Below, one piece after another: positions 1 through 64,000 of a DNA stretch of 64,000 nucleotides; the stretch's first letter is position 1; each line of letters opens with the position of its first letter. This DNA is from Alphaproteobacteria bacterium (GTDB taxonomy: Bacteria > Pseudomonadota > Alphaproteobacteria > SHVV01). The translations under genes were made by a program, and so were the position numbers. The DNA lies in NCBI GenBank assembly GCA_965261735.1, contig OZ253470.1:1248001-1312000 (forward strand), read 5' to 3'. The notes beneath the pieces were generated by a model. The model was given only the letters and a program-made list of their open reading frames with translations. It made no database searches and was not told the origin of the DNA.

Positions 1-1081
1 CGTCTCGCTCGGCGTCGGCCTGTCGTTGCTCGTCGCCGTGGTGCTCATCGACGCCAATCTCGAGCGCCAGGTGGCCGAGCGTATTCCCGACGTGGCGCCC
101 GCCTTTTTCTTTATCGACATCCAGCCCGACCAAGCCGAGGCGTTCGACGCGGTGGTGAGCGGGGTCGTCGGCGCCGGCGCCGTCGAGCGCGTGCCGATGC
201 TGCGCGGCCGGATCGCGGCCATCAATGGCGTCGCCATCGATACGGCGGCGGAGGTGCATGATGCCCATTGGGCGACACACCGTGAGATCGGCCTCAGCTA
301 CGCCGCCGCCACGCCGCCCCGCACCCGCCTCCTGGCCGGAACCTGGTGGCCCGAGGACTATGCGGGGCCGCCGCTCATCTCGCTCGACGCCGAGGTGGCC
401 CAAGGGCTAGGCCTCGGGCTCGGCGACCGCCTGACCCTCAACGTGCTAGGCCGAGAGATCACCGGGAGTATCGCCAATTTGCGCCACATCGACTGGATGG
501 ACATCGGCATCAATTTCGTCGTCGTGTTCTCGCCCGGCGTGCTCGAGGGGGCGCCGCAGAGCCATCTCGCAACCGCGCGCGCGGCGCCGGCGGACGAGGC
601 CGCGCTGTTCCGGGCCGTCACCGACCGCTTCGACAACGTCTCGCCCATTCGCGTGCGCGATGTCGTCGATGCCGTGGCCCGCGCCCTCGGGCAGATCGCC
701 ACGGCCGCGCGTGCGGCGGCCGGCGTCACGCTCGCCGCCGGCCTGCTTGTGCTCGCCGGGGCGGTCGCTTCCGGGCATCGCCGCAGGGTGTACGACGCGG
801 TCATCCTCAAGGTGCTCGGCGCCACCCGGGGCACCGTTCTCAAGGCCTACCTGCTGGAGTTCGCTCTCGTCGGCCTGGTCGCCGGCCTCATCGCCGCTGC
901 GGTCGGCACCCTCGCCGCATGGGTGGTGGTTACGCGCGTGATGCACGCCGAGTGGCATCTCGTGGGCTGGGGCATCGCGGCCACCGTGGCGGGCGGCGTG
1001 GTGATGACCGCGGGCCTCGGATTCATCGGCACCTGGCGCGCGCTCGCGAGTCCCGCGGCACCCGTGCTACGCACCCCGTGA
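1..1081 (+). CDS. ABC transporter permease (YbbP/FtsX-like), 5'-partial at the window edge
   Basis: Motifs APAFFFIDIQPDQ, PMLRGRI, INFVVVFSPG and RVYDAVILKVLGA, plus C-terminal TM helices; the frame is open to the window start. Confidence 0.85.
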   Translation, partial: VSLGVGLSLLVAVVLIDANLERQVAERIPDVAPAFFFIDIQPDQAEAFDAVVSGVVGAGAVERVPMLRGRIAAINGVAIDTAAEVHDAHWATHREIGLSYAAATPPRTRLLAGTWWPEDYAGPPLISLDAEVAQGLGLGLGDRLTLNVLGREITGSIANLRHIDWMDIGINFVVVFSPGVLEGAPQSHLATARAAPADEAALFRAVTDRFDNVSPIRVRDVVDAVARALGQIATAARAAAGVTLAAGLLVLAGAVASGHRRRVYDAVILKVLGATRGTVLKAYLLEFALVGLVAGLIAAAVGTLAAWVVVTRVMHAEWHLVGWGIAATVAGGVVMTAGLGFIGTWRALASPAAPVLRTP

Positions 1082-1158
1082 GCGGCTGTTCCGCTTGATT
1101 TCCGGGCGCGCCGCGCCAATATTAGGGCCACCAGGGAGGCTCGAGAGGGATTCATTCG

Positions 1159-1872
1159 ATGGCTGCTGACTACAGAACGCAGATCGGCGCGGCTGCCGCG
1201 GATCGGGCCGTGCTCGACGAGGGCCTGCGCGCCTACATGCTGCGGGTCTACAACTTCATGGCGTCCGGGGTGGCGCTCACGGGCATCGTCGCCTACGCGG
1301 TCGCCCACACGCCGGTGCTCTTCAACCTGATCTTCGGCACGCCGCTGTTCTGGGTCGTGCTACTGGCGCCGCTCGGCATGGTGTTCTACCTCAGCGCGCG
1401 CATCAACCGCATGAGCGCGGCCGGAGCGCAGACCGCGTTCTGGGTGTTCGCCGGCCTGATGGGGCTCTCGCTCTCCTCCATCTCCATCCAGTACACGGGC
1501 CTCAGCATCGCGCGCGTGTTCTTCATCACGGCGGCCACCTTCGGTGCCATGAGCCTTTACGGCTATACCACCAAGCGCGACCTCACCGCCTGGGGCTCGT
1601 TCCTGTTCATGGGCCTGATCGGCATCATGATCGCCGTAGTGATCAATATCTTCCTGCAATCGGCGGCGCTCTACTTCATCGTCTCGGTGATTGGCGTGAT
1701 CGTTTTCGTCGGCCTCACCGCCTACGACACGCAGAAGATCAAGGAGTCGTACTGGGAGGGCGATTCGCAGGAGATCGCCGGCAAGAAGGCGATCATGGGC
1801 GCGCTTCGCCTCTACCTCGACTTCATCAACCTGTTCGTCATGCTGCTCCACCTGTTCGGCCAGCAGCGCTGA
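1159..1872 (+). CDS. Bax inhibitor-1/YccA family membrane protein
   Basis: Motifs DEGLRAYMLRVYNFM, LYGYTTKRDL, AYDTQKIK and GALRLYLDFINLF; about 7 TM helices. Confidence 0.93.
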   Translation: MAADYRTQIGAAAADRAVLDEGLRAYMLRVYNFMASGVALTGIVAYAVAHTPVLFNLIFGTPLFWVVLLAPLGMVFYLSARINRMSAAGAQTAFWVFAGLMGLSLSSISIQYTGLSIARVFFITAATFGAMSLYGYTTKRDLTAWGSFLFMGLIGIMIAVVINIFLQSAALYFIVSVIGVIVFVGLTAYDTQKIKESYWEGDSQEIAGKKAIMGALRLYLDFINLFVMLLHLFGQQR

Positions 1873-1893
1873 ACGAACGGGGTTTGTAACGGC

Positions 1894-1926
1894 AACGCCC
1901 GGCGCTTGCGCCGGGCGTTTTCTTTT
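1894..1926 (+). terminator. Rho-independent terminator, possibly bidirectional
   Basis: AACGCCCGGCGC-TT-GCGCCGGGCGTT inverted repeat followed by a T-rich tract, between convergent genes. Confidence 0.8.
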
Positions 1927-1941
1927 GGCGCGGGGCGCCGG

Positions 1942-2325
1942 TCAGTCGTTCTTGACGAGCATGAGCCCGGCGCGGTCGAGCATCTTCAACAGGCGCCCGA
2001 GCGCCCGCCCGCGGCCGAGCACGCGGCCCCGGCCGGTGACGAGGTAATGGCCCTCGTCCGCTCCGCCTCGCGGCAGCTTGACGACGCGATAGGCGGGGAC
2101 GTCGTGGGTGTGCCGAAAGACCGTGAAGACGGCGCCGTGGGGGCTCGGTTCGATGGCGTAGTCGCGCCATTCGCCAGCCATGACCTTGCGGCTATAGAGC
2201 GCCAGGATCTGGTTCAGCTCCTTGCGGTCGAAGAAGACGGGTACGGGATTGGGGAAGGGGTGCTTAGATCGAGTCGCGAATCCGGCCGCTTGGCGAAGGG
2301 CCGCGAATTCAACGACCTGGCTCAT
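1942..2325 (-). CDS. DUF2794 family protein
   Basis: Motifs FDRKELNQILALYSRKVMAGEWRDYAI and GRVLGRG. Confidence 0.85.
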   Translation of the reverse strand: MSQVVEFAALRQAAGFATRSKHPFPNPVPVFFDRKELNQILALYSRKVMAGEWRDYAIEPSPHGAVFTVFRHTHDVPAYRVVKLPRGGADEGHYLVTGRGRVLGRGRALGRLLKMLDRAGLMLVKND

Positions 2326-2499
2326 GTGCGGGTTCGCTCCGCGCAGGCCAGCGGACCAATCCGGTATGATCGTGCGGCGGTAGCCGGGGCCGGTCCTAGA
2401 GGCTGCGCCCGCTCGTAGCTGCCTTCGATCAGTTCTCCTCCCAAAGCCATCCTAGTCCGGCGGCCGAGGGTCGGCAAACGAAACCTGTTGGCCGGGGCC

Positions 2500-3470
<971 letters not shown>

Positions 3471-3474
<4 letters not shown>

Positions 3475-4442
3475 CTGCCCACCGTGGATGCCTCCTCGAG
3501 GCGGATGCAGGCGGCGCTGTGGCCGGGGCCGAGTGCCACCGGGGGCGGCACGCGCGCGTCGCACGCGGTGATCGTTAGCGGGCAGCGCCCGGCAAAGGGG
3601 CACCCCGGGGGCAGGGCATCGAGCTCCGGCACACGCCCGGCGATGGTCTCGAGCCGACGGGCGCCCTCGCCGAGACGCGGAACGGCCGCGAACAATCCCC
3701 GCGTGTAGGGGTGGGCCGGGCGGCCGAACACGGCGTCCGTCGGCCCCTCCTCCAGGAAGGTCCCGCCATACATCACGTGGACGCGCCGCGTCGTTTCGGC
3801 GACGACGGCGAGGTCGTGCGATATCAGGATCAGCGCCATGTCGGATTCGTCGGCAATCACCTTGATGAGGTCGAGGATCTGTGCCTGCACCGTGACGTCC
3901 AGAGCCGTCGTCGGCTCGTCGGCGATGAGCACGTCGGGGCTGCCGGCGAGCGCTATGGCGATCATCACGCGCTGGCGCTGGCCGCCCGACAGCTCGTGGG
4001 GATAGGCGCCGAGCCGGCGTTCCGCGTCGGCCATGCCGACGCGCTCGAGCAGGCGGTGCGCCTCGGCTCTGGCGGCGTGGCGCGTACCGCCGTGGGTGCG
4101 GAGCGCCTCGCCGATCTGCCGCCCCACCGGGTGCAGCGGGTTGAGCGAGGCCATCGGCTCCTGAAACACCATGGCGATGCGCCTGCCGCGAAGTCGGCAC
4201 CACGCGGCCTCGTCGAGCGCCAGCAGGTCCTCGCCGTCGAGCGCGATGCGGCCCGCGGCCATCGCGCCCTCGGGCAGCAGCCCCATCAACGCCAGCGCCG
4301 TCATGGTCTTGCCGCAGCCCGATTCGCCGACGATGCCGAGAGTCTCGCCGCGATCGAGCGCGAAGCTCACGCCGCGGACGGCGCGTGCCCCGCGCGGCGC
4401 CGGCAGGGTCACCGTCAGGTCCTCGACCGCGAGCAGCACCAT
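3471..4442 (-). CDS. Oligopeptide/dipeptide ABC transporter ATP-binding protein (OppD-like)
   Basis: GESGCGKT, YPHELSGGQRQR, ADEPTTALDVTVQAQI and GCPFAGRC. Confidence 0.92.
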
Positions 4443-5269
4443 CAGCGCGCCCGCGACAGCTTGGGGTCGAGCAGGTCGCGCAGGCCATCGCCGAGCAGGT
4501 TGAGGCCGAGAACGACGGTCACGATGGCGAGGCCGGGGAACAGGGCGAGCCCGGGCGCCAGGTACATGAAGGTTTGCGCCTCGTTGAGCATGCGGCCCCA
4601 ACTCGGGTCGGGCGGCTGGGTGCCGATGCCGAGATAGCTCAGCGCCGCCTCCGCGAGGATGGCGATCGCGAACTGGATCGTGGCCTGAACGATGAGGGCG
4701 CTGCCCAGGTTGGGCAGGATGTGCTCGATCGTGATACGCACCTGTCCCTTGCCGGCGACGCGCGCCGCGAGGACATAGTCGCGCGCCCACAGGGCGTTGG
4801 CCGACGCGCGTGTCACGCGCGCGAAGACGGGGATGTTGAGAATCCCGATGGCGATGATCGAGTTGACCGGGCCGGGGCCGAGGACGGCGGTGATCAGGAT
4901 CGCCGACAGCACCGCCGGGAACGCGAAGGTGAGGTCGCTCAGGCGCATGACGCCTTCCTCGATCCAGCCGCGCCGGGCCGAGGCGAGCGCCCCGAGCGCG
5001 ACCCCGATGAGCAGGCCGATGCCGACCGCGACGATGCCGACGGCAATCGAGTTGCGCGCGCCCACCATGAGCATCGAGGCGACGTCGCGGCCGAAATGAT
5101 CGGTCCCGAGCCAGTGAGATGCGCTCGCACCCTGCAGGCGTTCGGCGACGACGATGGCGGTCGCCGAGTGCGGCGTCCAGGCGAAGGAGAGCAGCGCCGC
5201 CGCGATCACCAGCCCGGTCAGCGCGGCGCCGGCCGCGAGGCTCCGGTGGTGGAGGGCGCGGACCATCAT
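4442..5269 (-). CDS. Peptide ABC transporter permease (OppC/DppC-like)
   Basis: HWLGTDHFGRD, HILPN, EAALSYLGIG and GDGLRDLLDP. Confidence 0.92.
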   Translation of the reverse strand: MMVRALHHRSLAAGAALTGLVIAAALLSFAWTPHSATAIVVAERLQGASASHWLGTDHFGRDVASMLMVGARNSIAVGIVAVGIGLLIGVALGALASARRGWIEEGVMRLSDLTFAFPAVLSAILITAVLGPGPVNSIIAIGILNIPVFARVTRASANALWARDYVLAARVAGKGQVRITIEHILPNLGSALIVQATIQFAIAILAEAALSYLGIGTQPPDPSWGRMLNEAQTFMYLAPGLALFPGLAIVTVVLGLNLLGDGLRDLLDPKLSRAR

Positions 5270-6213
5270 GCGGCGAGCTTCACGCGCGGGTCGATAGCCG
5301 CGTAGAGCACGTCGACGACGAAGTTGACGAGGATCACCATCGCGGCGAGCAGCACGACGACGTCGCGCACGACGACCAGATCGCGCTGGGTGATGGCCTG
5401 AAATACGAGGCGACCGAGCCCCGGCAGGTGGAAGACGTTTTCGACGACGATGGTGCCAGCGAGAAGATTGGCGAACTCGAGCCCCATGATGGTGACGATC
5501 GGGATCAGGGCGTTGCGCAACACGTGGCGCGTCAGGGTGGCCCTGGGCGTGAGCCCCTTGGCGCGCGCGGTGCGCACGTAGTCCTCGCGCATCACCTCGA
5601 GAACCGAGGAGCGGCACACGCGTGCGAGAATCGCGGCCTGCACCAGGGCGAGCGCCGCGGCCGGCATCAACAACGAGCGCAGCGCCGGCCAGGCACCCGC
5701 GTCCCAGCCCGCGAAGCCGCCCGCCGGCAGCCAGCCGAGGGTGACCGAAAACAACAGGATCAACAGGATAGCGAACCAGAAGCTGGGAACGGCGATCCCG
5801 AGCTGGGTTGCCGCCATGACGTAGAAATCGCCCGCGCGGTTGTGGTGCAGGGCCGCGTAGAGGCCCGCGGCTAGCGCGAGCACGGCGGCCAATACCATGC
5901 TGATGAGGGCGAGCGGCACCGTGACGCCGAGGCGCGGCCCGATGAGCTCGCCGACCGGTACCGAGTAGGTGTAGCTGTCCCCGAACTCGCCGCGCGCGAG
6001 CTCCGCGAGCCAGGCGCCGTAGCGCTCGAGCGCCGGCCGTTCGAGCCCGAGCCTGTCGCGCAGGGCGGCAACGGCCTCGGCATCGGCGTTGACGCCGAGG
6101 ATGGTGCGCGCCGGGTCCCCCGGCAGCACCTCGAGCACGATGAAAACGACGAGCGAGGCCGCGAGCAGCGTGAGGGCCGCCCCCAGGGCCCGCTTGGCGA
6201 GGAATGCGGTCAT
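5266..6213 (-). CDS. Peptide ABC transporter permease (OppB/DppB-like)
   Basis: LPGDPA, EDYVRTARAKG, HVLRNA and LYAAIDPRV. Confidence 0.92.
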   Translation of the reverse strand: MTAFLAKRALGAALTLLAASLVVFIVLEVLPGDPARTILGVNADAEAVAALRDRLGLERPALERYGAWLAELARGEFGDSYTYSVPVGELIGPRLGVTVPLALISMVLAAVLALAAGLYAALHHNRAGDFYVMAATQLGIAVPSFWFAILLILLFSVTLGWLPAGGFAGWDAGAWPALRSLLMPAAALALVQAAILARVCRSSVLEVMREDYVRTARAKGLTPRATLTRHVLRNALIPIVTIMGLEFANLLAGTIVVENVFHLPGLGRLVFQAITQRDLVVVRDVVVLLAAMVILVNFVVDVLYAAIDPRVKLAA

Positions 6214-6259
6214 GCCGAGGGGCGTGCCGCCGGCGCGCGCTGGGCGCTGCGGGGGCCGC

Positions 6260-6925
6260 TCAGCCCCGCCTCTGGGCCAGCGTCAGGCCGTCGCCGATCG
6301 GCACCATCGAGACCGTAACCCGCGAGTCGCCGTGGATCTTGCGGTTGAGGGCGCGGATGGCCTCGGTATCGGCGTCCCGCTTTGCCTGATCGATCACGCT
6401 GCCGTGCCACAGCACGTTGTCGATGCCGATCAGGCCGCCCGGACATACCAGCTTGAGCGCGCGCTCGTAGTAGCCGTCATAGTTCGCCTTATCGGCGTCG
6501 ATGAAGGCGAAATCGTATGAGTCTGCGCGGCCCTCGGCGAGCAGCGCATCCAGCGTGGTGAGTGCCGGCGCGAGGCGCAAGTCGATCTTTCCGGCGACCC
6601 CGGCCTCGTCCCAGTAGCGCCGCGCCACCTCGGTCCATGCCTCGTTCACGTCGCATGCCGTTATCGTGCCGTCTTCCGGTAGCGCAAGAGCCACGGCAAG
6701 CGAGCTGTAACCCGTGTAGACGCCGACCTCGAGCGTACGCCTGGCGCCGATCAGCCCCATGAGAAGGCCCATCAGCGCACCCTGTTCGGGGCAAATCTGC
6801 ATCTGGGAAAAGGCGATCGACTGCGTCTCCTCGCGCAGGCGCGCGAGCACCGGCGCCTCGCGCACGGCGACACTACGCAGGTACTCGGCGAGCCGGGGGC
6901 TGAGCTGGATCGTGGACGACGACAT
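6260..6925 (-). CDS. Class I SAM-dependent O-methyltransferase (caffeoyl-CoA OMT-like)
   Basis: LEVGVYTGYS, FAFIDADKANY, IDNVLWHG and GDGLTLA. Confidence 0.92.
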   Translation of the reverse strand: MSSSTIQLSPRLAEYLRSVAVREAPVLARLREETQSIAFSQMQICPEQGALMGLLMGLIGARRTLEVGVYTGYSSLAVALALPEDGTITACDVNEAWTEVARRYWDEAGVAGKIDLRLAPALTTLDALLAEGRADSYDFAFIDADKANYDGYYERALKLVCPGGLIGIDNVLWHGSVIDQAKRDADTEAIRALNRKIHGDSRVTVSMVPIGDGLTLAQRRG

Positions 6926-7107
6926 GGCCTGGCGACTCCTTTGGTAACAATTCGGTGACCGGGAATAGACGACATCGCCCCGCCGGGCGCAATCCCGAGG
7001 AAAGGCACCGGATGCGGGCGAGTCGGCGCCACCAGTGATAGGCGCGCCGGGGTTGCCAACCGGCGTTTGCCCTAAAACTGCCGCAATGATTCCCTATATA
7101 ATGAACA

Positions 7108-7191
7108 TTGGGCCCAAAAGGACCCGGTCGCCTGCGAGTTGGGAATCCCCCCCCCCACCCAATTTCACCGGCGGCCGGGTCCGGCCTTTTT
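7108..7191 (+). ncRNA. Candidate small RNA: long hairpin with a C10 loop followed by a T tract
   Basis: 7120-7143 pairs with 7158-7182 (GGACCCGGTCGCC...GAGTTGGG / CCCAATTT...GGCGGCCGGGTCC); loop AATCCCCCCCCCCA; TATAAT at 7097-7102; T5 at 7187-7191. Confidence 0.4.
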
Positions 7192-7285
7192 CAGCCCCCA
7201 CTTTCCCCAACCCACCGATAGAGCGCCTGGCCGACCCGTGGCCTGAGCGCTATCCTGGCCTGCTTTCCCGATCCTTGGAGGGGCC

Positions 7286-7978
7286 ATGACGCTCACCCTG
7301 TACGAGCTGGTGGGCCGGGACGATCGCCGCGTCAGCCCCTATTGCTGGCGCTCGCGCCTGGCCCTCGCGCATAAGGGGCTGGCGCCCGAGATCATACCGG
7401 TCAAGTTCACCGACAAAAACACGATCGCCTTCAGCGGGCAGGACAAGGTGCCGGTGCTCCGCGACGGCGCCGAAATTGTCACGGATTCGTGGGCCATTGC
7501 GCGCCATCTCGAGGACGCCTACCCGGAAGCGCCGTCTCTCTTCGGCGGCAACATCGGCCGCGGCGAGGCGCGATTCATCAACCTTTGGGCCGACCAGGTG
7601 GAGAATCCGAGCATCGGCTCCCTCATCATCGGCGATGTCTTCGATCACGTCGACGACGCCGACCGCGACTACTTCCGGACCACGCGCGAGGCGCGCTATG
7701 GCCGGCCGCTCAGCGAGGTGCAGGCCGATCGGGAGGCGCGAGTCGATTCGTTTCGCAAGGGGCTCGCGCCGCTCCGCGCCGTGCTCGCCGAGCAACCCTT
7801 CATCGCCGGCGACGCGCCCGCTTACGCCGACTACGCGGTGTTCGGCGGCTTCCAGTGGGCGCGCTGCACCAGCTCTTTCGCGTTGCTCGCCGGAGACGAT
7901 CCGATCCGCCAATGGCGCGAGCGCGTGCTCGCCCTGTTCGACGGCCTCGCAGCCGGCGCCCTGGGTTACGATAACTGA
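7286..7978 (+). CDS. Glutathione S-transferase family protein, LigE/beta-etherase-like subfamily
   Basis: TLYEL..D.R.SPYCWRSRLALAHKGL, KVPVLRDG..VTDSWAIARHLEDAYP and YADYAVFGGFQW; RBS GGAGGGG. Confidence 0.85.
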   Translation: MTLTLYELVGRDDRRVSPYCWRSRLALAHKGLAPEIIPVKFTDKNTIAFSGQDKVPVLRDGAEIVTDSWAIARHLEDAYPEAPSLFGGNIGRGEARFINLWADQVENPSIGSLIIGDVFDHVDDADRDYFRTTREARYGRPLSEVQADREARVDSFRKGLAPLRAVLAEQPFIAGDAPAYADYAVFGGFQWARCTSSFALLAGDDPIRQWRERVLALFDGLAAGALGYDN

Positions 7979-8156
7979 GAGTGGCTCGGGCGGACGCTTG
8001 GGCCGCGCGCCAAGCGTCAACGGTGCCTTCTCTGCGACAATGCGCCGTTCCGCGACTCAACCTCGCGAAAGCGGGGTGGCCGAACTATCCGCGTTTGGTG
8101 TAGCGCGGCGCCGCCGCTTGCTTGCGCCGCCCGCTGCCCGCTAGGATCGGCCGGCC

Positions 8157-11100
8157 ATGCAGTGCCCGAGTTGCAGGAGCGAGAACCGCGAGGGGCGCCG
8201 CTTTTTGCGCCAAGTGCGGAGTGCCTCTCGCCCTCGCCTGCCCCGCTTGCGGCTTCGTCAACGACCCCGGGGACGAGTATTGTGGCGGTTGCGGGGCGCA
8301 CCTCGCCGATGCACCCGCCACGGAACCGGCCGACACGGCCAGGCTCGACGGGCCCTCCGGCGAGGACGCCGAGCGGCGCCAGGTCACCATCCTATTCGCC
8401 GATCTGTCCGGCTTCACCAAGCTCACGAGCGCGCGCGACCCCGAGGAGACCCACCGCCTGATGGGCCGCTTCTTCGAGTCGGTCGACGGTATCGTCGAAT
8501 CCTTTGGTGGCACCGTCGACAAGCACATCGGTGATTCGGTGATGGCCCTGTTTGGGGCCCCCGTGGCCCACGGCAACGACCCGGAGCGCGCCGTGCGCGC
8601 GGCAGCCGACATCCACGCGGCGATGGACTCGATGAGCCGAGACCTGGAACTGGCGTTGGAGGTGCATATCGGCATTGCGAGCGGCCAGGTAGTGGCGAGC
8701 GGCCTCGGTAGCGGCCGGCACCGCGAGTACACGGTGCTCGGTGACTCCGTCAATCTCGCGGCGCGGCTGGTCGAGATGGCCGGGCCCGGTGAGACGCTGA
8801 TCGCCGATGCCGTGTACCGGGCACTGGCCCCTTTGGTCGAGGCCGAGTCGGTAGGCGCGGCCGAGATCAAGGGCCTCGACGCGCCGGTCAAGGTGCGGCG
8901 CCCCAAGCTCGTGCGCAGCGACCGCTCGGCGGCGACGCCGTTCGTCGGCCGCCGCGCCGAGCTGCGCCAGCTGCGCGGCCTGCTCGATGCCTGTCGCGAG
9001 GACGGGAGCGGGCACACCATCTACGTGCGTGGCGAGATCGGCATGGGTAAGTCGCGCCTCGTCGAAGAGCTCGCCGCCGCCGCGGCGGCCGACGGTTTCT
9101 CCCGCCACACGGGCCTGGTGCTGGATTTCGGCGTCGGCCGCGGGCGCGACGCCGTGCGCGGCCTCGTCCGAAGCCTGCTCGGGATTGCACCCGGTACGGC
9201 CAAGAAGACGCGCGCCGCCGCTGGGGTACGGGCCGTTGCCGATGGTCTAATCGATGCGGATCATCAGGTGTTCCTCAACGACCTCCTCGACGTGCCGCAA
9301 GCGCCGGCGATGCGGGCGATCTATGACGCCATGGACAACGACACGCGCATCCGTCGCAAGCAGGAATGCGTCGGCCTCCTGCTAGAGCGCGCGAGCCGGC
9401 AAGCTCCCCTACTCATCATCGTCGAGGACCTGCACTGGGCCGATCCGCCGACGCTCGGCTTTCTCGCGGTGATGGCCGAGACCGCGGCTCGGGCGCCGAT
9501 GCTCCTGGTCATGACCTCGCGGATCGAGGGCGATCCGCTGGATGCGGCGTGGCGCCAGAGCACCCGACAGACCGCTATCACGACGATCGACCTCGGGCCG
9601 CTGCGCGACGACGAGGCGCTGGCGCTCGCAGGGGGCTTCGTCGAGGCGACCAACCGCTTCGCTCAGCGCTGTGTCGAGCGCGCCGAGGGCAACCCGATGT
9701 TCCTCGAACAACTGCTGCGCAGCTTGGAGGACGGCGACGAAGACGACGTGCCGGGATCGGTGCAGAGCATCGTACTCGCGCGTGTCGATCGCCTTTCGGC
9801 CGACGACAAGCACGCGCTGTAGTCGGCGGCCGTCCTGGGGCAGCGATTCGTGCTCGCCGACCTGCGCGTGCTCCTCGACGATCCCGACTACGCGTGCGAT
9901 GGCCTTATGGCCCACCATCTGCTGCGCCCCGCCGGGGGCGACTTCCTGTTCTCGCATGCCCTTATTTGGGAGAGCGTGTACGCCTCGCTACTCAGGGCGC
10001 GTCGCCAGGAATTGCATCGCACCGCCGCAACCTGGTTCGCCGACCGCGAGCCGGCGCTGCGGGCCGAGCACCTTGAACGGGCCGGCGATTCGGGCGCGGC
10101 GGCCGCCTACTTCGACGCCGCCGCAGCGCAGGCCGAGGCGCTCCAGCTCGACCGGGCGCTCGAGCTCGTCGAGCGCGGCGTGCAACTCGCGCTTGAGCCG
10201 GCTGACACCTATCGTCTCCTCATGCTGCGCGGCGAATGCCTGCGCGAGATCGGCCGCCCCACCGAATCGATCGACGTCTACCGCCAGGCGCTGGAGGTGG
10301 CGTCGGGTGACGTCGAGAAGTGTCGAGCGTGGATCGGCCTCGCCGCCGACATGCGGGTGACCGACGATTACGACGAAGCGCTGCGCGTCCTCGCGCACGC
10401 CGAGGCAGCGTCGGCGGACCACGGCCTCGACCGGGAACGCTCCGAGGTTCACTACTATCGCGGCAATCTCTTTTTCCCGCTCGGCAACATCGATGGCTGC
10501 CTGGAACAGCACCGGCTGGCGCTCGAATTCGCGACCAAGGCCGCGAGCCCCGAGTGCGAGGCGCGGGCCCTGTCCGGCCTTGGCGATGCCTACTACTCGC
10601 GCGGTCGTATGGTCACCGCGCTCGACTACTTCCGCCGCTGCATCGCCATCTGCCGCGAACACGGCTTCGGGCGGATCGAAGTCGGCAACCAGTACATGGT
10701 GGCCTGGAACCGCGTTTACCTGAACGAGGTCGGCGGCGCCCTCGACGATGCGCTGGCCGCCGTGGACTCCGCCGTTCGGGTCGGCCATCGGCGGGCCGAG
10801 ATGGTGGCGCGGCTCACGGCGGCGCGCGTTCTCGTCGAGAAAGATGAGGTCGAGGCGGCGAGGCCCTATTGCGACCGCGGGCTGGAGCTCGCCGACGCCC
10901 TTGGCGCCAACCGTTTCAAGCCGTTCCTCCTGATCTACGCGAGCCGCATCCGCTTTGCCGCAGGCGGCGTGAGCCGCGAGACCGTGCGGCTCGTCGAGGA
11001 CGCGGTCGCCAAGGCCCGCGATACCGGCATCGGCTTCCTCGGCCCTTGGGTGCTGAGCACGCTGGCCCTCGTGACCGGGGATCGGGCGCAGGAGCGTGCG

Positions 11101-11427
11101 GCGCTGGCCGAGGGCGAGGAGATCCTCGCCGCCGGGTGCGTCGGCCACAACTATTTCGGGTTCTATCGCGACGCGATCGACATCGCGCTGCGCAACGGTG
11201 CCTGGGACGAGGCCGAGCGCTACGTTGCGGCCCTGACGCGCTACACCAGGGCCGAACCTGTGCCTTGGGCCGACTTCTTCGCGGCGCGCGGTGGCGCCCT
11301 CGCGGCGCACGGCCGGGATGCGCGCGACGCGGCGGCCATCGCCAAGCTCGCTGAGCTCAGGGGCGTCGCCGAGGACGTCGGGCTCTTCGCCGCCGTACCT
11401 GCGCTCGATCGCGCCCTTACCGGGTGA
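8157..11427 (+). pseudogene. Double zinc ribbon + class III adenylate/guanylate cyclase + AAA (STAND-like) ATPase + TPR protein, disrupted
   Basis: MQCPSC...FCAKCG...CPACG...YCGGCG, ERRQVTILFADLSGFT, VLGDSVNLAARL, GEIGMGKSRL, EDLHWAD and EGNPMFLE. Extra T in the T5 run at 8202-8206 and an in-frame TAG at 9820-9822; the frame continues to 11427. Confidence 0.85.
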
Positions 11428-11430
11428 GCG

Positions 11431-12504
11431 CTACTTCCTTTTCTTGCCCCGACTCGCCCGCGGGCGCTTGAGCGAGGCGTCGGTCTTTCGGGTCGAGGAC
11501 AGGCCGGGCCGGTCGGAGCGGTACCAGGTGAAGGTCGAGTGATGGAAAAGCTCCTCGGGCTTCCAGCGCCGCTTCGACAGGCCCTGCTCGCGCGACCAGC
11601 GAATCTGCGCCTCGATCGTCGTCAGGTTGGGTTCGAGCCCGTAGGGCCAATAGTCCTCGCCCATATCGCGGATCGTGTTCTCGGCCTCGGCCGTGACCCA
11701 CGGCAGCGTCGTGGTCAGCGCCGTGATCTCGGTCAGGTGCGGCTCGATCGCCCGCTTCGATTCCTCGAACGCCTTCATGACCGCGCGCGGCAACCACGGG
11801 TATTTCTCGACCAGCGAGCGGCGCATGCCGACGAGATGCATGATGTGGAAGATGCCCGTTTTCTTGTAGTAGGCGAGCTCGGCGGCGCGGTAGTCGGGAA
11901 AGAGGCGGCCCACGCGGCGCGCCTTCTGGCGCCAGCACAATGGCGTCTGTGCGGTGAAGATGGCGTCGAGCTCACCCTTGGCCAGCATCTGCGACAGCGT
12001 GGCGCCTTGTGGAATGGGCTCGATGCTCACGCCCTTGGGTGCGTCCAGCGGCACGTAATCGAGGAACTCCGGAACGTCGAGCCCGCCGATCCGCCAGTCG
12101 ACGTCCTCGGGCTTGAGCCCGTATTCGTCGCTCAGCATGCCGCGGATGCAGAGGCCACGGGTCAGGTGGTAATTGGGCGCGCCGATGCGCTTGCCCTTGA
12201 GGTCGCGCGGTTTGTTGATGCCGCGGTCGGTGCGGATGAAGATGCCCGAGTGGGCGAACACGCGCGACAGCGGAATCGGCAGCGCGATGTAGGGGAAGTC
12301 GACGTTGGTCCGGGCCAGCATGTAGGTGCTGAACGACATCTCGGAGACGTCGAATTCCTGGTAGGTGAACAGGCGGAAGAAGGTCTCCTCGGGCCTTAGG
12401 GTGAGGTAGGTGACGTCGCACCCTTCGACCTCGACCGTACCATCCTTGATGGCGCGGATCCGGTCATAGTCCCAGCTCGCAATCGTGATCGGTAGTTTCG
12501 CCAT
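11431..12504 (-). CDS. 4,5-dihydroxyphthalate decarboxylase-like protein (periplasmic-binding-protein fold), copy 1
   Basis: ITIASWDYDRIRAI.DG.V.VEG, EFDVSEMSFSTY, YYKKTGIFHIMH and MGEDYWPYG; no signal peptide. Confidence 0.8.
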   Translation of the reverse strand: MAKLPITIASWDYDRIRAIKDGTVEVEGCDVTYLTLRPEETFFRLFTYQEFDVSEMSFSTYMLARTNVDFPYIALPIPLSRVFAHSGIFIRTDRGINKPRDLKGKRIGAPNYHLTRGLCIRGMLSDEYGLKPEDVDWRIGGLDVPEFLDYVPLDAPKGVSIEPIPQGATLSQMLAKGELDAIFTAQTPLCWRQKARRVGRLFPDYRAAELAYYKKTGIFHIMHLVGMRRSLVEKYPWLPRAVMKAFEESKRAIEPHLTEITALTTTLPWVTAEAENTIRDMGEDYWPYGLEPNLTTIEAQIRWSREQGLSKRRWKPEELFHHSTFTWYRSDRPGLSSTRKTDASLKRPRASRGKKRK

Positions 12505-12574
12505 GTCTCCCCCTCGTTGCATGACTACGGCAGATGTCGTGTATCAGGGCGCGCCAACGAAACCGTCAGCGGGC

Positions 12575-14317
12575 CTACTTCGCCATCTGCATCCTCACCC
12601 GCAGATGCAGCACCGCGTACATCGTGATCGCCAGCGCCACCGCCGCGTACTGCACTTCTGGCCTGGGATAAATCAGGGCCACGCCCAACGCCGCGAAACC
12701 CAATCGCAGCCAGGACGGAAGTTTGACTTGCGCCATCCAGCCATGGGCAGCTAGGCACGAGACCACGACCAGAACGATACCGATGAACGTAGCTGAAACC
12801 ACCTCCATCGTGCTGCCGATACCGAGAACCCCCGGGTTGAAGACGAAGAAGAACGGCAGAATGAATCCGGCGATTCCCTGCTTTACCGCGTGTACGGCGA
12901 TCACCATGGGATTGGCCTCGGCTATCGTCGCCGCCGAGAAGCAAGCTGTGGCCATCGGTGGCGCAATCGCCGACATGCACGCGAAATAAAGCATGAAAAG
13001 GTGGGCTTGTAAGACCGGGAGCCCGAGGTCGGAGACGAGCACCGGCGCGATCAGCGCGACCCCCATGATGTAGACGCCCGGGGTCGGCATCCCCATGCCC
13101 ATCAGGATGAGGACGATCGCCGAGGTAGCGAGAATCAGGACCACGTTGTCGCCGGCCACGTAATACATCATCAACGTGAACTTGCCGGCGAGTCCCGATA
13201 GCTCGATGCAGCCAATGATCGCTCCGGCGCCGAGCACCGCCCCGGTGAGGATCGCGATGCGGTAGACGGTGTCGGTACAAGATTCGATGAACAGGCGCGG
13301 TCCTATGCGTCCTCGGGGATCGGGATTGAGCCAGCTCGCGATCACCACGAACACGGTCGAGCCGGCGGCCACGTATGTCGGGCTGTAGCCGTTCACGAGA
13401 AAATAGACCAGGGCACAGATCGGCAGGAAATGGACCCAGCCGCGCTTGAACGCGATCTTGAGACCAACGATATCCGCCTCGGCGATACGCCCCTCGTTGA
13501 AGCGTTGTGCTTCGTAATGGATCAGCAAGAACACGCCAAGGTAATAGAGGATCGCGATGATCACTCCGGCAATGATGATCTCAGCGTAAGGAATGCCGGT
13601 GAACTCCACCATCATGAAGGCGACGGCCCCCATGACCGGCGGCAGCAACGCGCCGCCCGCCGACGCCGAAGACTCGATCGCCGCCGCACGGACGGCCGAG
13701 ACGCCCACCCGCTTCATCAGCGGGATGGTGATCGGCCCGGTCGTGACGACGTCGGCAGTTGGACTGCCTGAAATCGACCCGTAGAGCCCACTCGAGACGA
13801 CGCAGGCCTTGGCCGGACCGCCGACCGAGCGGCCCGCGGCCACCGCCGCGAGGTCGAAGAACAACTGGCCGCCGCCGGCCCTCTGGTAGAAAGCGCCGAA
13901 TAGGACGAACAGGAACGCATACGTCGCGGCTACCTGGATCGGCGCGCCGAAGATGCCGACGTGGGTCAGCGTCTGCAGGGTGAGAAAATATGGAAGGCTG
14001 ATGGCGCCGTGGTGCAGTTCGCCCCCGAGCAGGTGGCCGAAGGCCACATAGGCGATCAGGATAACGACGACGCTGGTGAGACCCCAGCCGATGGTGCGGC
14101 GGCAGGCTTCGACGCTCAATGCGACCAGCACCACGCCGACCGCCTGCTCCCGTGTTGAAATCGACGTTATGCCCTCGACGAAGTTGTAGTAGTAGTAGTC
14201 GTCGTTGAGGACGTAGTAGGCCCCAACTCCAAGGGAAACGGCGGCCAGGATGTAGTCGACGATGTTAAGACGCGCGAACGGGCTGCGCCGCGACCGAGCC
14301 GCCGTCTCGCCGGTCAT
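12575..14317 (-). CDS. TRAP transporter 4TM/12TM fused permease (TAXI-associated); N-terminus looks short
   Basis: EACRRTIG, GIFGAP, GGPAKACVVSSGLYGSISGS, GGALLPPVMGAVAF and GMGMPT. Confidence 0.88.
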   Translation of the reverse strand: MTGETAARSRRSPFARLNIVDYILAAVSLGVGAYYVLNDDYYYYNFVEGITSISTREQAVGVVLVALSVEACRRTIGWGLTSVVVILIAYVAFGHLLGGELHHGAISLPYFLTLQTLTHVGIFGAPIQVAATYAFLFVLFGAFYQRAGGGQLFFDLAAVAAGRSVGGPAKACVVSSGLYGSISGSPTADVVTTGPITIPLMKRVGVSAVRAAAIESSASAGGALLPPVMGAVAFMMVEFTGIPYAEIIIAGVIIAILYYLGVFLLIHYEAQRFNEGRIAEADIVGLKIAFKRGWVHFLPICALVYFLVNGYSPTYVAAGSTVFVVIASWLNPDPRGRIGPRLFIESCTDTVYRIAILTGAVLGAGAIIGCIELSGLAGKFTLMMYYVAGDNVVLILATSAIVLILMGMGMPTPGVYIMGVALIAPVLVSDLGLPVLQAHLFMLYFACMSAIAPPMATACFSAATIAEANPMVIAVHAVKQGIAGFILPFFFVFNPGVLGIGSTMEVVSATFIGIVLVVVSCLAAHGWMAQVKLPSWLRLGFAALGVALIYPRPEVQYAAVALAITMYAVLHLRVRMQMAK

Positions 14318-14350
14318 CCCTAGATTCGCATTTTACCCGTACGGCTGAGT

Positions 14351-14400
14351 GCAGACGCACCCGCCGCGGGGTCGTTTGTACCCGCGGACGATGCGCCTGC
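14351..14400. terminator. Intergenic stem-loop between the TAXI receptor and the TRAP permease
   Basis: GCAGACGCA..CCGCGGG...CCCGCGG..TGCGCCTGC imperfect inverted repeat without a U tract; may stabilise mRNA. Confidence 0.4.
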
Positions 14401-14413
14401 TCGATGGCCGTCG

Positions 14414-14845
14414 CTAGTTAATCCAGCCGCGCTCGAGATAGTACTTCTTGGCGCCCGGGTGATAGTCCATCGCCTTCGGCTTGGCGATCATGGCGTCCTT
14501 CGAATAGCTCTTGAACGCCGAGTGGATCGCTTGCACCCGGTCGATGTTCTCGGCCACCGCCTTGACCATCTTATAGACAGCCTCGTCCGAGACATGGGCG
14601 CCTGCGGCCACGGTCGCCCACGACCTCAGCGTGGTCACGTCGCTTGGCAGGAAGTTGTAATACGAGCCCGGAATCGTCGACATTTGAAAGTCGCGCTTGA
14701 CGGCAATCTTTTCCAACACGTCGCGGTCCGGTTGCAGCCAAACCAGATCGCGGGTCTTGGAGATGTCGACGATCCGCGCATCGGGCTGAATGCCGAACTC
14801 GATCATGAGGTCGGTCTTGCCATCGCGCAGGTCCTGGAGGCTCGA
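14414..14845 (-). pseudogene. TAXI family TRAP solute receptor, C-terminal fragment only
   Basis: LRDGKTD, TIPGSYY, VSDEAVYKMVKAVAEN and YHPGAKKYYLERG; no signal peptide or N-terminal half. Confidence 0.8.
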
Positions 14846-15430
14846 GTCAAGGTGTACAGCCCGACTCCCGCCAACCGGCAGCGCTACGCCGAGGAGATGG
14901 CGGCCGAGTTGGGCATCGACGTTGTTCCGGTCGACAGCGCGCGCGACGCGGTGAGGGGCGTCGACATCCTCTCGCCGTGTACGGATTCGATGGTGCCGGT
15001 GTTCGAAGCCGACTGGCTCGAGCCCGGCATGCACGAGACGAGCCTCGAGGCCGCCGCGCGCTGCGACATCCGCATCCGCCAGGGGATCGACTCGATGCCG
15101 CTGGCGCCCGAGCACGAGTCGCCGCGCATGCGAAGCACGTCGGGTTTGAGTTGGACAGCATTCGTCGGCGGGAGCGAGGAGGAGATGAAACGCCTGCCCG
15201 ACAAGAGTCCGTACCGCCTGCCGGTCGAGCGGTACGCGCACTTTGCCGACCTCGCCAAGGGCACGGTGCCAGGACGCACCAGTCGCGATCAGATCACTTT
15301 CTACTACAACAACGGCAACCAGGGGATTCAGTTCGCTGCAGTCGGCGGCCTGATCTACCGCAACGTCCTCGCGAAGGGCGGCGGACGCGAACTGCCGACG
15401 GAGTGGTTCCTCGAGCACATTCGAGCGTAA
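14846..15430 (+). pseudogene. Ornithine cyclodeaminase/mu-crystallin family, C-terminal fragment
   Basis: VKVYSPTPANRQRYAEEM, AVRGVDI..CTDS..PVF.ADWLEPGMH and GRTSRDQIT...GNQGIQFAAVG; N-terminal half absent. Confidence 0.8.
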
Positions 15431-15529
15431 TGATGGGACGCGTGGCGAGGGAGAGTTGCCGACGACTCAAATAGACGGGCGCGAGGGGAAAGCCCTCGGC
15501 CTGCGCGTTTTGCCTGGGGTGGGCCGCTT

Positions 15530-16513
15530 TCACCAGTCGTGGGTCGATTCGACGAACAGTTCCTCGACGTCCCAGCGCCGGCCCGACAAGCCCTGCTCGA
15601 ACGACCAGCGGATCTCGGCCTCCAGCGTCGGTCGGTTGGGCGCAATCCCGTAGGGCCAAAAGTCCTCGCCCATGAGGCGAACTGTGTCCTCGTATTCCGC
15701 CACCAGCCAGGGCAGCGTCACCGTCAGCGCGTCGAGTTCGGCCAGGCTCGGTAGGCACGCGGCCTTCGATTCCTCGAACGCCTTCATGAGGTTGCGGGCG
15801 AGCCACGGGTGGGCCTCGATCAGGCTTTCGCGGACGCCGATGACGTGCATTACCGGGAAGATGCCGGTCTTCCTGTAGTAGGCCTGTTCGAGCGGGCGGA
15901 AGTCGGGGAACAGGCGGTCAATGTGGGGCGCCCGCTGAAGGAAGGTGAGCGGATCGCGCGCGCCGATCACCGCGTCGAGTTCGCCGCTCTCCAACATGCC
16001 GTTGAGCGACTTGTCCGCGTCGATGGTTTCGACGTCGACGCCTTGCGGGGGCTCGGCTCCGACGTAGTTGCGCCGTTGGGGCTGGTTGTAGCCGCCGAGG
16101 CGCCAGCGTATGTCGGCCGGGCGGACGCCGTACTCGTCGCTCAGCATGCCGCGCACGCACAGCAGGCGGGTGAAGTGGTAGCTCGGCGCCCCGATGGCCC
16201 GGCCCTTGAGGTCCTCGGGTCCGGAGATTCCGCGGTCGGTGCGAATCCAGATCGAGCAGTGCGGAAAGACCCGCGACAGCAGCACCGGAATCGCGCGGTA
16301 CGGCCATGGCCCCTTGGAGCGCGCCAGCATGTAGGTGCTGAGCGACATCTCGGAGACGTCGAACTCCTGGTGATTGAAGAGACGCGGGAAGGTCTCCGAG
16401 GGCGGCAGCGTGAGGTAGGTGACGGCGCACCCCTCGACCCCGACCCGGCCCGACCTGAGCGCGCGTACGCGATCATAGTCGTCGCTGGCTATGCTGATCG
16501 CGATCGGGGCCAT
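15530..16513 (-). CDS. 4,5-dihydroxyphthalate decarboxylase-like protein, copy 2
   Basis: DYDRVRALRSGRVGVEG, EFDVSEMSLSTY, YYRKTGIFPVMH and MGEDFWPYG; colinear with 11431-12504. Confidence 0.8.
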   Translation of the reverse strand: MAPIAISIASDDYDRVRALRSGRVGVEGCAVTYLTLPPSETFPRLFNHQEFDVSEMSLSTYMLARSKGPWPYRAIPVLLSRVFPHCSIWIRTDRGISGPEDLKGRAIGAPSYHFTRLLCVRGMLSDEYGVRPADIRWRLGGYNQPQRRNYVGAEPPQGVDVETIDADKSLNGMLESGELDAVIGARDPLTFLQRAPHIDRLFPDFRPLEQAYYRKTGIFPVMHVIGVRESLIEAHPWLARNLMKAFEESKAACLPSLAELDALTVTLPWLVAEYEDTVRLMGEDFWPYGIAPNRPTLEAEIRWSFEQGLSGRRWDVEELFVESTHDW

Positions 16514-16574
16514 CGCGTCGCTCTCCATCCGCGTCCTTGTGCGCCGTACGGCGCGGCCGCGATGCCCCTAGCGG

Positions 16575-17426
16575 CTATGGAGCTGTCCCGGTTGACGTCG
16601 TGCTCGTCGTCGTGGTCGTGGTTGACGTCGAAATTATATCGTCGTCGCTCACGATGGAGGTGATGGCCAGCGCTGCCAGGGCCGCAGCCGCGAGACCGGC
16701 GGCGATCACGCCTGTGGTGAGCCCGCCGGTGGCGGCGCTGGATGCGGCACCGCCCGCCGGCGCGCCGGGCGCCCGGGCGATGGTCTGGTTCATCTGATTG
16801 ACGGCGTTCTGGGCACCCGGCGGAGTGGGGCCCGGAGGCGAAGGCGGCGGCGTCACCCCGGCCGATGCCGGGCTGACCGACGAGGAAAGACCGGACTGAA
16901 CCGAGACGCTGACGCCGGCCACGTTCGTTATGGCGACCGCGCCCTCGACCACGCTCACGGTGGTCAGGCCGTTGGCCGCGACCACGACAGTGAAGATCGT
17001 ACCGCGAATGCCGATGGTAGCCGTCGGGGTGCGCACCTCGTAGGACTGCTGCGCCATCTTGCCGCTGACGAAGCGCATGGCGCCCACCGACATGGAGATG
17101 ACGAGGCGGCCGGCCGTGGCGCTCGGGTCGTAGACGAAGGTGTCCAGCGTCACCTGCGAGTCCGGGCCAACCGTGAGCTGCGTCTCGTCCCTGAACAGCA
17201 GCTCGGTCGCGCTGTCCCCGCTGGTGGCAATGATCTCGTTCTGGAACACGTTGTCCTGAAGGACGATCGTCCTTACGTTGTCCGAGAGCGTGCCGCTGAC
17301 GGCGTTGACCACCTTGGCCGCGGAACCGACGTTCTCCTGCGCGTAGGCCACGGCCGGCGCGAACGCCAGGGCGGCCGACACCGACCAGCACACCGCAGCG
17401 CGCAGCGCGCGCATCGACATCTTCAT
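16575..17426 (-). CDS. Exported FecR-domain protein with Pro-rich linker, hydrophobic segment and Thr/Ser-rich tail
   Basis: Signal peptide ending AVAYA-Q; FecR motifs LFRDETQLTVGPDS, VRTPTATIGIRGT and VSVVEGAV; tail STSTTTTTTSTTSTG. Confidence 0.8.
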   Translation of the reverse strand: MKMSMRALRAAVCWSVSAALAFAPAVAYAQENVGSAAKVVNAVSGTLSDNVRTIVLQDNVFQNEIIATSGDSATELLFRDETQLTVGPDSQVTLDTFVYDPSATAGRLVISMSVGAMRFVSGKMAQQSYEVRTPTATIGIRGTIFTVVVAANGLTTVSVVEGAVAITNVAGVSVSVQSGLSSSVSPASAGVTPPPSPPGPTPPGAQNAVNQMNQTIARAPGAPAGGAASSAATGGLTTGVIAAGLAAAALAALAITSIVSDDDIISTSTTTTTTSTTSTGTAP

Positions 17427-17548
17427 GCGAATTTCCCCCCGGGATGATCGCAAACGCGACAGTCGGCGGCAGAATCGCCGCGAAACGGGCGCGATGCAAC
17501 CATAAACGCCGCGGCCCGACACGACTGACGCGCGACCGGCTCAGCGTT

Positions 17549-18667
17549 TCAGCCGGCGAACTCCTCCCGAATCGCGGTGCTGTGCTGGCCGATCGAGGGG
17601 ACTGGGCGGCACGCCAGCGGCTCGCCTTCGAAGTGCAGGCCCGGAGCGACGAGATCGACCGCGCCGCCTTCGGTGTCGACCGGCAACCGCGTGAGCTGCG
17701 GGTGGCGGGCCACGTCGTCGACCGAGTTGAGCGCGCCGTAGGCGATCTGGCCGGCGGTCAGGCGCTCGGCCAGGACGGCGCGAGTGTGCTTGGCGAACAC
17801 CTCGCCGATCTCGGCATCGAGCGGGGCGCGGTGAGCGACCCGGTCGATGTTGCTGGCGAAAGCCGGATCGCGCGCGAGCCCCGGCTTTTCGAGAACCGCC
17901 TGGCAAAAGCGCGCCCACTCGCGCTCGTTCTGTACGGCGATGACGATCGGGCCGTCCTCGGCCTGGTAGGCCCCATAGGGCGCGATCATGGGGTGGCTGA
18001 AGCCGATGCGGCCCGGCGGCTGGCCGGCTTCGGCGGCCAAAATCGGCGGCGTCATCCAATCGGCGAGGCCATCGAACAGCGAGACCTTGACGGCGCTCGC
18101 CTTGCCGGTGCGCTCGCGCGCATAGAGCGCCTGCAGGAGGCCGGCGAGCGCGTGCGCCCCGGCGCCGAGATCGCAGATCGAGACGCCGACGCGACCGGGC
18201 GCCTCCGGCCCGCCGGTGATCGCGGCGAGCCCCGATTCTGCCTGCACCAGCAGATCGTACGCCTTCATGTCGCGGTACGGACCTTCGTCGCCGTAGCCGC
18301 TGATGTCGCAGGTGATGAGGCGCGGATAGCGCTCGCGCAGGGCGGCGGTGGCGAAGCCCGCGCGCCCGGCCGCCCCCGGCGCGAGGTTCTGCGCGAAGAT
18401 GTCGGCGCGGGCGAGGATACGGTGCATGAGGGCCGCGTCGTCGGGCTTCTTGATGTCGAGGACGAGCGATTCCTTGCCGCGGTTGAGCCACACGAAGAAG
18501 CTGCACTGCCCGGCGGCGAAGGTGTCGTAGTAGCGCGCGAAGTCGCCCTCGGCGCGCTCGATCTTGATGACCCTGGCGCCGGCGTCGGCGAGGCGGGAGG
18601 TCGTGTAGGGGAGCGCCACCGCCTGCTCGAGGGCCAGCACCAGGACGCCGTCGAGCATGCCCGCCAC
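17549..18667 (-). CDS. CaiB/BaiF family III CoA-transferase
   Basis: LEQAVALP, RVIKIER..GDFARYYD, WLNRGKES and KAYDLLVQAESG. Confidence 0.92.
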   Translation of the reverse strand: MAGMLDGVLVLALEQAVALPYTTSRLADAGARVIKIERAEGDFARYYDTFAAGQCSFFVWLNRGKESLVLDIKKPDDAALMHRILARADIFAQNLAPGAAGRAGFATAALRERYPRLITCDISGYGDEGPYRDMKAYDLLVQAESGLAAITGGPEAPGRVGVSICDLGAGAHALAGLLQALYARERTGKASAVKVSLFDGLADWMTPPILAAEAGQPPGRIGFSHPMIAPYGAYQAEDGPIVIAVQNEREWARFCQAVLEKPGLARDPAFASNIDRVAHRAPLDAEIGEVFAKHTRAVLAERLTAGQIAYGALNSVDDVARHPQLTRLPVDTEGGAVDLVAPGLHFEGEPLACRPVPSIGQHSTAIREEFAG

Positions 18668-18676
18668 GGCGTGGCC

Positions 18677-19870
18677 TCAGTAGGAACGCGGCAGGCCGAG
18701 CACGTGCTCGGCGATATAGGACAGGATGAGGTTGGTCGAGATCGGCGCCACTTGGTAGAGGCGCGTTTCGCGGAACTTGCGCTCGATGTCGTACTCCTCG
18801 GCGAAGCCATAACCGCCATGCGTTTGCAGGCACGTGTCCGCGGCCTGCCAGGCGGCGTCGGCGGCGAGCAGCTTGGCGATATTGGCCTCCTTGCCGCAGG
18901 GCTCGCCCGCATCGAACAGCTCGATCCCGCGCAGCACCATGAGCGCCGCGGCCTCGGAATTGGCGAAGGCACGGGCGATCGGGTACTGGATGCCCTGGTT
19001 CTGGCCGATGGGGCGGCCGAAGACCACGCGCTCACGCGCATAATTCGTGGCCTTCTCGATGAACCATCGGGCATCGCCGATGCATTCCGCGCTGATCAGC
19101 AGGCGTTCGGCGTTCATGCCGTCGAGGATGTAGGAGAAGCCCTTGCCGGCCTCGCCCACGAGGCTCGACGCCGGGATGGATAGGTCGTCGAAGAAAACCT
19201 CGGTCGTCGCATGGTTGATCATGGCGCGGATGGGCCGGATGGTGAGGCCATGACCGAGGCCGTCGCGCATGTCGACGAGGAACACCGACAGCCCCTCGGT
19301 GCGCTTCGAAACCTCCTCGCGCGGCGTGGTGCGCGCCAGCAGCAGCAGCAGGTCGGAGTGCTCGGCGCGCGAGGTCCACACCTTCTGGCCGTTGACGATG
19401 AAGCGCTCGCCGTCCCGCACCGCCATCGTGCGCAGGCTCAGCGTGTCGGTGCCGCTGCCGGGCTCGGTGACGCCGAACGCCTGCAGGCGCAGCGCGCCGG
19501 CTGCGATCTGCGGCAGGTAGTGCTCCTTCTGCTCGGTGCTGCCGTGGCGCAGCAGCGTGCCCATCGTGTACATCTGGGCGTGGCACGCGCCGCCGTTGCA
19601 GCCGCTCGCGTGAATCTCCTCGAGGATGGCGGCGGCCGCGCCGAGCCCGAGGCCGGAGCCGCCATATTCCTCCGGGATCAGCGCCGCGAGATAGCCGGCG
19701 CTCGTGAGCGCGTCGACGAAGGCCTTCGGGTAGCTGCGCTCGCGGTCGCATTCGCGCCAGTACTCGCCGGGAAACTCGCCGCACAGCCGGCGCACGGCCT
19801 CGCGGATGTCCGCGTACTCATCGCCTTCCGCGCGGGTGTGCGCCGGCTCTTTCGCTCGCGCGCTGGTCAT
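18677..19870 (-). CDS. Acyl-CoA dehydrogenase
   Basis: LQAFGVTEPGSGTD, NGQKVWTS and QTHGGYGFAEEYDIERKFRE. Confidence 0.93.
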   Translation of the reverse strand: MTSARAKEPAHTRAEGDEYADIREAVRRLCGEFPGEYWRECDRERSYPKAFVDALTSAGYLAALIPEEYGGSGLGLGAAAAILEEIHASGCNGGACHAQMYTMGTLLRHGSTEQKEHYLPQIAAGALRLQAFGVTEPGSGTDTLSLRTMAVRDGERFIVNGQKVWTSRAEHSDLLLLLARTTPREEVSKRTEGLSVFLVDMRDGLGHGLTIRPIRAMINHATTEVFFDDLSIPASSLVGEAGKGFSYILDGMNAERLLISAECIGDARWFIEKATNYARERVVFGRPIGQNQGIQYPIARAFANSEAAALMVLRGIELFDAGEPCGKEANIAKLLAADAAWQAADTCLQTHGGYGFAEEYDIERKFRETRLYQVAPISTNLILSYIAEHVLGLPRSY

Positions 19871-19934
19871 GTCCTCACTCTATCGCGCGATCGCGCGCGA
19901 GGTAAGCGCGCAAAAGCCGCTTGGGCGGGGCCGG

Positions 19935-21365
19935 CTAGCGTCGGCCGGTCAGGCTCATGTGCAGGGGCTGGCCGAGGGCGAGGTGGGCGGCTTCCGGGTA
20001 TTGCTCGCTCAGGGTCGGGTGGGCGTGGATGGTGAGCGCCAGGTCCTCGAGCGAGGCGCCGAGCTCGATCGCGAGAACGCCCTCGGCGATGAGCTCGGAC
20101 GCATGGGGCCCGACGATGTGGACGCCGACGATGGTATCGCCCGCGCGGTCGGCGACGATCTGCAGGAAACCGTGGCGCGCGCCGAGGGTGGCCGCGCGGC
20201 CCGAGGCGCCGAGCTGGAAGTTCGCGACCTCGACGTCGAGGCCCTGGGCCGCGGCCTCGGCCGCGCCGAGCCCGGCGGTGGCGATTTCCGGGTCCGAGAA
20301 GATGACGGCCGGGATCGCGGCCGGCTGAAACGCGGCGCGCGCGCCGTTGAGCGCCGCCACCGCGACCGCGGCTTCCGCCGTGGCCTTGTGGGCGAGCGCG
20401 GGGCCCGAGGTGATGTCGCCGATGGCGGCGATGTGGGGGGCGAGCCGGCGGTCCGGTGCGACCTTGAGCAGGCCGCTCGCGTCCGCCGAGATGCCCGCGT
20501 TCTCGAGCCCGAGGTCGTCCGCGTTGGGGCGCCGGCCGACGGCGACGACGACTTTATCCGCGGCCAACTTACGGGCGCCTGCCGCGAGCTCGACCGTGAG
20601 CTTGCCCTTCTCCAGCCCGCGCACGCGCGCGCTCACCAGAACCTCGACGCCGAGCTCGGCGAGCCGGCGCTCGACGGGGCGCACGAGCCGGCGGTCGAGC
20701 CCCGGGAGGATGCCGGACTCGGCCTCGGCCATGGTGACCCGGCTGCCGAGCTTGGCCAGCGCGATGCCGATTTCGAGGCCGATATAGCCGGCGCCGACGA
20801 TGGCGAGCGTCTTGGGCAGCGAGGCGAGCGCCAGCGCGTCCGTCGAGTCGAGCACCCGGGTGCCGTCGAAGGGCAGGTCGGCGAGCGCCGCCGGCCGCGA
20901 TCCGGTAGCGAAGACGATGTCCTTGAAGCGGATGAACTTGGCCTCGCCCTCGGGCGCGTTGATGACCGCCTCGTCGGGCCGGGTCAGGCGCACCTCGCCG
21001 TGGACGATGCGCACGCCCGCCTGCTTGAGGAGGCCACGCACGCCGTCCGTGAGCCCGCCCACGACGCCCGCCTTCCATTTCTGAAAGCGCTTCATGTCGA
21101 TGACGCCGCCGGCCTCGGGCCGTGCCCGGAGGCCGAAGGTGTCCGCTTCGCCCATGCGCGCGGCGAGGTCGGCGACCTCGATCAGCGCCTTGCTCGGGAT
21201 GCAGCCGACGCGCAGGCATACGCCGCCGACGCCGTCCGCGCCGTCGCGATCGATGAGCGTGACGCGGCGACCGGCTTGCGCCGCGCGGAGCGCCGCGGCA
21301 TAGCCGCCGGGACCCGCGCCGACGACGACGAAATCCGCGGCCTCGGCGATCTGGCCCACAACCAT
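19935..21365 (-). CDS. lpdA: Dihydrolipoyl dehydrogenase (E3)
   Basis: GAGPGGY, GGVCLRVGCIPSK, GAGYIGLE and HAHPTLSE. Confidence 0.93.
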   Translation of the reverse strand: MVVGQIAEAADFVVVGAGPGGYAAALRAAQAGRRVTLIDRDGADGVGGVCLRVGCIPSKALIEVADLAARMGEADTFGLRARPEAGGVIDMKRFQKWKAGVVGGLTDGVRGLLKQAGVRIVHGEVRLTRPDEAVINAPEGEAKFIRFKDIVFATGSRPAALADLPFDGTRVLDSTDALALASLPKTLAIVGAGYIGLEIGIALAKLGSRVTMAEAESGILPGLDRRLVRPVERRLAELGVEVLVSARVRGLEKGKLTVELAAGARKLAADKVVVAVGRRPNADDLGLENAGISADASGLLKVAPDRRLAPHIAAIGDITSGPALAHKATAEAAVAVAALNGARAAFQPAAIPAVIFSDPEIATAGLGAAEAAAQGLDVEVANFQLGASGRAATLGARHGFLQIVADRAGDTIVGVHIVGPHASELIAEGVLAIELGASLEDLALTIHAHPTLSEQYPEAAHLALGQPLHMSLTGRR

Positions 21366-21378
21366 CAGATCGCGCCCA

Positions 21379-22638
21379 TCACAGGCTGCCCAGGAGGCGC
21401 AGCGGCTGGCTCAGATATCCGGCGAGGCTCGAGATGAAGGCGCCGATTTCCGCGCCGTCGTTGACGCGGTGGTCGAACGAGGCGACGACCGGCAGGATCC
21501 GGCGCACCGCGGGCGCGCCGTCGACCGGTACGACCGCCTCGTGGATGCGCCCGAACCCGGCAATCGCGACCTCGGGCGGGCGGATGATCGGCGTGCCCCG
21601 GACCCCGCCGTAGGAGCCGAAGTTCGAGATCGTGAAGGTGCCCTGGCCGAGGTCGGCGAGGCTCACCTTGCGCTCGCGCGTCGCTTCGGCGAGCCGCTCG
21701 ATCTCCGCCGCCAGCTCGAAGACGGATTTGGTATCGGCATCGTGGATCACGGGGACGATGAGGCCGTCCGGCGTCGCCGTCGCGACGCCGATGTTGTAGC
21801 GATGGCGGTGGATGATCTCCTCGCGCGCCAGGTCGATGGTGGCGTTGAAGCTGGGGTGGCGCTTCAGCGTCGCGACCACCGCCTTGACGAACAGCGGCAG
21901 GTACGTGATGCGCGGGCCGCCGTCGGCCACCTCGTCCTGCAGGCTCTGTCGTGCCTTGACGAGCTCGCTCGCATCGACGTCGCGGAAATCGAACACGTGC
22001 GGGATGTTCTGCCACGCCTCGGTCATGCTCTTGGCGACCTGCCGGCGCAGGCCGCGCAGCGCCACCACCCTGTCCTCGCCCTCGGGCCGCGCCGGGGCCG
22101 CGGGCGCCTGCACGGGTGCCGCCAGCGCCGGCTTGGCCGCGGGTGCCTGGGCGGCGCCCTCGACGTCGGCGCGCGTGATCTGGCCACGTGGGCCCGATCC
22201 GGCTACCGCGGCGAGGTCGACGCCGAGCTCGACCGCGAGCTTGCGCGTCGCCGGCGCCGCCAGCACGCGCTTGGGCGCGGCATCGGAAGGCGTTGTGGTC
22301 GCCGGCTCGGCGGGGGCCACGGGCGCTGCAACCCTGGGTGTGGGCGCCGGCGACGGTGTTGCCGATGCCTCCATGGGTGCGACCGCCTTGATCTCGCCCT
22401 CCGTCTCGATCACCGCGAGCAGGTTGCCGACCGGCACGATGTCGCCTGGGTTACCGCCGAACTCGCTGACGACGCCGCTGACCGGTGCGGGGATCTCGAC
22501 CACGGCCTTGTCCGTCTCGACCTCGACGAGCACCGCGTCGGCCGTCACCGGCGCGCCGAGCTCGGCATGCCAGCGCACGATCTCGCCTTCGCTCAGGCCC
22601 TCGCCGATGTCTGGCAAGTTGAAGCGATAGGCGCCCAT
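21379..22638 (-). CDS. 2-oxoacid dehydrogenase E2 dihydrolipoamide acyltransferase
   Basis: LPDIGEG, lipoyl motif EVETDKA, E3-binding LAAPATRKLA and FDHRVNDG. Confidence 0.92.
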   Translation of the reverse strand: MGAYRFNLPDIGEGLSEGEIVRWHAELGAPVTADAVLVEVETDKAVVEIPAPVSGVVSEFGGNPGDIVPVGNLLAVIETEGEIKAVAPMEASATPSPAPTPRVAAPVAPAEPATTTPSDAAPKRVLAAPATRKLAVELGVDLAAVAGSGPRGQITRADVEGAAQAPAAKPALAAPVQAPAAPARPEGEDRVVALRGLRRQVAKSMTEAWQNIPHVFDFRDVDASELVKARQSLQDEVADGGPRITYLPLFVKAVVATLKRHPSFNATIDLAREEIIHRHRYNIGVATATPDGLIVPVIHDADTKSVFELAAEIERLAEATRERKVSLADLGQGTFTISNFGSYGGVRGTPIIRPPEVAIAGFGRIHEAVVPVDGAPAVRRILPVVASFDHRVNDGAEIGAFISSLAGYLSQPLRLLGSL

Positions 22639-23615
22639 CAGGCGGCCGCGGTTTCTTGCGCAGCCTGGACGACCTGATCGGCGTTGGGGATGTAGAAGTC
22701 TTCGAGGCCGGCGAGCGGGTAGGGCGCATCGGGCGCGGTCACGCGCCGCACCGGCGCCTCGAGCGAATAGAACGCCTGCTCCTGGAGGATGGCGATGACC
22801 TCGGCGCCGAAGCCCGAGGTCGCCGGCGACTCGTGCACGACGACGCAACGCCCGGTCTTCTCGACCGCTTGCACGAGGCCGTCGACATCGAGCGGCACCA
22901 GCGTGCGCAGGTCGATGACGTGGGCGCTGATCCCCTGCTCGGCCAGCGTCTCGGCCGCCTTTTCCGCCACCGGAACCGATCCGCTCCAGGCCACGATCGT
23001 CAAGTCCGTGCCCTCGCGCACCACGCGCAGCTGGCCGAACGGCACGGTGTAGTCCTCCTCCGGCACCTCGCCCGTGATCAGCCGATAGCCGCGCAGCGGC
23101 TCGAGGAAGAGGACCGGGTCGGGGTCGCGGATCGCCTCCAGCAGCAGCCCCTTGGCATCGTAAGGGTTGGCTGGCAGCACGATCTTGAGGCCCGGCGCCT
23201 GGGCGAACTGGGCCTCCATCGAATCGCTGTGCAACTCGGGCGTGCGCACGCCGCCGCCGAAGGGCGCGCGGATGACGATCTGCGCCGGCTGGGTGCCGCG
23301 CGAGCGGAAGCGGGCACGTGCGATCTGCTGCGAGATCTGATGGAACGCCTGCTGCGTAAAGCCGAGGAACTGGATTTCGGCCACCGGCACCATGCCGGCG
23401 AAGGCTAGACCCAGGGCCGACCCCGCAATCACGCTCTCCGACAGCGGCGTGTCGACCACCCGGTGGGAGCCGAAGAACTGCTGCAGGCCGTCGGTGACGC
23501 GAAAGACGCCACCGAGGTGGCCCACGTCCTCGCCGAGCAGGATGACCCGCTCATCGCGCATCATCTCGAGCTTGAGCGCGCTGCGGATCGACTCGACCAT
23601 GTTCATGGTGGCCAT
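22638..23615 (-). CDS. 2-oxoacid (pyruvate/branched-chain) dehydrogenase E1 beta subunit
   Basis: GEDVG..GGVFRVTDGL, DTPLSE, PVAEIQF and IDLRTLVPLD. Confidence 0.92.
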   Translation of the reverse strand: MATMNMVESIRSALKLEMMRDERVILLGEDVGHLGGVFRVTDGLQQFFGSHRVVDTPLSESVIAGSALGLAFAGMVPVAEIQFLGFTQQAFHQISQQIARARFRSRGTQPAQIVIRAPFGGGVRTPELHSDSMEAQFAQAPGLKIVLPANPYDAKGLLLEAIRDPDPVLFLEPLRGYRLITGEVPEEDYTVPFGQLRVVREGTDLTIVAWSGSVPVAEKAAETLAEQGISAHVIDLRTLVPLDVDGLVQAVEKTGRCVVVHESPATSGFGAEVIAILQEQAFYSLEAPVRRVTAPDAPYPLAGLEDFYIPNADQVVQAAQETAAA

Positions 23616-23626
23616 GACGCCCTCCC

Positions 23627-24709
23627 TCACTCGCCGAGGTGGGCGCGCCGCTGGCGCTCCAGCGTCGGCGTGATCTCGGCGTAGACGTGCTCGTAGAGGT
23701 CGCTGGCGCCGGCCGGCGGAAACGCCGCCGCGCGCTCGAACGCGGCGTCGACCTCGGCCGCCAGCTCCTCATCCCACTGGGCCGCGATCTTGTTGCTCCA
23801 CTTGCCCTTGGCAGCAAGGTGTTTCTGCACCCGGTCGATGGGATCGCGCTTTTTCCAACGTTCGAGCACCGCGGGCTCGACATAGCGCGTCGGATCGTCG
23901 GCGGTCGTGTGCGCCCACATGCGGTAGGTGCGGGCCTCGATGAGGGTCGGCCCCTCGCCGGCCCGCGCGCGCGCCACCGCCTGCGCCGCCACGGCGTGCA
24001 TGGCGAACAGGTCGTTGCCGTCGACGGCGTAGCCGGGAAAGCCGTAGCCCGGCGCGCGCGATGCGAGGTCGGCGGTGGCGCTCTGGATTTCGCGCGGCGT
24101 CGAGATCGCCCAGCCGTTGTTCTGCAACAGAAAGATGACCGGCGCCTTGACCACGCCGGCGAGGTTGCAGGCCTCGTGAAAGTCGCCTTCGGAGGACGCG
24201 CCGTCACCGAAATAGACGATGACCACGCCGTCCTTGCCGCGCAGCTTGAGGCCCCACGCAAGACCGACCGCGTGCGGGATTTGCGCGGCCAGCGAGATTT
24301 GGTGGACGACCAGATTGATACCCTCGGGAATGGCGGCGCCCTGGGGATGGCCCATGCGGTAGAGCGCGACGCGCTCGAGCGGATAGTCCTGATGGAGCAG
24401 CGCCGGCAGCTCGCGGTACTGAGGCACCACCCAGTCGCGCGCCGGGTCGAGCGCCAGCGCCGCGCCGAGGATCGAGGCCTCCTGGCCGACCATGGGCGCG
24501 AAGGTGCCGAGCCGCCCCTGGCGCTGCAGGCTGAAGCATTTGCCGTCGAAGGCGCGCGCCAGCATCATCAGCCGCAGCGCGGCGAGGATCTCCTTGTCGC
24601 GCAGGCCCACCTTGGCACCGTTCCTCAGCTTGCCCTTCTCGTCGAGCAGGCTGATGGGCGCCACCGGCTTGTCGCTGGGCGTGAACTGCGGCGTTACTTT
24701 CACCGTCAT
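23627..24709 (-). CDS. 2-oxoacid (pyruvate/branched-chain) dehydrogenase E1 alpha subunit
   Basis: LQRQGRLG..GQEA, TPP motif GDGASSEGDFHEACN...NNGWAIS and HTTADDP. Confidence 0.92.
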   Translation of the reverse strand: MTVKVTPQFTPSDKPVAPISLLDEKGKLRNGAKVGLRDKEILAALRLMMLARAFDGKCFSLQRQGRLGTFAPMVGQEASILGAALALDPARDWVVPQYRELPALLHQDYPLERVALYRMGHPQGAAIPEGINLVVHQISLAAQIPHAVGLAWGLKLRGKDGVVIVYFGDGASSEGDFHEACNLAGVVKAPVIFLLQNNGWAISTPREIQSATADLASRAPGYGFPGYAVDGNDLFAMHAVAAQAVARARAGEGPTLIEARTYRMWAHTTADDPTRYVEPAVLERWKKRDPIDRVQKHLAAKGKWSNKIAAQWDEELAAEVDAAFERAAAFPPAGASDLYEHVYAEITPTLERQRRAHLGE

Positions 24710-24824
24710 CGATGTCACCTTGCGTGGCCGGGCTTGCGGCGACCCTACCCGCCTATAGATGGAGATACGGCGAGAGTCTAGCCAGTGGCGCGCCATCCCA
24801 CAACCGCGCGCCGGCTAACGCCTT

Positions 24825-25031
24825 CTATTCAAGGGCGATATCGCCCTCGATGACGTGACGAAGCCCGAGGGCGTCGATCGAGAGCTCGGCCCGCGCCTGG
24901 AGCCGCGCATCCGCAGGAATCGTTCCCGCCGCGAGCGCCGCCTGGGTCGCGCGCTCGATCTCGCGCTGCGCGCCGATGCCGAGCTGCTTCAGAAACTTGC
25001 GGATTTCCATGTTAAAGACTTCCTCGTTCAT
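24825..25031 (-). CDS. Small conserved protein (DUF6494-like)
   Basis: MNEEVFNMEIRKFLKQLGI..QREIE...HVIEGDIALE; RBS GGAGGGAAGG. Confidence 0.75.
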   Translation of the reverse strand: MNEEVFNMEIRKFLKQLGIGAQREIERATQAALAAGTIPADARLQARAELSIDALGLRHVIEGDIALE

Positions 25032-25070
25032 CCCTTCCCTCCATTGCGCCTGCCGGCCGAGGACCGTGCG

Positions 25071-26303
25071 TTGAACTACCTGACCTTTGCGCTCGCCAAC
25101 TGGCGCTTCCTCGGCTTCGGTTTCTTCATCACCGGTTTCGCGGGCATCGGCCAGACCTTTTTCATCGCCCTGTTCAGCGCCGAGATCAGATCTGAATTCG
25201 GCTTGTCGCACGGGACGTTCGGCCTCGTCTACGCCCTCGCTACCGCGGCCAGCGCGCTGGCCCTAATGTGGACCGGACGCAAGATCGATAACATCGACTT
25301 GCGGCTCTACAGCGCGCTGGCGTGCGGCGCACTGGTTCTCGCCTGTTTCATGATCGGACTCGCGCACTCCGTGGCCTTGCTGGTCGCGGCGGTGTTCCTG
25401 CTGCGCCACGCGGGCCAGGGCCTGATGACCCACATCGCCAATACCAGCATGGCGCGCTACTTCGAGCTCGGGCGCGGCAAGGCGCTGAGCATCGCCTCGC
25501 TCGGCCTGCCGGCCGCGGTCGCCCTGTTCCCGATCGTCGCCGTGGCGCTCGTCCACTCGGTGGGCTGGCGCGCGGGCTGGCTGGTGATCGGCGCCGGGCT
25601 CGCTGTAGGGCTGGTGCCGCTGGTGCTGTGGCTGCTGCGCGGCCAGGCCGAGCGCCACCGAGCTCTTGTGGCCCGCGTGGCGCTTGCGGTCGGGGACTCG
25701 AGCGAGGCCCAGTGGTCGCGCCGGGAGGTTCTCGGTGACCTGCGCTTCTACCTCCTCGTGCCGGTCGTGCTCGCCTATCCCTTCACCCTGGCCGGATTCT
25801 TTTTTCACCAGGTCCACCTCGCCGAAAGCAAGGGCTGGAGCCTCACCTGGCTGGCCACGATCTATGTCGGCTTTGCTGTCGCCACGGTGCTCGCATCGCT
25901 CGTCACCGGACCGCTGGTCGACCGCTGGGGCGCGCGCCGCCTGATGCCCTATCACGTCCTGCCGGTGGCGCTCGGGCTGCTGGTGCTGGCGGCCTTCGAT
26001 CACCCTTATGCGGGCGCGCTGTATATGATCCTCGCCGGCACCAGCTCGGCCGCCGGGCGATGCGTGATCGGCGCCGTGTGGCCCGAGATCTACGGCGTCG
26101 CCCACCTCGGCGCCATCCGCGCGCTGGTCACCGCCTTGATGGTGGTCGCCAGCGCGCTTTCACCGCTTATCATGGGCCTGCTGATCGATCGCGGCGTATC
26201 GATCGAGGCGATTTCCGTGGGCATGGCGGCTTATATCGGAGCTGCGGCCGTGCTCGCGCTGGTACCGGCAATGAGCGGCCCGTCCTCTCTGGCGCGCGCC
26301 TAG
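25071..26303 (+). CDS. MFS transporter
   Basis: About 12 TM helices, GQTFFI, G..ID motif A, RGKAL and YGVAHLGAIR; TTG start inferred. Confidence 0.88.
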   Translation: MNYLTFALANWRFLGFGFFITGFAGIGQTFFIALFSAEIRSEFGLSHGTFGLVYALATAASALALMWTGRKIDNIDLRLYSALACGALVLACFMIGLAHSVALLVAAVFLLRHAGQGLMTHIANTSMARYFELGRGKALSIASLGLPAAVALFPIVAVALVHSVGWRAGWLVIGAGLAVGLVPLVLWLLRGQAERHRALVARVALAVGDSSEAQWSRREVLGDLRFYLLVPVVLAYPFTLAGFFFHQVHLAESKGWSLTWLATIYVGFAVATVLASLVTGPLVDRWGARRLMPYHVLPVALGLLVLAAFDHPYAGALYMILAGTSSAAGRCVIGAVWPEIYGVAHLGAIRALVTALMVVASALSPLIMGLLIDRGVSIEAISVGMAAYIGAAAVLALVPAMSGPSSLARA

Positions 26304-26307
26304 GGCA

Positions 26308-26931
26308 ATGGAGAACCCTCTTCGGCCCGATCACTTTCGCCGCATGGACGAATCGGGCGATGCCCGCTTCTACGTCGAGCCGCGCCTGGTCACCCACATC
26401 GACCCGCCGGCCTGCGCCGCGCTCGCCCGGCACTACGCCGCGCTCCTGCCACCAGGTGGCGACATCCTCGATCTGATGTCGAGCTGTGTTTCGCACCTGC
26501 CCGAGGACGCCCCCTACCGCAGCGTGGTCGGGCTCGGCATGAACGCCGTCGAGCTCGCGGCCAATCCCAGGCTCACCGGGGCGCTGGTCCACAATCTCAA
26601 CCAGACGCCCGGGCTGCCCTTCGCGGCAGCGAGCTTCGATGCCTGCGTGCTCGCGGTCTCGGTGCAGTATCTCGTCTCGCCGATCGCGGTGTTCGCGGAC
26701 ATGGGCCGCGTCCTCAGACCCGGTGCGCGCCTTGCCGTCAGCTACTCCAACCGCATGTTTCCGACCAAGGCGGTGGCCCTGTGGCAAAGCCTGCGCGATG
26801 CCGAGCGGGCCAAGCTGATCGCCCTCTATCTCGAGCTCGCGGGCGCCTTCGGCGACATCGGATTCGTCGATCTGTCGCCGGCGCCGGGGCGCTCGGACCC
26901 GCTCTACGCCGTCGTTGCGACGCGGACCTGA
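26308..26931 (+). CDS. Class I SAM-dependent methyltransferase (type 11)
   Basis: FY.EPRLVTHID, ILDLMSS.VSHLP, GMNAVEL..N and FPTKAV. Confidence 0.88.
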   Translation: MENPLRPDHFRRMDESGDARFYVEPRLVTHIDPPACAALARHYAALLPPGGDILDLMSSCVSHLPEDAPYRSVVGLGMNAVELAANPRLTGALVHNLNQTPGLPFAAASFDACVLAVSVQYLVSPIAVFADMGRVLRPGARLAVSYSNRMFPTKAVALWQSLRDAERAKLIALYLELAGAFGDIGFVDLSPAPGRSDPLYAVVATRT

Positions 26932-27010
26932 GTGCCGGCGCCCTTACGCGCATGTTGGGCAAGAAAAGGGCCGGCTTTGGGCCGGCCCTTTCCGCGAAGG
27001 TGTGTGCGGC

Positions 27011-28027
27011 CTAACTTGCGCCGCCGCCCATCACGTAGTCGTTCGAGTAGAAGTCGGTTGGCTTGGAGGCGGCGTCGATCAGCTTGGCGCCGATGATGAG
27101 GTCGATCGCGGCCTTCCAGTCGGACGGCGAGTGCCAGCCGAGCGGCTTGCCCGCAGTCGATGGCGTCGACAAGAACGCTTGGAAGCTGTCGATGGTGCCG
27201 CGGACCGAGCCCTCGGTGAGCTTGGTGTCGGGCCGCATCTTGGCGAAGATCGCCACCGTTTCGGCCTGGTTGCCGTCGTAGATCCACGCCAAGGTCTTGA
27301 AAAAGACCTGGACGAAGTCGCGCACGGCCTGTGGGTTCTTCTTGACGAAGTCCGAGTTGGCGACGAGGCCGAAGCCGGGCAGCGGGACCCCATAGTCGGC
27401 GAACAGGATGGCGTTGGAGGGCAACTTGTTGGCCAGCACGGGCAGGTAGTACGGCGCGGTCGACAGCATCGCGTCCGCTTCCCGGGCGACGTAGGTCGAG
27501 GTTTTGACCTTGGACGAGACGCCGATCACGGTCAGCTTGTCGCGGCTGGTGCCGCCCGCCTTGAGGAAGGTGTCGAAGAACGGGTCGGTGAAGCCGCCCG
27601 GCGTGAGCAGCACCTTCTTGCCCTCGAGGTCCTTGGGCGTCTTGATGCCGGAATCCTTTGGCACCAGCACGGCAACGTCGCTGCGCCGTACGATGTGGCC
27701 GACCGAGATCACGGGCAGGCCCTTGTTCTTGGCCAGCACCATGGCCGAGAGGTTGGCGTGGCCGATGTCGTACTTGCCGGCACCCACGAGGGTGATGGTC
27801 TTGCTCGAGCCGTTGCCGTCGTCGACCGAGACGTCGAGGCCCTTCTCCTTGAACCAGCCCTTTTCGACGGCGACGAAGAAGGGGGCGTGCAGGCCGTAGG
27901 CGGCCCAGTCGAGGCGCGCCCGCACCTTGGTATCGGCTGAAGCGGCGCTCATCGTGGCGACCGCCACGAGCGCCACGACAGGCAGGGCGATGCCGAGGTA
28001 CGCGTGGACGCGAGACAGGTATCTCAT
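27011..28027 (-). CDS. ABC transporter substrate-binding protein, NMT1/THI5-like
   Basis: Signal peptide; RLDW...HAPFFVAVEKGWF..GLDV and SGIKTPKDLEGKK. Confidence 0.88.
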   Translation of the reverse strand: MRYLSRVHAYLGIALPVVALVAVATMSAASADTKVRARLDWAAYGLHAPFFVAVEKGWFKEKGLDVSVDDGNGSSKTITLVGAGKYDIGHANLSAMVLAKNKGLPVISVGHIVRRSDVAVLVPKDSGIKTPKDLEGKKVLLTPGGFTDPFFDTFLKAGGTSRDKLTVIGVSSKVKTSTYVAREADAMLSTAPYYLPVLANKLPSNAILFADYGVPLPGFGLVANSDFVKKNPQAVRDFVQVFFKTLAWIYDGNQAETVAIFAKMRPDTKLTEGSVRGTIDSFQAFLSTPSTAGKPLGWHSPSDWKAAIDLIIGAKLIDAASKPTDFYSNDYVMGGGAS

Positions 28028-28187
28028 TCGGTCTTCCTCCCGAGTTGGATCTTGCCTACGGACCGGTTCTGCGACGGCGCCGTGGCGGAAACTGCGGGCC
28101 GCAGGCGGGTCGTCCGCCCCGGCTTCATTCGCGGGCGAGCCTAAGGCAAACGCCGCGCCCTGACAATGCGCCCTGATTCGAGGGGGC

Positions 28188-28726
28188 CTAAACGGCCGCA
28201 CCAATCGAGTCGGCGCTTCGCGAATCGAGCCCCAACGTCTCTTCGCACCGCGCGACCCATCTCTCGACGTTCGGTCTCGTCGAGAGATCAAATCCGCCTT
28301 CATGCGCCAGCCGCGTGTAGGCGACGACGGCGATATCGGCCACCGTGAATTGGGCTGCCGCCAGCCAGTCCTTGCCATCGATCATCTTGTCCAACTGATC
28401 GAGCGCGTTTTCGCCTCTCTCGACGCGCCAGCGCTCCCGCTCTTCGATGGATTTCTTGAGAAAGAGCATTTGGTATCTGCACACGGCGATGTACGGCTCG
28501 TGACTGTACTGTTCCCAGAAAAGAAACTCGCCGACCTTGGCGCGGTCGAAGGCGTCGACGGGAAGCAATGGAGTGCCGTCGGCAAGGAACTGAATGATGG
28601 CGTTCGATTGGGCGAGGATCCGCCCGTCCTCGAGTTCGATGACGGGAACCTGCCCGGCAGGGTTGATCGACAGAAAAACCCTTGTCCTGCTTTCATCCCT
28701 GGTGATGTCGATCGATATCCAATCCT
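28188..28726 (-). pseudogene. Glutathione S-transferase lacking its N-terminus (cut at an IS1595 end)
   Basis: INPAGQVPVIELEDGRILAQSNAII, FWEQYSHEPYIA and ADIAVVAYT; no start codon or first ~20 aa. Confidence 0.8.
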
Positions 28727-29184
28727 TGCCTATCCGGTTAACGCCCATGACCGCTACATGTAGGGTGCCACCACTCTCCCGCGTAAAGCTCGGCATAGGT
28801 TGGAGCAGAGGTGTCGCCCGCGATGCCGAGCAATGAGCGGAAGCGTTGAACGGGTAGAACCGCCTGTTGAAGCGGAAGGTGAACTCGTTGAGGTAGGCTT
28901 GTAGGTGCTGGTGGCTAACGCCGTGGTGGATACCGATCAGCCACGTCTTCAGGTTGGCGAAAACCAGATGGATGATCGGCAGGTATTGCTCGGCAACCTC
29001 TGGATCACCACACTCGGCAACAGCGAAGTGCTCATAGCCGCGCTTACCGAGGCCAGCATAGCCGCTCCAATCGTCAGTAACGATCAGCGATCGCGGCGCG
29101 ACGGTGCTCTCGACGAACCCACAGAGCGACTCGGCGCTACGGTCGAGCACGACGGCGAGCCGAACGCGTCCGGCATAGCGTCCG
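28727..29184 (-). mobile_element. IS1595-family remnant (3' half of the transposase plus right end)
   Basis: IVTDDWSGY, FANLKTWLIGIHHGVSHQHLQAYLNEFTFRFNRR; frameshift near 28842; terminus ...TAACCGGATAGGCA at 28727. Confidence 0.8.
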
Positions 29185-29817
29185 TGGGTTGGCGAGATCG
29201 AGGCCCTCCATGAGGGCCACGTACTCCTCGACCGACTTGACCTGAAGCCTCGGGTTGTGGGCGCGCTCCTCGCCGATGGTGCTGACCGTATCGCCCTTGT
29301 AGTCGTGACCGGGATAGACGAGCGTCTCGTCGGGCAGCTTCAAGAGCTTGTTGAACAAGGAGTCGTAGGCGGCGCCGGGATCGCCGTTCTGGAAGTCGGT
29401 GCGGCCGGTGCCGCGGATGAGCAGCGTATCGCCGGTGAAGACCCGGTCGGGCATGCAAAAGCAGTAGGAATCGGCGGTGTGCCCGGGCGTGTGCATGACC
29501 TCCAGCGTCACCCCGTCGACCTCGATCGTATCGCCGTCCTCGACCCGCATCGAAACCACGTCGACCGCCGCGGCCGCGCCCATCACGGTGATGCACTTGG
29601 TGCGGTCGCGCAGGGCACCGAGGCCGGTGATGTGATCGGCATGGACGTGCGTGTCGACCGCCTTCACCAGGCGCAGCTCGAACTCGGAGATAAGCTGGAG
29701 GTAGCGCTCGAGGCGCTCGTGAACCGGGTAGATGATGAGCGCCTCGCCGCCGGGCCGTGCGGCCAGCAGGTAGGTGTAGGTCGAGGACACGTTGTCGTAG
29801 AGCTGGCGAAACAGCAT
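29185..29817 (-). pseudogene. Persulfide dioxygenase (ETHE1/Blh-like MBL fold), C-terminally truncated
   Basis: TYTYLL, DTHVHADHITG, HTPGHT, TGDTLLIRGTGRTDF and YPGHDY; after LANP the sequence runs into IS1595 DNA. Confidence 0.85.
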
Positions 29818-29843
29818 GGCGCTAGGCTCCTTGGGCCATGGCC

Positions 29844-30056
29844 CTAGGGATCGCTCGCCGGCTTCTCTTTGGCCTCATCGGCCGCTTGCCCACTCGCGCT
29901 CCCCCGCTTGAGCAGCGGCAGCGAGATCGTCACACCGACGTCGGGTCGGCTCGCGGACCCCCCAGACCCCCGGAGGCCCACCCTATCGCAGCCGCCGAGG
30001 GCAAGCGCGACGCTCAACACCGCCACGGCTCCGCACCACACGCCGATCGCACCCAT
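29844..30056 (-). CDS. Small predicted lipoprotein
   Basis: Hydrophobic stretch ending in lipobox LGG-C; fills the gap between two co-oriented genes. Confidence 0.5.
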   Translation of the reverse strand: MGAIGVWCGAVAVLSVALALGGCDRVGLRGSGGSASRPDVGVTISLPLLKRGSASGQAADEAKEKPASDP

Positions 30057-30491
30057 TCAGCCTGTGTCCGCAAAAGTCTCGGCACCGGCCAGCGCGGCGA
30101 GGCCGGCGCGCGCGACGTCGACGTCCTGCTCGCCCGTGCCCGAACCAACGCCGATGCCGCCGACGATCTCGCCCGCGATGATGATCGGCAGGCCACCCCG
30201 GAGGTTGGTGTGCTTGGCGCCCGCGGCGAGCGCCAATTTGAGCTCGACGTCGGCGGGGCGGCGCCCCGTGGGCGCGCGGTCCGAGACGGCCGTGCGCGCC
30301 TTGGCGAGCGAAGTATCGATGGACAGGATCTTGGCCCCGTCCATCCGCGCGAGGGCGAGCGCATGGCCCGCCGCGTCGACGATCGTGATGCACTGCGGCA
30401 CGCCCAGGGCGAGGGCTCGGGCGATGGCGGCGTTGAGCGCGCGAAGGGCGCCGTCGTGGGTCAGCGCGAGCCGTGAGGCGGTGTCGGGCAT
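30057..30491 (-). CDS. GlcG/HbpS family heme-binding protein
   Basis: IVDAAGH.LA..RMDGA, AKARTA and GGLPI...GEIVGGIGVGSG..EQD. Confidence 0.9.
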   Translation of the reverse strand: MPDTASRLALTHDGALRALNAAIARALALGVPQCITIVDAAGHALALARMDGAKILSIDTSLAKARTAVSDRAPTGRRPADVELKLALAAGAKHTNLRGGLPIIIAGEIVGGIGVGSGTGEQDVDVARAGLAALAGAETFADTG

Positions 30492-30695
30492 CGCGGTCCT
30501 CTCGTTCCAGAACGCCGAGCCTAGCTTAGCTCGGGGCGCGAGGCCAGGCCCCCCGGGCCCTGGCATACGCCTTGCCCCGCACCCCTCGGTATCCCCAACT
30601 CCGAGGTGCGCCGTGTACATCACCGAACAGATCTGGAAGGGCATCGTAGTCCAGTGCAACTGCGGCATGTCTTTTTTGTCAAGTCCTATCAACCG

Positions 30696-30962
30696 TGTGT
30701 GGACGCCCCCGTTGATGCAAGCAGTTTTTGGTCGGCTCGGTGCATGCGGTCAGGTGCTGTCGTGTGTCCGGCCTCTCTATGCGGCAGATGACACGCCGCG
30801 GGCCCGTATGGAGATACGCGGATTGGGTCCAAATCGGTTACGCGAGCTTGAAAGCTCTCCGTTCGGATGCTGGTTTTCCCAACCCGGTCTCGTTGACCTT
30901 TGCCCTTACCTGTCCTCCGTCGTGCCCACATCCCCGACGGCTTCCCGCACTTCGCCGTTCTC
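30696..30962 (-). ncRNA. Putative bridge RNA/seekRNA of the IS1111 element
   Basis: Structured 3' non-coding region with a 9/9 match to the target flank (30835-30843 vs 32068-32076) and a 7/7 match to the donor end (30761-30767 vs 30694-30700). Confidence 0.72.
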
Positions 30963-31985
30963 TCAGGCGGTGGCGGGAGCCCGGTAGCTCTCCTTCTTCG
31001 TCAGTAGCGCCCAGACGATGCGCGCCATCCTGTTGGCCAGCGCCACCGCGACGAGCATCCTCGGCTTGCGCGCCAGCATCCCGGCCAGCCAGGGGTCCGT
31101 CGTCACGCCGCGCCGAACCGCCCAGCGGACCACAGTCATCGCGCCTGTGATCAGCAGCCGTCTCAGATCGCGCTGGCCCATCTTCGATATCTTGCCCAGC
31201 TTCGGCTTGCCGCCGGTCGTGTGCTGGCGCGGCACGAGGCCGAGCCAAGCGGAGAAGTCGCGGCCGCGCCGGAAACTCTCCATCGGCGGTGCGAAGGCCT
31301 GGATTGCCATCGCGCTGATCGGCCCGATCCCCGGCACGCTCATCAGGCGCCTCGCCTCCTCATCCTGCCGTGCTCTCACGTGGACCTCCCTCTCCAGGCC
31401 CGCAATCTTCGCATCGAGGCCGGCGATCTGCTCAAGCAGAAGGCCGGCCAGCTCGCGGACCGCTTCCGGCAACCTCGAAGCCGGTCCCTCAAGCGCCGAG
31501 GCCAGCCGGCCGACATGAGCCGGCCCCTGCGGGGCAATGACACCGAACTCCGCCAGATGGCCGCGCAGCGCATTAATCGTCTGGGTGCGCTGGCGCACCA
31601 GAAGATCGCGCGTCCGGAACAGCATGCCCCGAGCCTGCTGTTCCTCCGTCTTCACAGCCACAAAGCGCATGGTCGGCCGCGACGACGCCTCGCAGATCGC
31701 CTCCGCATCCGACGCGTCGTTCTTTTGCCGCTTGACGTACGCTTTGACGTAGATCGGTGGGACCAGTCGCACCGCATGGCCGAGACTGCCGATCTCCCGG
31801 CCCCAATGGTGCGCGCCGCCGCACGCCTCCATCGCCACCGTGCAGCGTGGCTGCGCAGCCACAAAGTCCAACAGCTTCGCCCGGCTCAGCTTCTTGCGGA
31901 ACGCAACCAACCCATCCGCCCGCGCACCGTGCAGCTGAAAGCTGTTCTTCGCCAGATCGATCCCGATCATGTGAACCTGTTCCAT
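30963..31985 (-). CDS. IS110 family DEDD transposase/recombinase
   Basis: IGIDLAK, MEACG, KNDASDAEAI, SVPGIGP, WLGLVPRQHTTGGK and ALANRMARIVWA. Confidence 0.95.
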   Translation of the reverse strand: MEQVHMIGIDLAKNSFQLHGARADGLVAFRKKLSRAKLLDFVAAQPRCTVAMEACGGAHHWGREIGSLGHAVRLVPPIYVKAYVKRQKNDASDAEAICEASSRPTMRFVAVKTEEQQARGMLFRTRDLLVRQRTQTINALRGHLAEFGVIAPQGPAHVGRLASALEGPASRLPEAVRELAGLLLEQIAGLDAKIAGLEREVHVRARQDEEARRLMSVPGIGPISAMAIQAFAPPMESFRRGRDFSAWLGLVPRQHTTGGKPKLGKISKMGQRDLRRLLITGAMTVVRWAVRRGVTTDPWLAGMLARKPRMLVAVALANRMARIVWALLTKKESYRAPATA

Positions 31986-32236
31986 GGACGCCCCCTTCCT
32001 CGCTTGGCGTTAACAACACCGCCAACCTGGCACATCGCGATGCCGTCGGGAGGGGCGTCCACCCCATCGGTTACGCAATGCGAGTCATGCGGACAGAGGC
32101 ACTCGACCGTCGCCCTGCTGGCGGTCTGGTTCGGTATCGACAAGGCCCGCTTGAGGCGTCAGGTGGATCAAGATGCCGCCTGAGGGGCGGCCGGCCGTCA
32201 AATAGTGCCGGCTGTCCGGCGCCGCGCGCGCCACGC

Positions 32237-33391
32237 CTAGATCCTTAGCTGCCCGCCGTCCCAGCGCCGGCCGAGCGCCACCGCGGCCGCCCCGCCGAGG
32301 GCTGACATCCCGGCCATGACGAAAAAGGCATCGCCCGCGATCGCCGCGTAGAGGGCGCCCGAGCCGAGCATCGTGGTGCCCGCGAGGAGGCCGATGGCGA
32401 CCGCCGAATACAGCGTCTGCGCGGTCGCCGTGGTGCCCGGCGGCGAGGCCCGAGCCATGAAGTGCATGGCCCCGAGATGGGCTGCGGCAAAGGTCAGCGA
32501 GTGCAGCGTCTGGGCCACGATCAAGAGCCCGAGACCGGTGCCGAGCGCGGTCAGGCTCCAGCGCACGACCCCGGCCACCGCGGCGATCAGGATAAGCTGC
32601 GGCGGCGGTAGGCGCCGGATGAGCCACCCCGAAGCCGCGAACAGCACGACCTCGACCGCAACGGCCTCGGCCCAAAACAGGCTGATGGTGTCGGCGGCAT
32701 AGCCGGCGGCGAGCCAATGCAGGGTGCCAAAGCCGTAGTAGATGGTATGGCTCGACTGAATCATTCCCGTCGCCAGCAGGAAGAGCAGAAAGGTGGGGTG
32801 GCGGAGCAGCGCGCGCATCGGCGCCTTGACGGGTGCGCCCGGTGGCGCCCTTGTGTCGGGCACGCCCGCGCTCGCCAGTAGGGAGAGCCCGATGCTGCCG
32901 AGCAGGAGCCACAGGATCAGGTCCGCCGAGCGGCCGACGAGAAGCCGGCCCGCTATATAGGCGCCGGCCATGAACGCGATCGATCCCCACAGCCGAATGC
33001 GACCGTAGTCGAGCTTCTCGCTATAGACGGTGAGCAGCGTCAGGTTTTCGCCTAGCGGGACCATGGCCGAGAGCGCGACGCCGGAGAGGATGGAGATCCC
33101 GAACAGGGGCCAGAAGCCGTGGGCGAACGCGAACAGGGCGTAGGCCGCGAGGCTGATGGCGGCGAGCACGATCAGCGGCCTCTTGCGGTCGCCGCGGCGG
33201 TCAGCGATACGGGCGATCAGCGGATTGCCGATAATCCGGGCCCATAGCGGCGTCGACAGTAAAATGCCGATCTGCGCCGGGTCCATGTCCCGCGAGGCGA
33301 GCCAAACCGGCCAGAACGGCAGGAGCACGCCAACGACGAGAAACAGCGCGACATAGAACAGCGCGAGGCGGATCGACGACGCACGAGCCAT
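32237..33391 (-). CDS. MFS transporter (HcaT/3-phenylpropionate-like)
   Basis: LPFWPVWL, DYGRIRLWGS and QTLHSLTFAAAHLG. Confidence 0.88.
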   Translation of the reverse strand: MARASSIRLALFYVALFLVVGVLLPFWPVWLASRDMDPAQIGILLSTPLWARIIGNPLIARIADRRGDRKRPLIVLAAISLAAYALFAFAHGFWPLFGISILSGVALSAMVPLGENLTLLTVYSEKLDYGRIRLWGSIAFMAGAYIAGRLLVGRSADLILWLLLGSIGLSLLASAGVPDTRAPPGAPVKAPMRALLRHPTFLLFLLATGMIQSSHTIYYGFGTLHWLAAGYAADTISLFWAEAVAVEVVLFAASGWLIRRLPPPQLILIAAVAGVVRWSLTALGTGLGLLIVAQTLHSLTFAAAHLGAMHFMARASPPGTTATAQTLYSAVAIGLLAGTTMLGSGALYAAIAGDAFFVMAGMSALGGAAAVALGRRWDGGQLRI

Positions 33392-33586
33392 GGGGCGGGG
33401 TCGGGAGGAAACTGGCCGCGGCTACGGCAGGGAGCCGCGGCAGTGTGGTGCGCCCGGACGCACTCGGCAACCTCTACCGCCACCGGCCGGCGCCGCGCGA
33501 CTCGGCACAATGGGTCCTTTTCGGTTATTCTTGCGGTGACGACCCCGGCGGCGTGACGCCGACAACGGGGTCGCAGCAGGGTAGGC

Positions 33587-34357
33587 ATGGCAGACACGGG
33601 GTTGGGCGGGGTCCAGGGCCTCGCCGCGCTGAGCAACCTTGACCAGCTCCGCGTCGCGCTCGAGCGTGGCAACCCTGATTCTCGGCCGAGCGCCCGCGGG
33701 TCGGCCGTCACCCTCACCCGCCCGCTCGACTCCGCTTTCGTCGATCTTCGCGGCGCGCGCGAGGCGGTGGGCGTCGGCGAAGCGGTGCTCGGCGTCGCGG
33801 TCGGCGCCGGCCGCAAGGTCGAGAACATCCTGATCGAGATGCGCAAGGTGGCGATCGATGCGGCCAAACCGAACCTCGACAATGCCACCCGGTCCGATCT
33901 CGTGACCCGCTTCGACCGCCTCCGCGAGGAGTTCGAAATCGTCGTCTCCAATGCCGAATTCAACCGCATCAATCTCGTCGCTGAGGGAGCCCCGGACCTC
34001 ACGATCGCCACCGATACGCAAGGCGGCAGCATGTTCGTCGAGGCCCAGGACCTGAGCCCCCGCGGCGTCGGGATCGATGCCCTTTCGGTGGGCTCGAGCA
34101 CGCAGGCCGCCAGCGCGATCGTCAAGCTCGAGGGGGCGGTGTCGACGGCGGGCGAGCGCGTCGGCACACTAGCCGCGGCGGCGACCCAGATCGCCAATGT
34201 GTCCGAGCTCAGCGACCAGCTGGTCCGGCTACTGAACACCAACGTCAGCACCCGGCTCGACACGGGATTTGGCGAAACTGACGCCTTTGCGGCCGCCGCG
34301 AAGATTAGCGATCAGCTCAAAACGAGCCGCCTCGCGATCGCCAACGCGACGCGGTAG
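33587..34357 (+). CDS. Divergent flagellin-like protein
   Basis: ILIEMRKVAIDA...RSDL...LREE...VSNAEFNRINLV and C-terminal DTGFGE...QL....LAIAN resemble the flagellin D1/D0 helices. Confidence 0.65.
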   Translation: MADTGLGGVQGLAALSNLDQLRVALERGNPDSRPSARGSAVTLTRPLDSAFVDLRGAREAVGVGEAVLGVAVGAGRKVENILIEMRKVAIDAAKPNLDNATRSDLVTRFDRLREEFEIVVSNAEFNRINLVAEGAPDLTIATDTQGGSMFVEAQDLSPRGVGIDALSVGSSTQAASAIVKLEGAVSTAGERVGTLAAAATQIANVSELSDQLVRLLNTNVSTRLDTGFGETDAFAAAAKISDQLKTSRLAIANATR

Positions 34358-34367
34358 GCCGCGATCG

Positions 34368-35216
34368 TCAGCCGCTGTAGGCGAGCACGCCAACGCTGAC
34401 GCTCACCACCGCGATCCCGGCCCACTGACGCGCCGGGATCGGCTCGCGCAGGAAGATTCGGGCGAGCACAACGGTAACCACGGCAAACGGCGCACTCGCC
34501 ACAGCGGCGAGCGCCGCGCCGCTACCGGCGGAGCCGAACAGCAGCGTGAGGAACGCGCCCGTGTCGAGCACGCCCTGGAGCGCGAGCGCGGGCCACCAGC
34601 GTAGCGGGAGGCGGGCCCGCGTGCGCGAGGCGGCGATGAAGACAACCAGACAGGCCAAGCTGACGAGGCGCGACAGCCATAGCGCCACGAGCGCGCCGTA
34701 GATGGCGGCAGCCTCGCGCGCCGCCAGGACGGTGACGGCGATGAGGATGGCGGCGCCGAGCGCGAGCAGCACCGTGAGCGAGACACCATCGCTTGCCGCC
34801 GTACCACGGCCGCCGCGGGCCACGATCCACACGCCGGCCATAGTCGTCGCCATCACCAGCCACTGGACGGGACTAGGAAAGATGCCGAGAAGCGGCGCCG
34901 CGAGGGCGAGGAAGGCGGGGTAGCTCGACGACACCGGGGCGGCGACGGCGACCGGCCCCCGGCTCAGGGCGGCATACAAGAGAAGCGTCGCGGCCATGAC
35001 GCCGAGGCCGGAAAGTGCGACCCAGATCAAACCATCGGCAGGCAAGCTTACAGGCGTTCGGGCGATCGCGATCCAGGCACTGAGGCCCACGGTGCCAAAC
35101 AGGAACATGCCGAGCACGGCGTTGGCGGGGCCGAGCGCGCGGCCCGAGAGCCGGGCCACGAAGTCGGCCGTGCCCCAGCCGAGCGCGCTCATCAATCCCC
35201 ATGCCACCGGGCTCAT
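34368..35216 (-). CDS. DMT/EamA family transporter
   Basis: WGTADF, GPVAVAAPVSSSYP and LARIFLREPI..QWAGI. Confidence 0.88.
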   Translation of the reverse strand: MSPVAWGLMSALGWGTADFVARLSGRALGPANAVLGMFLFGTVGLSAWIAIARTPVSLPADGLIWVALSGLGVMAATLLLYAALSRGPVAVAAPVSSSYPAFLALAAPLLGIFPSPVQWLVMATTMAGVWIVARGGRGTAASDGVSLTVLLALGAAILIAVTVLAAREAAAIYGALVALWLSRLVSLACLVVFIAASRTRARLPLRWWPALALQGVLDTGAFLTLLFGSAGSGAALAAVASAPFAVVTVVLARIFLREPIPARQWAGIAVVSVSVGVLAYSG

Positions 35217-35323
35217 GCGCGTTCATCCCCCGCGTGGCGGCGCCATGCCGACCGCGCCTCCGGCATGTTGTAGCGCGCCCAGGCCCCCGAGGAAATCGGC
35301 GCCGGGATCCGTTGCGAAAGCGG

Positions 35324-35964
35324 TCAGTCGAACAGGGCGTCGATCTCGGACTGCGACGATTTCTTCGGGCTGGCCGCGGCGTCCTTGTCGAGCAGGGCAT
35401 CGACCTCGTTCTGATCGATGCCCTCGCCCTCCAGCGCCGGACCCGAAAGCAGCGCCTCATCACCCTGGGGCAGCGGTTCCGCGGCCGTGCTCGAATCCTC
35501 GAACTCGGAGCCGAGCACCTCCAGCAGCGCGCCGACGCGCTCCTCGATGTCACCGAGGGTCGTGACCACCTTGGAGACGCGTTGCCCGGTGATGTCCTGG
35601 AACGAGCATGCCTCAAAGATACGCAGGCAGGCGCCGTCGACATGATCTCCTCGGCGGCCTCCATGATGGTGTTGGTGGCCTCCTCGGTGTGGCGGACGAT
35701 GGCGTCGAGCTGATCGCCGGCGGCCGGAATCCGCGACTTCATGTCCTTGGGACGGACGCGCGCGATTTCGCTGCGGGTATCGGTGATCTGCGCCGATACG
35801 CTCTGTAGCTCGCGGTAGATGGACGTGTCGAAATATCGGTAAACCACGGCGACCAGCACCTCGGTAATCGAGGCGATATCCCGGATTGAAACCGGCTGCT
35901 TCTGGTCTTCACGCAGCAAATTGACCAGTTGCTCGAGTTTTTTCGAAAGCTTATCGGTGTTCAT
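35324..35964 (-). pseudogene. cheZ: Alphaproteobacterial CheZ-type protein phosphatase, frameshifted
   Basis: IPAAGDQLDAIVRHTEEATNTIMEAAE; after a frame change near 35630, IFEACSFQDITGQRVSKVV...GP...QSEIDALFD. Confidence 0.78.
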
Positions 35965-36067
35965 GGGACCTTCCCGAAATGGCCGGTGCCGGAGGGGCAG
36001 GAAATTGGCCGGCGCGCCTGGGGATGGCGGTCGCTTCGACGCTGCGCCCAAGCCTAGGCCGGGTTGC

Positions 36068-36083
36068 TAAAAGTTCGGTTAAC
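36068..36083. promoter_or_regulatory. Possible CtrA-binding site upstream of cheZ
   Basis: TAAA-N7-TTAAC, one mismatch to TTAA-N7-TTAAC, about 100 bp upstream of the cheZ start. Confidence 0.35.
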
Positions 36084-36255
36084 TCGGCGCGAAAGGCGCA
36101 GGATTCGTGAGGTTCGCGTGCCTTGCCCGGTCTCGGGGTCACGGCTATAGTGCGCCGCTCAACGGAACGCGCGTTTGGCCATCCCGCTTGTCCCCGCCGA
36201 GCGCAGTCGTGCCGGAGGCCGGCCGGCGACCGGGCGGCATCCAGGATGTGCACGA

Positions 36256-37251
36256 ATGCGGATCTTGCGTCGTTACACCGAGGTTCCCGAGGCGGCACGC
36301 GGCGCCGTCCTCGCCATCGGCAACTTCGACGGCGTGCATCGCGGCCACCGGGCGGTGATCGCCAGCGCCGCAGAGGCCGCGGCGCAATCGGGCGCAGCGC
36401 TGGCCGTATTGACCTTCGAGCCCCACCCGCGCGACGTCCTCCAGCCCGGGCGGCCGCCGTTTCGCATCACCTCGCTGCGCACCAAAGCGCGCCTGTTCGC
36501 TGGCATGGGCGTCGACGTGCTCACCGTCCTGCACTTCACTCATTCGCTGGCTGCGAAGACGGCCGAGGCGTTCGTCGCCGAGGTCCTGGTCGAGGGACTC
36601 GGGGTGAGCCACACCGTGGTCGGGTTCGATTTCGTATTTGGCCACCAGCGCGCCGGCGATACCGAAACGCTTCGCCGAGCCGCGGCGGACCATGGCTTTG
36701 GCATAAGCGTCGTCGAGGCGGCGGGTCACGCCGGCGCGCCCTTCGCCTCGAGCCGCATTCGCGATCACCTCGTCGCGGGGCAGATGCGCGAGGCGAGCGA
36801 CATCCTGGGGCGTCCGTGGGAGATCGAGGGCCGCGTCGGGCGCGGCGCCGGGCGCGGTCGCGTGGTCGGTTTTCCCACCATCAACCTGGCGCTCGGGGGC
36901 TACCTCAGGCCCGCGGCCGGCGTCTATGCGGTGCGGGTCGAGGTCGATAGCGGCGCCGGCGCCGCGTGGCACGATGGCGTCGCCAATGTCGGCCGGCGGC
37001 CAACCTTCGGCGGCACCGACACCGTGTGCGAGGGGCACCTGTTCGACTTCGAGGGCGATCCTTACGGGCGGCGCGTGACCATGGAGTTCGCCGACTTCAT
37101 CCGCGCGGAGCGGAAATTCGACGGCATCGACAGCCTGCGCGCGCAAATCGCCGAGGATTGCGGCGCCGCGCGGCGTATTCTCGCCGCGCCGAACCGCACG
37201 CAGGCGGCGGCGCCGGGGACGCCACGGGCGCGTCAAGCGGCCCCCTCATGA
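36256..37251 (+). CDS. ribF: Bifunctional riboflavin kinase/FAD synthetase
   Basis: IGNFDGVHRGH, TFEPHP, SSRIR, GFPTIN and NVGRRPTF. Confidence 0.95.
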   Translation: MRILRRYTEVPEAARGAVLAIGNFDGVHRGHRAVIASAAEAAAQSGAALAVLTFEPHPRDVLQPGRPPFRITSLRTKARLFAGMGVDVLTVLHFTHSLAAKTAEAFVAEVLVEGLGVSHTVVGFDFVFGHQRAGDTETLRRAAADHGFGISVVEAAGHAGAPFASSRIRDHLVAGQMREASDILGRPWEIEGRVGRGAGRGRVVGFPTINLALGGYLRPAAGVYAVRVEVDSGAGAAWHDGVANVGRRPTFGGTDTVCEGHLFDFEGDPYGRRVTMEFADFIRAERKFDGIDSLRAQIAEDCGAARRILAAPNRTQAAAPGTPRARQAAPS

Positions 37252-40058
37252 CCGACTACCGCGCGACCTGTTTCCTACCCGCCACGGACTTTGCGATGCG
37301 CGCGGGCCTGCCCACGCTCGAGCCCAAGCTGCTCGAACGCTGGCGGCGCCTCGGCCTGTTCGAGAGACTGCGCGCCGAATCGCAGGGTCGCGAGAAATTC
37401 ATCCTTCACGACGGGCCGCCCTACGCCAACGGGCATCTGCATATCGGCCACGCCCTCAACAAGATTCTTAAGGACGTCATCAATCGCTCGCAGCAGATGC
37501 GCGGCAAGGACGCCCACTACGTGCCCGGCTGGGATTGCCATGGCCTGCCGATCGAATGGCAGGTCGAGCAGGAATACATCGAGTCCGGCCGCGACAAGGA
37601 CGCGGTGTCGACCATCGCGTTCCGCGAAGACTGCCGCGCCTTCGCGCAGAAATGGATCGATATACAGCGCGACGAGTTCGTCCGCCTTGGCATCGAGGGC
37701 GACTGGGACAATCCCTACACCACCATGGCGCTGGCGGCGGAGGCACGGATCGTCGGCGAGATCTGTCGATTTCTCATGAATGGCGGCCTGTATAAGGGCG
37801 CCAAGCCGGTAATGTGGTCGGTGGTCGAGAAGACGGCGCTGGCCGAGGCCGAGATCGAGTACCACGACCACACCTCGACCACGGTCTTCGTTCGCTTCAA
37901 GGTGCAGCCGCAGCTGCCGCGCGGCCTCGCGAGCGGCGCCAGCATCGTCATCTGGACGACCACGCCGTGGACGCTGCCCGGCAACCGCGCCATCGCCGTC
38001 AACCCCGACGCCGCCTACGTGCGCGTCCGGGTGACGGAAGCGGCGCCCGACTCGCGTGCCGTGATCGGCGAGGACCTCATTCTCGCCAAGGCGCTGATGG
38101 CCTGGGTGTTTGCCGAGGTAGGCATCACCAGGCGTGAGCTGATCGGCGAGTTCCCGGGCGCGCAATTGCAGAGCGTGGTGTGCTGGCACCCCTTGCGCGG
38201 GCGCGGCTACGACTTCGACGTGCCGGTGCTACCCGCGGCCTTCGTCGACATGGAGCAGGGCACAGGGCTCGTCCACATCGCGCCCGGCCACGGCGCCGAT
38301 GACTTCGAGCTCGGCGCGGCCCACGGCCTCGAGGTGCCGCAGACCGTGGGCGACGACGGCATCTTCGAGGAGCAGGTGCCGCTGTTCGCCGGCCGCCACG
38401 TCTTCAAGGTCGACGGCGAGATCGCCGATGCCGTCGAGGCCGCGGGCGGCCTGCTCGGGCGCGGGCGCCTCGTCCACAGCTATCCCCATTCGTGGCGCTC
38501 GAAGGCGCCGCTCATCTTTCGCAACACGCCGCAATGGTTCATCTCGATGAGCGCCAACGACCTGCGCCGCAAGGCGCTGGCGGCAATCGAAGAGGTCCGC
38601 TGGATCCCCGAGAGCGGGCGCAACCGCATCTACGCGATGGTCGAAAACCGGCCCGAATGGGTGATCTCGCGCCAGCGTGCCTGGGGCGTGCCCATCACGG
38701 TGTTCGTCGACCGCAACACCGGCGAGCCGCTGCGCGACGAGGCCGTGAACGCGCGCATCATCGCGGCGGTGGCCGCCGCCGGCACCGACGTGTGGTTCAC
38801 CGAGGATCCGGCCCGTTTTCTCGGGCCCGACCGCGACCCGGCCGACTTCGACAAGGTCGAGGACATTATCGACGTGTGGTTCGAATCGGGGGCCACGCAC
38901 AGCTTCGTGCTCGAGGCCCGCCCCGATCTCAAATGGCCGGCCTCGCTCTACGTCGAGGGTTCCGACCAGCACCGCGGCTGGTTCCACTCCTCGCTGCTGG
39001 AAGCCTGTGGCACGCGCGGCCGCGCGCCCTACGAGCAGGTCCTGACGCACGGCTTCGTCATGGACGAGGAAGGCCGCAAGATGTCGAAGTCGCTCGGCAA
39101 TATCGTCAAGCCGCAGGAGGTGATCGCCCAGCATGGCGCTGACATCCTGCGCCTGTGGGCCGTGGGCTCGGACTATGTCGAAGACCTACGCATCGGCCCC
39201 GAGATCATCAAGAGCCACGTCGATATCTATCGCCGCCTGCGCAATACGCTGCGCTTCCTACTCGGCAATCTCAACGGCTTCGGCGAGGCCGAGCGGCTGC
39301 CGGCGGCCGAGATGCCCGAGCTCGAGCGTTGGGTCCTCAACGGGCTGTGGCGCATGGATCGCCAGGTTCACGAGGCTTGCGACGGCTTCCGGTTCCACGC
39401 TCTGTTCGCGGCGCTGCAGAACTTCTGTGCCAACGATCTGTCGTCCTTCTACTTCGATATCCGCAAGGATTCGCTCTACTGCGACCGCGCCGATTCGCCG
39501 CGCCGGCGCGCCGCACGCACGGTGCTCGACGAAATCTACTCGTGCCTGACCGCATGGCTCGCGCCGATCCTCTGCTTCACGGCCGAGGAGGCCTGGCTCG
39601 CGCGCCATGACGGCGCCGACGAGAGCGTCCATGTACGCCAGTTTCCCGACGTGCCCGAGGCCTGGCGCGACGCTGAGTTGGAGGCAAAATGGAACCTCGT
39701 TCGTAGCCTTCGCCGCGTCGTCACGGGCGCGCTCGAGGGGGAGCGTGCCGCCAAGCGTATCGGCTCCAGCCTCCAGGCCCATCCGGTGATCTATGCCGAC
39801 GCGGCCTACCACGACGCGCTCGGTGGCCTCGACGTGGCCGAGCTTCTCATAACCTCGGGAGCGAGCCTGGAGGGTGGCGAGGCGCCTGCGGACGCCTTCC
39901 GCCTCGAGGACGTGGCCGGGGTCGCGGTCGTACCGGGGCTGGCCGGGGGTACGAAATGTGGGCGCTGCTGGCGTGTCCTGCTCGAGGTTGGCGCCGGCGG
40001 TGGGCGCGAGGACCTGTGCGGGCGTTGCGATGACGCCGTGGGAGTCGCGGCCGCTTGA
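37248..40058 (+). CDS. ileS: Isoleucine--tRNA ligase
   Basis: HDGPPYANGHLHIGH, GWDCHGLP, IWTTTPWTLP, EGSDQHRGWF, KMSKS and a C-terminal zinc finger. Confidence 0.97.
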   Translation: MTDYRATCFLPATDFAMRAGLPTLEPKLLERWRRLGLFERLRAESQGREKFILHDGPPYANGHLHIGHALNKILKDVINRSQQMRGKDAHYVPGWDCHGLPIEWQVEQEYIESGRDKDAVSTIAFREDCRAFAQKWIDIQRDEFVRLGIEGDWDNPYTTMALAAEARIVGEICRFLMNGGLYKGAKPVMWSVVEKTALAEAEIEYHDHTSTTVFVRFKVQPQLPRGLASGASIVIWTTTPWTLPGNRAIAVNPDAAYVRVRVTEAAPDSRAVIGEDLILAKALMAWVFAEVGITRRELIGEFPGAQLQSVVCWHPLRGRGYDFDVPVLPAAFVDMEQGTGLVHIAPGHGADDFELGAAHGLEVPQTVGDDGIFEEQVPLFAGRHVFKVDGEIADAVEAAGGLLGRGRLVHSYPHSWRSKAPLIFRNTPQWFISMSANDLRRKALAAIEEVRWIPESGRNRIYAMVENRPEWVISRQRAWGVPITVFVDRNTGEPLRDEAVNARIIAAVAAAGTDVWFTEDPARFLGPDRDPADFDKVEDIIDVWFESGATHSFVLEARPDLKWPASLYVEGSDQHRGWFHSSLLEACGTRGRAPYEQVLTHGFVMDEEGRKMSKSLGNIVKPQEVIAQHGADILRLWAVGSDYVEDLRIGPEIIKSHVDIYRRLRNTLRFLLGNLNGFGEAERLPAAEMPELERWVLNGLWRMDRQVHEACDGFRFHALFAALQNFCANDLSSFYFDIRKDSLYCDRADSPRRRAARTVLDEIYSCLTAWLAPILCFTAEEAWLARHDGADESVHVRQFPDVPEAWRDAELEAKWNLVRSLRRVVTGALEGERAAKRIGSSLQAHPVIYADAAYHDALGGLDVAELLITSGASLEGGEAPADAFRLEDVAGVAVVPGLAGGTKCGRCWRVLLEVGAGGGREDLCGRCDDAVGVAAA

Positions 40059-40537
40059 TGGTGCGCCTCGGGCTCGGTTGCGCCGCCGCTGTCGTCGTCA
40101 TCGACCAGCTCACGAAATGGTGGATGCTCGCGGCTCTCGGGGGCCCGCCGGGGATTATCGCGATCACGCCGTTCTTCAACCTCGTCCTGGTGGAGAACCG
40201 AGGCATTAGTTTCGGCCTCCTCAGTTCCAGGGCGCGGTGGCTGCCGTGGCTGCTGGTGGCGTTCGCGCTCGTCATCGGGGCGGCGCTGATCCACTGGCTC
40301 GGCCGCGTCCAAAAGCGCTGGCTCGCCGCCGCCATCGGGCTCGTTCTGGGCGGCGCGCTCGGCAACGCGATCGATCGCGTCGTCCACGGCGCCGTCGTCG
40401 ACTTCTTCGATTTCCATCTCGCCGGTTTTCATTGGCCCGCCTTCAACGTCGCCGACTCGGCCATCGTCGTCGGCGTCGCCGCACTCCTGATAGATGGCTT
40501 GATGGGCGGACGCGAAAGGCCTAAAAAGGCGCCATGA
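40058..40537 (+). CDS. lspA: Lipoprotein signal peptidase II
   Basis: DQLTK, NRGISFG, GGALGNAIDR, GAVVDF and WPAFNVAD. Confidence 0.96.
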   Translation: MVRLGLGCAAAVVVIDQLTKWWMLAALGGPPGIIAITPFFNLVLVENRGISFGLLSSRARWLPWLLVAFALVIGAALIHWLGRVQKRWLAAAIGLVLGGALGNAIDRVVHGAVVDFFDFHLAGFHWPAFNVADSAIVVGVAALLIDGLMGGRERPKKAP

Positions 40538-41127
40538 TACCGATAGAGCGGCCACGGTCGGCCCCTCGCATGCGCGGGCGCGCGCTCGCCTTGGTGGTCG
40601 CATCGACGTTCGTACTGGGCGCCTGCGGCGGCGTTCGCGATCAGCTCGGCCTGTCGAAGCGCTCGCCCGACGAGTTCACGGTGGTGAGCAAGCCGCCGTT
40701 GGTAATTCCGCCGAACTTCACCTTGCGGCCGCCGGCTGCGGGCGCGGTCGGGCCGAGCGCCATTTCACCGGCGGCCGATGCCAAGGCGGCGCTGCTCGGC
40801 AACGTCGGCAAAGCGGGCGCCGCGCCCGCGGCGAAGCCGGGCGCGCCGAGCGAGGTCGCCCTGCTGGCCCTGGCCGGCGCGACCGACGCGGACGCCACCA
40901 TCCGCGAGGTCGTACGGCGTGAAACCAGTTTGCTGTCGGAGAGAGACAAGTCGTTCGCCGACGCCCTGATCTTCTGGCAGAAGCAGCCGCCGTTCGGCTC
41001 TGTCGTCGATGCCTCGAAGGAGGCGCAGCGCCTGCGCCAGACGGCCGCCGCCGGCCAGCCGCCAACGGCCGGCGAGACGCCGACGATCGAGCGCCGCAAG
41101 CGCGCGCTGCTCGAAGGCATCTTCTAG
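40534..41127 (+). CDS. DUF3035 family lipoprotein
   Basis: Lipobox LGA-C and PDEFTVV..PPLVIPP.F.LRPP; lies downstream of lspA. Confidence 0.85.
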   Translation: MIPIERPRSAPRMRGRALALVVASTFVLGACGGVRDQLGLSKRSPDEFTVVSKPPLVIPPNFTLRPPAAGAVGPSAISPAADAKAALLGNVGKAGAAPAAKPGAPSEVALLALAGATDADATIREVVRRETSLLSERDKSFADALIFWQKQPPFGSVVDASKEAQRLRQTAAAGQPPTAGETPTIERRKRALLEGIF

Positions 41128-41257
41128 CGCCCGGCGCGCGTTCGAAGGGGAGAGGCCCCCCCGGCCGTACTGATTGAAGTGGGCCTGCGTTGACCCCATT
41201 CGGCTAGCGGGGCCGCTGCATAAACCCCGTTGTGCTCACCCACGAGCGTTGGATGGC

Positions 41258-41688
41258 TCAGCCGTTGTCCGGAGCACCTTGGAGGTCGTCGCCATCTCTG
41301 TTGAGGGCCTCGATGACAGGGCACTGTGGAACTGAGCCACCGCCACACTGGGCGACAATCTGCATAAGAACACCTTCCAAGGCGCGCAGGTCGGCGAGCC
41401 TTGATTGCACGCCGTCGAGATGTTTGCGGGCCACCTTCTCCACCTCGGCACAGGTGTGACCGGGCTCATCGACGAGCCGGAGCAGGCCGCGAACCCCAGA
41501 TCACGCGCGCGGCGCACGAAGTTAAGGCGCTGGTGGTGTTCGCGCGCATACCGGCGCTGGCCACCTTCGGTGCGCGCGGGTTTCGATAGGACGCCGACCT
41601 GCTCGTAATAACGGATCGTTTCAGGCTTGCACCCCGTGAGGGCGGCAAGAGTACCAATCGTCAATTCGCCTTCGATCTGAGATTTCAT
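41258..41688 (-). pseudogene. MerR-family metal-responsive regulator, frameshifted by a short deletion
   Basis: TIGTLA..TGCKPETIRYYE and RRARDLGF; frame break near 41490, then HTCAEV...C..G..PQCPVIEAL (three Cys). Confidence 0.85.
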
Positions 41689-41716
41689 AACGAACTCGTG
41701 ATCGCGAAAAAAGGGG

Positions 41717-41747
41717 TTGAACCTCTAGTTACTACAGGTCCTATCCT
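41717..41747 (+). promoter_or_regulatory. MerR-type promoter/operator
   Basis: -35 TTGAAC, 19-bp spacer, -10 TATCCT; dyad ACCTCTAGT-T-ACTACAGGT at 41721-41739. Confidence 0.85.
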
Positions 41748-41778
41748 GCTGTTTGCAAGGGGAACGGGTGAAACGGCG

Positions 41779-42186
41779 ATGACGATACGGGAGCAACAAC
41801 CAAACGCGGTACCCGATGCGGCGGCCCAGGGCAGCCGGCGCCATCAGGGCCTCCTGGCGCTGGGCGGCATGGTGGGTGCACTCGGTTCCGCATCCTGCTG
41901 CATCGTGCCGTTGGCCTTGTTCAGCCTTGGCGCAACGGGTGCGTGGATCGGCAACTTAAGCGCGCTGATGCCTTACCAGCCGGTATTCCTGATCGCTACA
42001 TTCGGCTTCCTGGGAGTCGGCTTTTGGCGCGTCTACCGAAGGCCCCAGGCGGCGTGTGACGACGACGGCTTCTGCGCGCGTCCCGCTTCCAGCCTACTCA
42101 CCACGATAGGGTTGTGGAGCGCGACAGCGCTAGTGGCGGCGGCGCTCGCCTTCCCCTATGTGGCCCCGAGGCTGCTGGGCATCTAA
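41779..42186 (+). CDS. merT: Mercuric ion transporter MerT family
   Basis: ASCCIVPLALFSLG.TGAWIGNL..L.PYQP, AC....CA and FPYV. Confidence 0.9.
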   Translation: MTIREQQPNAVPDAAAQGSRRHQGLLALGGMVGALGSASCCIVPLALFSLGATGAWIGNLSALMPYQPVFLIATFGFLGVGFWRVYRRPQAACDDDGFCARPASSLLTTIGLWSATALVAAALAFPYVAPRLLGI

Positions 42187-42320
42187 AGGCGCGAGGAGAG
42201 GACTCTAGATGAAAGGCATGCCTTCGTTGATGGCCTTCGCCGCACTGCTCGTCGCCAGCATCCCAATTGCGAACGCGATTATCAACTTGACACGTCACGG
42301 CGGGCGAGTACGCTTCGGGC

Positions 42321-42836
42321 ATGGACCAGAGCAAGATTCTCCTGGGCAAGGCCCTGTACGTGGTGCGGCTTCTGGGCTGGTTGTTGTTCTTCGGAGGTCT
42401 CGTATGGAGCGTCGTCTCATGGATTTGGGGCGGAGGCTTGAAGGAGTTGAGCACACCGGAATATGCCGCCTTCACTGCCATGTTCAGTGTGGCGTTCATT
42501 TATATGAGCTGGCATCTGCACCAGCTTTTCCGCCCATCCAATCGCTTGGGAGGTATGACCGATGAATTCACCAGCGTGCGGGTCAGTCTTGAATGGTATG
42601 TGAACCCCGGCCGAATTGGGCAGGTAGAAATAGAAGGGCGTGATGAGGAAAACGTTCGCAAACTAGCGAGAGCTTTAGACGGATTACGTATTCCCCATCC
42701 ACCTGTGACAGGGAAGGGGATCACTGCGGGCTGGCACAGATTTCTCGTCCGCCTTGGTGCTGAAGCGAGAGTTCGGAACATACGCGGCGCTCGGCGCCTA
42801 TGGGGAAAGATGCAATCGGAGGCGGGCGGTGAATAA
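42321..42836 (+). CDS. IS1595 passenger: hypothetical 2-TM membrane protein
   Basis: 171-aa ORF inside the IRs, two N-terminal hydrophobic helices, lower GC than the flanks. Confidence 0.65.
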   Translation: MDQSKILLGKALYVVRLLGWLLFFGGLVWSVVSWIWGGGLKELSTPEYAAFTAMFSVAFIYMSWHLHQLFRPSNRLGGMTDEFTSVRVSLEWYVNPGRIGQVEIEGRDEENVRKLARALDGLRIPHPPVTGKGITAGWHRFLVRLGAEARVRNIRGARRLWGKMQSEAGGE

Positions 42837-42898
42837 AGACAATGCCTATCCGCCCGAGATCGCATGGCAACGCTTCGATGCGCTCTTGGACCGGATGC

Positions 42899-43753
42899 TT
42901 AGAAGCGGGCCACCAGATCGCCAAACATCGTTCCAGGCCGCTTCCGGCGGTTATAGCGATACTCAAACTCCTTCACATACTTCTGAAGGTGCTTCCCGGA
43001 CACATGAACGTGCGTCCCGCGAATCGACAGCTTCAACCGCGCCCAAAAGCCCTCAATCGAGTTCACATGGCTAGAGCTGCGCGCGTACTGGCCCGCGCTG
43101 TGGTTGACGGTCTGGTGCGTATACCCAATCGTCGCCAATCCGCTGTAAGACTTGAGTTCGTCAGTATGAACGGTGCTACCCGGCTCGACGTTCTCGGAGA
43201 TAAACGCCTGCAAAGTCCGCTTTCGAACGTTCGGGACAACGTTCGCCATCACGTCGCCGTCGCGCTCCAGCATCCCGAACACCACGGTCTTGTTCAGAGC
43301 GCCGCGACCGCGCTTGCCACCGGTCGTACGGCCACCAACATAGGTCTCGTCGGCTTCAATATCGCCGTCCAGCGGCCACTCTCCGTCAGTATTAGCCATG
43401 TGCTTGCGGATCAAATGGCCCATGCGCCAAGCCGTGGGATAGGACACGTCAAGTTGGCGCTCCAGTTCCTTCGCGGGGACGCCGTGGCGCGATGTGGTGA
43501 ACAGGACTATGGCGTAGAACCACTTGTGAAGCGGCAGATGCGTGCGGTGCATGAATGTGCCTGCGCACGGATAAATGTGGTGTTTGCAGTGCTGGCAGAG
43601 ATACGCGCGATCACGTGCCAGGCGGTAGAACTTCCCATGCGCCCCGCACTTCGGGCAGTCAATCTCGGTGCCGCCGTAACGCTTCACCATTATGTGGTGA
43701 AGGCACGCCTCGTCATCGGGAAACTGCTGCTGAAAATCGTAGAAAGTCGTCAT
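42899..43753 (-). CDS. IS1595 family DDE transposase
   Basis: CPKCG..CQHC zinc ribbon, EADETYVGG, HTDE..SY, NSIEGFW and EFEYRYN; RBS AGGAGG. Confidence 0.93.
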   Translation of the reverse strand: MTTFYDFQQQFPDDEACLHHIMVKRYGGTEIDCPKCGAHGKFYRLARDRAYLCQHCKHHIYPCAGTFMHRTHLPLHKWFYAIVLFTTSRHGVPAKELERQLDVSYPTAWRMGHLIRKHMANTDGEWPLDGDIEADETYVGGRTTGGKRGRGALNKTVVFGMLERDGDVMANVVPNVRKRTLQAFISENVEPGSTVHTDELKSYSGLATIGYTHQTVNHSAGQYARSSSHVNSIEGFWARLKLSIRGTHVHVSGKHLQKYVKEFEYRYNRRKRPGTMFGDLVARF

Positions 43754-44527
43754 TATTTCCTCCTGTCCCCTGCATATGGGGATTGAGATGTGACGTGTCA
43801 AGTTGATAATCGCGATTGCGAATGCAAGCGAGCACCGGGTCAGGCTGCAGGTCGAGAACATGACCTGTGCGTCATGCGCGTACATCATTAAGAAAACGAT
43901 CGCGCGCATATCCGGGGTAAAGGCCATCGATGTGTCCTACGATCCTAAAGAGGCGTTGGTCACATGCGACGTCTTGTTCGAGAACAGCCAGACCGATGTC
44001 GCAGCATTGGCGAGCCCCATTAGGGGCACCGGCTACGAACCACGGGCCCTAACGGCGGCCGAGTAAGCACACGACCAAGCCGCCTCGGCAAGAGCAATTC
44101 GGGGTACACCGGAGCATGAGCCCATGACCGAGGCCGCTCGCAAGCCGGATTGGGCGGCAAGCACGCGGACGTTTCTCGTCTTCTGGGGGCTCCCCATCGC
44201 GCTGCTCATCGTAAGCGGCGCCGTGGCCAACGAGGCGGTGATGATCATCGCCTGGCCGCTGTCGCTGGGCTGGATGGGCGGCGCCTGCTTCCTCAATGCG
44301 CTGCGTTGCGGTCGCTTCCATTGCCTCATTACGGGACCCTTCTTCCTAGCTCTAGGGGTGCTCTCGCTGCTGCATGGACTCGGTATCCTGCCGCTGGGTG
44401 CGCAATGTTGGTAGCGACCGTAAATTTCCCATTTGTAACGACCCAAAATTTCTCACTTTGGGCTTGTCGCTGAAGGCGTCCCGGGCCGCTCTGTTGGCTT
44501 TGCCAACAGAGCGGGATCGGTGCGCGG

Positions 44528-45379
44528 ATGTACAAATGGGAGACCAGGATGTTGTTGAAGCACTATCTGGACCGGGGTGTCTCGAAGGCGGAGCTGTCGA
44601 GGCGGTTCGGGGTGAACCGTCGGACGATCCACAATTGGGTCGATACCGGCCAACTGGACCGGGATCTGGCGGCCGGTGCGCGAGGGTATTCGCCCCGTCC
44701 GCCGGTGGCCCACAAGCTGGACCCCTACAAGGCGATCATCGACGCCCGTCTTGAGGCGTTCCCGAAGCTGTCGGCGAAGCGGCTTTTCGATGAGGTCCGC
44801 GCTGCGGACTACCCGGGCTGCTACTCTCGCGTGAACGACTACGTGCGGGCGACGCGACCGCGCGAACCGGTTGAATCGCTGGTCCGGTTCGAGACGCCGG
44901 CGGGGCGTCAGGGCCAGGTGGACTTCGGTACGTTCACGCTGCCCTGGGGCCGGCGCCATGCCCTGGTGATCGTCCTCGGCTTCACCCGGCTGCTGTGGCT
45001 GCACTTCTATACTCGGCAGACCATGCCGGTCCTGATGGAAGGTCTGGAGAGCGCCTTCGACCGGTTCGGCGGGGTTCCGGAGGAGCTGCTGTTCGACCAG
45101 ATGCGCGCCGTGGTGCTGTCCGACGACCGCGGGGCCGGCGGCGGCCTGGTGCTGAACGAGGAGTTTCTGCGGTTCGCCGCGCACTGGGGGTTCATGCCGC
45201 GCTCGTGCCGACCCTATCGGGTCGAGCGCGACGAGCGAGCGGTGCTTCTCCCCTTGGCGAACCATCCCTATCGACGTCTCGGAGTCCGGCATGCTCCGGA
45301 GCCCGCGCCGCGGCGACTGCCGGCAACCGTGAAGGTCGAGCGGCGACCGCTTAGTGTCTATGCGGAGGCGCTGCAATGA
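44528..45379 (+). pseudogene. istA: IS21 transposase IstA with an internal deletion
   Basis: HTH, RFETPAGRQGQVDFG, FGGVPEELLFDQM and CRPYR; the KGKVE segment and what follows are missing near 45220. Confidence 0.85.
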
Positions 45380-46001
45380 ACGCTCCGGCGCCGGCCCGGC
45401 GCGCTCTTCGCGGCTGCCGGCTGTGAAGACGCTCGATCAGTTCGACTTCGCCTTCCAGCCCAGCATCAAGCGCGAGCAGATCGAGAGCTTGCACGAGCTC
45501 GGCTTCCTGGACCGCGGCGAGAACGTGATCCTGCTCGGCCCACCAGGCGTCGGGAAAACGCACTTGGCGATCAGCCTCGCGATCGCGGCGGCCGAGGCCG
45601 GCCGGCGCGTCTACTACGGCACGCTCGCGGCGCTGATCGAGTCCCTCACCGAGGCCAAGGCCGCCGGCAATCTGACCCGGCGGCTGCGCGTGCTCACCCA
45701 TCCGGCCCTGCTGGTGGTCGACGAGATCGGCTACCTGCCGGTCAACCAGGACGGCGCCGTGCTCTTCTTCCAGCTCATCAACGCCCGGCACGAGAGGGCG
45801 TCGACTGTGCTGACGTCGAACAAGGGTTTCGAGGACTGGGGTGGCGTGCTCGGCGACGAGGTCATGGCGGCGGCTCTCATCGACCGCCTTGTGCACCACT
45901 GCCACATCGTCAACATCCGGGGCAACAGCTACCGGATGAAGGAGCATCAGAACCTGCTGCAGTCCGGCTCGGATCGACGCAGGAAAAGAGCCGCCGCGTG
46001 A
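45376..46001 (+). pseudogene. istB: IS21 helper ATPase IstB with a deletion/frameshift near its start
   Basis: GPPGVGKTHLA, LLVVDEIGY, LTSN and DRLVHH; the ATG at 45376 is out of frame with the body. Confidence 0.85.
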
Positions 46002-46704
46002 TCGCCGGCTCAAACGGAGACAGGAGCGGTGACACCCGCCCGCTGTGGATAACCGGGTTGTCGCCGCCAGACTCTTGGCGGTCGCTGCGCCAACCCGGTT
46101 ACCTACAGCTCGACCAAGTCCGACACCCCAAACACCGCCCGCTGGGGGTACGACCGAACGCTCAAAGTGAGAAATTTTCGATCGACAAAAGTGGGAAATT
46201 TTCAGTCGCAATTGACACGCAAGGCTGGCACTGGCTGGGCAGCTTAACAGCGGTAGGCGGCGTCAGCCTGACCTACGGTCCCGGGTGGATTTGGGGCCGC
46301 TACGTCGGAAGCAATAAGGACGCGTACAGATTGACGATACAACCCACGTCGGCCATCTCGTGCCCGGAGTGCGGCCATGTGCGGACCGAGATCATGCCGA
46401 CGGATGCCTGCCAGTTTTTCTACGAATGCGAGGGCTGCCACGTGTTGCTGAAGCCGCTGCCGGGGGACTGCTGCGTGTTCTGCTCCTTTAGGGACGTGCC
46501 CTGTCCCCCCGTTCAGGCGGCGAGCGCCAACAACACAGGCTCGGCAATCCGCCCCTGACCCGAAGCCTGACGCCGCTCGATTCCACCGGCAATCCCGTCG
46601 CGCTTGCGGGTATCGCACGGCGCCCTATATTCTGACACGATGCGCCCTGCGGGCGCCGCAACCGCGTCATCCGACACGCCACCCCGCCCGGAGGCATCGG
46701 CGAC

Positions 46705-48054
46705 ATGATCGTTTCAAGCCGCGCCGGCCTCAGCGCCTGTATCGCCGCGGTGGCGTTCGCGCTGTCATGGCCGGCCGCGGCCGAGAGCCTGTGGAACGCG
46801 GAGACCTTCACGCTCGCCAACGGCATGACGGTCGTCGTCGTCCCCGACTACCGGGCGCCTGTGGTGACGCACATGGTGTGGTACCGCGTCGGCGCCGCCG
46901 ACGAGCCACGGGGCAAGACGGGCCTCGCACACTTCTTCGAACATCTAATGTTCAAGGGCACGAGCGAGGCGCCGGGCGGTACGTTCTCGAGGCTGGTGGC
47001 ACGTCACGGCGGGCGCGAGAACGCTTTCACCACCCATGACGCCACGGCCTATCACCAGACCGTGGCGCGCGATCAGCTCGAACTCATGATGCGACTCGAG
47101 GCCGATCGGATGCGCAACCTCGTACTCACCGACGAGGCCGTGGAAACCGAGCGCGAGGTCATCCTCGAGGAGCGCCGCCAGCGCATCGGCAACGAACCCG
47201 GCGCGCTGCTCGGCGAGCATATGGCGGCGGTGCTCTATCTCGCGCACCCCTACGGCAACCCCGTTATCGGCTGGGAGCACGAGATCCGGGCGCTGACGCC
47301 GGACGATATCCGCAGCTTCTACGATCAGCACTACCGGCCCAACAACGCGATCCTCGTCGTCGCCGGCGACGCCACGGCGGCGCAGGTTCGCCCGCTCGCC
47401 GAGAAGTACTATGGCGCCCTCGCGGCGCGAACCGCGGCACCCCGCTTTCGTGTCACCGAGCCCGAGCCGATTGCCGCGCGCCGCATCGAATATCGCGACC
47501 GACGCGTGCGCCAGCCGAGCTGGCGGCGTAGCTACATCGCTCCGAGCTTCCACGCCGGCGCCACCGAGCACGTCTTTGCGCTGGTGGTATTGGCCGAAAT
47601 CCTCGGCGGCGGACCGACGAGCCGGCTCTACCAGGCGCTCGTCGTGGAGCGCAAGGTTGCGGCCCATGCGGGCAGCTTCTATTCGGCGAACCGGATCGAT
47701 CTCGCGCGCATGACGCTGTTTGCGTCGCCGCTTCCGGGCGGCGGGCTCGACGAGGTTGAGGCCGCCGTCGAGGAGGTCGTCGAACGCTTTATCGCGGATG
47801 GCGTCGACGCCGCGGAACTCGCCCGCGCCAAGACGGGGCTCGTGACCTCGGCCATCTACGCGCGCGACAATCTGTCGAGCGCGGCGCGGGTCTTCGGCGG
47901 CGCCCTGGCGGTCGGGCGCACCGTTGCCGACGTCGAGGCCTGGCCCGAGCGCATCGCCGCCGTCACCGCGGCCGAGATACGCGCGGCGGCGCGCCATGTG
48001 CTGCGCCGCGAACGCTCGGTGACCGGACTCCTCCTGCCCGAGCCCGCGAGCTAG
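46705..48054 (+). CDS. M16 family zinc peptidase (catalytic subunit)
   Basis: GLAHFFEHLMFKG (HXXEH), NAFT and EREVILEERRQR. Confidence 0.93.
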   Translation: MIVSSRAGLSACIAAVAFALSWPAAAESLWNAETFTLANGMTVVVVPDYRAPVVTHMVWYRVGAADEPRGKTGLAHFFEHLMFKGTSEAPGGTFSRLVARHGGRENAFTTHDATAYHQTVARDQLELMMRLEADRMRNLVLTDEAVETEREVILEERRQRIGNEPGALLGEHMAAVLYLAHPYGNPVIGWEHEIRALTPDDIRSFYDQHYRPNNAILVVAGDATAAQVRPLAEKYYGALAARTAAPRFRVTEPEPIAARRIEYRDRRVRQPSWRRSYIAPSFHAGATEHVFALVVLAEILGGGPTSRLYQALVVERKVAAHAGSFYSANRIDLARMTLFASPLPGGGLDEVEAAVEEVVERFIADGVDAAELARAKTGLVTSAIYARDNLSSAARVFGGALAVGRTVADVEAWPERIAAVTAAEIRAAARHVLRRERSVTGLLLPEPAS

Positions 48055-48085
48055 CGGGCGGCGGGCGGCGGGCGACGAGGGAATC

Positions 48086-49423
48086 ATGCGCACGCGCCGC
48101 CTGTTGGCCATCGTGGCCTTGGCCGTCGGCCTCCAGTCAGCGGGCGCCCCCGATGGCGCCGCGGCCACGCGGATTACCGCGCTGATCAGCCCCGGAGGCA
48201 TCAGCGCCTGGCTCGTTCACGAGCCGAGCATTCCGATCATCACTCTCGACATCGCCTTTCGCGGCGGATCGGCCCTCGATCCCTTGGGCAAGGAGGGGGT
48301 TGCTTACCTTGTCTCGGGCCTGCTCGACGAAGGCGCCGGCGACTACGATGCGCTCGCCTTCCAGCGCCGGCTCGAGGAGCTGGCCATCGGCATGGGCGCC
48401 GATTCCTACAAGGACAGCTTCCGCGTCCGCCTCAAGACGCTGAGCCGCCACCGCGACGAGGCGTTTCGCCTGCTTGGCCTCGCACTCTCGGCGCCGCGCT
48501 TCGACGAGGATGCAGTCACCCGGGTGCGCGCCCAGATCCTCAACAACCTCGCCCGCCGGGCCGAGGATCCCGACGCCATCGCCGGGCGCACCTGGTTTTC
48601 GCGCGCTTTCCCGAGCCATCCCTACGGCCGCCCCGGGCGCGGCACCAGCGAGTCGATGGCGTCGCTCGAGGCCGACGACCTCAGGCTGTTCGTGCGCCGG
48701 CGCTTCGCCCGCGACAACGTGGTTGTCGGCGCCGTCGGCGATGTGAGCCCGGAGGAGCTCGGCCGCCTGCTCGATCTCGTCTTCGGCGCGTTGCCCGCTC
48801 AGGCCGTACCGTCGCAGGTCGCCGAGACGGCCGCGGCGCGCCCCGGCGGGCTCATCGTGCGCCGCAAGCCGGTGCCCCAGAGCGTCGTCCTTTTCGGGCT
48901 TCCCGGCATCAAGCGCGACGATCCCGACTATTACGCCGCGCAGCTGATGAACTACGTCCTCGGCGGCGGCGGGTTCACCTCCCGGCTCTACGAGGAGGTA
49001 CGCGAAAAGCGCGGTCTCGCCTACTCCGTCTACAGCTTCCTGCAGCCGCTGCGCCACGCCGGCCTTCTGATGGGCGGCGCGGGCACGGCGAACGCGCGCG
49101 TCGCCGAGACGATCGCGGTCTTGCGCGCCGAGATCGCCCGCCTCGCGGCGGAAGGGATCAGCGCAGACGAGCTGGCCGACGCCAAGACTTACCTCAACGG
49201 CTCCTTCCCCCTGCGGCTGACGAGCAACGCCGCCATCGCCTCCATTCTCGTCGCCATCCAGATCAACGATCTCGGAATCGACTATATCGAACGCCGGACG
49301 GGCTACATCAACGCGGTAACCCAGGCCGATATCGTCCGGGTCGCGGAACGGCTGCTGCGGCTCGAGGACCTGCTGGTCGTCGTCGTCGGTGATCCGGAAG
49401 GGCTCGACGACGAAGGCGGTTGA
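48086..49423 (+). CDS. M16 family peptidase-like subunit (non-catalytic)
   Basis: LLDEGAG and LGGGGFTSRLYEEVREKRGLAYSV; lacks HXXEH. Confidence 0.92.
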   Translation: MRTRRLLAIVALAVGLQSAGAPDGAAATRITALISPGGISAWLVHEPSIPIITLDIAFRGGSALDPLGKEGVAYLVSGLLDEGAGDYDALAFQRRLEELAIGMGADSYKDSFRVRLKTLSRHRDEAFRLLGLALSAPRFDEDAVTRVRAQILNNLARRAEDPDAIAGRTWFSRAFPSHPYGRPGRGTSESMASLEADDLRLFVRRRFARDNVVVGAVGDVSPEELGRLLDLVFGALPAQAVPSQVAETAAARPGGLIVRRKPVPQSVVLFGLPGIKRDDPDYYAAQLMNYVLGGGGFTSRLYEEVREKRGLAYSVYSFLQPLRHAGLLMGGAGTANARVAETIAVLRAEIARLAAEGISADELADAKTYLNGSFPLRLTSNAAIASILVAIQINDLGIDYIERRTGYINAVTQADIVRVAERLLRLEDLLVVVVGDPEGLDDEGG

Positions 49424-49449
49424 CGCGCCCGACAGCCTCAAGAGCATCG

Positions 49450-50751
49450 ATGCGCTACCGACACGAGACCGCTAACTGCCTCACCGCCGCCATCGGCCCG
49501 GCCGGACTCACGCCGGCGCTGCTCGAAGCGACGCTCGCCGAGCTCGCGCCCGCGCTCGCGCGCCTGCGCGATGAGGCGGCCAAAGGCTCGCGGCCGTATC
49601 TCGCGCTGCCGGCGGCGCGACAGGACTTACCGCGCATCCGAGAGGTCGCCCAGCGCCTGCGCGCCTTCGACGATGTCCTCGTGCTCGCGACCGGTGGCTC
49701 CAGCCTCGGCGGCCAGTCGCTCCATGCGCTCGCGGACCGCTCGGCAAGCCCGCGCCTCCACTTCCTCGACAACCTCGATGCCGAGACGCTCGCTGCGCTG
49801 CTCGGCGGGCTCGAACCCGCGCGCACCGCGTGCCTCGCCATCTCCAAGTCGGGATCGACGGTCGAGATACTGGCGCAGCTGCTCGCCTGCCTAGCCCACG
49901 CGCGCGAGGCCTTGGGGGAATCCGAGATCGGCAATCATTTCGTCTGCGTGAGCGAGCCTGGCGACAATCCCCTGCGCAACCTTGCCGCGCGATTCGGCCT
50001 CATGGTGCTCGATCACGATCCCGCACTCGGCGGGCGCTACTCGGTGTTGTCGCTGGTCGGCCTGCTGCCGGCCCTCATTGTGGGGCTCGACGCCGAAGCG
50101 GTGCGCGCCGGCGCCGCCGAGGTCCTGGCGGCGACGCTGGCGGCGAGCAATGCGGCGGCGTCCGAACCAGCGCGGGGCGCGGCCATCGCGGTCGCGCTGG
50201 CTCGCCACAGCGGTATCGCCACCAGCGTCATCTGGCCCTACAGCAACCGGCTCGCGCCGTTCGGCCTGTGGTATCGTCAGCTGTGGGCGGAGAGCCTCGG
50301 CAAGGGCGGCGCCGGAACGACGCCGGTCATGGCGCTGGGCCCCGTGGACCAGCACAGCCAGTTGCAGCTCTACCTCGACGGGCCGGCCGACAAGATGTTC
50401 ACCCTTATCACGACGGACTCGGGCGGCCGCGGCGCGCTCATCGACCCGGGACTCGCGGGCGAGAACCTCGCCTGGCTCGGCGGGCGCCGCATCGGCGACG
50501 TGATCGCGGCGGCGAACCGGGCCACGGCCGAAACCCTGGCCGAGCGCGGCCGGCCGGTGCGCACCATCGCCATCGAGGCCGCCGACGAGGGGGCGCTCGG
50601 GGCCCTGTTCATGCATTTCATGCTGGAAACGGTGCTGGCGGCCGACCTCCTGGGTGTCGATCCCTTCGACCAGCCGGCCGTGGAGGCGGGCAAGGTGCTG
50701 GCCCGCCGCTACCTCACCGAGGCGGGCGCCAGGGGGCGGGCCCCGTCGTGA
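49450..50751 (+). CDS. pgi: Glucose-6-phosphate isomerase (short type)
   Basis: [38 protein letters not shown] and [10 protein letters not shown]. Confidence 0.92.
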
Positions 50752-52523
50752 CCATCCGCGTCCTGCCGCAGACGCTCGTCGACCGCATCGCCGCCGGCGA
50801 GGTGGTCGAGCGCCCGGCGAGCGCGGTCAAGGAACTCGTCGAGAACGCCATCGACGCCGGCGCGAGGCGCGTCGACGTGGTCATGAGCGAGGGTGGCCGC
50901 GACCTCATCTCGGTCACCGACGACGGCGCCGGCATGACGGCCGACGAACTCGCGCTCGCGGTGCAACGCCACGCGACTTCGAAGCTGCCGGACGATGATC
51001 TGCTCGCCATTCGCGACCTCGGTTTCCGGGGCGAGGCGCTACCCTCGATCGGCGCCGTCAGTCGGCTCGCGCTGACGAGCCGGCGCGCCGGCGCGCCCGA
51101 CGCCTGGTCTCTGACCGTCGCCGACGGAAACGTCACCGCGCCGGTGCCGGCGGCGCAAGCGGCGGGTACCCGGGTCGAGGTGCGCGGCCTGTTTCGCGCG
51201 ACACCGGCGCGGCTCAAGTTCCTCAAGGCGCCGCGCACCGAGTTCGGTCATGCCATCGACGTGGTCAAGCGGCTCGCCCTGGCCCGCCCCGACATCGCCT
51301 TCACCCTTGCCGACGAGACGCGCACCGCGCTGCGCTTCGGCGTCGAGGGGGCGCTCGGCGATGCGGCCCGGTCCCGCGTCGCCGCCGTCATGGGGCGCGA
51401 GTTCATCGACAATGCGCTCCTTATCGATGCCGCCCGGGACGACGCCCGACTTTCCGGCTTCGCGGCGCTGCCGACCTTCAGCCGCACCGGCGCCCAAGCG
51501 CAGTACCTGTTCGTCAACGGCCGCGCCGTGCGCGACCGTCAGCTCACCGGCGCGGTGCGCGCCGCCTATCAGGACGTGCTCGCGCGCGGGCGCCACCCCG
51601 CGGTGGTCCTGTTCCTCGAGGTCGCGGCCGACAGCGTCGACGTTAACGTCCATCCGGCCAAGGCCGAGGTCCGCTTTCGCGATTCGCGCGCCGTCCAGGG
51701 CCTGATCGTCGGCGCGCTCAGGCATGCGCTGGCCGAGGCCGGGCACCGGGCGTCGACCACGGTGGCGACCGCCGCGCTCGGGGCGATGCGCCCGGGCGGT
51801 GGGGGACCGGCTCGGGGCCTGCGCTACGACGCCCCGGCGGCGAGCTTCGCCGGGGCGTGGCGCGAGGATCAGCTCGCCTACCAGGCACCTCTCGCGGCCG
51901 CGGTGGCGGCGGCGGCCGAGCCCATTGACGACGAGGCGGCGGCGCAGCCCCTGGGGGCGGCGCGCGGCCAAGTGCATGCCACCTACATCGTCGCTCAAAC
52001 CACCGATGGGTTGGTCATCGTCGATCAGCACGCCGCCCACGAGCGGTTGGTATACGAGCGCATGAAGCGGGCGCTCGCCGAGCACGGCGTCGCGCGCCAG
52101 GGGCTGCTCTTGCCCGAGGTCGTCGAGATTGGCGAGGCCGACGCCGAGCGCCTGCTCGAGCGAGCCGGCGAGCTCGCCGAGCTCGGCCTCGTGATCGATG
52201 CGTTCGGTCCCGGCGCCGTGGTGGTGCGCGAGGTGCCGGCGCTGCTCGGCGAGACCGACGCCAAGGGCCTGGTGCGCGATCTCGCCGACGATCTGCGCGA
52301 TTCCGATACCGCCGGCGCCCTGCGCGAGCGGCTCATGGAGGTGTGCGGCACCATGGCTTGCCACGGCAGCGTGCGTGCCGGCCGCGCCCTTGGGCTGGCG
52401 GAAATGAACGCGCTGCTACGCGAGATGGAGCGCACGCCCAACGCCGGCCAGTGCAACCACGGCCGGCCGACCTACGTCGAGGTCAAACTCGCCGACATCG
52501 AGCGGCTGTTCGGCCGCCGCTAA
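50748..52523 (+). CDS. mutL: DNA mismatch repair endonuclease MutL
   Basis: [47 protein letters not shown] and CNHGRP. Confidence 0.96.
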
Positions 52524-52525
52524 GG

Positions 52526-53089
52526 TCACTCTCGCCACCTCAGGAACAGGACCCGCGTCGTACCGTAGCGCCGCTCATCCACACGAGTAAATCCGTCGGG
52601 TTCGTGCAAGGCCTCGCGGGCGCCGAGCTCGACCAGGCAGAGCGCGCCCTCGGCGAGCCAGCCGCTCGCGAGGCCGGCGAGCGCCGCATCGCCGAGCCCC
52701 GAGCCGTAGGGCGCATCGAGGAAGGCGAGCGTGCACGCGAGGCCCGCGGGCTCGACCCCCAAACGCGTGGCATCGCGCGCGAGCAACGTGATTCGCTCGC
52801 TCTCACCGAGGGAGTCCGCGTTGCGGGCGATGACGGTGAGGCTCGCCGCCTGGTTATCGATGAAGGTCGCGTGCGCGGCGCCGCGCGACAGCGCCTCCAG
52901 CCCGAGCGCGCCGGTGCCGGCGAAGAGGTCGACGACGCGCGCGCCCTCGCAAGCCGCGGCGCCGCCGGCGACGCCGCTCGCCAGGATCGCGAACAGCGCC
53001 TCGCGCACCCGGTCGGGCGTCGGCCGCACGGCCCGCCCCGGCGGTGCCGCGATACGGCGCCCGCGGTACTTACCGGCAATGATGCGCAT
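52526..53089 (-). CDS. rsmD: 16S rRNA (guanine966-N2)-methyltransferase
   Basis: MRIIAGKYRGR, RPTPDRVREALF and DLFAGTGALGLEALSRGA. Confidence 0.93.
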   Translation of the reverse strand: MRIIAGKYRGRRIAAPPGRAVRPTPDRVREALFAILASGVAGGAAACEGARVVDLFAGTGALGLEALSRGAAHATFIDNQAASLTVIARNADSLGESERITLLARDATRLGVEPAGLACTLAFLDAPYGSGLGDAALAGLASGWLAEGALCLVELGAREALHEPDGFTRVDERRYGTTRVLFLRWRE

Positions 53090-53097
53090 GAGGCGAT

Positions 53098-53832
53098 CTA
53101 GTGGTCTGAGCGGGCGGGCGCGCCGAGCCGCGCGCGCAGCGTGCGTGCCGGCACCTCGCGCACCTCGCCGGGCTTGAGCGTGGCGAGCTCGAAGGGTCCG
53201 TAGGCGGTGCGGATGAGGCGCGCGACCGAGAGCCCCAGCGACTCGAGCACGCGCCGGACCTCGCGGTTCTTGCCCTCGGCGAGGCGCACGTCGAGCCAGG
53301 CGTTGGTGCCGACCTTACGCTCCAGCACCGCGTGAACGGGGCCGTAGCGGATGCCGGCGACCGTGACCCCGCGCGCGAGCGCGGCGAGCACGCCCACGTC
53401 GACCGCGCCGTGGACGCGCGCGCGGTAGCGCCGTACCAGGCCGCTGGCCGGCAGCTCGAGCCGGCGCGCCAGCGCACCGTCGTTGGTGAGCAGCAGCAGG
53501 CCCTCCGAGTTGAGGTCGAGGCGGCCGACCGCGATGACGTGCGGCAGGCTTGCAGGCAGCTGCTCGAACAACGTCGGGCGGCCGTGCGTATCGCGGTGGG
53601 TGGTCAGCACGCCGCGCGGCTTGTGGCAGCGCCACAGGCGCACGCGCTCCGCCGCCGGCAGCGGCCTCCCGTCGACGGCGATGCGGCTGCCGGCGTCCAC
53701 GTTGAGCGCCGGGCTGGTGTGCACCTCACCGTCGACGGCGACGCGGCCGACCGCGATCCAGCGCTCCGCCTCGCGCCGCGAACACAGGCCGGCCCGCGCG
53801 ATGCGGCGGGCCAGGCGCTCCGCGTCGGCCAT
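53098..53832 (-). CDS. rRNA pseudouridine synthase (RsuA/RluB family)
   Basis: S4 domain CSRREAE, VGRLDLNSEGLLLLTNDG and EGKNREVRR. Confidence 0.92.
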   Translation of the reverse strand: MADAERLARRIARAGLCSRREAERWIAVGRVAVDGEVHTSPALNVDAGSRIAVDGRPLPAAERVRLWRCHKPRGVLTTHRDTHGRPTLFEQLPASLPHVIAVGRLDLNSEGLLLLTNDGALARRLELPASGLVRRYRARVHGAVDVGVLAALARGVTVAGIRYGPVHAVLERKVGTNAWLDVRLAEGKNREVRRVLESLGLSVARLIRTAYGPFELATLKPGEVREVPARTLRARLGAPARSDH

Positions 53833-53841
53833 GGCGTAGGT

Positions 53842-54558
53842 TCAGCGGGCGCGCGCGGCGTCGACGAAGGCGGCAAAGAGCGGCGCATCGCCGTCGCTCA
53901 CGCCGTACTCCGGATGCCACTGCACACCGAGGCAGAAGCGTCGCCGCGCATCCTCGATGCCCTCGACCACACCATCGGGCGCCAGCGCGTTGATGGTCAC
54001 GCCCTCGCCGACATCGTGGGCGGCCTGGTGGTGGGCCGAGTTGACGCCAAGTTCGCCCGCACCGACGATGCGGTGGAGCAGCGTCCCCTCCATGATGCGC
54101 ACCGTGTGCCCCGGCTCGTCGCGCGGGTTGGGCTGCTCGTGCGCGAGCGCATCAACCACCGTGTCTGGGATGTGCTGGATCAGCGTCCCCCCGAGCACCA
54201 CGTTGAGGAGCTGCTGGCCGCCGCAGATGCCGAACACCGGCTTGTCGCGCGCCAGGGCGGCCTGGGTTACGGCGATCTCGAACGCGGTTCGCACGTCCTT
54301 GGTGCGCACGCGCTCATGCCGTGTCGCGGCCCCGAACAGCGCCGGGTCGACGTCGAAGTCGCCGCCGGTGACGACGAGGCCGTCGATGAGGGCGGCGTAG
54401 TGCTCGGCCGCGGCCGGCTCGTGTGGGAGCAGGAGCGCAAGCCCTCCGGCCTCGGCGATCGCGGCGCAGTAGTTCTGCCGCAGCGCGTACCACGGCAGGT
54501 TCGCGTAAGCTCCGGCGGGCTCGGAGTCGAGCGTCAGGCCGATGACGGGGGGCGACAT
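53842..54558 (-). CDS. Gamma-glutamyl-gamma-aminobutyrate hydrolase family (peptidase C26)
   Basis: TGGDFDVDP, GICGGQQLLNV, VNSAHHQA and GVQWHPE. Confidence 0.9.
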   Translation of the reverse strand: MSPPVIGLTLDSEPAGAYANLPWYALRQNYCAAIAEAGGLALLLPHEPAAAEHYAALIDGLVVTGGDFDVDPALFGAATRHERVRTKDVRTAFEIAVTQAALARDKPVFGICGGQQLLNVVLGGTLIQHIPDTVVDALAHEQPNPRDEPGHTVRIMEGTLLHRIVGAGELGVNSAHHQAAHDVGEGVTINALAPDGVVEGIEDARRRFCLGVQWHPEYGVSDGDAPLFAAFVDAARAR

Positions 54559-54628
54559 GGCGCGAGTGTAGGGCGCACCGCCTACACCGGCAACGGCGCG
54601 CGCTTGACGCGGGCCGCAGGCCAGCGCC

Positions 54629-55093
54629 ATGGTCGCCGCCATGGCGGCGGGCAACAACGCGATGGCGCGGGCCCTGGCCGAGGCCGAAGCCGCGGGCGCG
54701 CGCGGCGAGGTGCCGGTCGGCGCCGTCATCATCGATGACGGCGGCGAGGTGTTGGCGGCGTGCGGCAACCGGACGCGCGCCGACCGCGACCCGACCGCGC
54801 ACGCCGAACTCCTGGCGATCCGCGCGGCGGCGGCTCGAATCGAGAGCGAGCGGCTCGGCGCTTGTGACCTCTACGTCACCCTCGAGCCCTGCCCGATGTG
54901 CGCGCACGCGATCTCGCTCGCGCGTATCCGCCGCCTCTATTACGGGGCCGACGACGCCAAGGGCGGCGGCGTCGCGCACGGCCCGCGCATCTTCGCCCAG
55001 GCCACCTGCCACCACCGCCCCGAGATCTATGGCGGCATCGACGCGGCTCGCGCCGCCGCGCTGCTCCGCGACTTCTTTGCCGCCAGGCGATAA
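54629..55093 (+). CDS. tadA: tRNA adenosine deaminase
   Basis: GEVPVGAV, DPTAHAE and LYVTLEPCPMC; exact start uncertain. Confidence 0.88.
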   Translation: MVAAMAAGNNAMARALAEAEAAGARGEVPVGAVIIDDGGEVLAACGNRTRADRDPTAHAELLAIRAAAARIESERLGACDLYVTLEPCPMCAHAISLARIRRLYYGADDAKGGGVAHGPRIFAQATCHHRPEIYGGIDAARAAALLRDFFAARR

Positions 55094-55126
55094 GCTCGCG
55101 GCGCATTTCGGTACGGAGGGGCGGCC

Positions 55127-56329
<1,203 letters not shown>

Positions 56330-56360
56330 GGCGCGCGCGGCTCCTAGGGAGAGGCAGACC

Positions 56361-57101
56361 ATGAAGCGCTTCGAGGGCAAGACGGCGTTCGTCACCGGCG
56401 CCGGCAGCGGCATCGGGCTCGCCGCGGCGCAGCGCATCGCGGCCGAGGGGGCGCGCGTCATCTGCGCGATCGAGAGCGAGGCCCAGCGCGCGGCAACGGG
56501 CAAGCTGGAGAGCGTCGTTCTCGACGTAAGCGCCGAGGCGAGCTGGGACGAGGTCGTGGCGCGCACCCTCGCGCCCGCCGGCGGCGTCGACGTGCTGATC
56601 AACAACGCCGGCATCCTGCGCAAGGGGCGGGCCGAGGACACGCCGCTCGAGCTGTGGCACGAGGTCATCGCGACCAACCTCACCGGCGTCTTCCTGGGCT
56701 GCAAGAAGCTCGTGCCCCTGATGCGCGCGCGCGGCGGCGGCGCCATCGTCAACACCGCCTCGCTCAACGCCATCCGCGGCGTCCAGGCGGCGCTCGCCTA
56801 TGCCGCCTCCAAGGGCGGGATCGTCGCCATGACCCTATCGCTGGCGCTCGACCACGCGCGCGACAACATCCGTGTCAACTGCATCTGCCCCGGCTCCGTG
56901 GATACGCAGATGGTGCGCGATATCTACGCCGCGGCCCCCGACCCCGAGGCCGCGCGCCAAGCCGCGATCGACAAGCACCCGCTGAGGCGGATGGGAACCC
57001 CCGCCGACATGGCCGCGGCGATCGCCTTCCTCGCCAGCGCGGACGCGAGCTTCATGACCGGCCAGATCCTCGCCGTCGACGGCGGCCGCACCGCGGTGTG
57101 A
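56361..57101 (+). CDS. SDR family oxidoreductase
   Basis: TGAGSGIG, NNAG, YAASK and VDGG. Confidence 0.93.
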   Translation: MKRFEGKTAFVTGAGSGIGLAAAQRIAAEGARVICAIESEAQRAATGKLESVVLDVSAEASWDEVVARTLAPAGGVDVLINNAGILRKGRAEDTPLELWHEVIATNLTGVFLGCKKLVPLMRARGGGAIVNTASLNAIRGVQAALAYAASKGGIVAMTLSLALDHARDNIRVNCICPGSVDTQMVRDIYAAAPDPEAARQAAIDKHPLRRMGTPADMAAAIAFLASADASFMTGQILAVDGGRTAV

Positions 57102-57143
57102 GGGGGCAAAGAGCCAGCAACCGTTAAGGTTTGCGTTGAGCCC

Positions 57144-57341
57144 CTAGCGCACGGCTCCATCGGTGCCGGGCCGGGGCGCGGCGCGCTGCTCGCGCTGCTC
57201 GGAAAGCGTATCGAGTTGCTTCACCATCCGTCGGAGCAATTCCACTTTCCTGTCGGCGCCTGACTGGTCCTTCAGATTATTCTGATGGTGCGAGAGGGCG
57301 TAAGCGAGCTGCTCGGCGATATTGCTGTTCGGATCCAGCAT
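57144..57341 (-). CDS. Small hypothetical protein
   Basis: 65-aa ORF with RBS AGGAGAAGG and a non-shadow composition (MLDPNSNIAEQLAYALSHH...). Confidence 0.5.
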   Translation of the reverse strand: MLDPNSNIAEQLAYALSHHQNNLKDQSGADRKVELLRRMVKQLDTLSEQREQRAAPRPGTDGAVR

Positions 57342-57426
57342 GACCTTCTCCTGACGCACACGATGGGGGTTCGCGCGCCACGTCCTTAAGGGAAAGGCAT
57401 TAAGGAACGGTGTTCGAGGTGACCTC

Positions 57427-58494
57427 CTAACCCCCCATCCTCTCCACTTGCGCCCAGGCGGCCTCGGCGAGGGGGCGGGCCAGCACGCCGATCTCGCGGG
57501 CGTGCTCGCTCGCCGCCGTGCCATCGACCGCGCGCCCCATGATGCCCTGGAAGATGCAGGCGAGGCGGAACATGTTGTAGGCCATGTAGTATTCCCAATG
57601 GTCGAGGCGGCCGCGGCCGGTGCGCGCGCAGTAGGCGGCGACGTAGGACTCCTCGCTCGGGATGCCGAGGGCGTCGAGGTCGAGGCCGGCGAAGCCGCGG
57701 CCCGTCTCGGGGGCGAGGCGCCACGGCATGCAGTGGTTGGCGAAGTCGGCCACGGGATGGCCGAGGGTCGAGATCTCCCAATCGAGGATGGCCAGCAGCC
57801 GGGGCTCGCCCGCGCCGAAGATCAGGTTGTCGAGCCGGTAGTCGCCGTGCACCAGCGCCGTCTGCTCGTCGTCCGGCAGGTGCGCCGGCACCCAGTCCAG
57901 CAGCCGCTCCATCGCCGGGATGGTCTCAGTCTCGGAGGCGCGGTACTGCTTCGACCAGCGCGCGATCTGGCGCGCGACGTAACTCCCAGGGCGGCCGAAA
58001 TCGGTGAGGCCGACGCGCGCGTAGTCGACACGGTGGAGCTTCGCGAGGCCCTCGTTCATGGCATCGAAGATGGCCGTGCGCTCAGCCGGCGCGAGCCCCG
58101 GTAGGGCGAGGTCCCAGAATACCCGCCCCTCGACATCGTCCATAACGTAGAAGGCGGTGCCGATGACGGATGCGTCCTCGCACAGGGCGTAAGTCTTGGG
58201 TACCGGGACCCCGGTGCCCGCGAGGGCCGTCATCACCCGGTATTCGCGATCGACCGCATGCGCCGAGGGCAGGAGCTGGCCGGGCGGCTTGCGGCGCACG
58301 ACGAGGCGCCGGCCGTCGCGTGCGGTGACGAGATACGTCGGGTTGGACTGGCCACCCCGGAACTGCGCCACCTCAATGGGGCCGCGGAAGCGCTCGACGT
58401 GCGCCTCGAGGTACCTTGCCAGCGCGTGCTCATCGATGCGGTGCGCAGGCCTCACCGCCATGGTGCCGGTGAACTGCGCGTCGCGCTCGCTCAT
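57427..58494 (-). CDS. Phosphotransferase family protein (APH, ACAD10 N-terminal-like)
   Basis: [27 protein letters not shown] and LDWEISTLG. Confidence 0.92.
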
Positions 58495-59765
58495 CGCGGT
58501 CCGCTCACCGCGCGCCAGCCGATGTCGCGGCGGCAGAAGCCCTCGGGCCAATCGATGGCATCTACGGCGCGGTAGGCCTGGGCCTGCGCCTCGGCGATGG
58601 TGGCGCCGGTGGCGGTGACGCCGAGCACGCGACCGCCCGCTGCGGTGGTGCGGCCGCCTCGGGCCGCGGTGCCGGCATGGAAGACGAGCACGTCGTCGAG
58701 TGCCGCCGCCGCCTCGAGATCGCGGATCTCGCTGCCTGGCTCGACCTCGCCCGGGTAGCCCCGCGCCGCCATCACCACGCACAGGGCGGCGCGCTCGTAC
58801 CAGCGCAGATCGACCTGATCGAGCACGCCGTCGCGTGCGGCGAGCAGCGCCGGGAGCAGGTCCGACATCAGGCGCGGCATCAGCACCTGGCACTCGGGGT
58901 CGCCGAAGCGGACGTTGTATTCGAGCAGCATGAGGCCGGCTTGCGTGACCATGAGGCCGGCATAGAGGATGCCCTTGTAGGGCCGGCCCTTGGCCGCCAT
59001 GCCGGCGATGGTGGGACGGATGATGCGCTCCATTGCCTCGGCCTCGCGGGCCGGCGTCATCAGCGGGGCCGGCGAGTAGGCGCCCATACCGCCGGTGTTG
59101 GGGCCGGTATCGCCCTCGCCGACCGTCTTGTGGTCCTGGGCCGAGGCGAGCGCGAGGGCGTTTTCGCCATCGACGAGCGCGAAGAAGCTCGCCTCTTCGC
59201 CCTCGAGGAACTCCTCGATCACGATTTCGCGGCCGGCCCCGCCGAAGCGCCCCGACAGCGCTTCGTCGGCGGCACGGCACGCCTCCTCGACGCTCGCTGC
59301 CACCGTCACCCCCTTGCCGGCCGCGAGTCCATCGGCCTTGACGACGATCGGCGCGCCGTGTGCGGCGATGTAGTCCCTCGCCGCGGCGGCCTCGCGGAAG
59401 CGGCCGTAATGGGCCGTCGGGATGTCGTACTCGGCGCACAAATCCTTGACGAAACCCTTGGAGGCCTCGAGCACGGCCGCCGCTCGGTTCGGCCCGAAGG
59501 CCTTGATGCCGGCCGCCTCGAGCGTATCGACGAGCCCGGCGACGAGCGGCGCCTCGGGGCCGACGACGACGAAGTCGATGGCCTCCTGGCCGCACAGGCG
59601 CAGTAGGCCGTCGAAGTCCATGGCATCGATGGGGCTGCATTGCGCGAGCGCTGCGATACCGGGATTGCCCGGCGCGGCGAAGAGACCATCGACGAGCGAC
59701 GAGGCGGCGAGGGACCAGCACAGCGCGTGCTCGCGTCCGCCCGAGCCGACCACCAGAACGTTCAT
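58491..59765 (-). CDS. purD: Phosphoribosylamine--glycine ligase
   Basis: [32 protein letters not shown] and [10 protein letters not shown]. Confidence 0.96.
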
Positions 59766-59915
59766 GCCCAATCCCCGCCGCGGCCGTGCCCGGCCTTGCG
59801 TTGTAGAGCTTTCGCCGCGCCTGTCAATCGGGCCCGCAGGATGGCCCGGCCGGGCCAGGGTTTCGGCCGCGTGCGCGCTCCTATATCATGGCGCTCGAGA
59901 TGACGAACGGGTGCC

Positions 59916-61352
59916 ATGACCGAGCTTGATCTCGCGCACGATGAGGGCGCCGGCCTCGGCAATTTGCGCGAATACTCGGTCGGCGAGCTGTCGCAGGCGC
60001 TGCGGCGCACGGTCGAGGGCGCGTTCGTGCGCGTGCGCGTGCGCGGCGAGATCACCGGCGCCAAGCGCCACGGCTCAGGGCACTTCTATTTCACGCTCAA
60101 GGACGAGGACGCGGTGCTCGAAGCAGTGTGCTGGCGCACGGTCGCCGCGCGCCTCGCGATCGCGCCCGAGGATGGCCTCGAGGTCGTGTGCACGGGCAAG
60201 CTCAGCACCTATGCGGCGCGCTCCAAGTACCAGATCGTCATCGAGTCGATCGAGCCCGCGGGAAAGGGCGCGCTCATGGCGCTGCTCGCGGCGCGGCGGC
60301 GCGCGCTCGAGCGCGAGGGTCTGTTCGACTCCGCGCGCAAGCGCCCTCTGCCCTACCTGCCCGAGGTTATCGGCGTCGTCACCTCGCCCTCCGGCGCGGT
60401 GATCCGCGACATCCTGCACCGCCTCGCCGATCGCTTTCCGCGTCACGTGCTGATGTGGCCGGTCGCCGTGCAGGGCGAGGACGCGGCAGGCCAGATCGCG
60501 GCCGCGATCGAGGGCTTCGGCCGGCTCGAGGCGAGCGGTCCGGTGCCGCGCCCCGACGTCCTCATCGTCGCCCGCGGCGGTGGTAGCATCGAGGATTTGT
60601 GGGCCTTCAACGACGAAGCGGTGGTGCGCGCCGCGGCCGCGAGCCCGATCCCCCTGATCTCGGCGGTCGGGCACGAGACCGACACGACGCTGATCGATTT
60701 CGCCGCCGACGTGCGCGCGCCGACGCCGAGCGCCGCGGCCGAGATGGCGGTGCCGGTGCGGGCCGAGCTCAGCCTCGCGGTGCTCGACGGCGAGCGCCGT
60801 CTCGGTGCCGCCATCAACCGCCGGCTCGAGGCGGCGCGCCTGGAGCTCACGGCCGCCGCCCGGGGCTTGCGCAGCCCCGCTGAGCTGCTCGAGATGGCGG
60901 TCCAGAGGCTCGACGACCTCGCCGAGGGCCTGGGGCGCGCGCTCAAGCAGGGTCTCGCCGACAAGGGCCACCGGCTCGAGCGCGCCGGCGCCGGCTTGCG
61001 CCCGGGGGAGCTGACGCGCGAGCTCCGGCGCAAGGCCGAACGGGCGGGCGAGCACGGCCGCGCCCTGCGCCAAGCGATGGCGCGCCGGTTGCGCGACATG
61101 CACACAGCGCTGGCGGCGCAGGCCAACCTGCTCGTCAGCCTGAGCTACGAGCGGGTGCTCGAGCGCGGCTATGTCGTCGTGCGCGAGCGCGGCGCGCGAC
61201 CGATTACCAGTGCCCGGGCGTTGCAGGCGGGGATGGCGCTCGATCTCGACTTCCATGATGGCACGGCGGCGGCCACCGTGGCCGGACGTCGTCGCGCGCG
61301 GCGCGCGCCCGGAGCCGAGACGGCCGCCGAGCGCCAGGGCAAGCTGCTATAG
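59916..61352 (+). CDS. xseA: Exodeoxyribonuclease VII large subunit
   Basis: SGHFYFTLKD, RGGGSIEDLWAFN, SAVGHETD and APTPSAAAE. Confidence 0.95.
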   Translation: MTELDLAHDEGAGLGNLREYSVGELSQALRRTVEGAFVRVRVRGEITGAKRHGSGHFYFTLKDEDAVLEAVCWRTVAARLAIAPEDGLEVVCTGKLSTYAARSKYQIVIESIEPAGKGALMALLAARRRALEREGLFDSARKRPLPYLPEVIGVVTSPSGAVIRDILHRLADRFPRHVLMWPVAVQGEDAAGQIAAAIEGFGRLEASGPVPRPDVLIVARGGGSIEDLWAFNDEAVVRAAAASPIPLISAVGHETDTTLIDFAADVRAPTPSAAAEMAVPVRAELSLAVLDGERRLGAAINRRLEAARLELTAAARGLRSPAELLEMAVQRLDDLAEGLGRALKQGLADKGHRLERAGAGLRPGELTRELRRKAERAGEHGRALRQAMARRLRDMHTALAAQANLLVSLSYERVLERGYVVVRERGARPITSARALQAGMALDLDFHDGTAAATVAGRRRARRAPGAETAAERQGKLL

Positions 61353-61363
61353 GGGCGCGGGGC

Positions 61364-61594
61364 ATGTGGGGCCAGAGCGACGAGTCGGGCTTGCCGGCCG
61401 AGGCAGCGAAGGTGCGCTACGGGGCCGGCGCCTTCGACGTGCTGACACCGGGCGCGCATGTGGTGTGCGCCGTTACGGGTGCGCAAATCCCTCTCGAGAA
61501 CCTGAAATATTGGGACGTGGCGCTGCAGGAGCCCTACGCCAACGCCGAAGTCGGGCTCGAGCGCCACGAGGCGCGCCGCCGGGCGCAGCGGTGA
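61364..61594 (+). CDS. DUF2093 family protein
   Basis: PG.HVVCAVTG..IPLENLKYWDV..QEPY. Confidence 0.85.
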   Translation: MWGQSDESGLPAEAAKVRYGAGAFDVLTPGAHVVCAVTGAQIPLENLKYWDVALQEPYANAEVGLERHEARRRAQR

Positions 61595-62391
61595 GGCACG
61601 CGCTCGGCTTCCTGATGGCGTTGCTCGCCGCCGTGCCCGCGGCCGCGCTGACGCTCGAGGGGCCACTCGTGCAGGGCGGTATGGTGGTCGGCCAGACCGA
61701 GCCGGGCGCGAGGGTCACGCTCGACGGGCGCCCGGTACGGGTCTCGGACGCGGGCTTGTTCGTTATCGGTTTCGGCCGCGACGCGCCGCCTGCGGTGGTG
61801 CTCGAGAGCCGCAGAGCCGGCGCGCACGCTCGACGCACCCTCACCATCGCGGTCCGCGATTATGCGATCGAGCGTATCGACGGCCTGCCGCCCAACATGG
61901 TGAGCCCGAGCGCGGCCGAGCTTGCGCGCATCTGTCGCGAGAACGGCATGATTGCCGCGGTGCGGCGTCGGGATAGCGCCGCCACCGGGTTCGCCGCCGG
62001 CTTTCGCTGGCCCGTCGCCGGCGAGGTCTCGGGCGTCTACGGCAGCCAGCGCATCCTCAACGGCGAGTCGCGCCGCCCCCATTTCGGTATCGATATCGCG
62101 GCCCCCGTGGGCACCCCGGTCGTCGCCGCGGCGGACGGTAGCGTCGCGCTCGCCGAAACCGACCTGTTCTACACTGGCGGTACCGTGATGATCGACCACG
62201 GCCATGGCGTCACCTCGGTGTATTCGCATCTCAGCCGTGTCGACGTCACGCTCGGCGCACACGTCGGCGCGGGCACGACGATCGGCGCGGTCGGCGCCAG
62301 CGGGCGCGCCACCGGCGCCCATCTCGACTAGCGCATAAGCTGGTTCGCGGTGCCGCTCGACCCGGCCCTCATCGCCGGCCCGATACCCTAG
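61591..62391 (+). pseudogene. M23 family metallopeptidase with a premature TAG near the C-terminus
   Basis: PHFGIDIA, DHGHGVTSVYSHL and GRATGAHLD*RISWF...DP; TAG at 62329-62331 where W is expected. Confidence 0.8.
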
Positions 62392-62569
62392 CGACCAGGT
62401 GTTGTACTTTGAGCCGGCCCCTTGGGTTGGGCGTACCGCCCGCCCGTCATGATCGGGCGCCGTTCGATAGAGGGGAGCCATGGCCGAGGCAAACCGCAGA
62501 CATGCGGCGACCCAAGTGACGACGTTGTCGGTTATCCGTTGTTGATACGCCACCAATGAAGCGACCCCC

Positions 62570-63206
62570 GTGAACGACACGGCAGCCCTGAAGCTCGAAG
62601 CCCGGGGTAAGGACTACGGTTCGGTCCGCGCCCTCGGCGAAGTCTCCCTATCGATCGACGAGAGCGGGTCCGCTTGGCGGTCCTCGGCCTTGCCGCCGTT
62701 ATCATCGTGGCCGTCTTGCTGGGGCTCTCCAACTCGGTTCGACCCGTTGACGTACAGGAGATCTTCGAGAAGCTCCCCCCACGTTCCGCGCGCTGGTGGG
62801 CATGAACGAGGGGGAGATGTTCGACTTCTCGGGCTGGATTGTTCTCATCCACAACCATCCGGTGTGGTTGATTGCGATCCTGAGCTTCCCCTTGGTTTCG
62901 GGGCTACGCGGAGTCGCCAGCGGCGTCGACGACGGAACGCTGGAGCTCGTGCTGGCGCAACCCCTCAGTCGCAGCACCTATTATCTGGCCCTCGCAGCAA
63001 TCGTCGGACTGGGCACGACGCGGGTCCTCGCCTGCTCCTTTGTGGGAGGCCTTATCGCCCGAACCGTTATCACCCTCCCGGACCAACTCCCGACTTCCAC
63101 ACTCCTACAACTCTCGGCTTCGGGTTGGGCTCTCGCCCTGTCCGTCGCTGGAATTTCGCTCCTGATCTCGGTCCTCTGCCGGACGCTGGCACTCAAGCAC
63201 CATTAA
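62570..63206 (+). pseudogene. Fused remnants of an ABC ATPase N-terminus and an ABC-2 permease
   Basis: KDYGSVRALGEVSLSID with no Walker A after it; then permease fragments, e.g. DDGTLELVLAQPLSRSTYY, with frame breaks. Confidence 0.65.
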
Positions 63207-63385
63207 CTGAGCCCATGGCTTAGGCGCAGCCGGCGAGTGCCAGCGATGCGCCGGGTATCGACAAGCGGCGGGGAAGGCGGCAATGTCGGGGATCATCTGG
63301 CGGGACACCCGCGAGGACACGGGCCAGATGGATGACCAATCGCGAGCGTACGATGGCCGTTTCACTGAGAATGGGGAGGACGCTG

Positions 63386-63679
63386 ATGGCGAAGGCTTAT
63401 TGGATTTCGATGTATCGATCGATCTCTAACCCGGACGCGCTGGCCGAGTACGCCAAGCTCGCCGGGCCAGCGATTGCGGCTGCTGGCGGCACGTTCCTCG
63501 CCCGCGGCGGCAAGGTGCAGGCCTACGAGTCGGGGTTGGACCAACGCGTGGTCGTGATCGAGTTCCCGAGCTTCGAGCAGGCCACGGCCGCGCACGACAG
63601 CGCCGCCTACGGCGCGGCCCTCGAAAAGCTGGGTAGCGCGGTCGACCGCGATCTGCGCATCGTCGAGGGGCTTGAATAG
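63386..63679 (+). CDS. DUF1330 family protein
   Basis: YAKLAGPAI.AAGG.FLARGG...E..RVVVIEFPS...RDLRIVEG. Confidence 0.9.
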   Translation: MAKAYWISMYRSISNPDALAEYAKLAGPAIAAAGGTFLARGGKVQAYESGLDQRVVVIEFPSFEQATAAHDSAAYGAALEKLGSAVDRDLRIVEGLE

Positions 63680-63701
63680 GAGCGCCGCGCGCTTGCGGGA
63701 T

Positions 63702-64000
63702 TCAGGGCCCGGCCGGGTTCGATTCTCGCAGAGTAGGTTCAAGTGAACGCGGCAAGCGCGCCATGTAGATGTCGACGTCTCCGTTGTCGGCGGGCGCGTG
63801 GCCGACCACGGCACCTTGGTCGGGTTCGAGGAGGATCGTTGGCCGCTCGCCCAGCGGCTCGCCCGACACGACCCGGGCCCATAACGCCTCGCCAAGAATC
63901 GTCTGAGCGCGGTCAATGCCGTGCTCGTTAAAGTACCCCCGCGTCGCGGCGCCGGCTGCGACGAGCGCGCCGCTCCGCGCTGCCCGGAACACCGGGTCGG
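63702..64000 (-). CDS. Hypothetical protein, C-terminal part (runs off the window)
   Basis: Open frame with plausible composition (YFNEHGIDRAQTILGEALW...); family not recognised. Confidence 0.4.
   Translation of the reverse strand, partial: DPVFRAARSGALVAAGAATRGYFNEHGIDRAQTILGEALWARVVSGEPLGERPTILLEPDQGAVVGHAPADNGDVDIYMARLPRSLEPTLRESNPAGP

Follow-up and report, generated by a model that had tools for sequence, protein, structure and literature searches.

The window analysed here, a stretch of 64,000 nucleotides, contains an insertion sequence that is very probably an active or recently active member of the IS1111 group (IS110 family), with target choice guided by RNA from its 3′ non-coding region (NCR). 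The anatomy of the element, its copy number, borders and core were observed directly, as were the covariation within the RNA and the covariation of the guides with their targets and with the element ends. This element is a clear further example of a mechanism described in 2024, and the mechanism itself is not new. A sequence-only reading of the window had proposed an element of this kind and had rightly treated the class as already described, the seekRNA/bridge RNA mechanism having been published in that year (PMC11187229, PMC11208160). Our analysis supports that first reading and corrects it in the guide lengths, the right guide and the right donor guide, which is weak.

An intact IS1111-group element in many copies

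The element and its gene occupy the following positions.

30694..32067, minus strand: complete IS1111-group insertion sequence, 1374 bp with the CG core counted on its right-hand side (30694-30695)
30963..31985, minus strand: transposase/recombinase gene, 340 aa, intact, with a DEDD RuvC-like domain and PF02371; stop codon at 30963-30965
32052..32062, minus strand: left subterminal inverted repeat GTGGACGCCCC, 11 nt, 100% complementary, 5 nt from the end
30699..30709, minus strand: right subterminal inverted repeat GGGGCGTCCAC, partner of the left 11-nt repeat

The transposase has an N-terminal DEDD domain (Pfam PF01548, E 5.9e-15) and a C-terminal domain (Pfam PF02371, E 4e-22) with the motif GLVPRQHTTG, and it scores 319.5 bits against the NCBIfam model NF033542, 'IS110 family RNA-guided transposase' (cut-off 140). 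Residues D9, E53, D89 and D92 align to D11, E60, D102 and D105 of IS621, and the second Thr of GLVPRQHTTG, the Thr-Gly nucleophile motif, aligns to IS621 S241; similarity to IS621 is low (phmmer E 7e-10, whole sequence). Identity to IS4321/IS5075-family transposases reaches 40.5% over residues 1-336. The IS1111 group is described as having transposases of 330-350 aa with the motif GL-P----S(t)G (PMC11187229), and the 340 aa found here fall within that range. The subterminal inverted repeats (sTIRs) measure 11 bp and lie 5 nt from each end, inside the 7-17 bp given for the IS1111 group (PMC11208160). The longer NCR is located downstream of the gene, as in the IS1111 group (269 nt, vs 82 nt upstream of tnp); the region of about 265 nt first noticed after the stop codon is present and is slightly longer than proposed. 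The IS1111-type identity thus holds on the DEDD domain with PF02371, the Thr-Gly motif, the 11-bp sTIR, the long 3′ NCR and site-specific insertion.

The genome carries 14 copies of this element at 99-100% identity (0-6 substitutions per 1374 bp), and five further copies are siblings at 80-82%. An intact ORF is retained in 13 of the 14 near-identical copies, the exception being a frameshift in L014; together with the intact 340-aa ORF of the window copy, this agrees with its description as an apparently intact member. A second genome and a metagenome also contain identical copies, inserted at other sites. The borders were set from the divergence of flanks between copies and from uninterrupted paralogous sites, which hold one CG and one of which is 120/120 identical. 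Because these empty sites carry a single CG, both the borders and the CG core named by the sequence-only reading are confirmed. Insertion is site- and orientation-specific, with no target duplication beyond the CG shared by both junctions (13 unique flank pairs); the flanks common to copies L012 and L014 are copies of a multicopy IS256-type element. For the window copy, a search of 30 relatives and its own genome found both flanks adjacent in no genome (in G004 they lie about 3 kb apart, at 68% identity), and no paralogous empty site was found. We therefore infer the empty site of this copy.

A metagenome scan with a 20-nt stretch of the target loop yielded three loci, L121 alone giving a complete element. 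No match was obtained in a metagenome scan with a 34-nt stretch of the loop, or in a scan of viral contigs with the left junction as query. In other samples the contigs break at the ends of the IS and run into other flanks, in which GTAACCG is still present at the left side and TTCG at the right.

A conserved RNA structure in the 3′ NCR

Alignment of the 3′ NCR delimits a conserved core with the following elements.

30748..30909, minus strand: conserved RNA core of the 3′ NCR, a predicted seekRNA/bridge RNA (alignment, RNAalifold and pair counts)
30895-30898 and 30748-30751, minus strand: outer stem of the core, GGUC with GACC
30820..30885, minus strand: predicted target-binding stem-loop (RNAalifold and pair counts)
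30878-30885 and 30820-30827, minus strand: closing stem of the target loop, GGGUUGGG with CCCAAUCC
30872-30873 and 30829-30830, minus strand: extra pairs in the target loop, CC with GG
30854-30857 and 30844-30847, minus strand: inner hairpin of the target loop, GAGC with GCUC
30770..30804, minus strand: hairpin between the two donor-guide strands, a GGCC/GGCC stem with an inner GCGGC/GCCGC stem

The outer stem's 3′ half marks the end of the core, which starts at GUAAGGGCA. Single-sequence folding was no better than that of shuffles, both for the NCR (269 nt, z = -1.54) and for a 157-nt core (z = -1.18), and the minimum free energy fold pairs the guides with each other. An Rfam 15 scan of 30000-32800 gave no match at E<=1. 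Since thermodynamic folding was not significant, the structure was judged by covariation. Over 28 pairs, 98.4% of cells are paired and compensatory change is seen in 11/28, a result reached in 0/500 shuffles; slid controls paired at 23-45%. In helix 3, within the target stem-loop, five of the eight pairs are changed on both sides, and the G-U pairs fit this strand only. The loop that had been read as closed by GGGTTGGG (30878-30885) and CCCAATCC (30820-30827) is upheld, both strings being in place and the stem being supported by compensatory pairs. The donor-side hairpin at 30770..30804 is nearly invariant, so its covariation support is weak.

The IS, its NCR included, is covered by RNA-library contigs from two studies; these do not reveal strand or ends, and DNA carry-over is possible. 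The flanks at 30300-30669 and 32076-32500 had no cover in three RNA runs, which is uninformative alone.

Target guides covary with insertion sites

The target loop contains two guide segments with partners in the flanking DNA.

30835..30841, minus strand: left target guide GUAACCG, five programmable nt plus the CG core, identical with the left flank as read on the top strand
32068..32074, minus strand: left target flank plus core, GTAAC+CG, predicted to pair via its bottom strand with the left target guide
30860..30865, minus strand: right target guide CGAACG, the complement of CG+TTCG on the top strand
30690..30693, minus strand: right target flank of the window copy, GTTG, which fits the right guide imperfectly (3/4 with G-U allowed)

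All strings of the sequence-only reading, including ACACACG, CTCCAT and AAC, were recovered at their minus-strand coordinates. Its 9/9 match of GCGTAACCG (30835-30843 against 32068-32076) is present on both sides, but the first two letters (32075-32076 in the flank) agree by chance. These positions (GC) match the flanks in 13/78 and 35/78 events, with non-self rates of 0.19 and 0.40; being no better than background, they leave an effective left guide of 7 nt. Within the 64 kb of the window there are exactly two occurrences of the 9-mer, each on the minus strand (0.63 expected; at least two occurrences in 11/100 shuffles). On these counts it would be improbable for the 9-mer to land inside the 269-nt NCR by chance, which alone is not decisive; decisive support comes from guide covariation and the empty sites.

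Covariation was assessed on 83 related elements representing 78 unique insertion events, with 31 left-guide and 37 right-guide classes. Eight of 80 loci without a recognisable end pair had been dropped before counting, as had L093 and L095, which had no NCR anchor, and six elements longer than 1430 bp that are probably nested or mis-paired (L032, L056, L068, L102, L104, L108). At positions 3-9, the left guide agrees with its own flank in 62-78 of 78 events, the non-self rate at variable positions being 0.22-0.28, and none of 100,000 permutations over the 31 classes was as good. For the right guide, summed contiguous pairing reached 170 against a permutation maximum of 107 (0/100,000; 37 classes). 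Collecting other copies had been suggested as a check, and it bore the proposal out: in siblings whose guides differ, the targets differ accordingly. The right guide had been called short and ambiguous (AAC, 30861-30863). AAC is indeed the middle of CGAACG, but at the level of the family the ambiguity is gone.

The proposed refutation, that insertions with the same RNA sit at unrelated targets, failed when it was run on the local copies. The left flank ends in CCG at each of the 13 unique local insertions, 11 of which pair with at least six of the seven left-guide positions. A TTCG right flank is found in 5/13, and five others (L002, L005, L006, L008, L009) have at most two of four right-flank pairs, so that insertion does not strictly require the right guide. 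Some sites with a perfect left match have unrelated right flanks, and the weakest left matches (5-6/7) are mostly accompanied by perfect right flanks. In the RNA, CGAACG lies 5′ of GUAACCG, and both guides include the CG, overlapping at the insertion point.

The AU that follows the left guide matches the right flank in 3/17 local events. As a general right-flank match it was not sustained, with 1/61 outside this genome. Three of the five sites without a right-guide match begin with AT, and with the conserved AU the pairing may reach beyond the left guide, into either the right flank or the left junction.

Sibling elements with other guides

Family A carries the guides CGAACG, GCGUAACCG and ACACACG, sits at sites ending GYAACCG followed by TTCG, and ends in ACACACG. 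The guides of family B are GGUACA, GCAAAAAUG and ACAGAUG; its site is GCAAAAATG followed by TACC and its end is ACAGATG. Element L019 has the guides GGGUCA and GCAAAAUUG and is inserted between CCAAAATTG and ACCC. The core dinucleotide is CG in family A and TG in the siblings. These three intact siblings in one genome, differing in target guides, donor guides and core (CG vs TG), amount to an internally controlled case of natural guide reprogramming.

Some copies sit in an IS256-type element. One lineage inserts in the conserved start of the guide-RNA gene of its relatives, at GTAAGGGCAAACG followed by GTCAATCGAGAC, and another inserts in the right-end inverted repeat of relatives. We tentatively consider, as a rather unlikely reading, that in this clade a 7-nt, G-U-tolerant left guide suffices for target capture, that the right guide only helps weak sites, and that the guides of siblings have been re-aimed at one another. 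If true, such mutual re-aiming would be RNA-guided competition between mobile elements. Among the papers listed by a weak literature search, judged by their titles and the openings of their abstracts, none dealt with elements aimed at sibling elements.

Donor guides and element ends

[quoted passage not shown]

30761..30767, minus strand: left donor guide ACACACG, equal to the terminal 5 nt of the right end followed by the core
30808..30813, minus strand: candidate right donor guide CUCCAU, the complement of the left end ATGGGG if one G-U is allowed
30715..30720, minus strand: TTGCAT, a -35-like hexamer, 17 nt before CACG+AT, a hexamer existing only at the circle junction

The correspondence of ACACACG with the donor right end plus core, already noticed in the first reading, is 7/7 here and in 79/83 elements, and 6/7 in the remaining four. 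Nine donor-guide types were found (ACACACG, ACATACG, ACAGATG, ATAGACG, ATGTACG, ATATACG, ATACACG, ATAGATG and ACACATG), each with its own right end, non-core positions included (permutation 0/100,000). The complementarity of CUCCAU to ATGGGG with one G-U is likewise real, but it does not covary with variants of the left end: CUCCAU is conserved, and the left ends ATGGGG, ATGGAG, ATGGGA and ATGGTG occur with the same RNA. Handshake guides of the IS621 kind were considered and rejected. The dinucleotide after the right guide (GA in family A, CG in family B) cannot pair with the final bases of the right end, and the AC after the donor guide fails to match right flanks.

TTGNNN at a spacing of 16-18 nt is retained in 33/37 distinct junctions, and TTGCAT with the junction hexamer CACG+AT would form a composite promoter. 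A sigma-70 scan of the integrated element found no promoter, and four read runs contained neither circle junctions nor empty-site (excision) joints.

Proposed mechanism and alternative explanations

For RNA production, protein binding, the requirement for the RNA, the circle, the junction promoter and the chemistry, our model follows the published mechanism of the family. An RNA of about 150 nt, from the 3′ NCR and on the same strand as the gene, would guide the 340-aa DEDD recombinase. One of its stem-loops would present the two single-stranded target guides, overlapping on the CG core, and the RNA probably also offers CUCCAU to pair with the left end ATGGGG. The element would excise as a circle joined RE-CG-LE, a join that would create the composite promoter (TTGCAT and CACG+AT, 17 nt apart). 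The RNA-recombinase complex would synapse the circle junction with a matching target, and strand exchange at the CG would leave CG at both junctions and no other duplication.

Matches of the NCR to flanks and ends could in principle be chance, or DNA-level copying of the junction, with the protein selecting the site and nothing being guided. Taken alone, the window copy gives only short matches, and a 9-mer expected 0.63 times per window, with two of nine letters matching by chance, would be compatible with such a by-product. The idea is nevertheless hardly conceivable, since three guide segments covary with three DNA partners (31, 37 and 9 classes, each 0/100,000 permutations), the guides sit in loops of a structure with compensatory changes and strand-specific G-U pairs, the right guide is the reverse complement of the flank and not a copy, and experimental reprogramming has been published for family members (PMC11187229). 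It is also very improbable that the element is a fossil, its copies being relics that multiplied when host DNA was duplicated. The frameshift in L014, both flanks shared by L012 and L014, and the same left flank in L009 would fit relics; however, the shared flanks belong to the multicopy IS256-type element and need not be duplications, and transposition is indicated by 13 different flank pairs, 13/14 intact ORFs with 0-6 substitutions in 1374 bp, and identical copies at other sites in another genome and a metagenome.

A narrower alternative is that the RNA guides target choice only, as in a strict seekRNA, that the protein reads the ends via the sTIRs, and that ACACACG and CUCCAU are not functional donor guides. 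The 82-nt seekRNA of ISEc11, with target matches only, supported transposition, so the donor loop may be dispensable in the group, and the authors state that the domain binding IS ends is not known (PMC11187229). The perfectly conserved 11-bp sTIR and the failure of CUCCAU to covary with left-end positions 5-6 point the same way. Against this, ACACACG covaries with the right end in nine types, with 7/7 in 79/83 elements, and Durrant et al. predicted donor-complementary loops for IS1111-group elements (PMC11208160); we regard a target-only RNA as unlikely.

Relation to known systems

The element has close counterparts in ISEc11, ISPa11, ISKpn4 and ISPst6 as described by Siddiquee et al. 2024 (PMC11187229). 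They are alike in the ~340-aa DEDD transposase with the motif GL-P----(S/T)G, in subterminal inverted repeats and a long NCR downstream of tnp, and in the order of the guides and their overlap at the insertion point, the IS1111-type layout being given there as a top-strand-complementary segment 5′ of, and overlapping, a bottom-strand-complementary one. Replacement of guide stretches between relatives, described for ISEc11 vs ISXne4, has its parallel here in family A vs family B vs L019. A circle-junction promoter is described for those elements and would be expected here. Compared by description, the present element differs in its targets and guides and in its CG core (TG in siblings). Its donor-end guide covaries with the right end, whereas how the ends are recognised is treated as open in PMC11187229.

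The bridge RNA of IS621 (Durrant et al. 2024, PMC11208160; Hiraizumi et al. 2024, PMC11208158) is described as similarly combining target and donor guides, with the bottom strand as partner of the left guides and the top strand as partner of the right ones, and with the core dinucleotide included in the pairings. The composite DEDD and Ser/Thr chemistry is probably common to both, judging from the aligned residues. Unlike in IS621, the RNA lies 3′ of the gene (5′ in IS621), the right guide is 5′ in the loop, reversing the order, the sTIR is long, Thr takes the place of S241, and no counterpart of the handshake dinucleotides was found next to the right guide.

The element leaves the known mechanism unchanged. 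It is relevant to the question of how much of each guide can be programmed (left guide, 5+2; right guide, at least 4+2), and the roughly 30 further guide classes in its relatives are raw material for anyone who engineers recombinases of the IS1111 type, a group studied less well than IS621. Full-length transposase similarity also links it to IS4321/IS5075 of the IS1111 family, which differ in having another target and only 40% identity. IS4321/IS5075 reportedly have subterminal inverted repeats and, going by a title, target the inverted repeats of Tn21-type transposons. They are alike in that the target is another mobile element, here the IS256-type element, and siblings target each other.

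An intact IS1111-type element with confirmed borders

The element studied occupies the minus strand and has the following parts:

Whole element: window 32067 to 30694, minus strand, 1374 bp
Left end: first part of the element, minus strand, 82 nt, starting ATGGGG
Transposase ORF: 31985-30963, minus strand, 340 aa
Non-coding region (NCR): after the ORF, minus strand, 269 nt, terminating ..CCACACACG

Both Pfam domains DEDD_Tnp_IS110 and Transposase_20 are present in the ORF, which scores 319.5 bits with NCBIfam NF033542 ('IS110 family RNA-guided transposase'). In an alignment with the solved recombinase IS621, its D9/E53/D89/D92 correspond to the catalytic D11/E60/D102/D105, and the second Thr of GLVPRQHTTG to the nucleophile S241; the motif shows the same S(t)G variant that section 6 of PMC11187229 gives for IS1111 transposases. 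In tblastn comparisons, IS4321/IS5075-family transposases share 40.5% identity with the protein over residues 1-336, and unnamed rhizobial plasmid copies share up to 69%. A perfect inverted repeat of 11 bp lies 5 nt inside each element end. A third copy of the repeat motif, GGGGCGTCCA (minus strand, window 31985-31994), overlaps both the start codon of tnp and its ribosome-binding region, and shows complementarity to the left inverted repeat (32052-32061), 57 nt upstream. It is kept with matching changes in siblings (GGAGGCGTCCA in the single-copy sibling L019) and could keep read-through transcripts from being translated or serve as a protein-binding site.

The genome is a single contig of 5.03 Mb with 14 full-length copies that are 99-100% identical (family A), five sibling copies at 80-82%, and fragments. 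The ORF is open in the window copy and intact in 13 of the 14 copies, these being 0-6 substitutions from the window copy, while the remaining one has a 1-nt deletion; the sibling ORFs are likewise open. The sequence-only reading of an apparently intact member thus held, and every string it quoted was found where it had been placed, including GCGTAACCG, whose two reported positions are its only occurrences in the window (0.63 expected).

Flank divergence starts exactly before ATGGGG and after ..CACACG, with CG at both junctions. Empty sites were rebuilt by script and used as genome queries, which returned uninterrupted paralogues for four insertion contexts in the same genome, the best being identical to its rebuilt site at 120/120 positions. 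The single CG or TG present in each of them confirms the element borders and the 2-nt core, including the CG proposed earlier. The window copy itself had no empty paralogue in its own genome and no usable orthologue of its site among 30 relatives. Three elements (L043, L044 and L098) have CG at the left junction but CA at the right and may carry unequal core copies; the right guide of L043 and L044, UGAAUG, would pair with CA+TTCA.

Guides covary with insertion sites

Aligning the NCRs of family A, sibling family B and L019 revealed conserved scaffolds with three variable blocks between them. The first is the reverse complement of core plus right flank, the second equals left flank plus core, and the third equals right end plus core.

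Variable blocks and insertion sites in the genome (slash, start of the right flank)
Family A: right guide CGAACG; left 9-mer GCGUAACCG; donor guide ACACACG; site ..GYAACCG/TTCG; right end ..ACACACG
Family B: right guide GGUACA; left 9-mer GCAAAAAUG; donor guide ACAGAUG; site GCAAAAATG/TACC; right end ..ACAGATG
L019: right guide GGGUCA; left 9-mer GCAAAAUUG; donor guide ACAGAUG; site CCAAAATTG/ACCC; right end ..ACAGATG

We extended the analysis to relatives, one genome per species, obtaining 80 loci that encode proteins 66-99% identical, most of them in metagenome-assembled genomes spread over several phyla. Both ends were located in 72, giving 91 elements with the 19 local copies; the conserved RNA start was present in 89, and dropping six elements longer than 1430 bp left 83 elements, which represent 78 unique insertion events and carry 31 different 9-mers as left guide. 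Positions 1-9 of the left guide agree with the left flank of the same element in 13, 35, 62, 67, 76, 73, 76, 78 and 78 of 78 events, against non-self rates of 0.19, 0.40, 0.28, 0.27, 0.26, 0.22, 0.28, 0.73 and 1.00. Of the 9-nt left guide proposed earlier, positions 3-9 therefore stand family-wide, whereas the first two letters are scaffold, leaving a guide of 7 nt. When each class is represented once, there are matches at 138 of 155 variable positions, and none of 100,000 permutations gave more than 72; the covariation of flanks and guides suggested as a check is thus borne out.

For the right guide, contiguous pairing from right-flank position 1 sums to 170 over 37 classes (permutation maximum 107; 0/100,000 permutations). 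Its usual register places the window guide at 30860-30865, with the AAC previously described as short and ambiguous lying inside it, and of the 52 events having at least four pairs, 37 have both core bases paired with the guide as well. The donor guide, of nine types, agrees with its own right end at 7/7 positions in 79 of 83 elements and at 6/7 in four, in line with the role given to ACACACG. The CUCCAU block, earlier assigned to the left end, is kept in sequence and plausible as a candidate donor guide, although it stays constant among elements that differ at left-end positions 5-6.

Guide pairing was scored, with G-U allowed, in the 13 unique family-A events of the genome. Left-guide pairing is 7/7 in nine, 6/7 in two and 5/7 in two, never lower, which answers the concern that copies with the same RNA might sit at unrelated targets. 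Right-guide pairing is 4/4 in five, 3/4 in one (the window copy), 2/4 in four and 1/4 in three, and of the four events with the weakest left pairing, three have a perfect right flank. After the left guide (window 30833-30834) comes an A(U) that hardly varies and is the same as the two bases opening the left end; among the five local insertions lacking a right-guide match, three (L005, L006, L009) likewise have a right flank starting AT, as against only 1 of 61 events elsewhere. No unoccupied perfect GTAACCGTTCG is left in the genome (1.9 expected). Elsewhere, same-guide copies lie at CGGTAACCG/TTTG (another genome) and CGGTAACCG/TTCC (a metagenome contig); for one more, the flank recovered is the right one, TTCGG.

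L009 (G000:C1:3634573-3635949) is the sole local site with both guides poorly matched. Its left flank is that of insertions L012 and L014, its right flank is different and itself repeated, and its rebuilt site has 134 matches, which suggests a rearrangement adjoining the element. A 2.1-kb repeat (L154, G000:C1:165508-167650; insertion point about L154:964) surrounds L012 and L014, contains L009's left flank and codes for a Mutator-family (IS256-like) transposase (PF00872, E 2.9e-67). Its central part occurs in about 60 copies, in a genome heavily laden with insertion sequences.

Predicted RNA structure and expression

An alignment of 36 distinct NCRs yielded a consensus of 28 pairs with these elements:

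Outer stem: GGUC/GACC
Loop-closing stem: the target-loop stem noted in the sequence-only reading, here recovered
Small hairpin: separates the two target guides
GC-rich hairpin: separates the two donor blocks

Paired cells amount to 98.4% on this consensus, with both-side changes in 11 pairs. None of 500 shuffles attained any of five measures, and pairing fell to 23-45% with slid partners. G-U alternation at many pairs is compatible solely with the strand of the gene, and all four guide blocks fall in unpaired regions.

A scan found no sigma-70-like promoter in the integrated element. Among 37 distinct junctions computed from relatives, 33 carry TTGNNN at a distance of 16-18 nt upstream of the hexamer that joins the final four right-end bases to the AT of the left end. 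The window element's computed junction, TTGCAT-17-CACGAT, would fit the circle-junction promoters reported for the family (PMC12288879; PMC11187229, section 14). Contigs from three metatranscriptome runs (two studies) cover the element alone, NCR included, with strand, ends and true transcription not readable from them; they extend into other flanks, still with GTAACCG or TTCG, and no joints were seen in the contigs of the searched runs. In two RNA runs of one study, a contig (X15 record 10, X16 record 17) starts at 30748, where the outer stem has its last base; this hints only weakly at an RNA 3' end, as contig breaks have other causes too.

Comparison with known systems and nested insertions

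The predicted RNA shares its layout with IS1111-type seekRNAs, and its guides follow the strand rules of the IS621 bridge RNA (PMC11208160, section 7). The original observation is confirmed and its interpretation as an RNA-guided IS1111-type element supported; the kind is already known, the element may already be named elsewhere, and natural re-direction between close relatives is published (PMC11187229, section 10). The locus adds detail: programmable guide lengths, siblings that differ in core, a clearly covarying right-end guide and, judging from sequence, a right-target guide that may be dispensable.

Some siblings are inserted in other siblings. One, found in two genomes (L133/L148, a single place in G002, contig C4, about 1628366-1630790; and L032), has left guide GCGCAAACG, right-guide region ..UUGACCG and insertion site GTAAGGGCAAACG/GTCAATCGAGAC. 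In other members of the clade, the guide-RNA gene begins with this conserved sequence, and the insertion therefore splits the host element's outer stem. Another (L063, L100, L143), with left guide ACGGAGGCG and right-guide region UCUAUGGAC, is inserted at ..CACCGGGGGCG/TCCATAGACG, a position inside the inverted repeat at the right end of a distinct sibling (L055 type). A family-A copy in another genome (G031:C3:2234800-2236717; L126, L129) has its NCR split by about 1.7 kb; the break separates query positions 104 and 105 and falls directly after ..CUCCAUAC.
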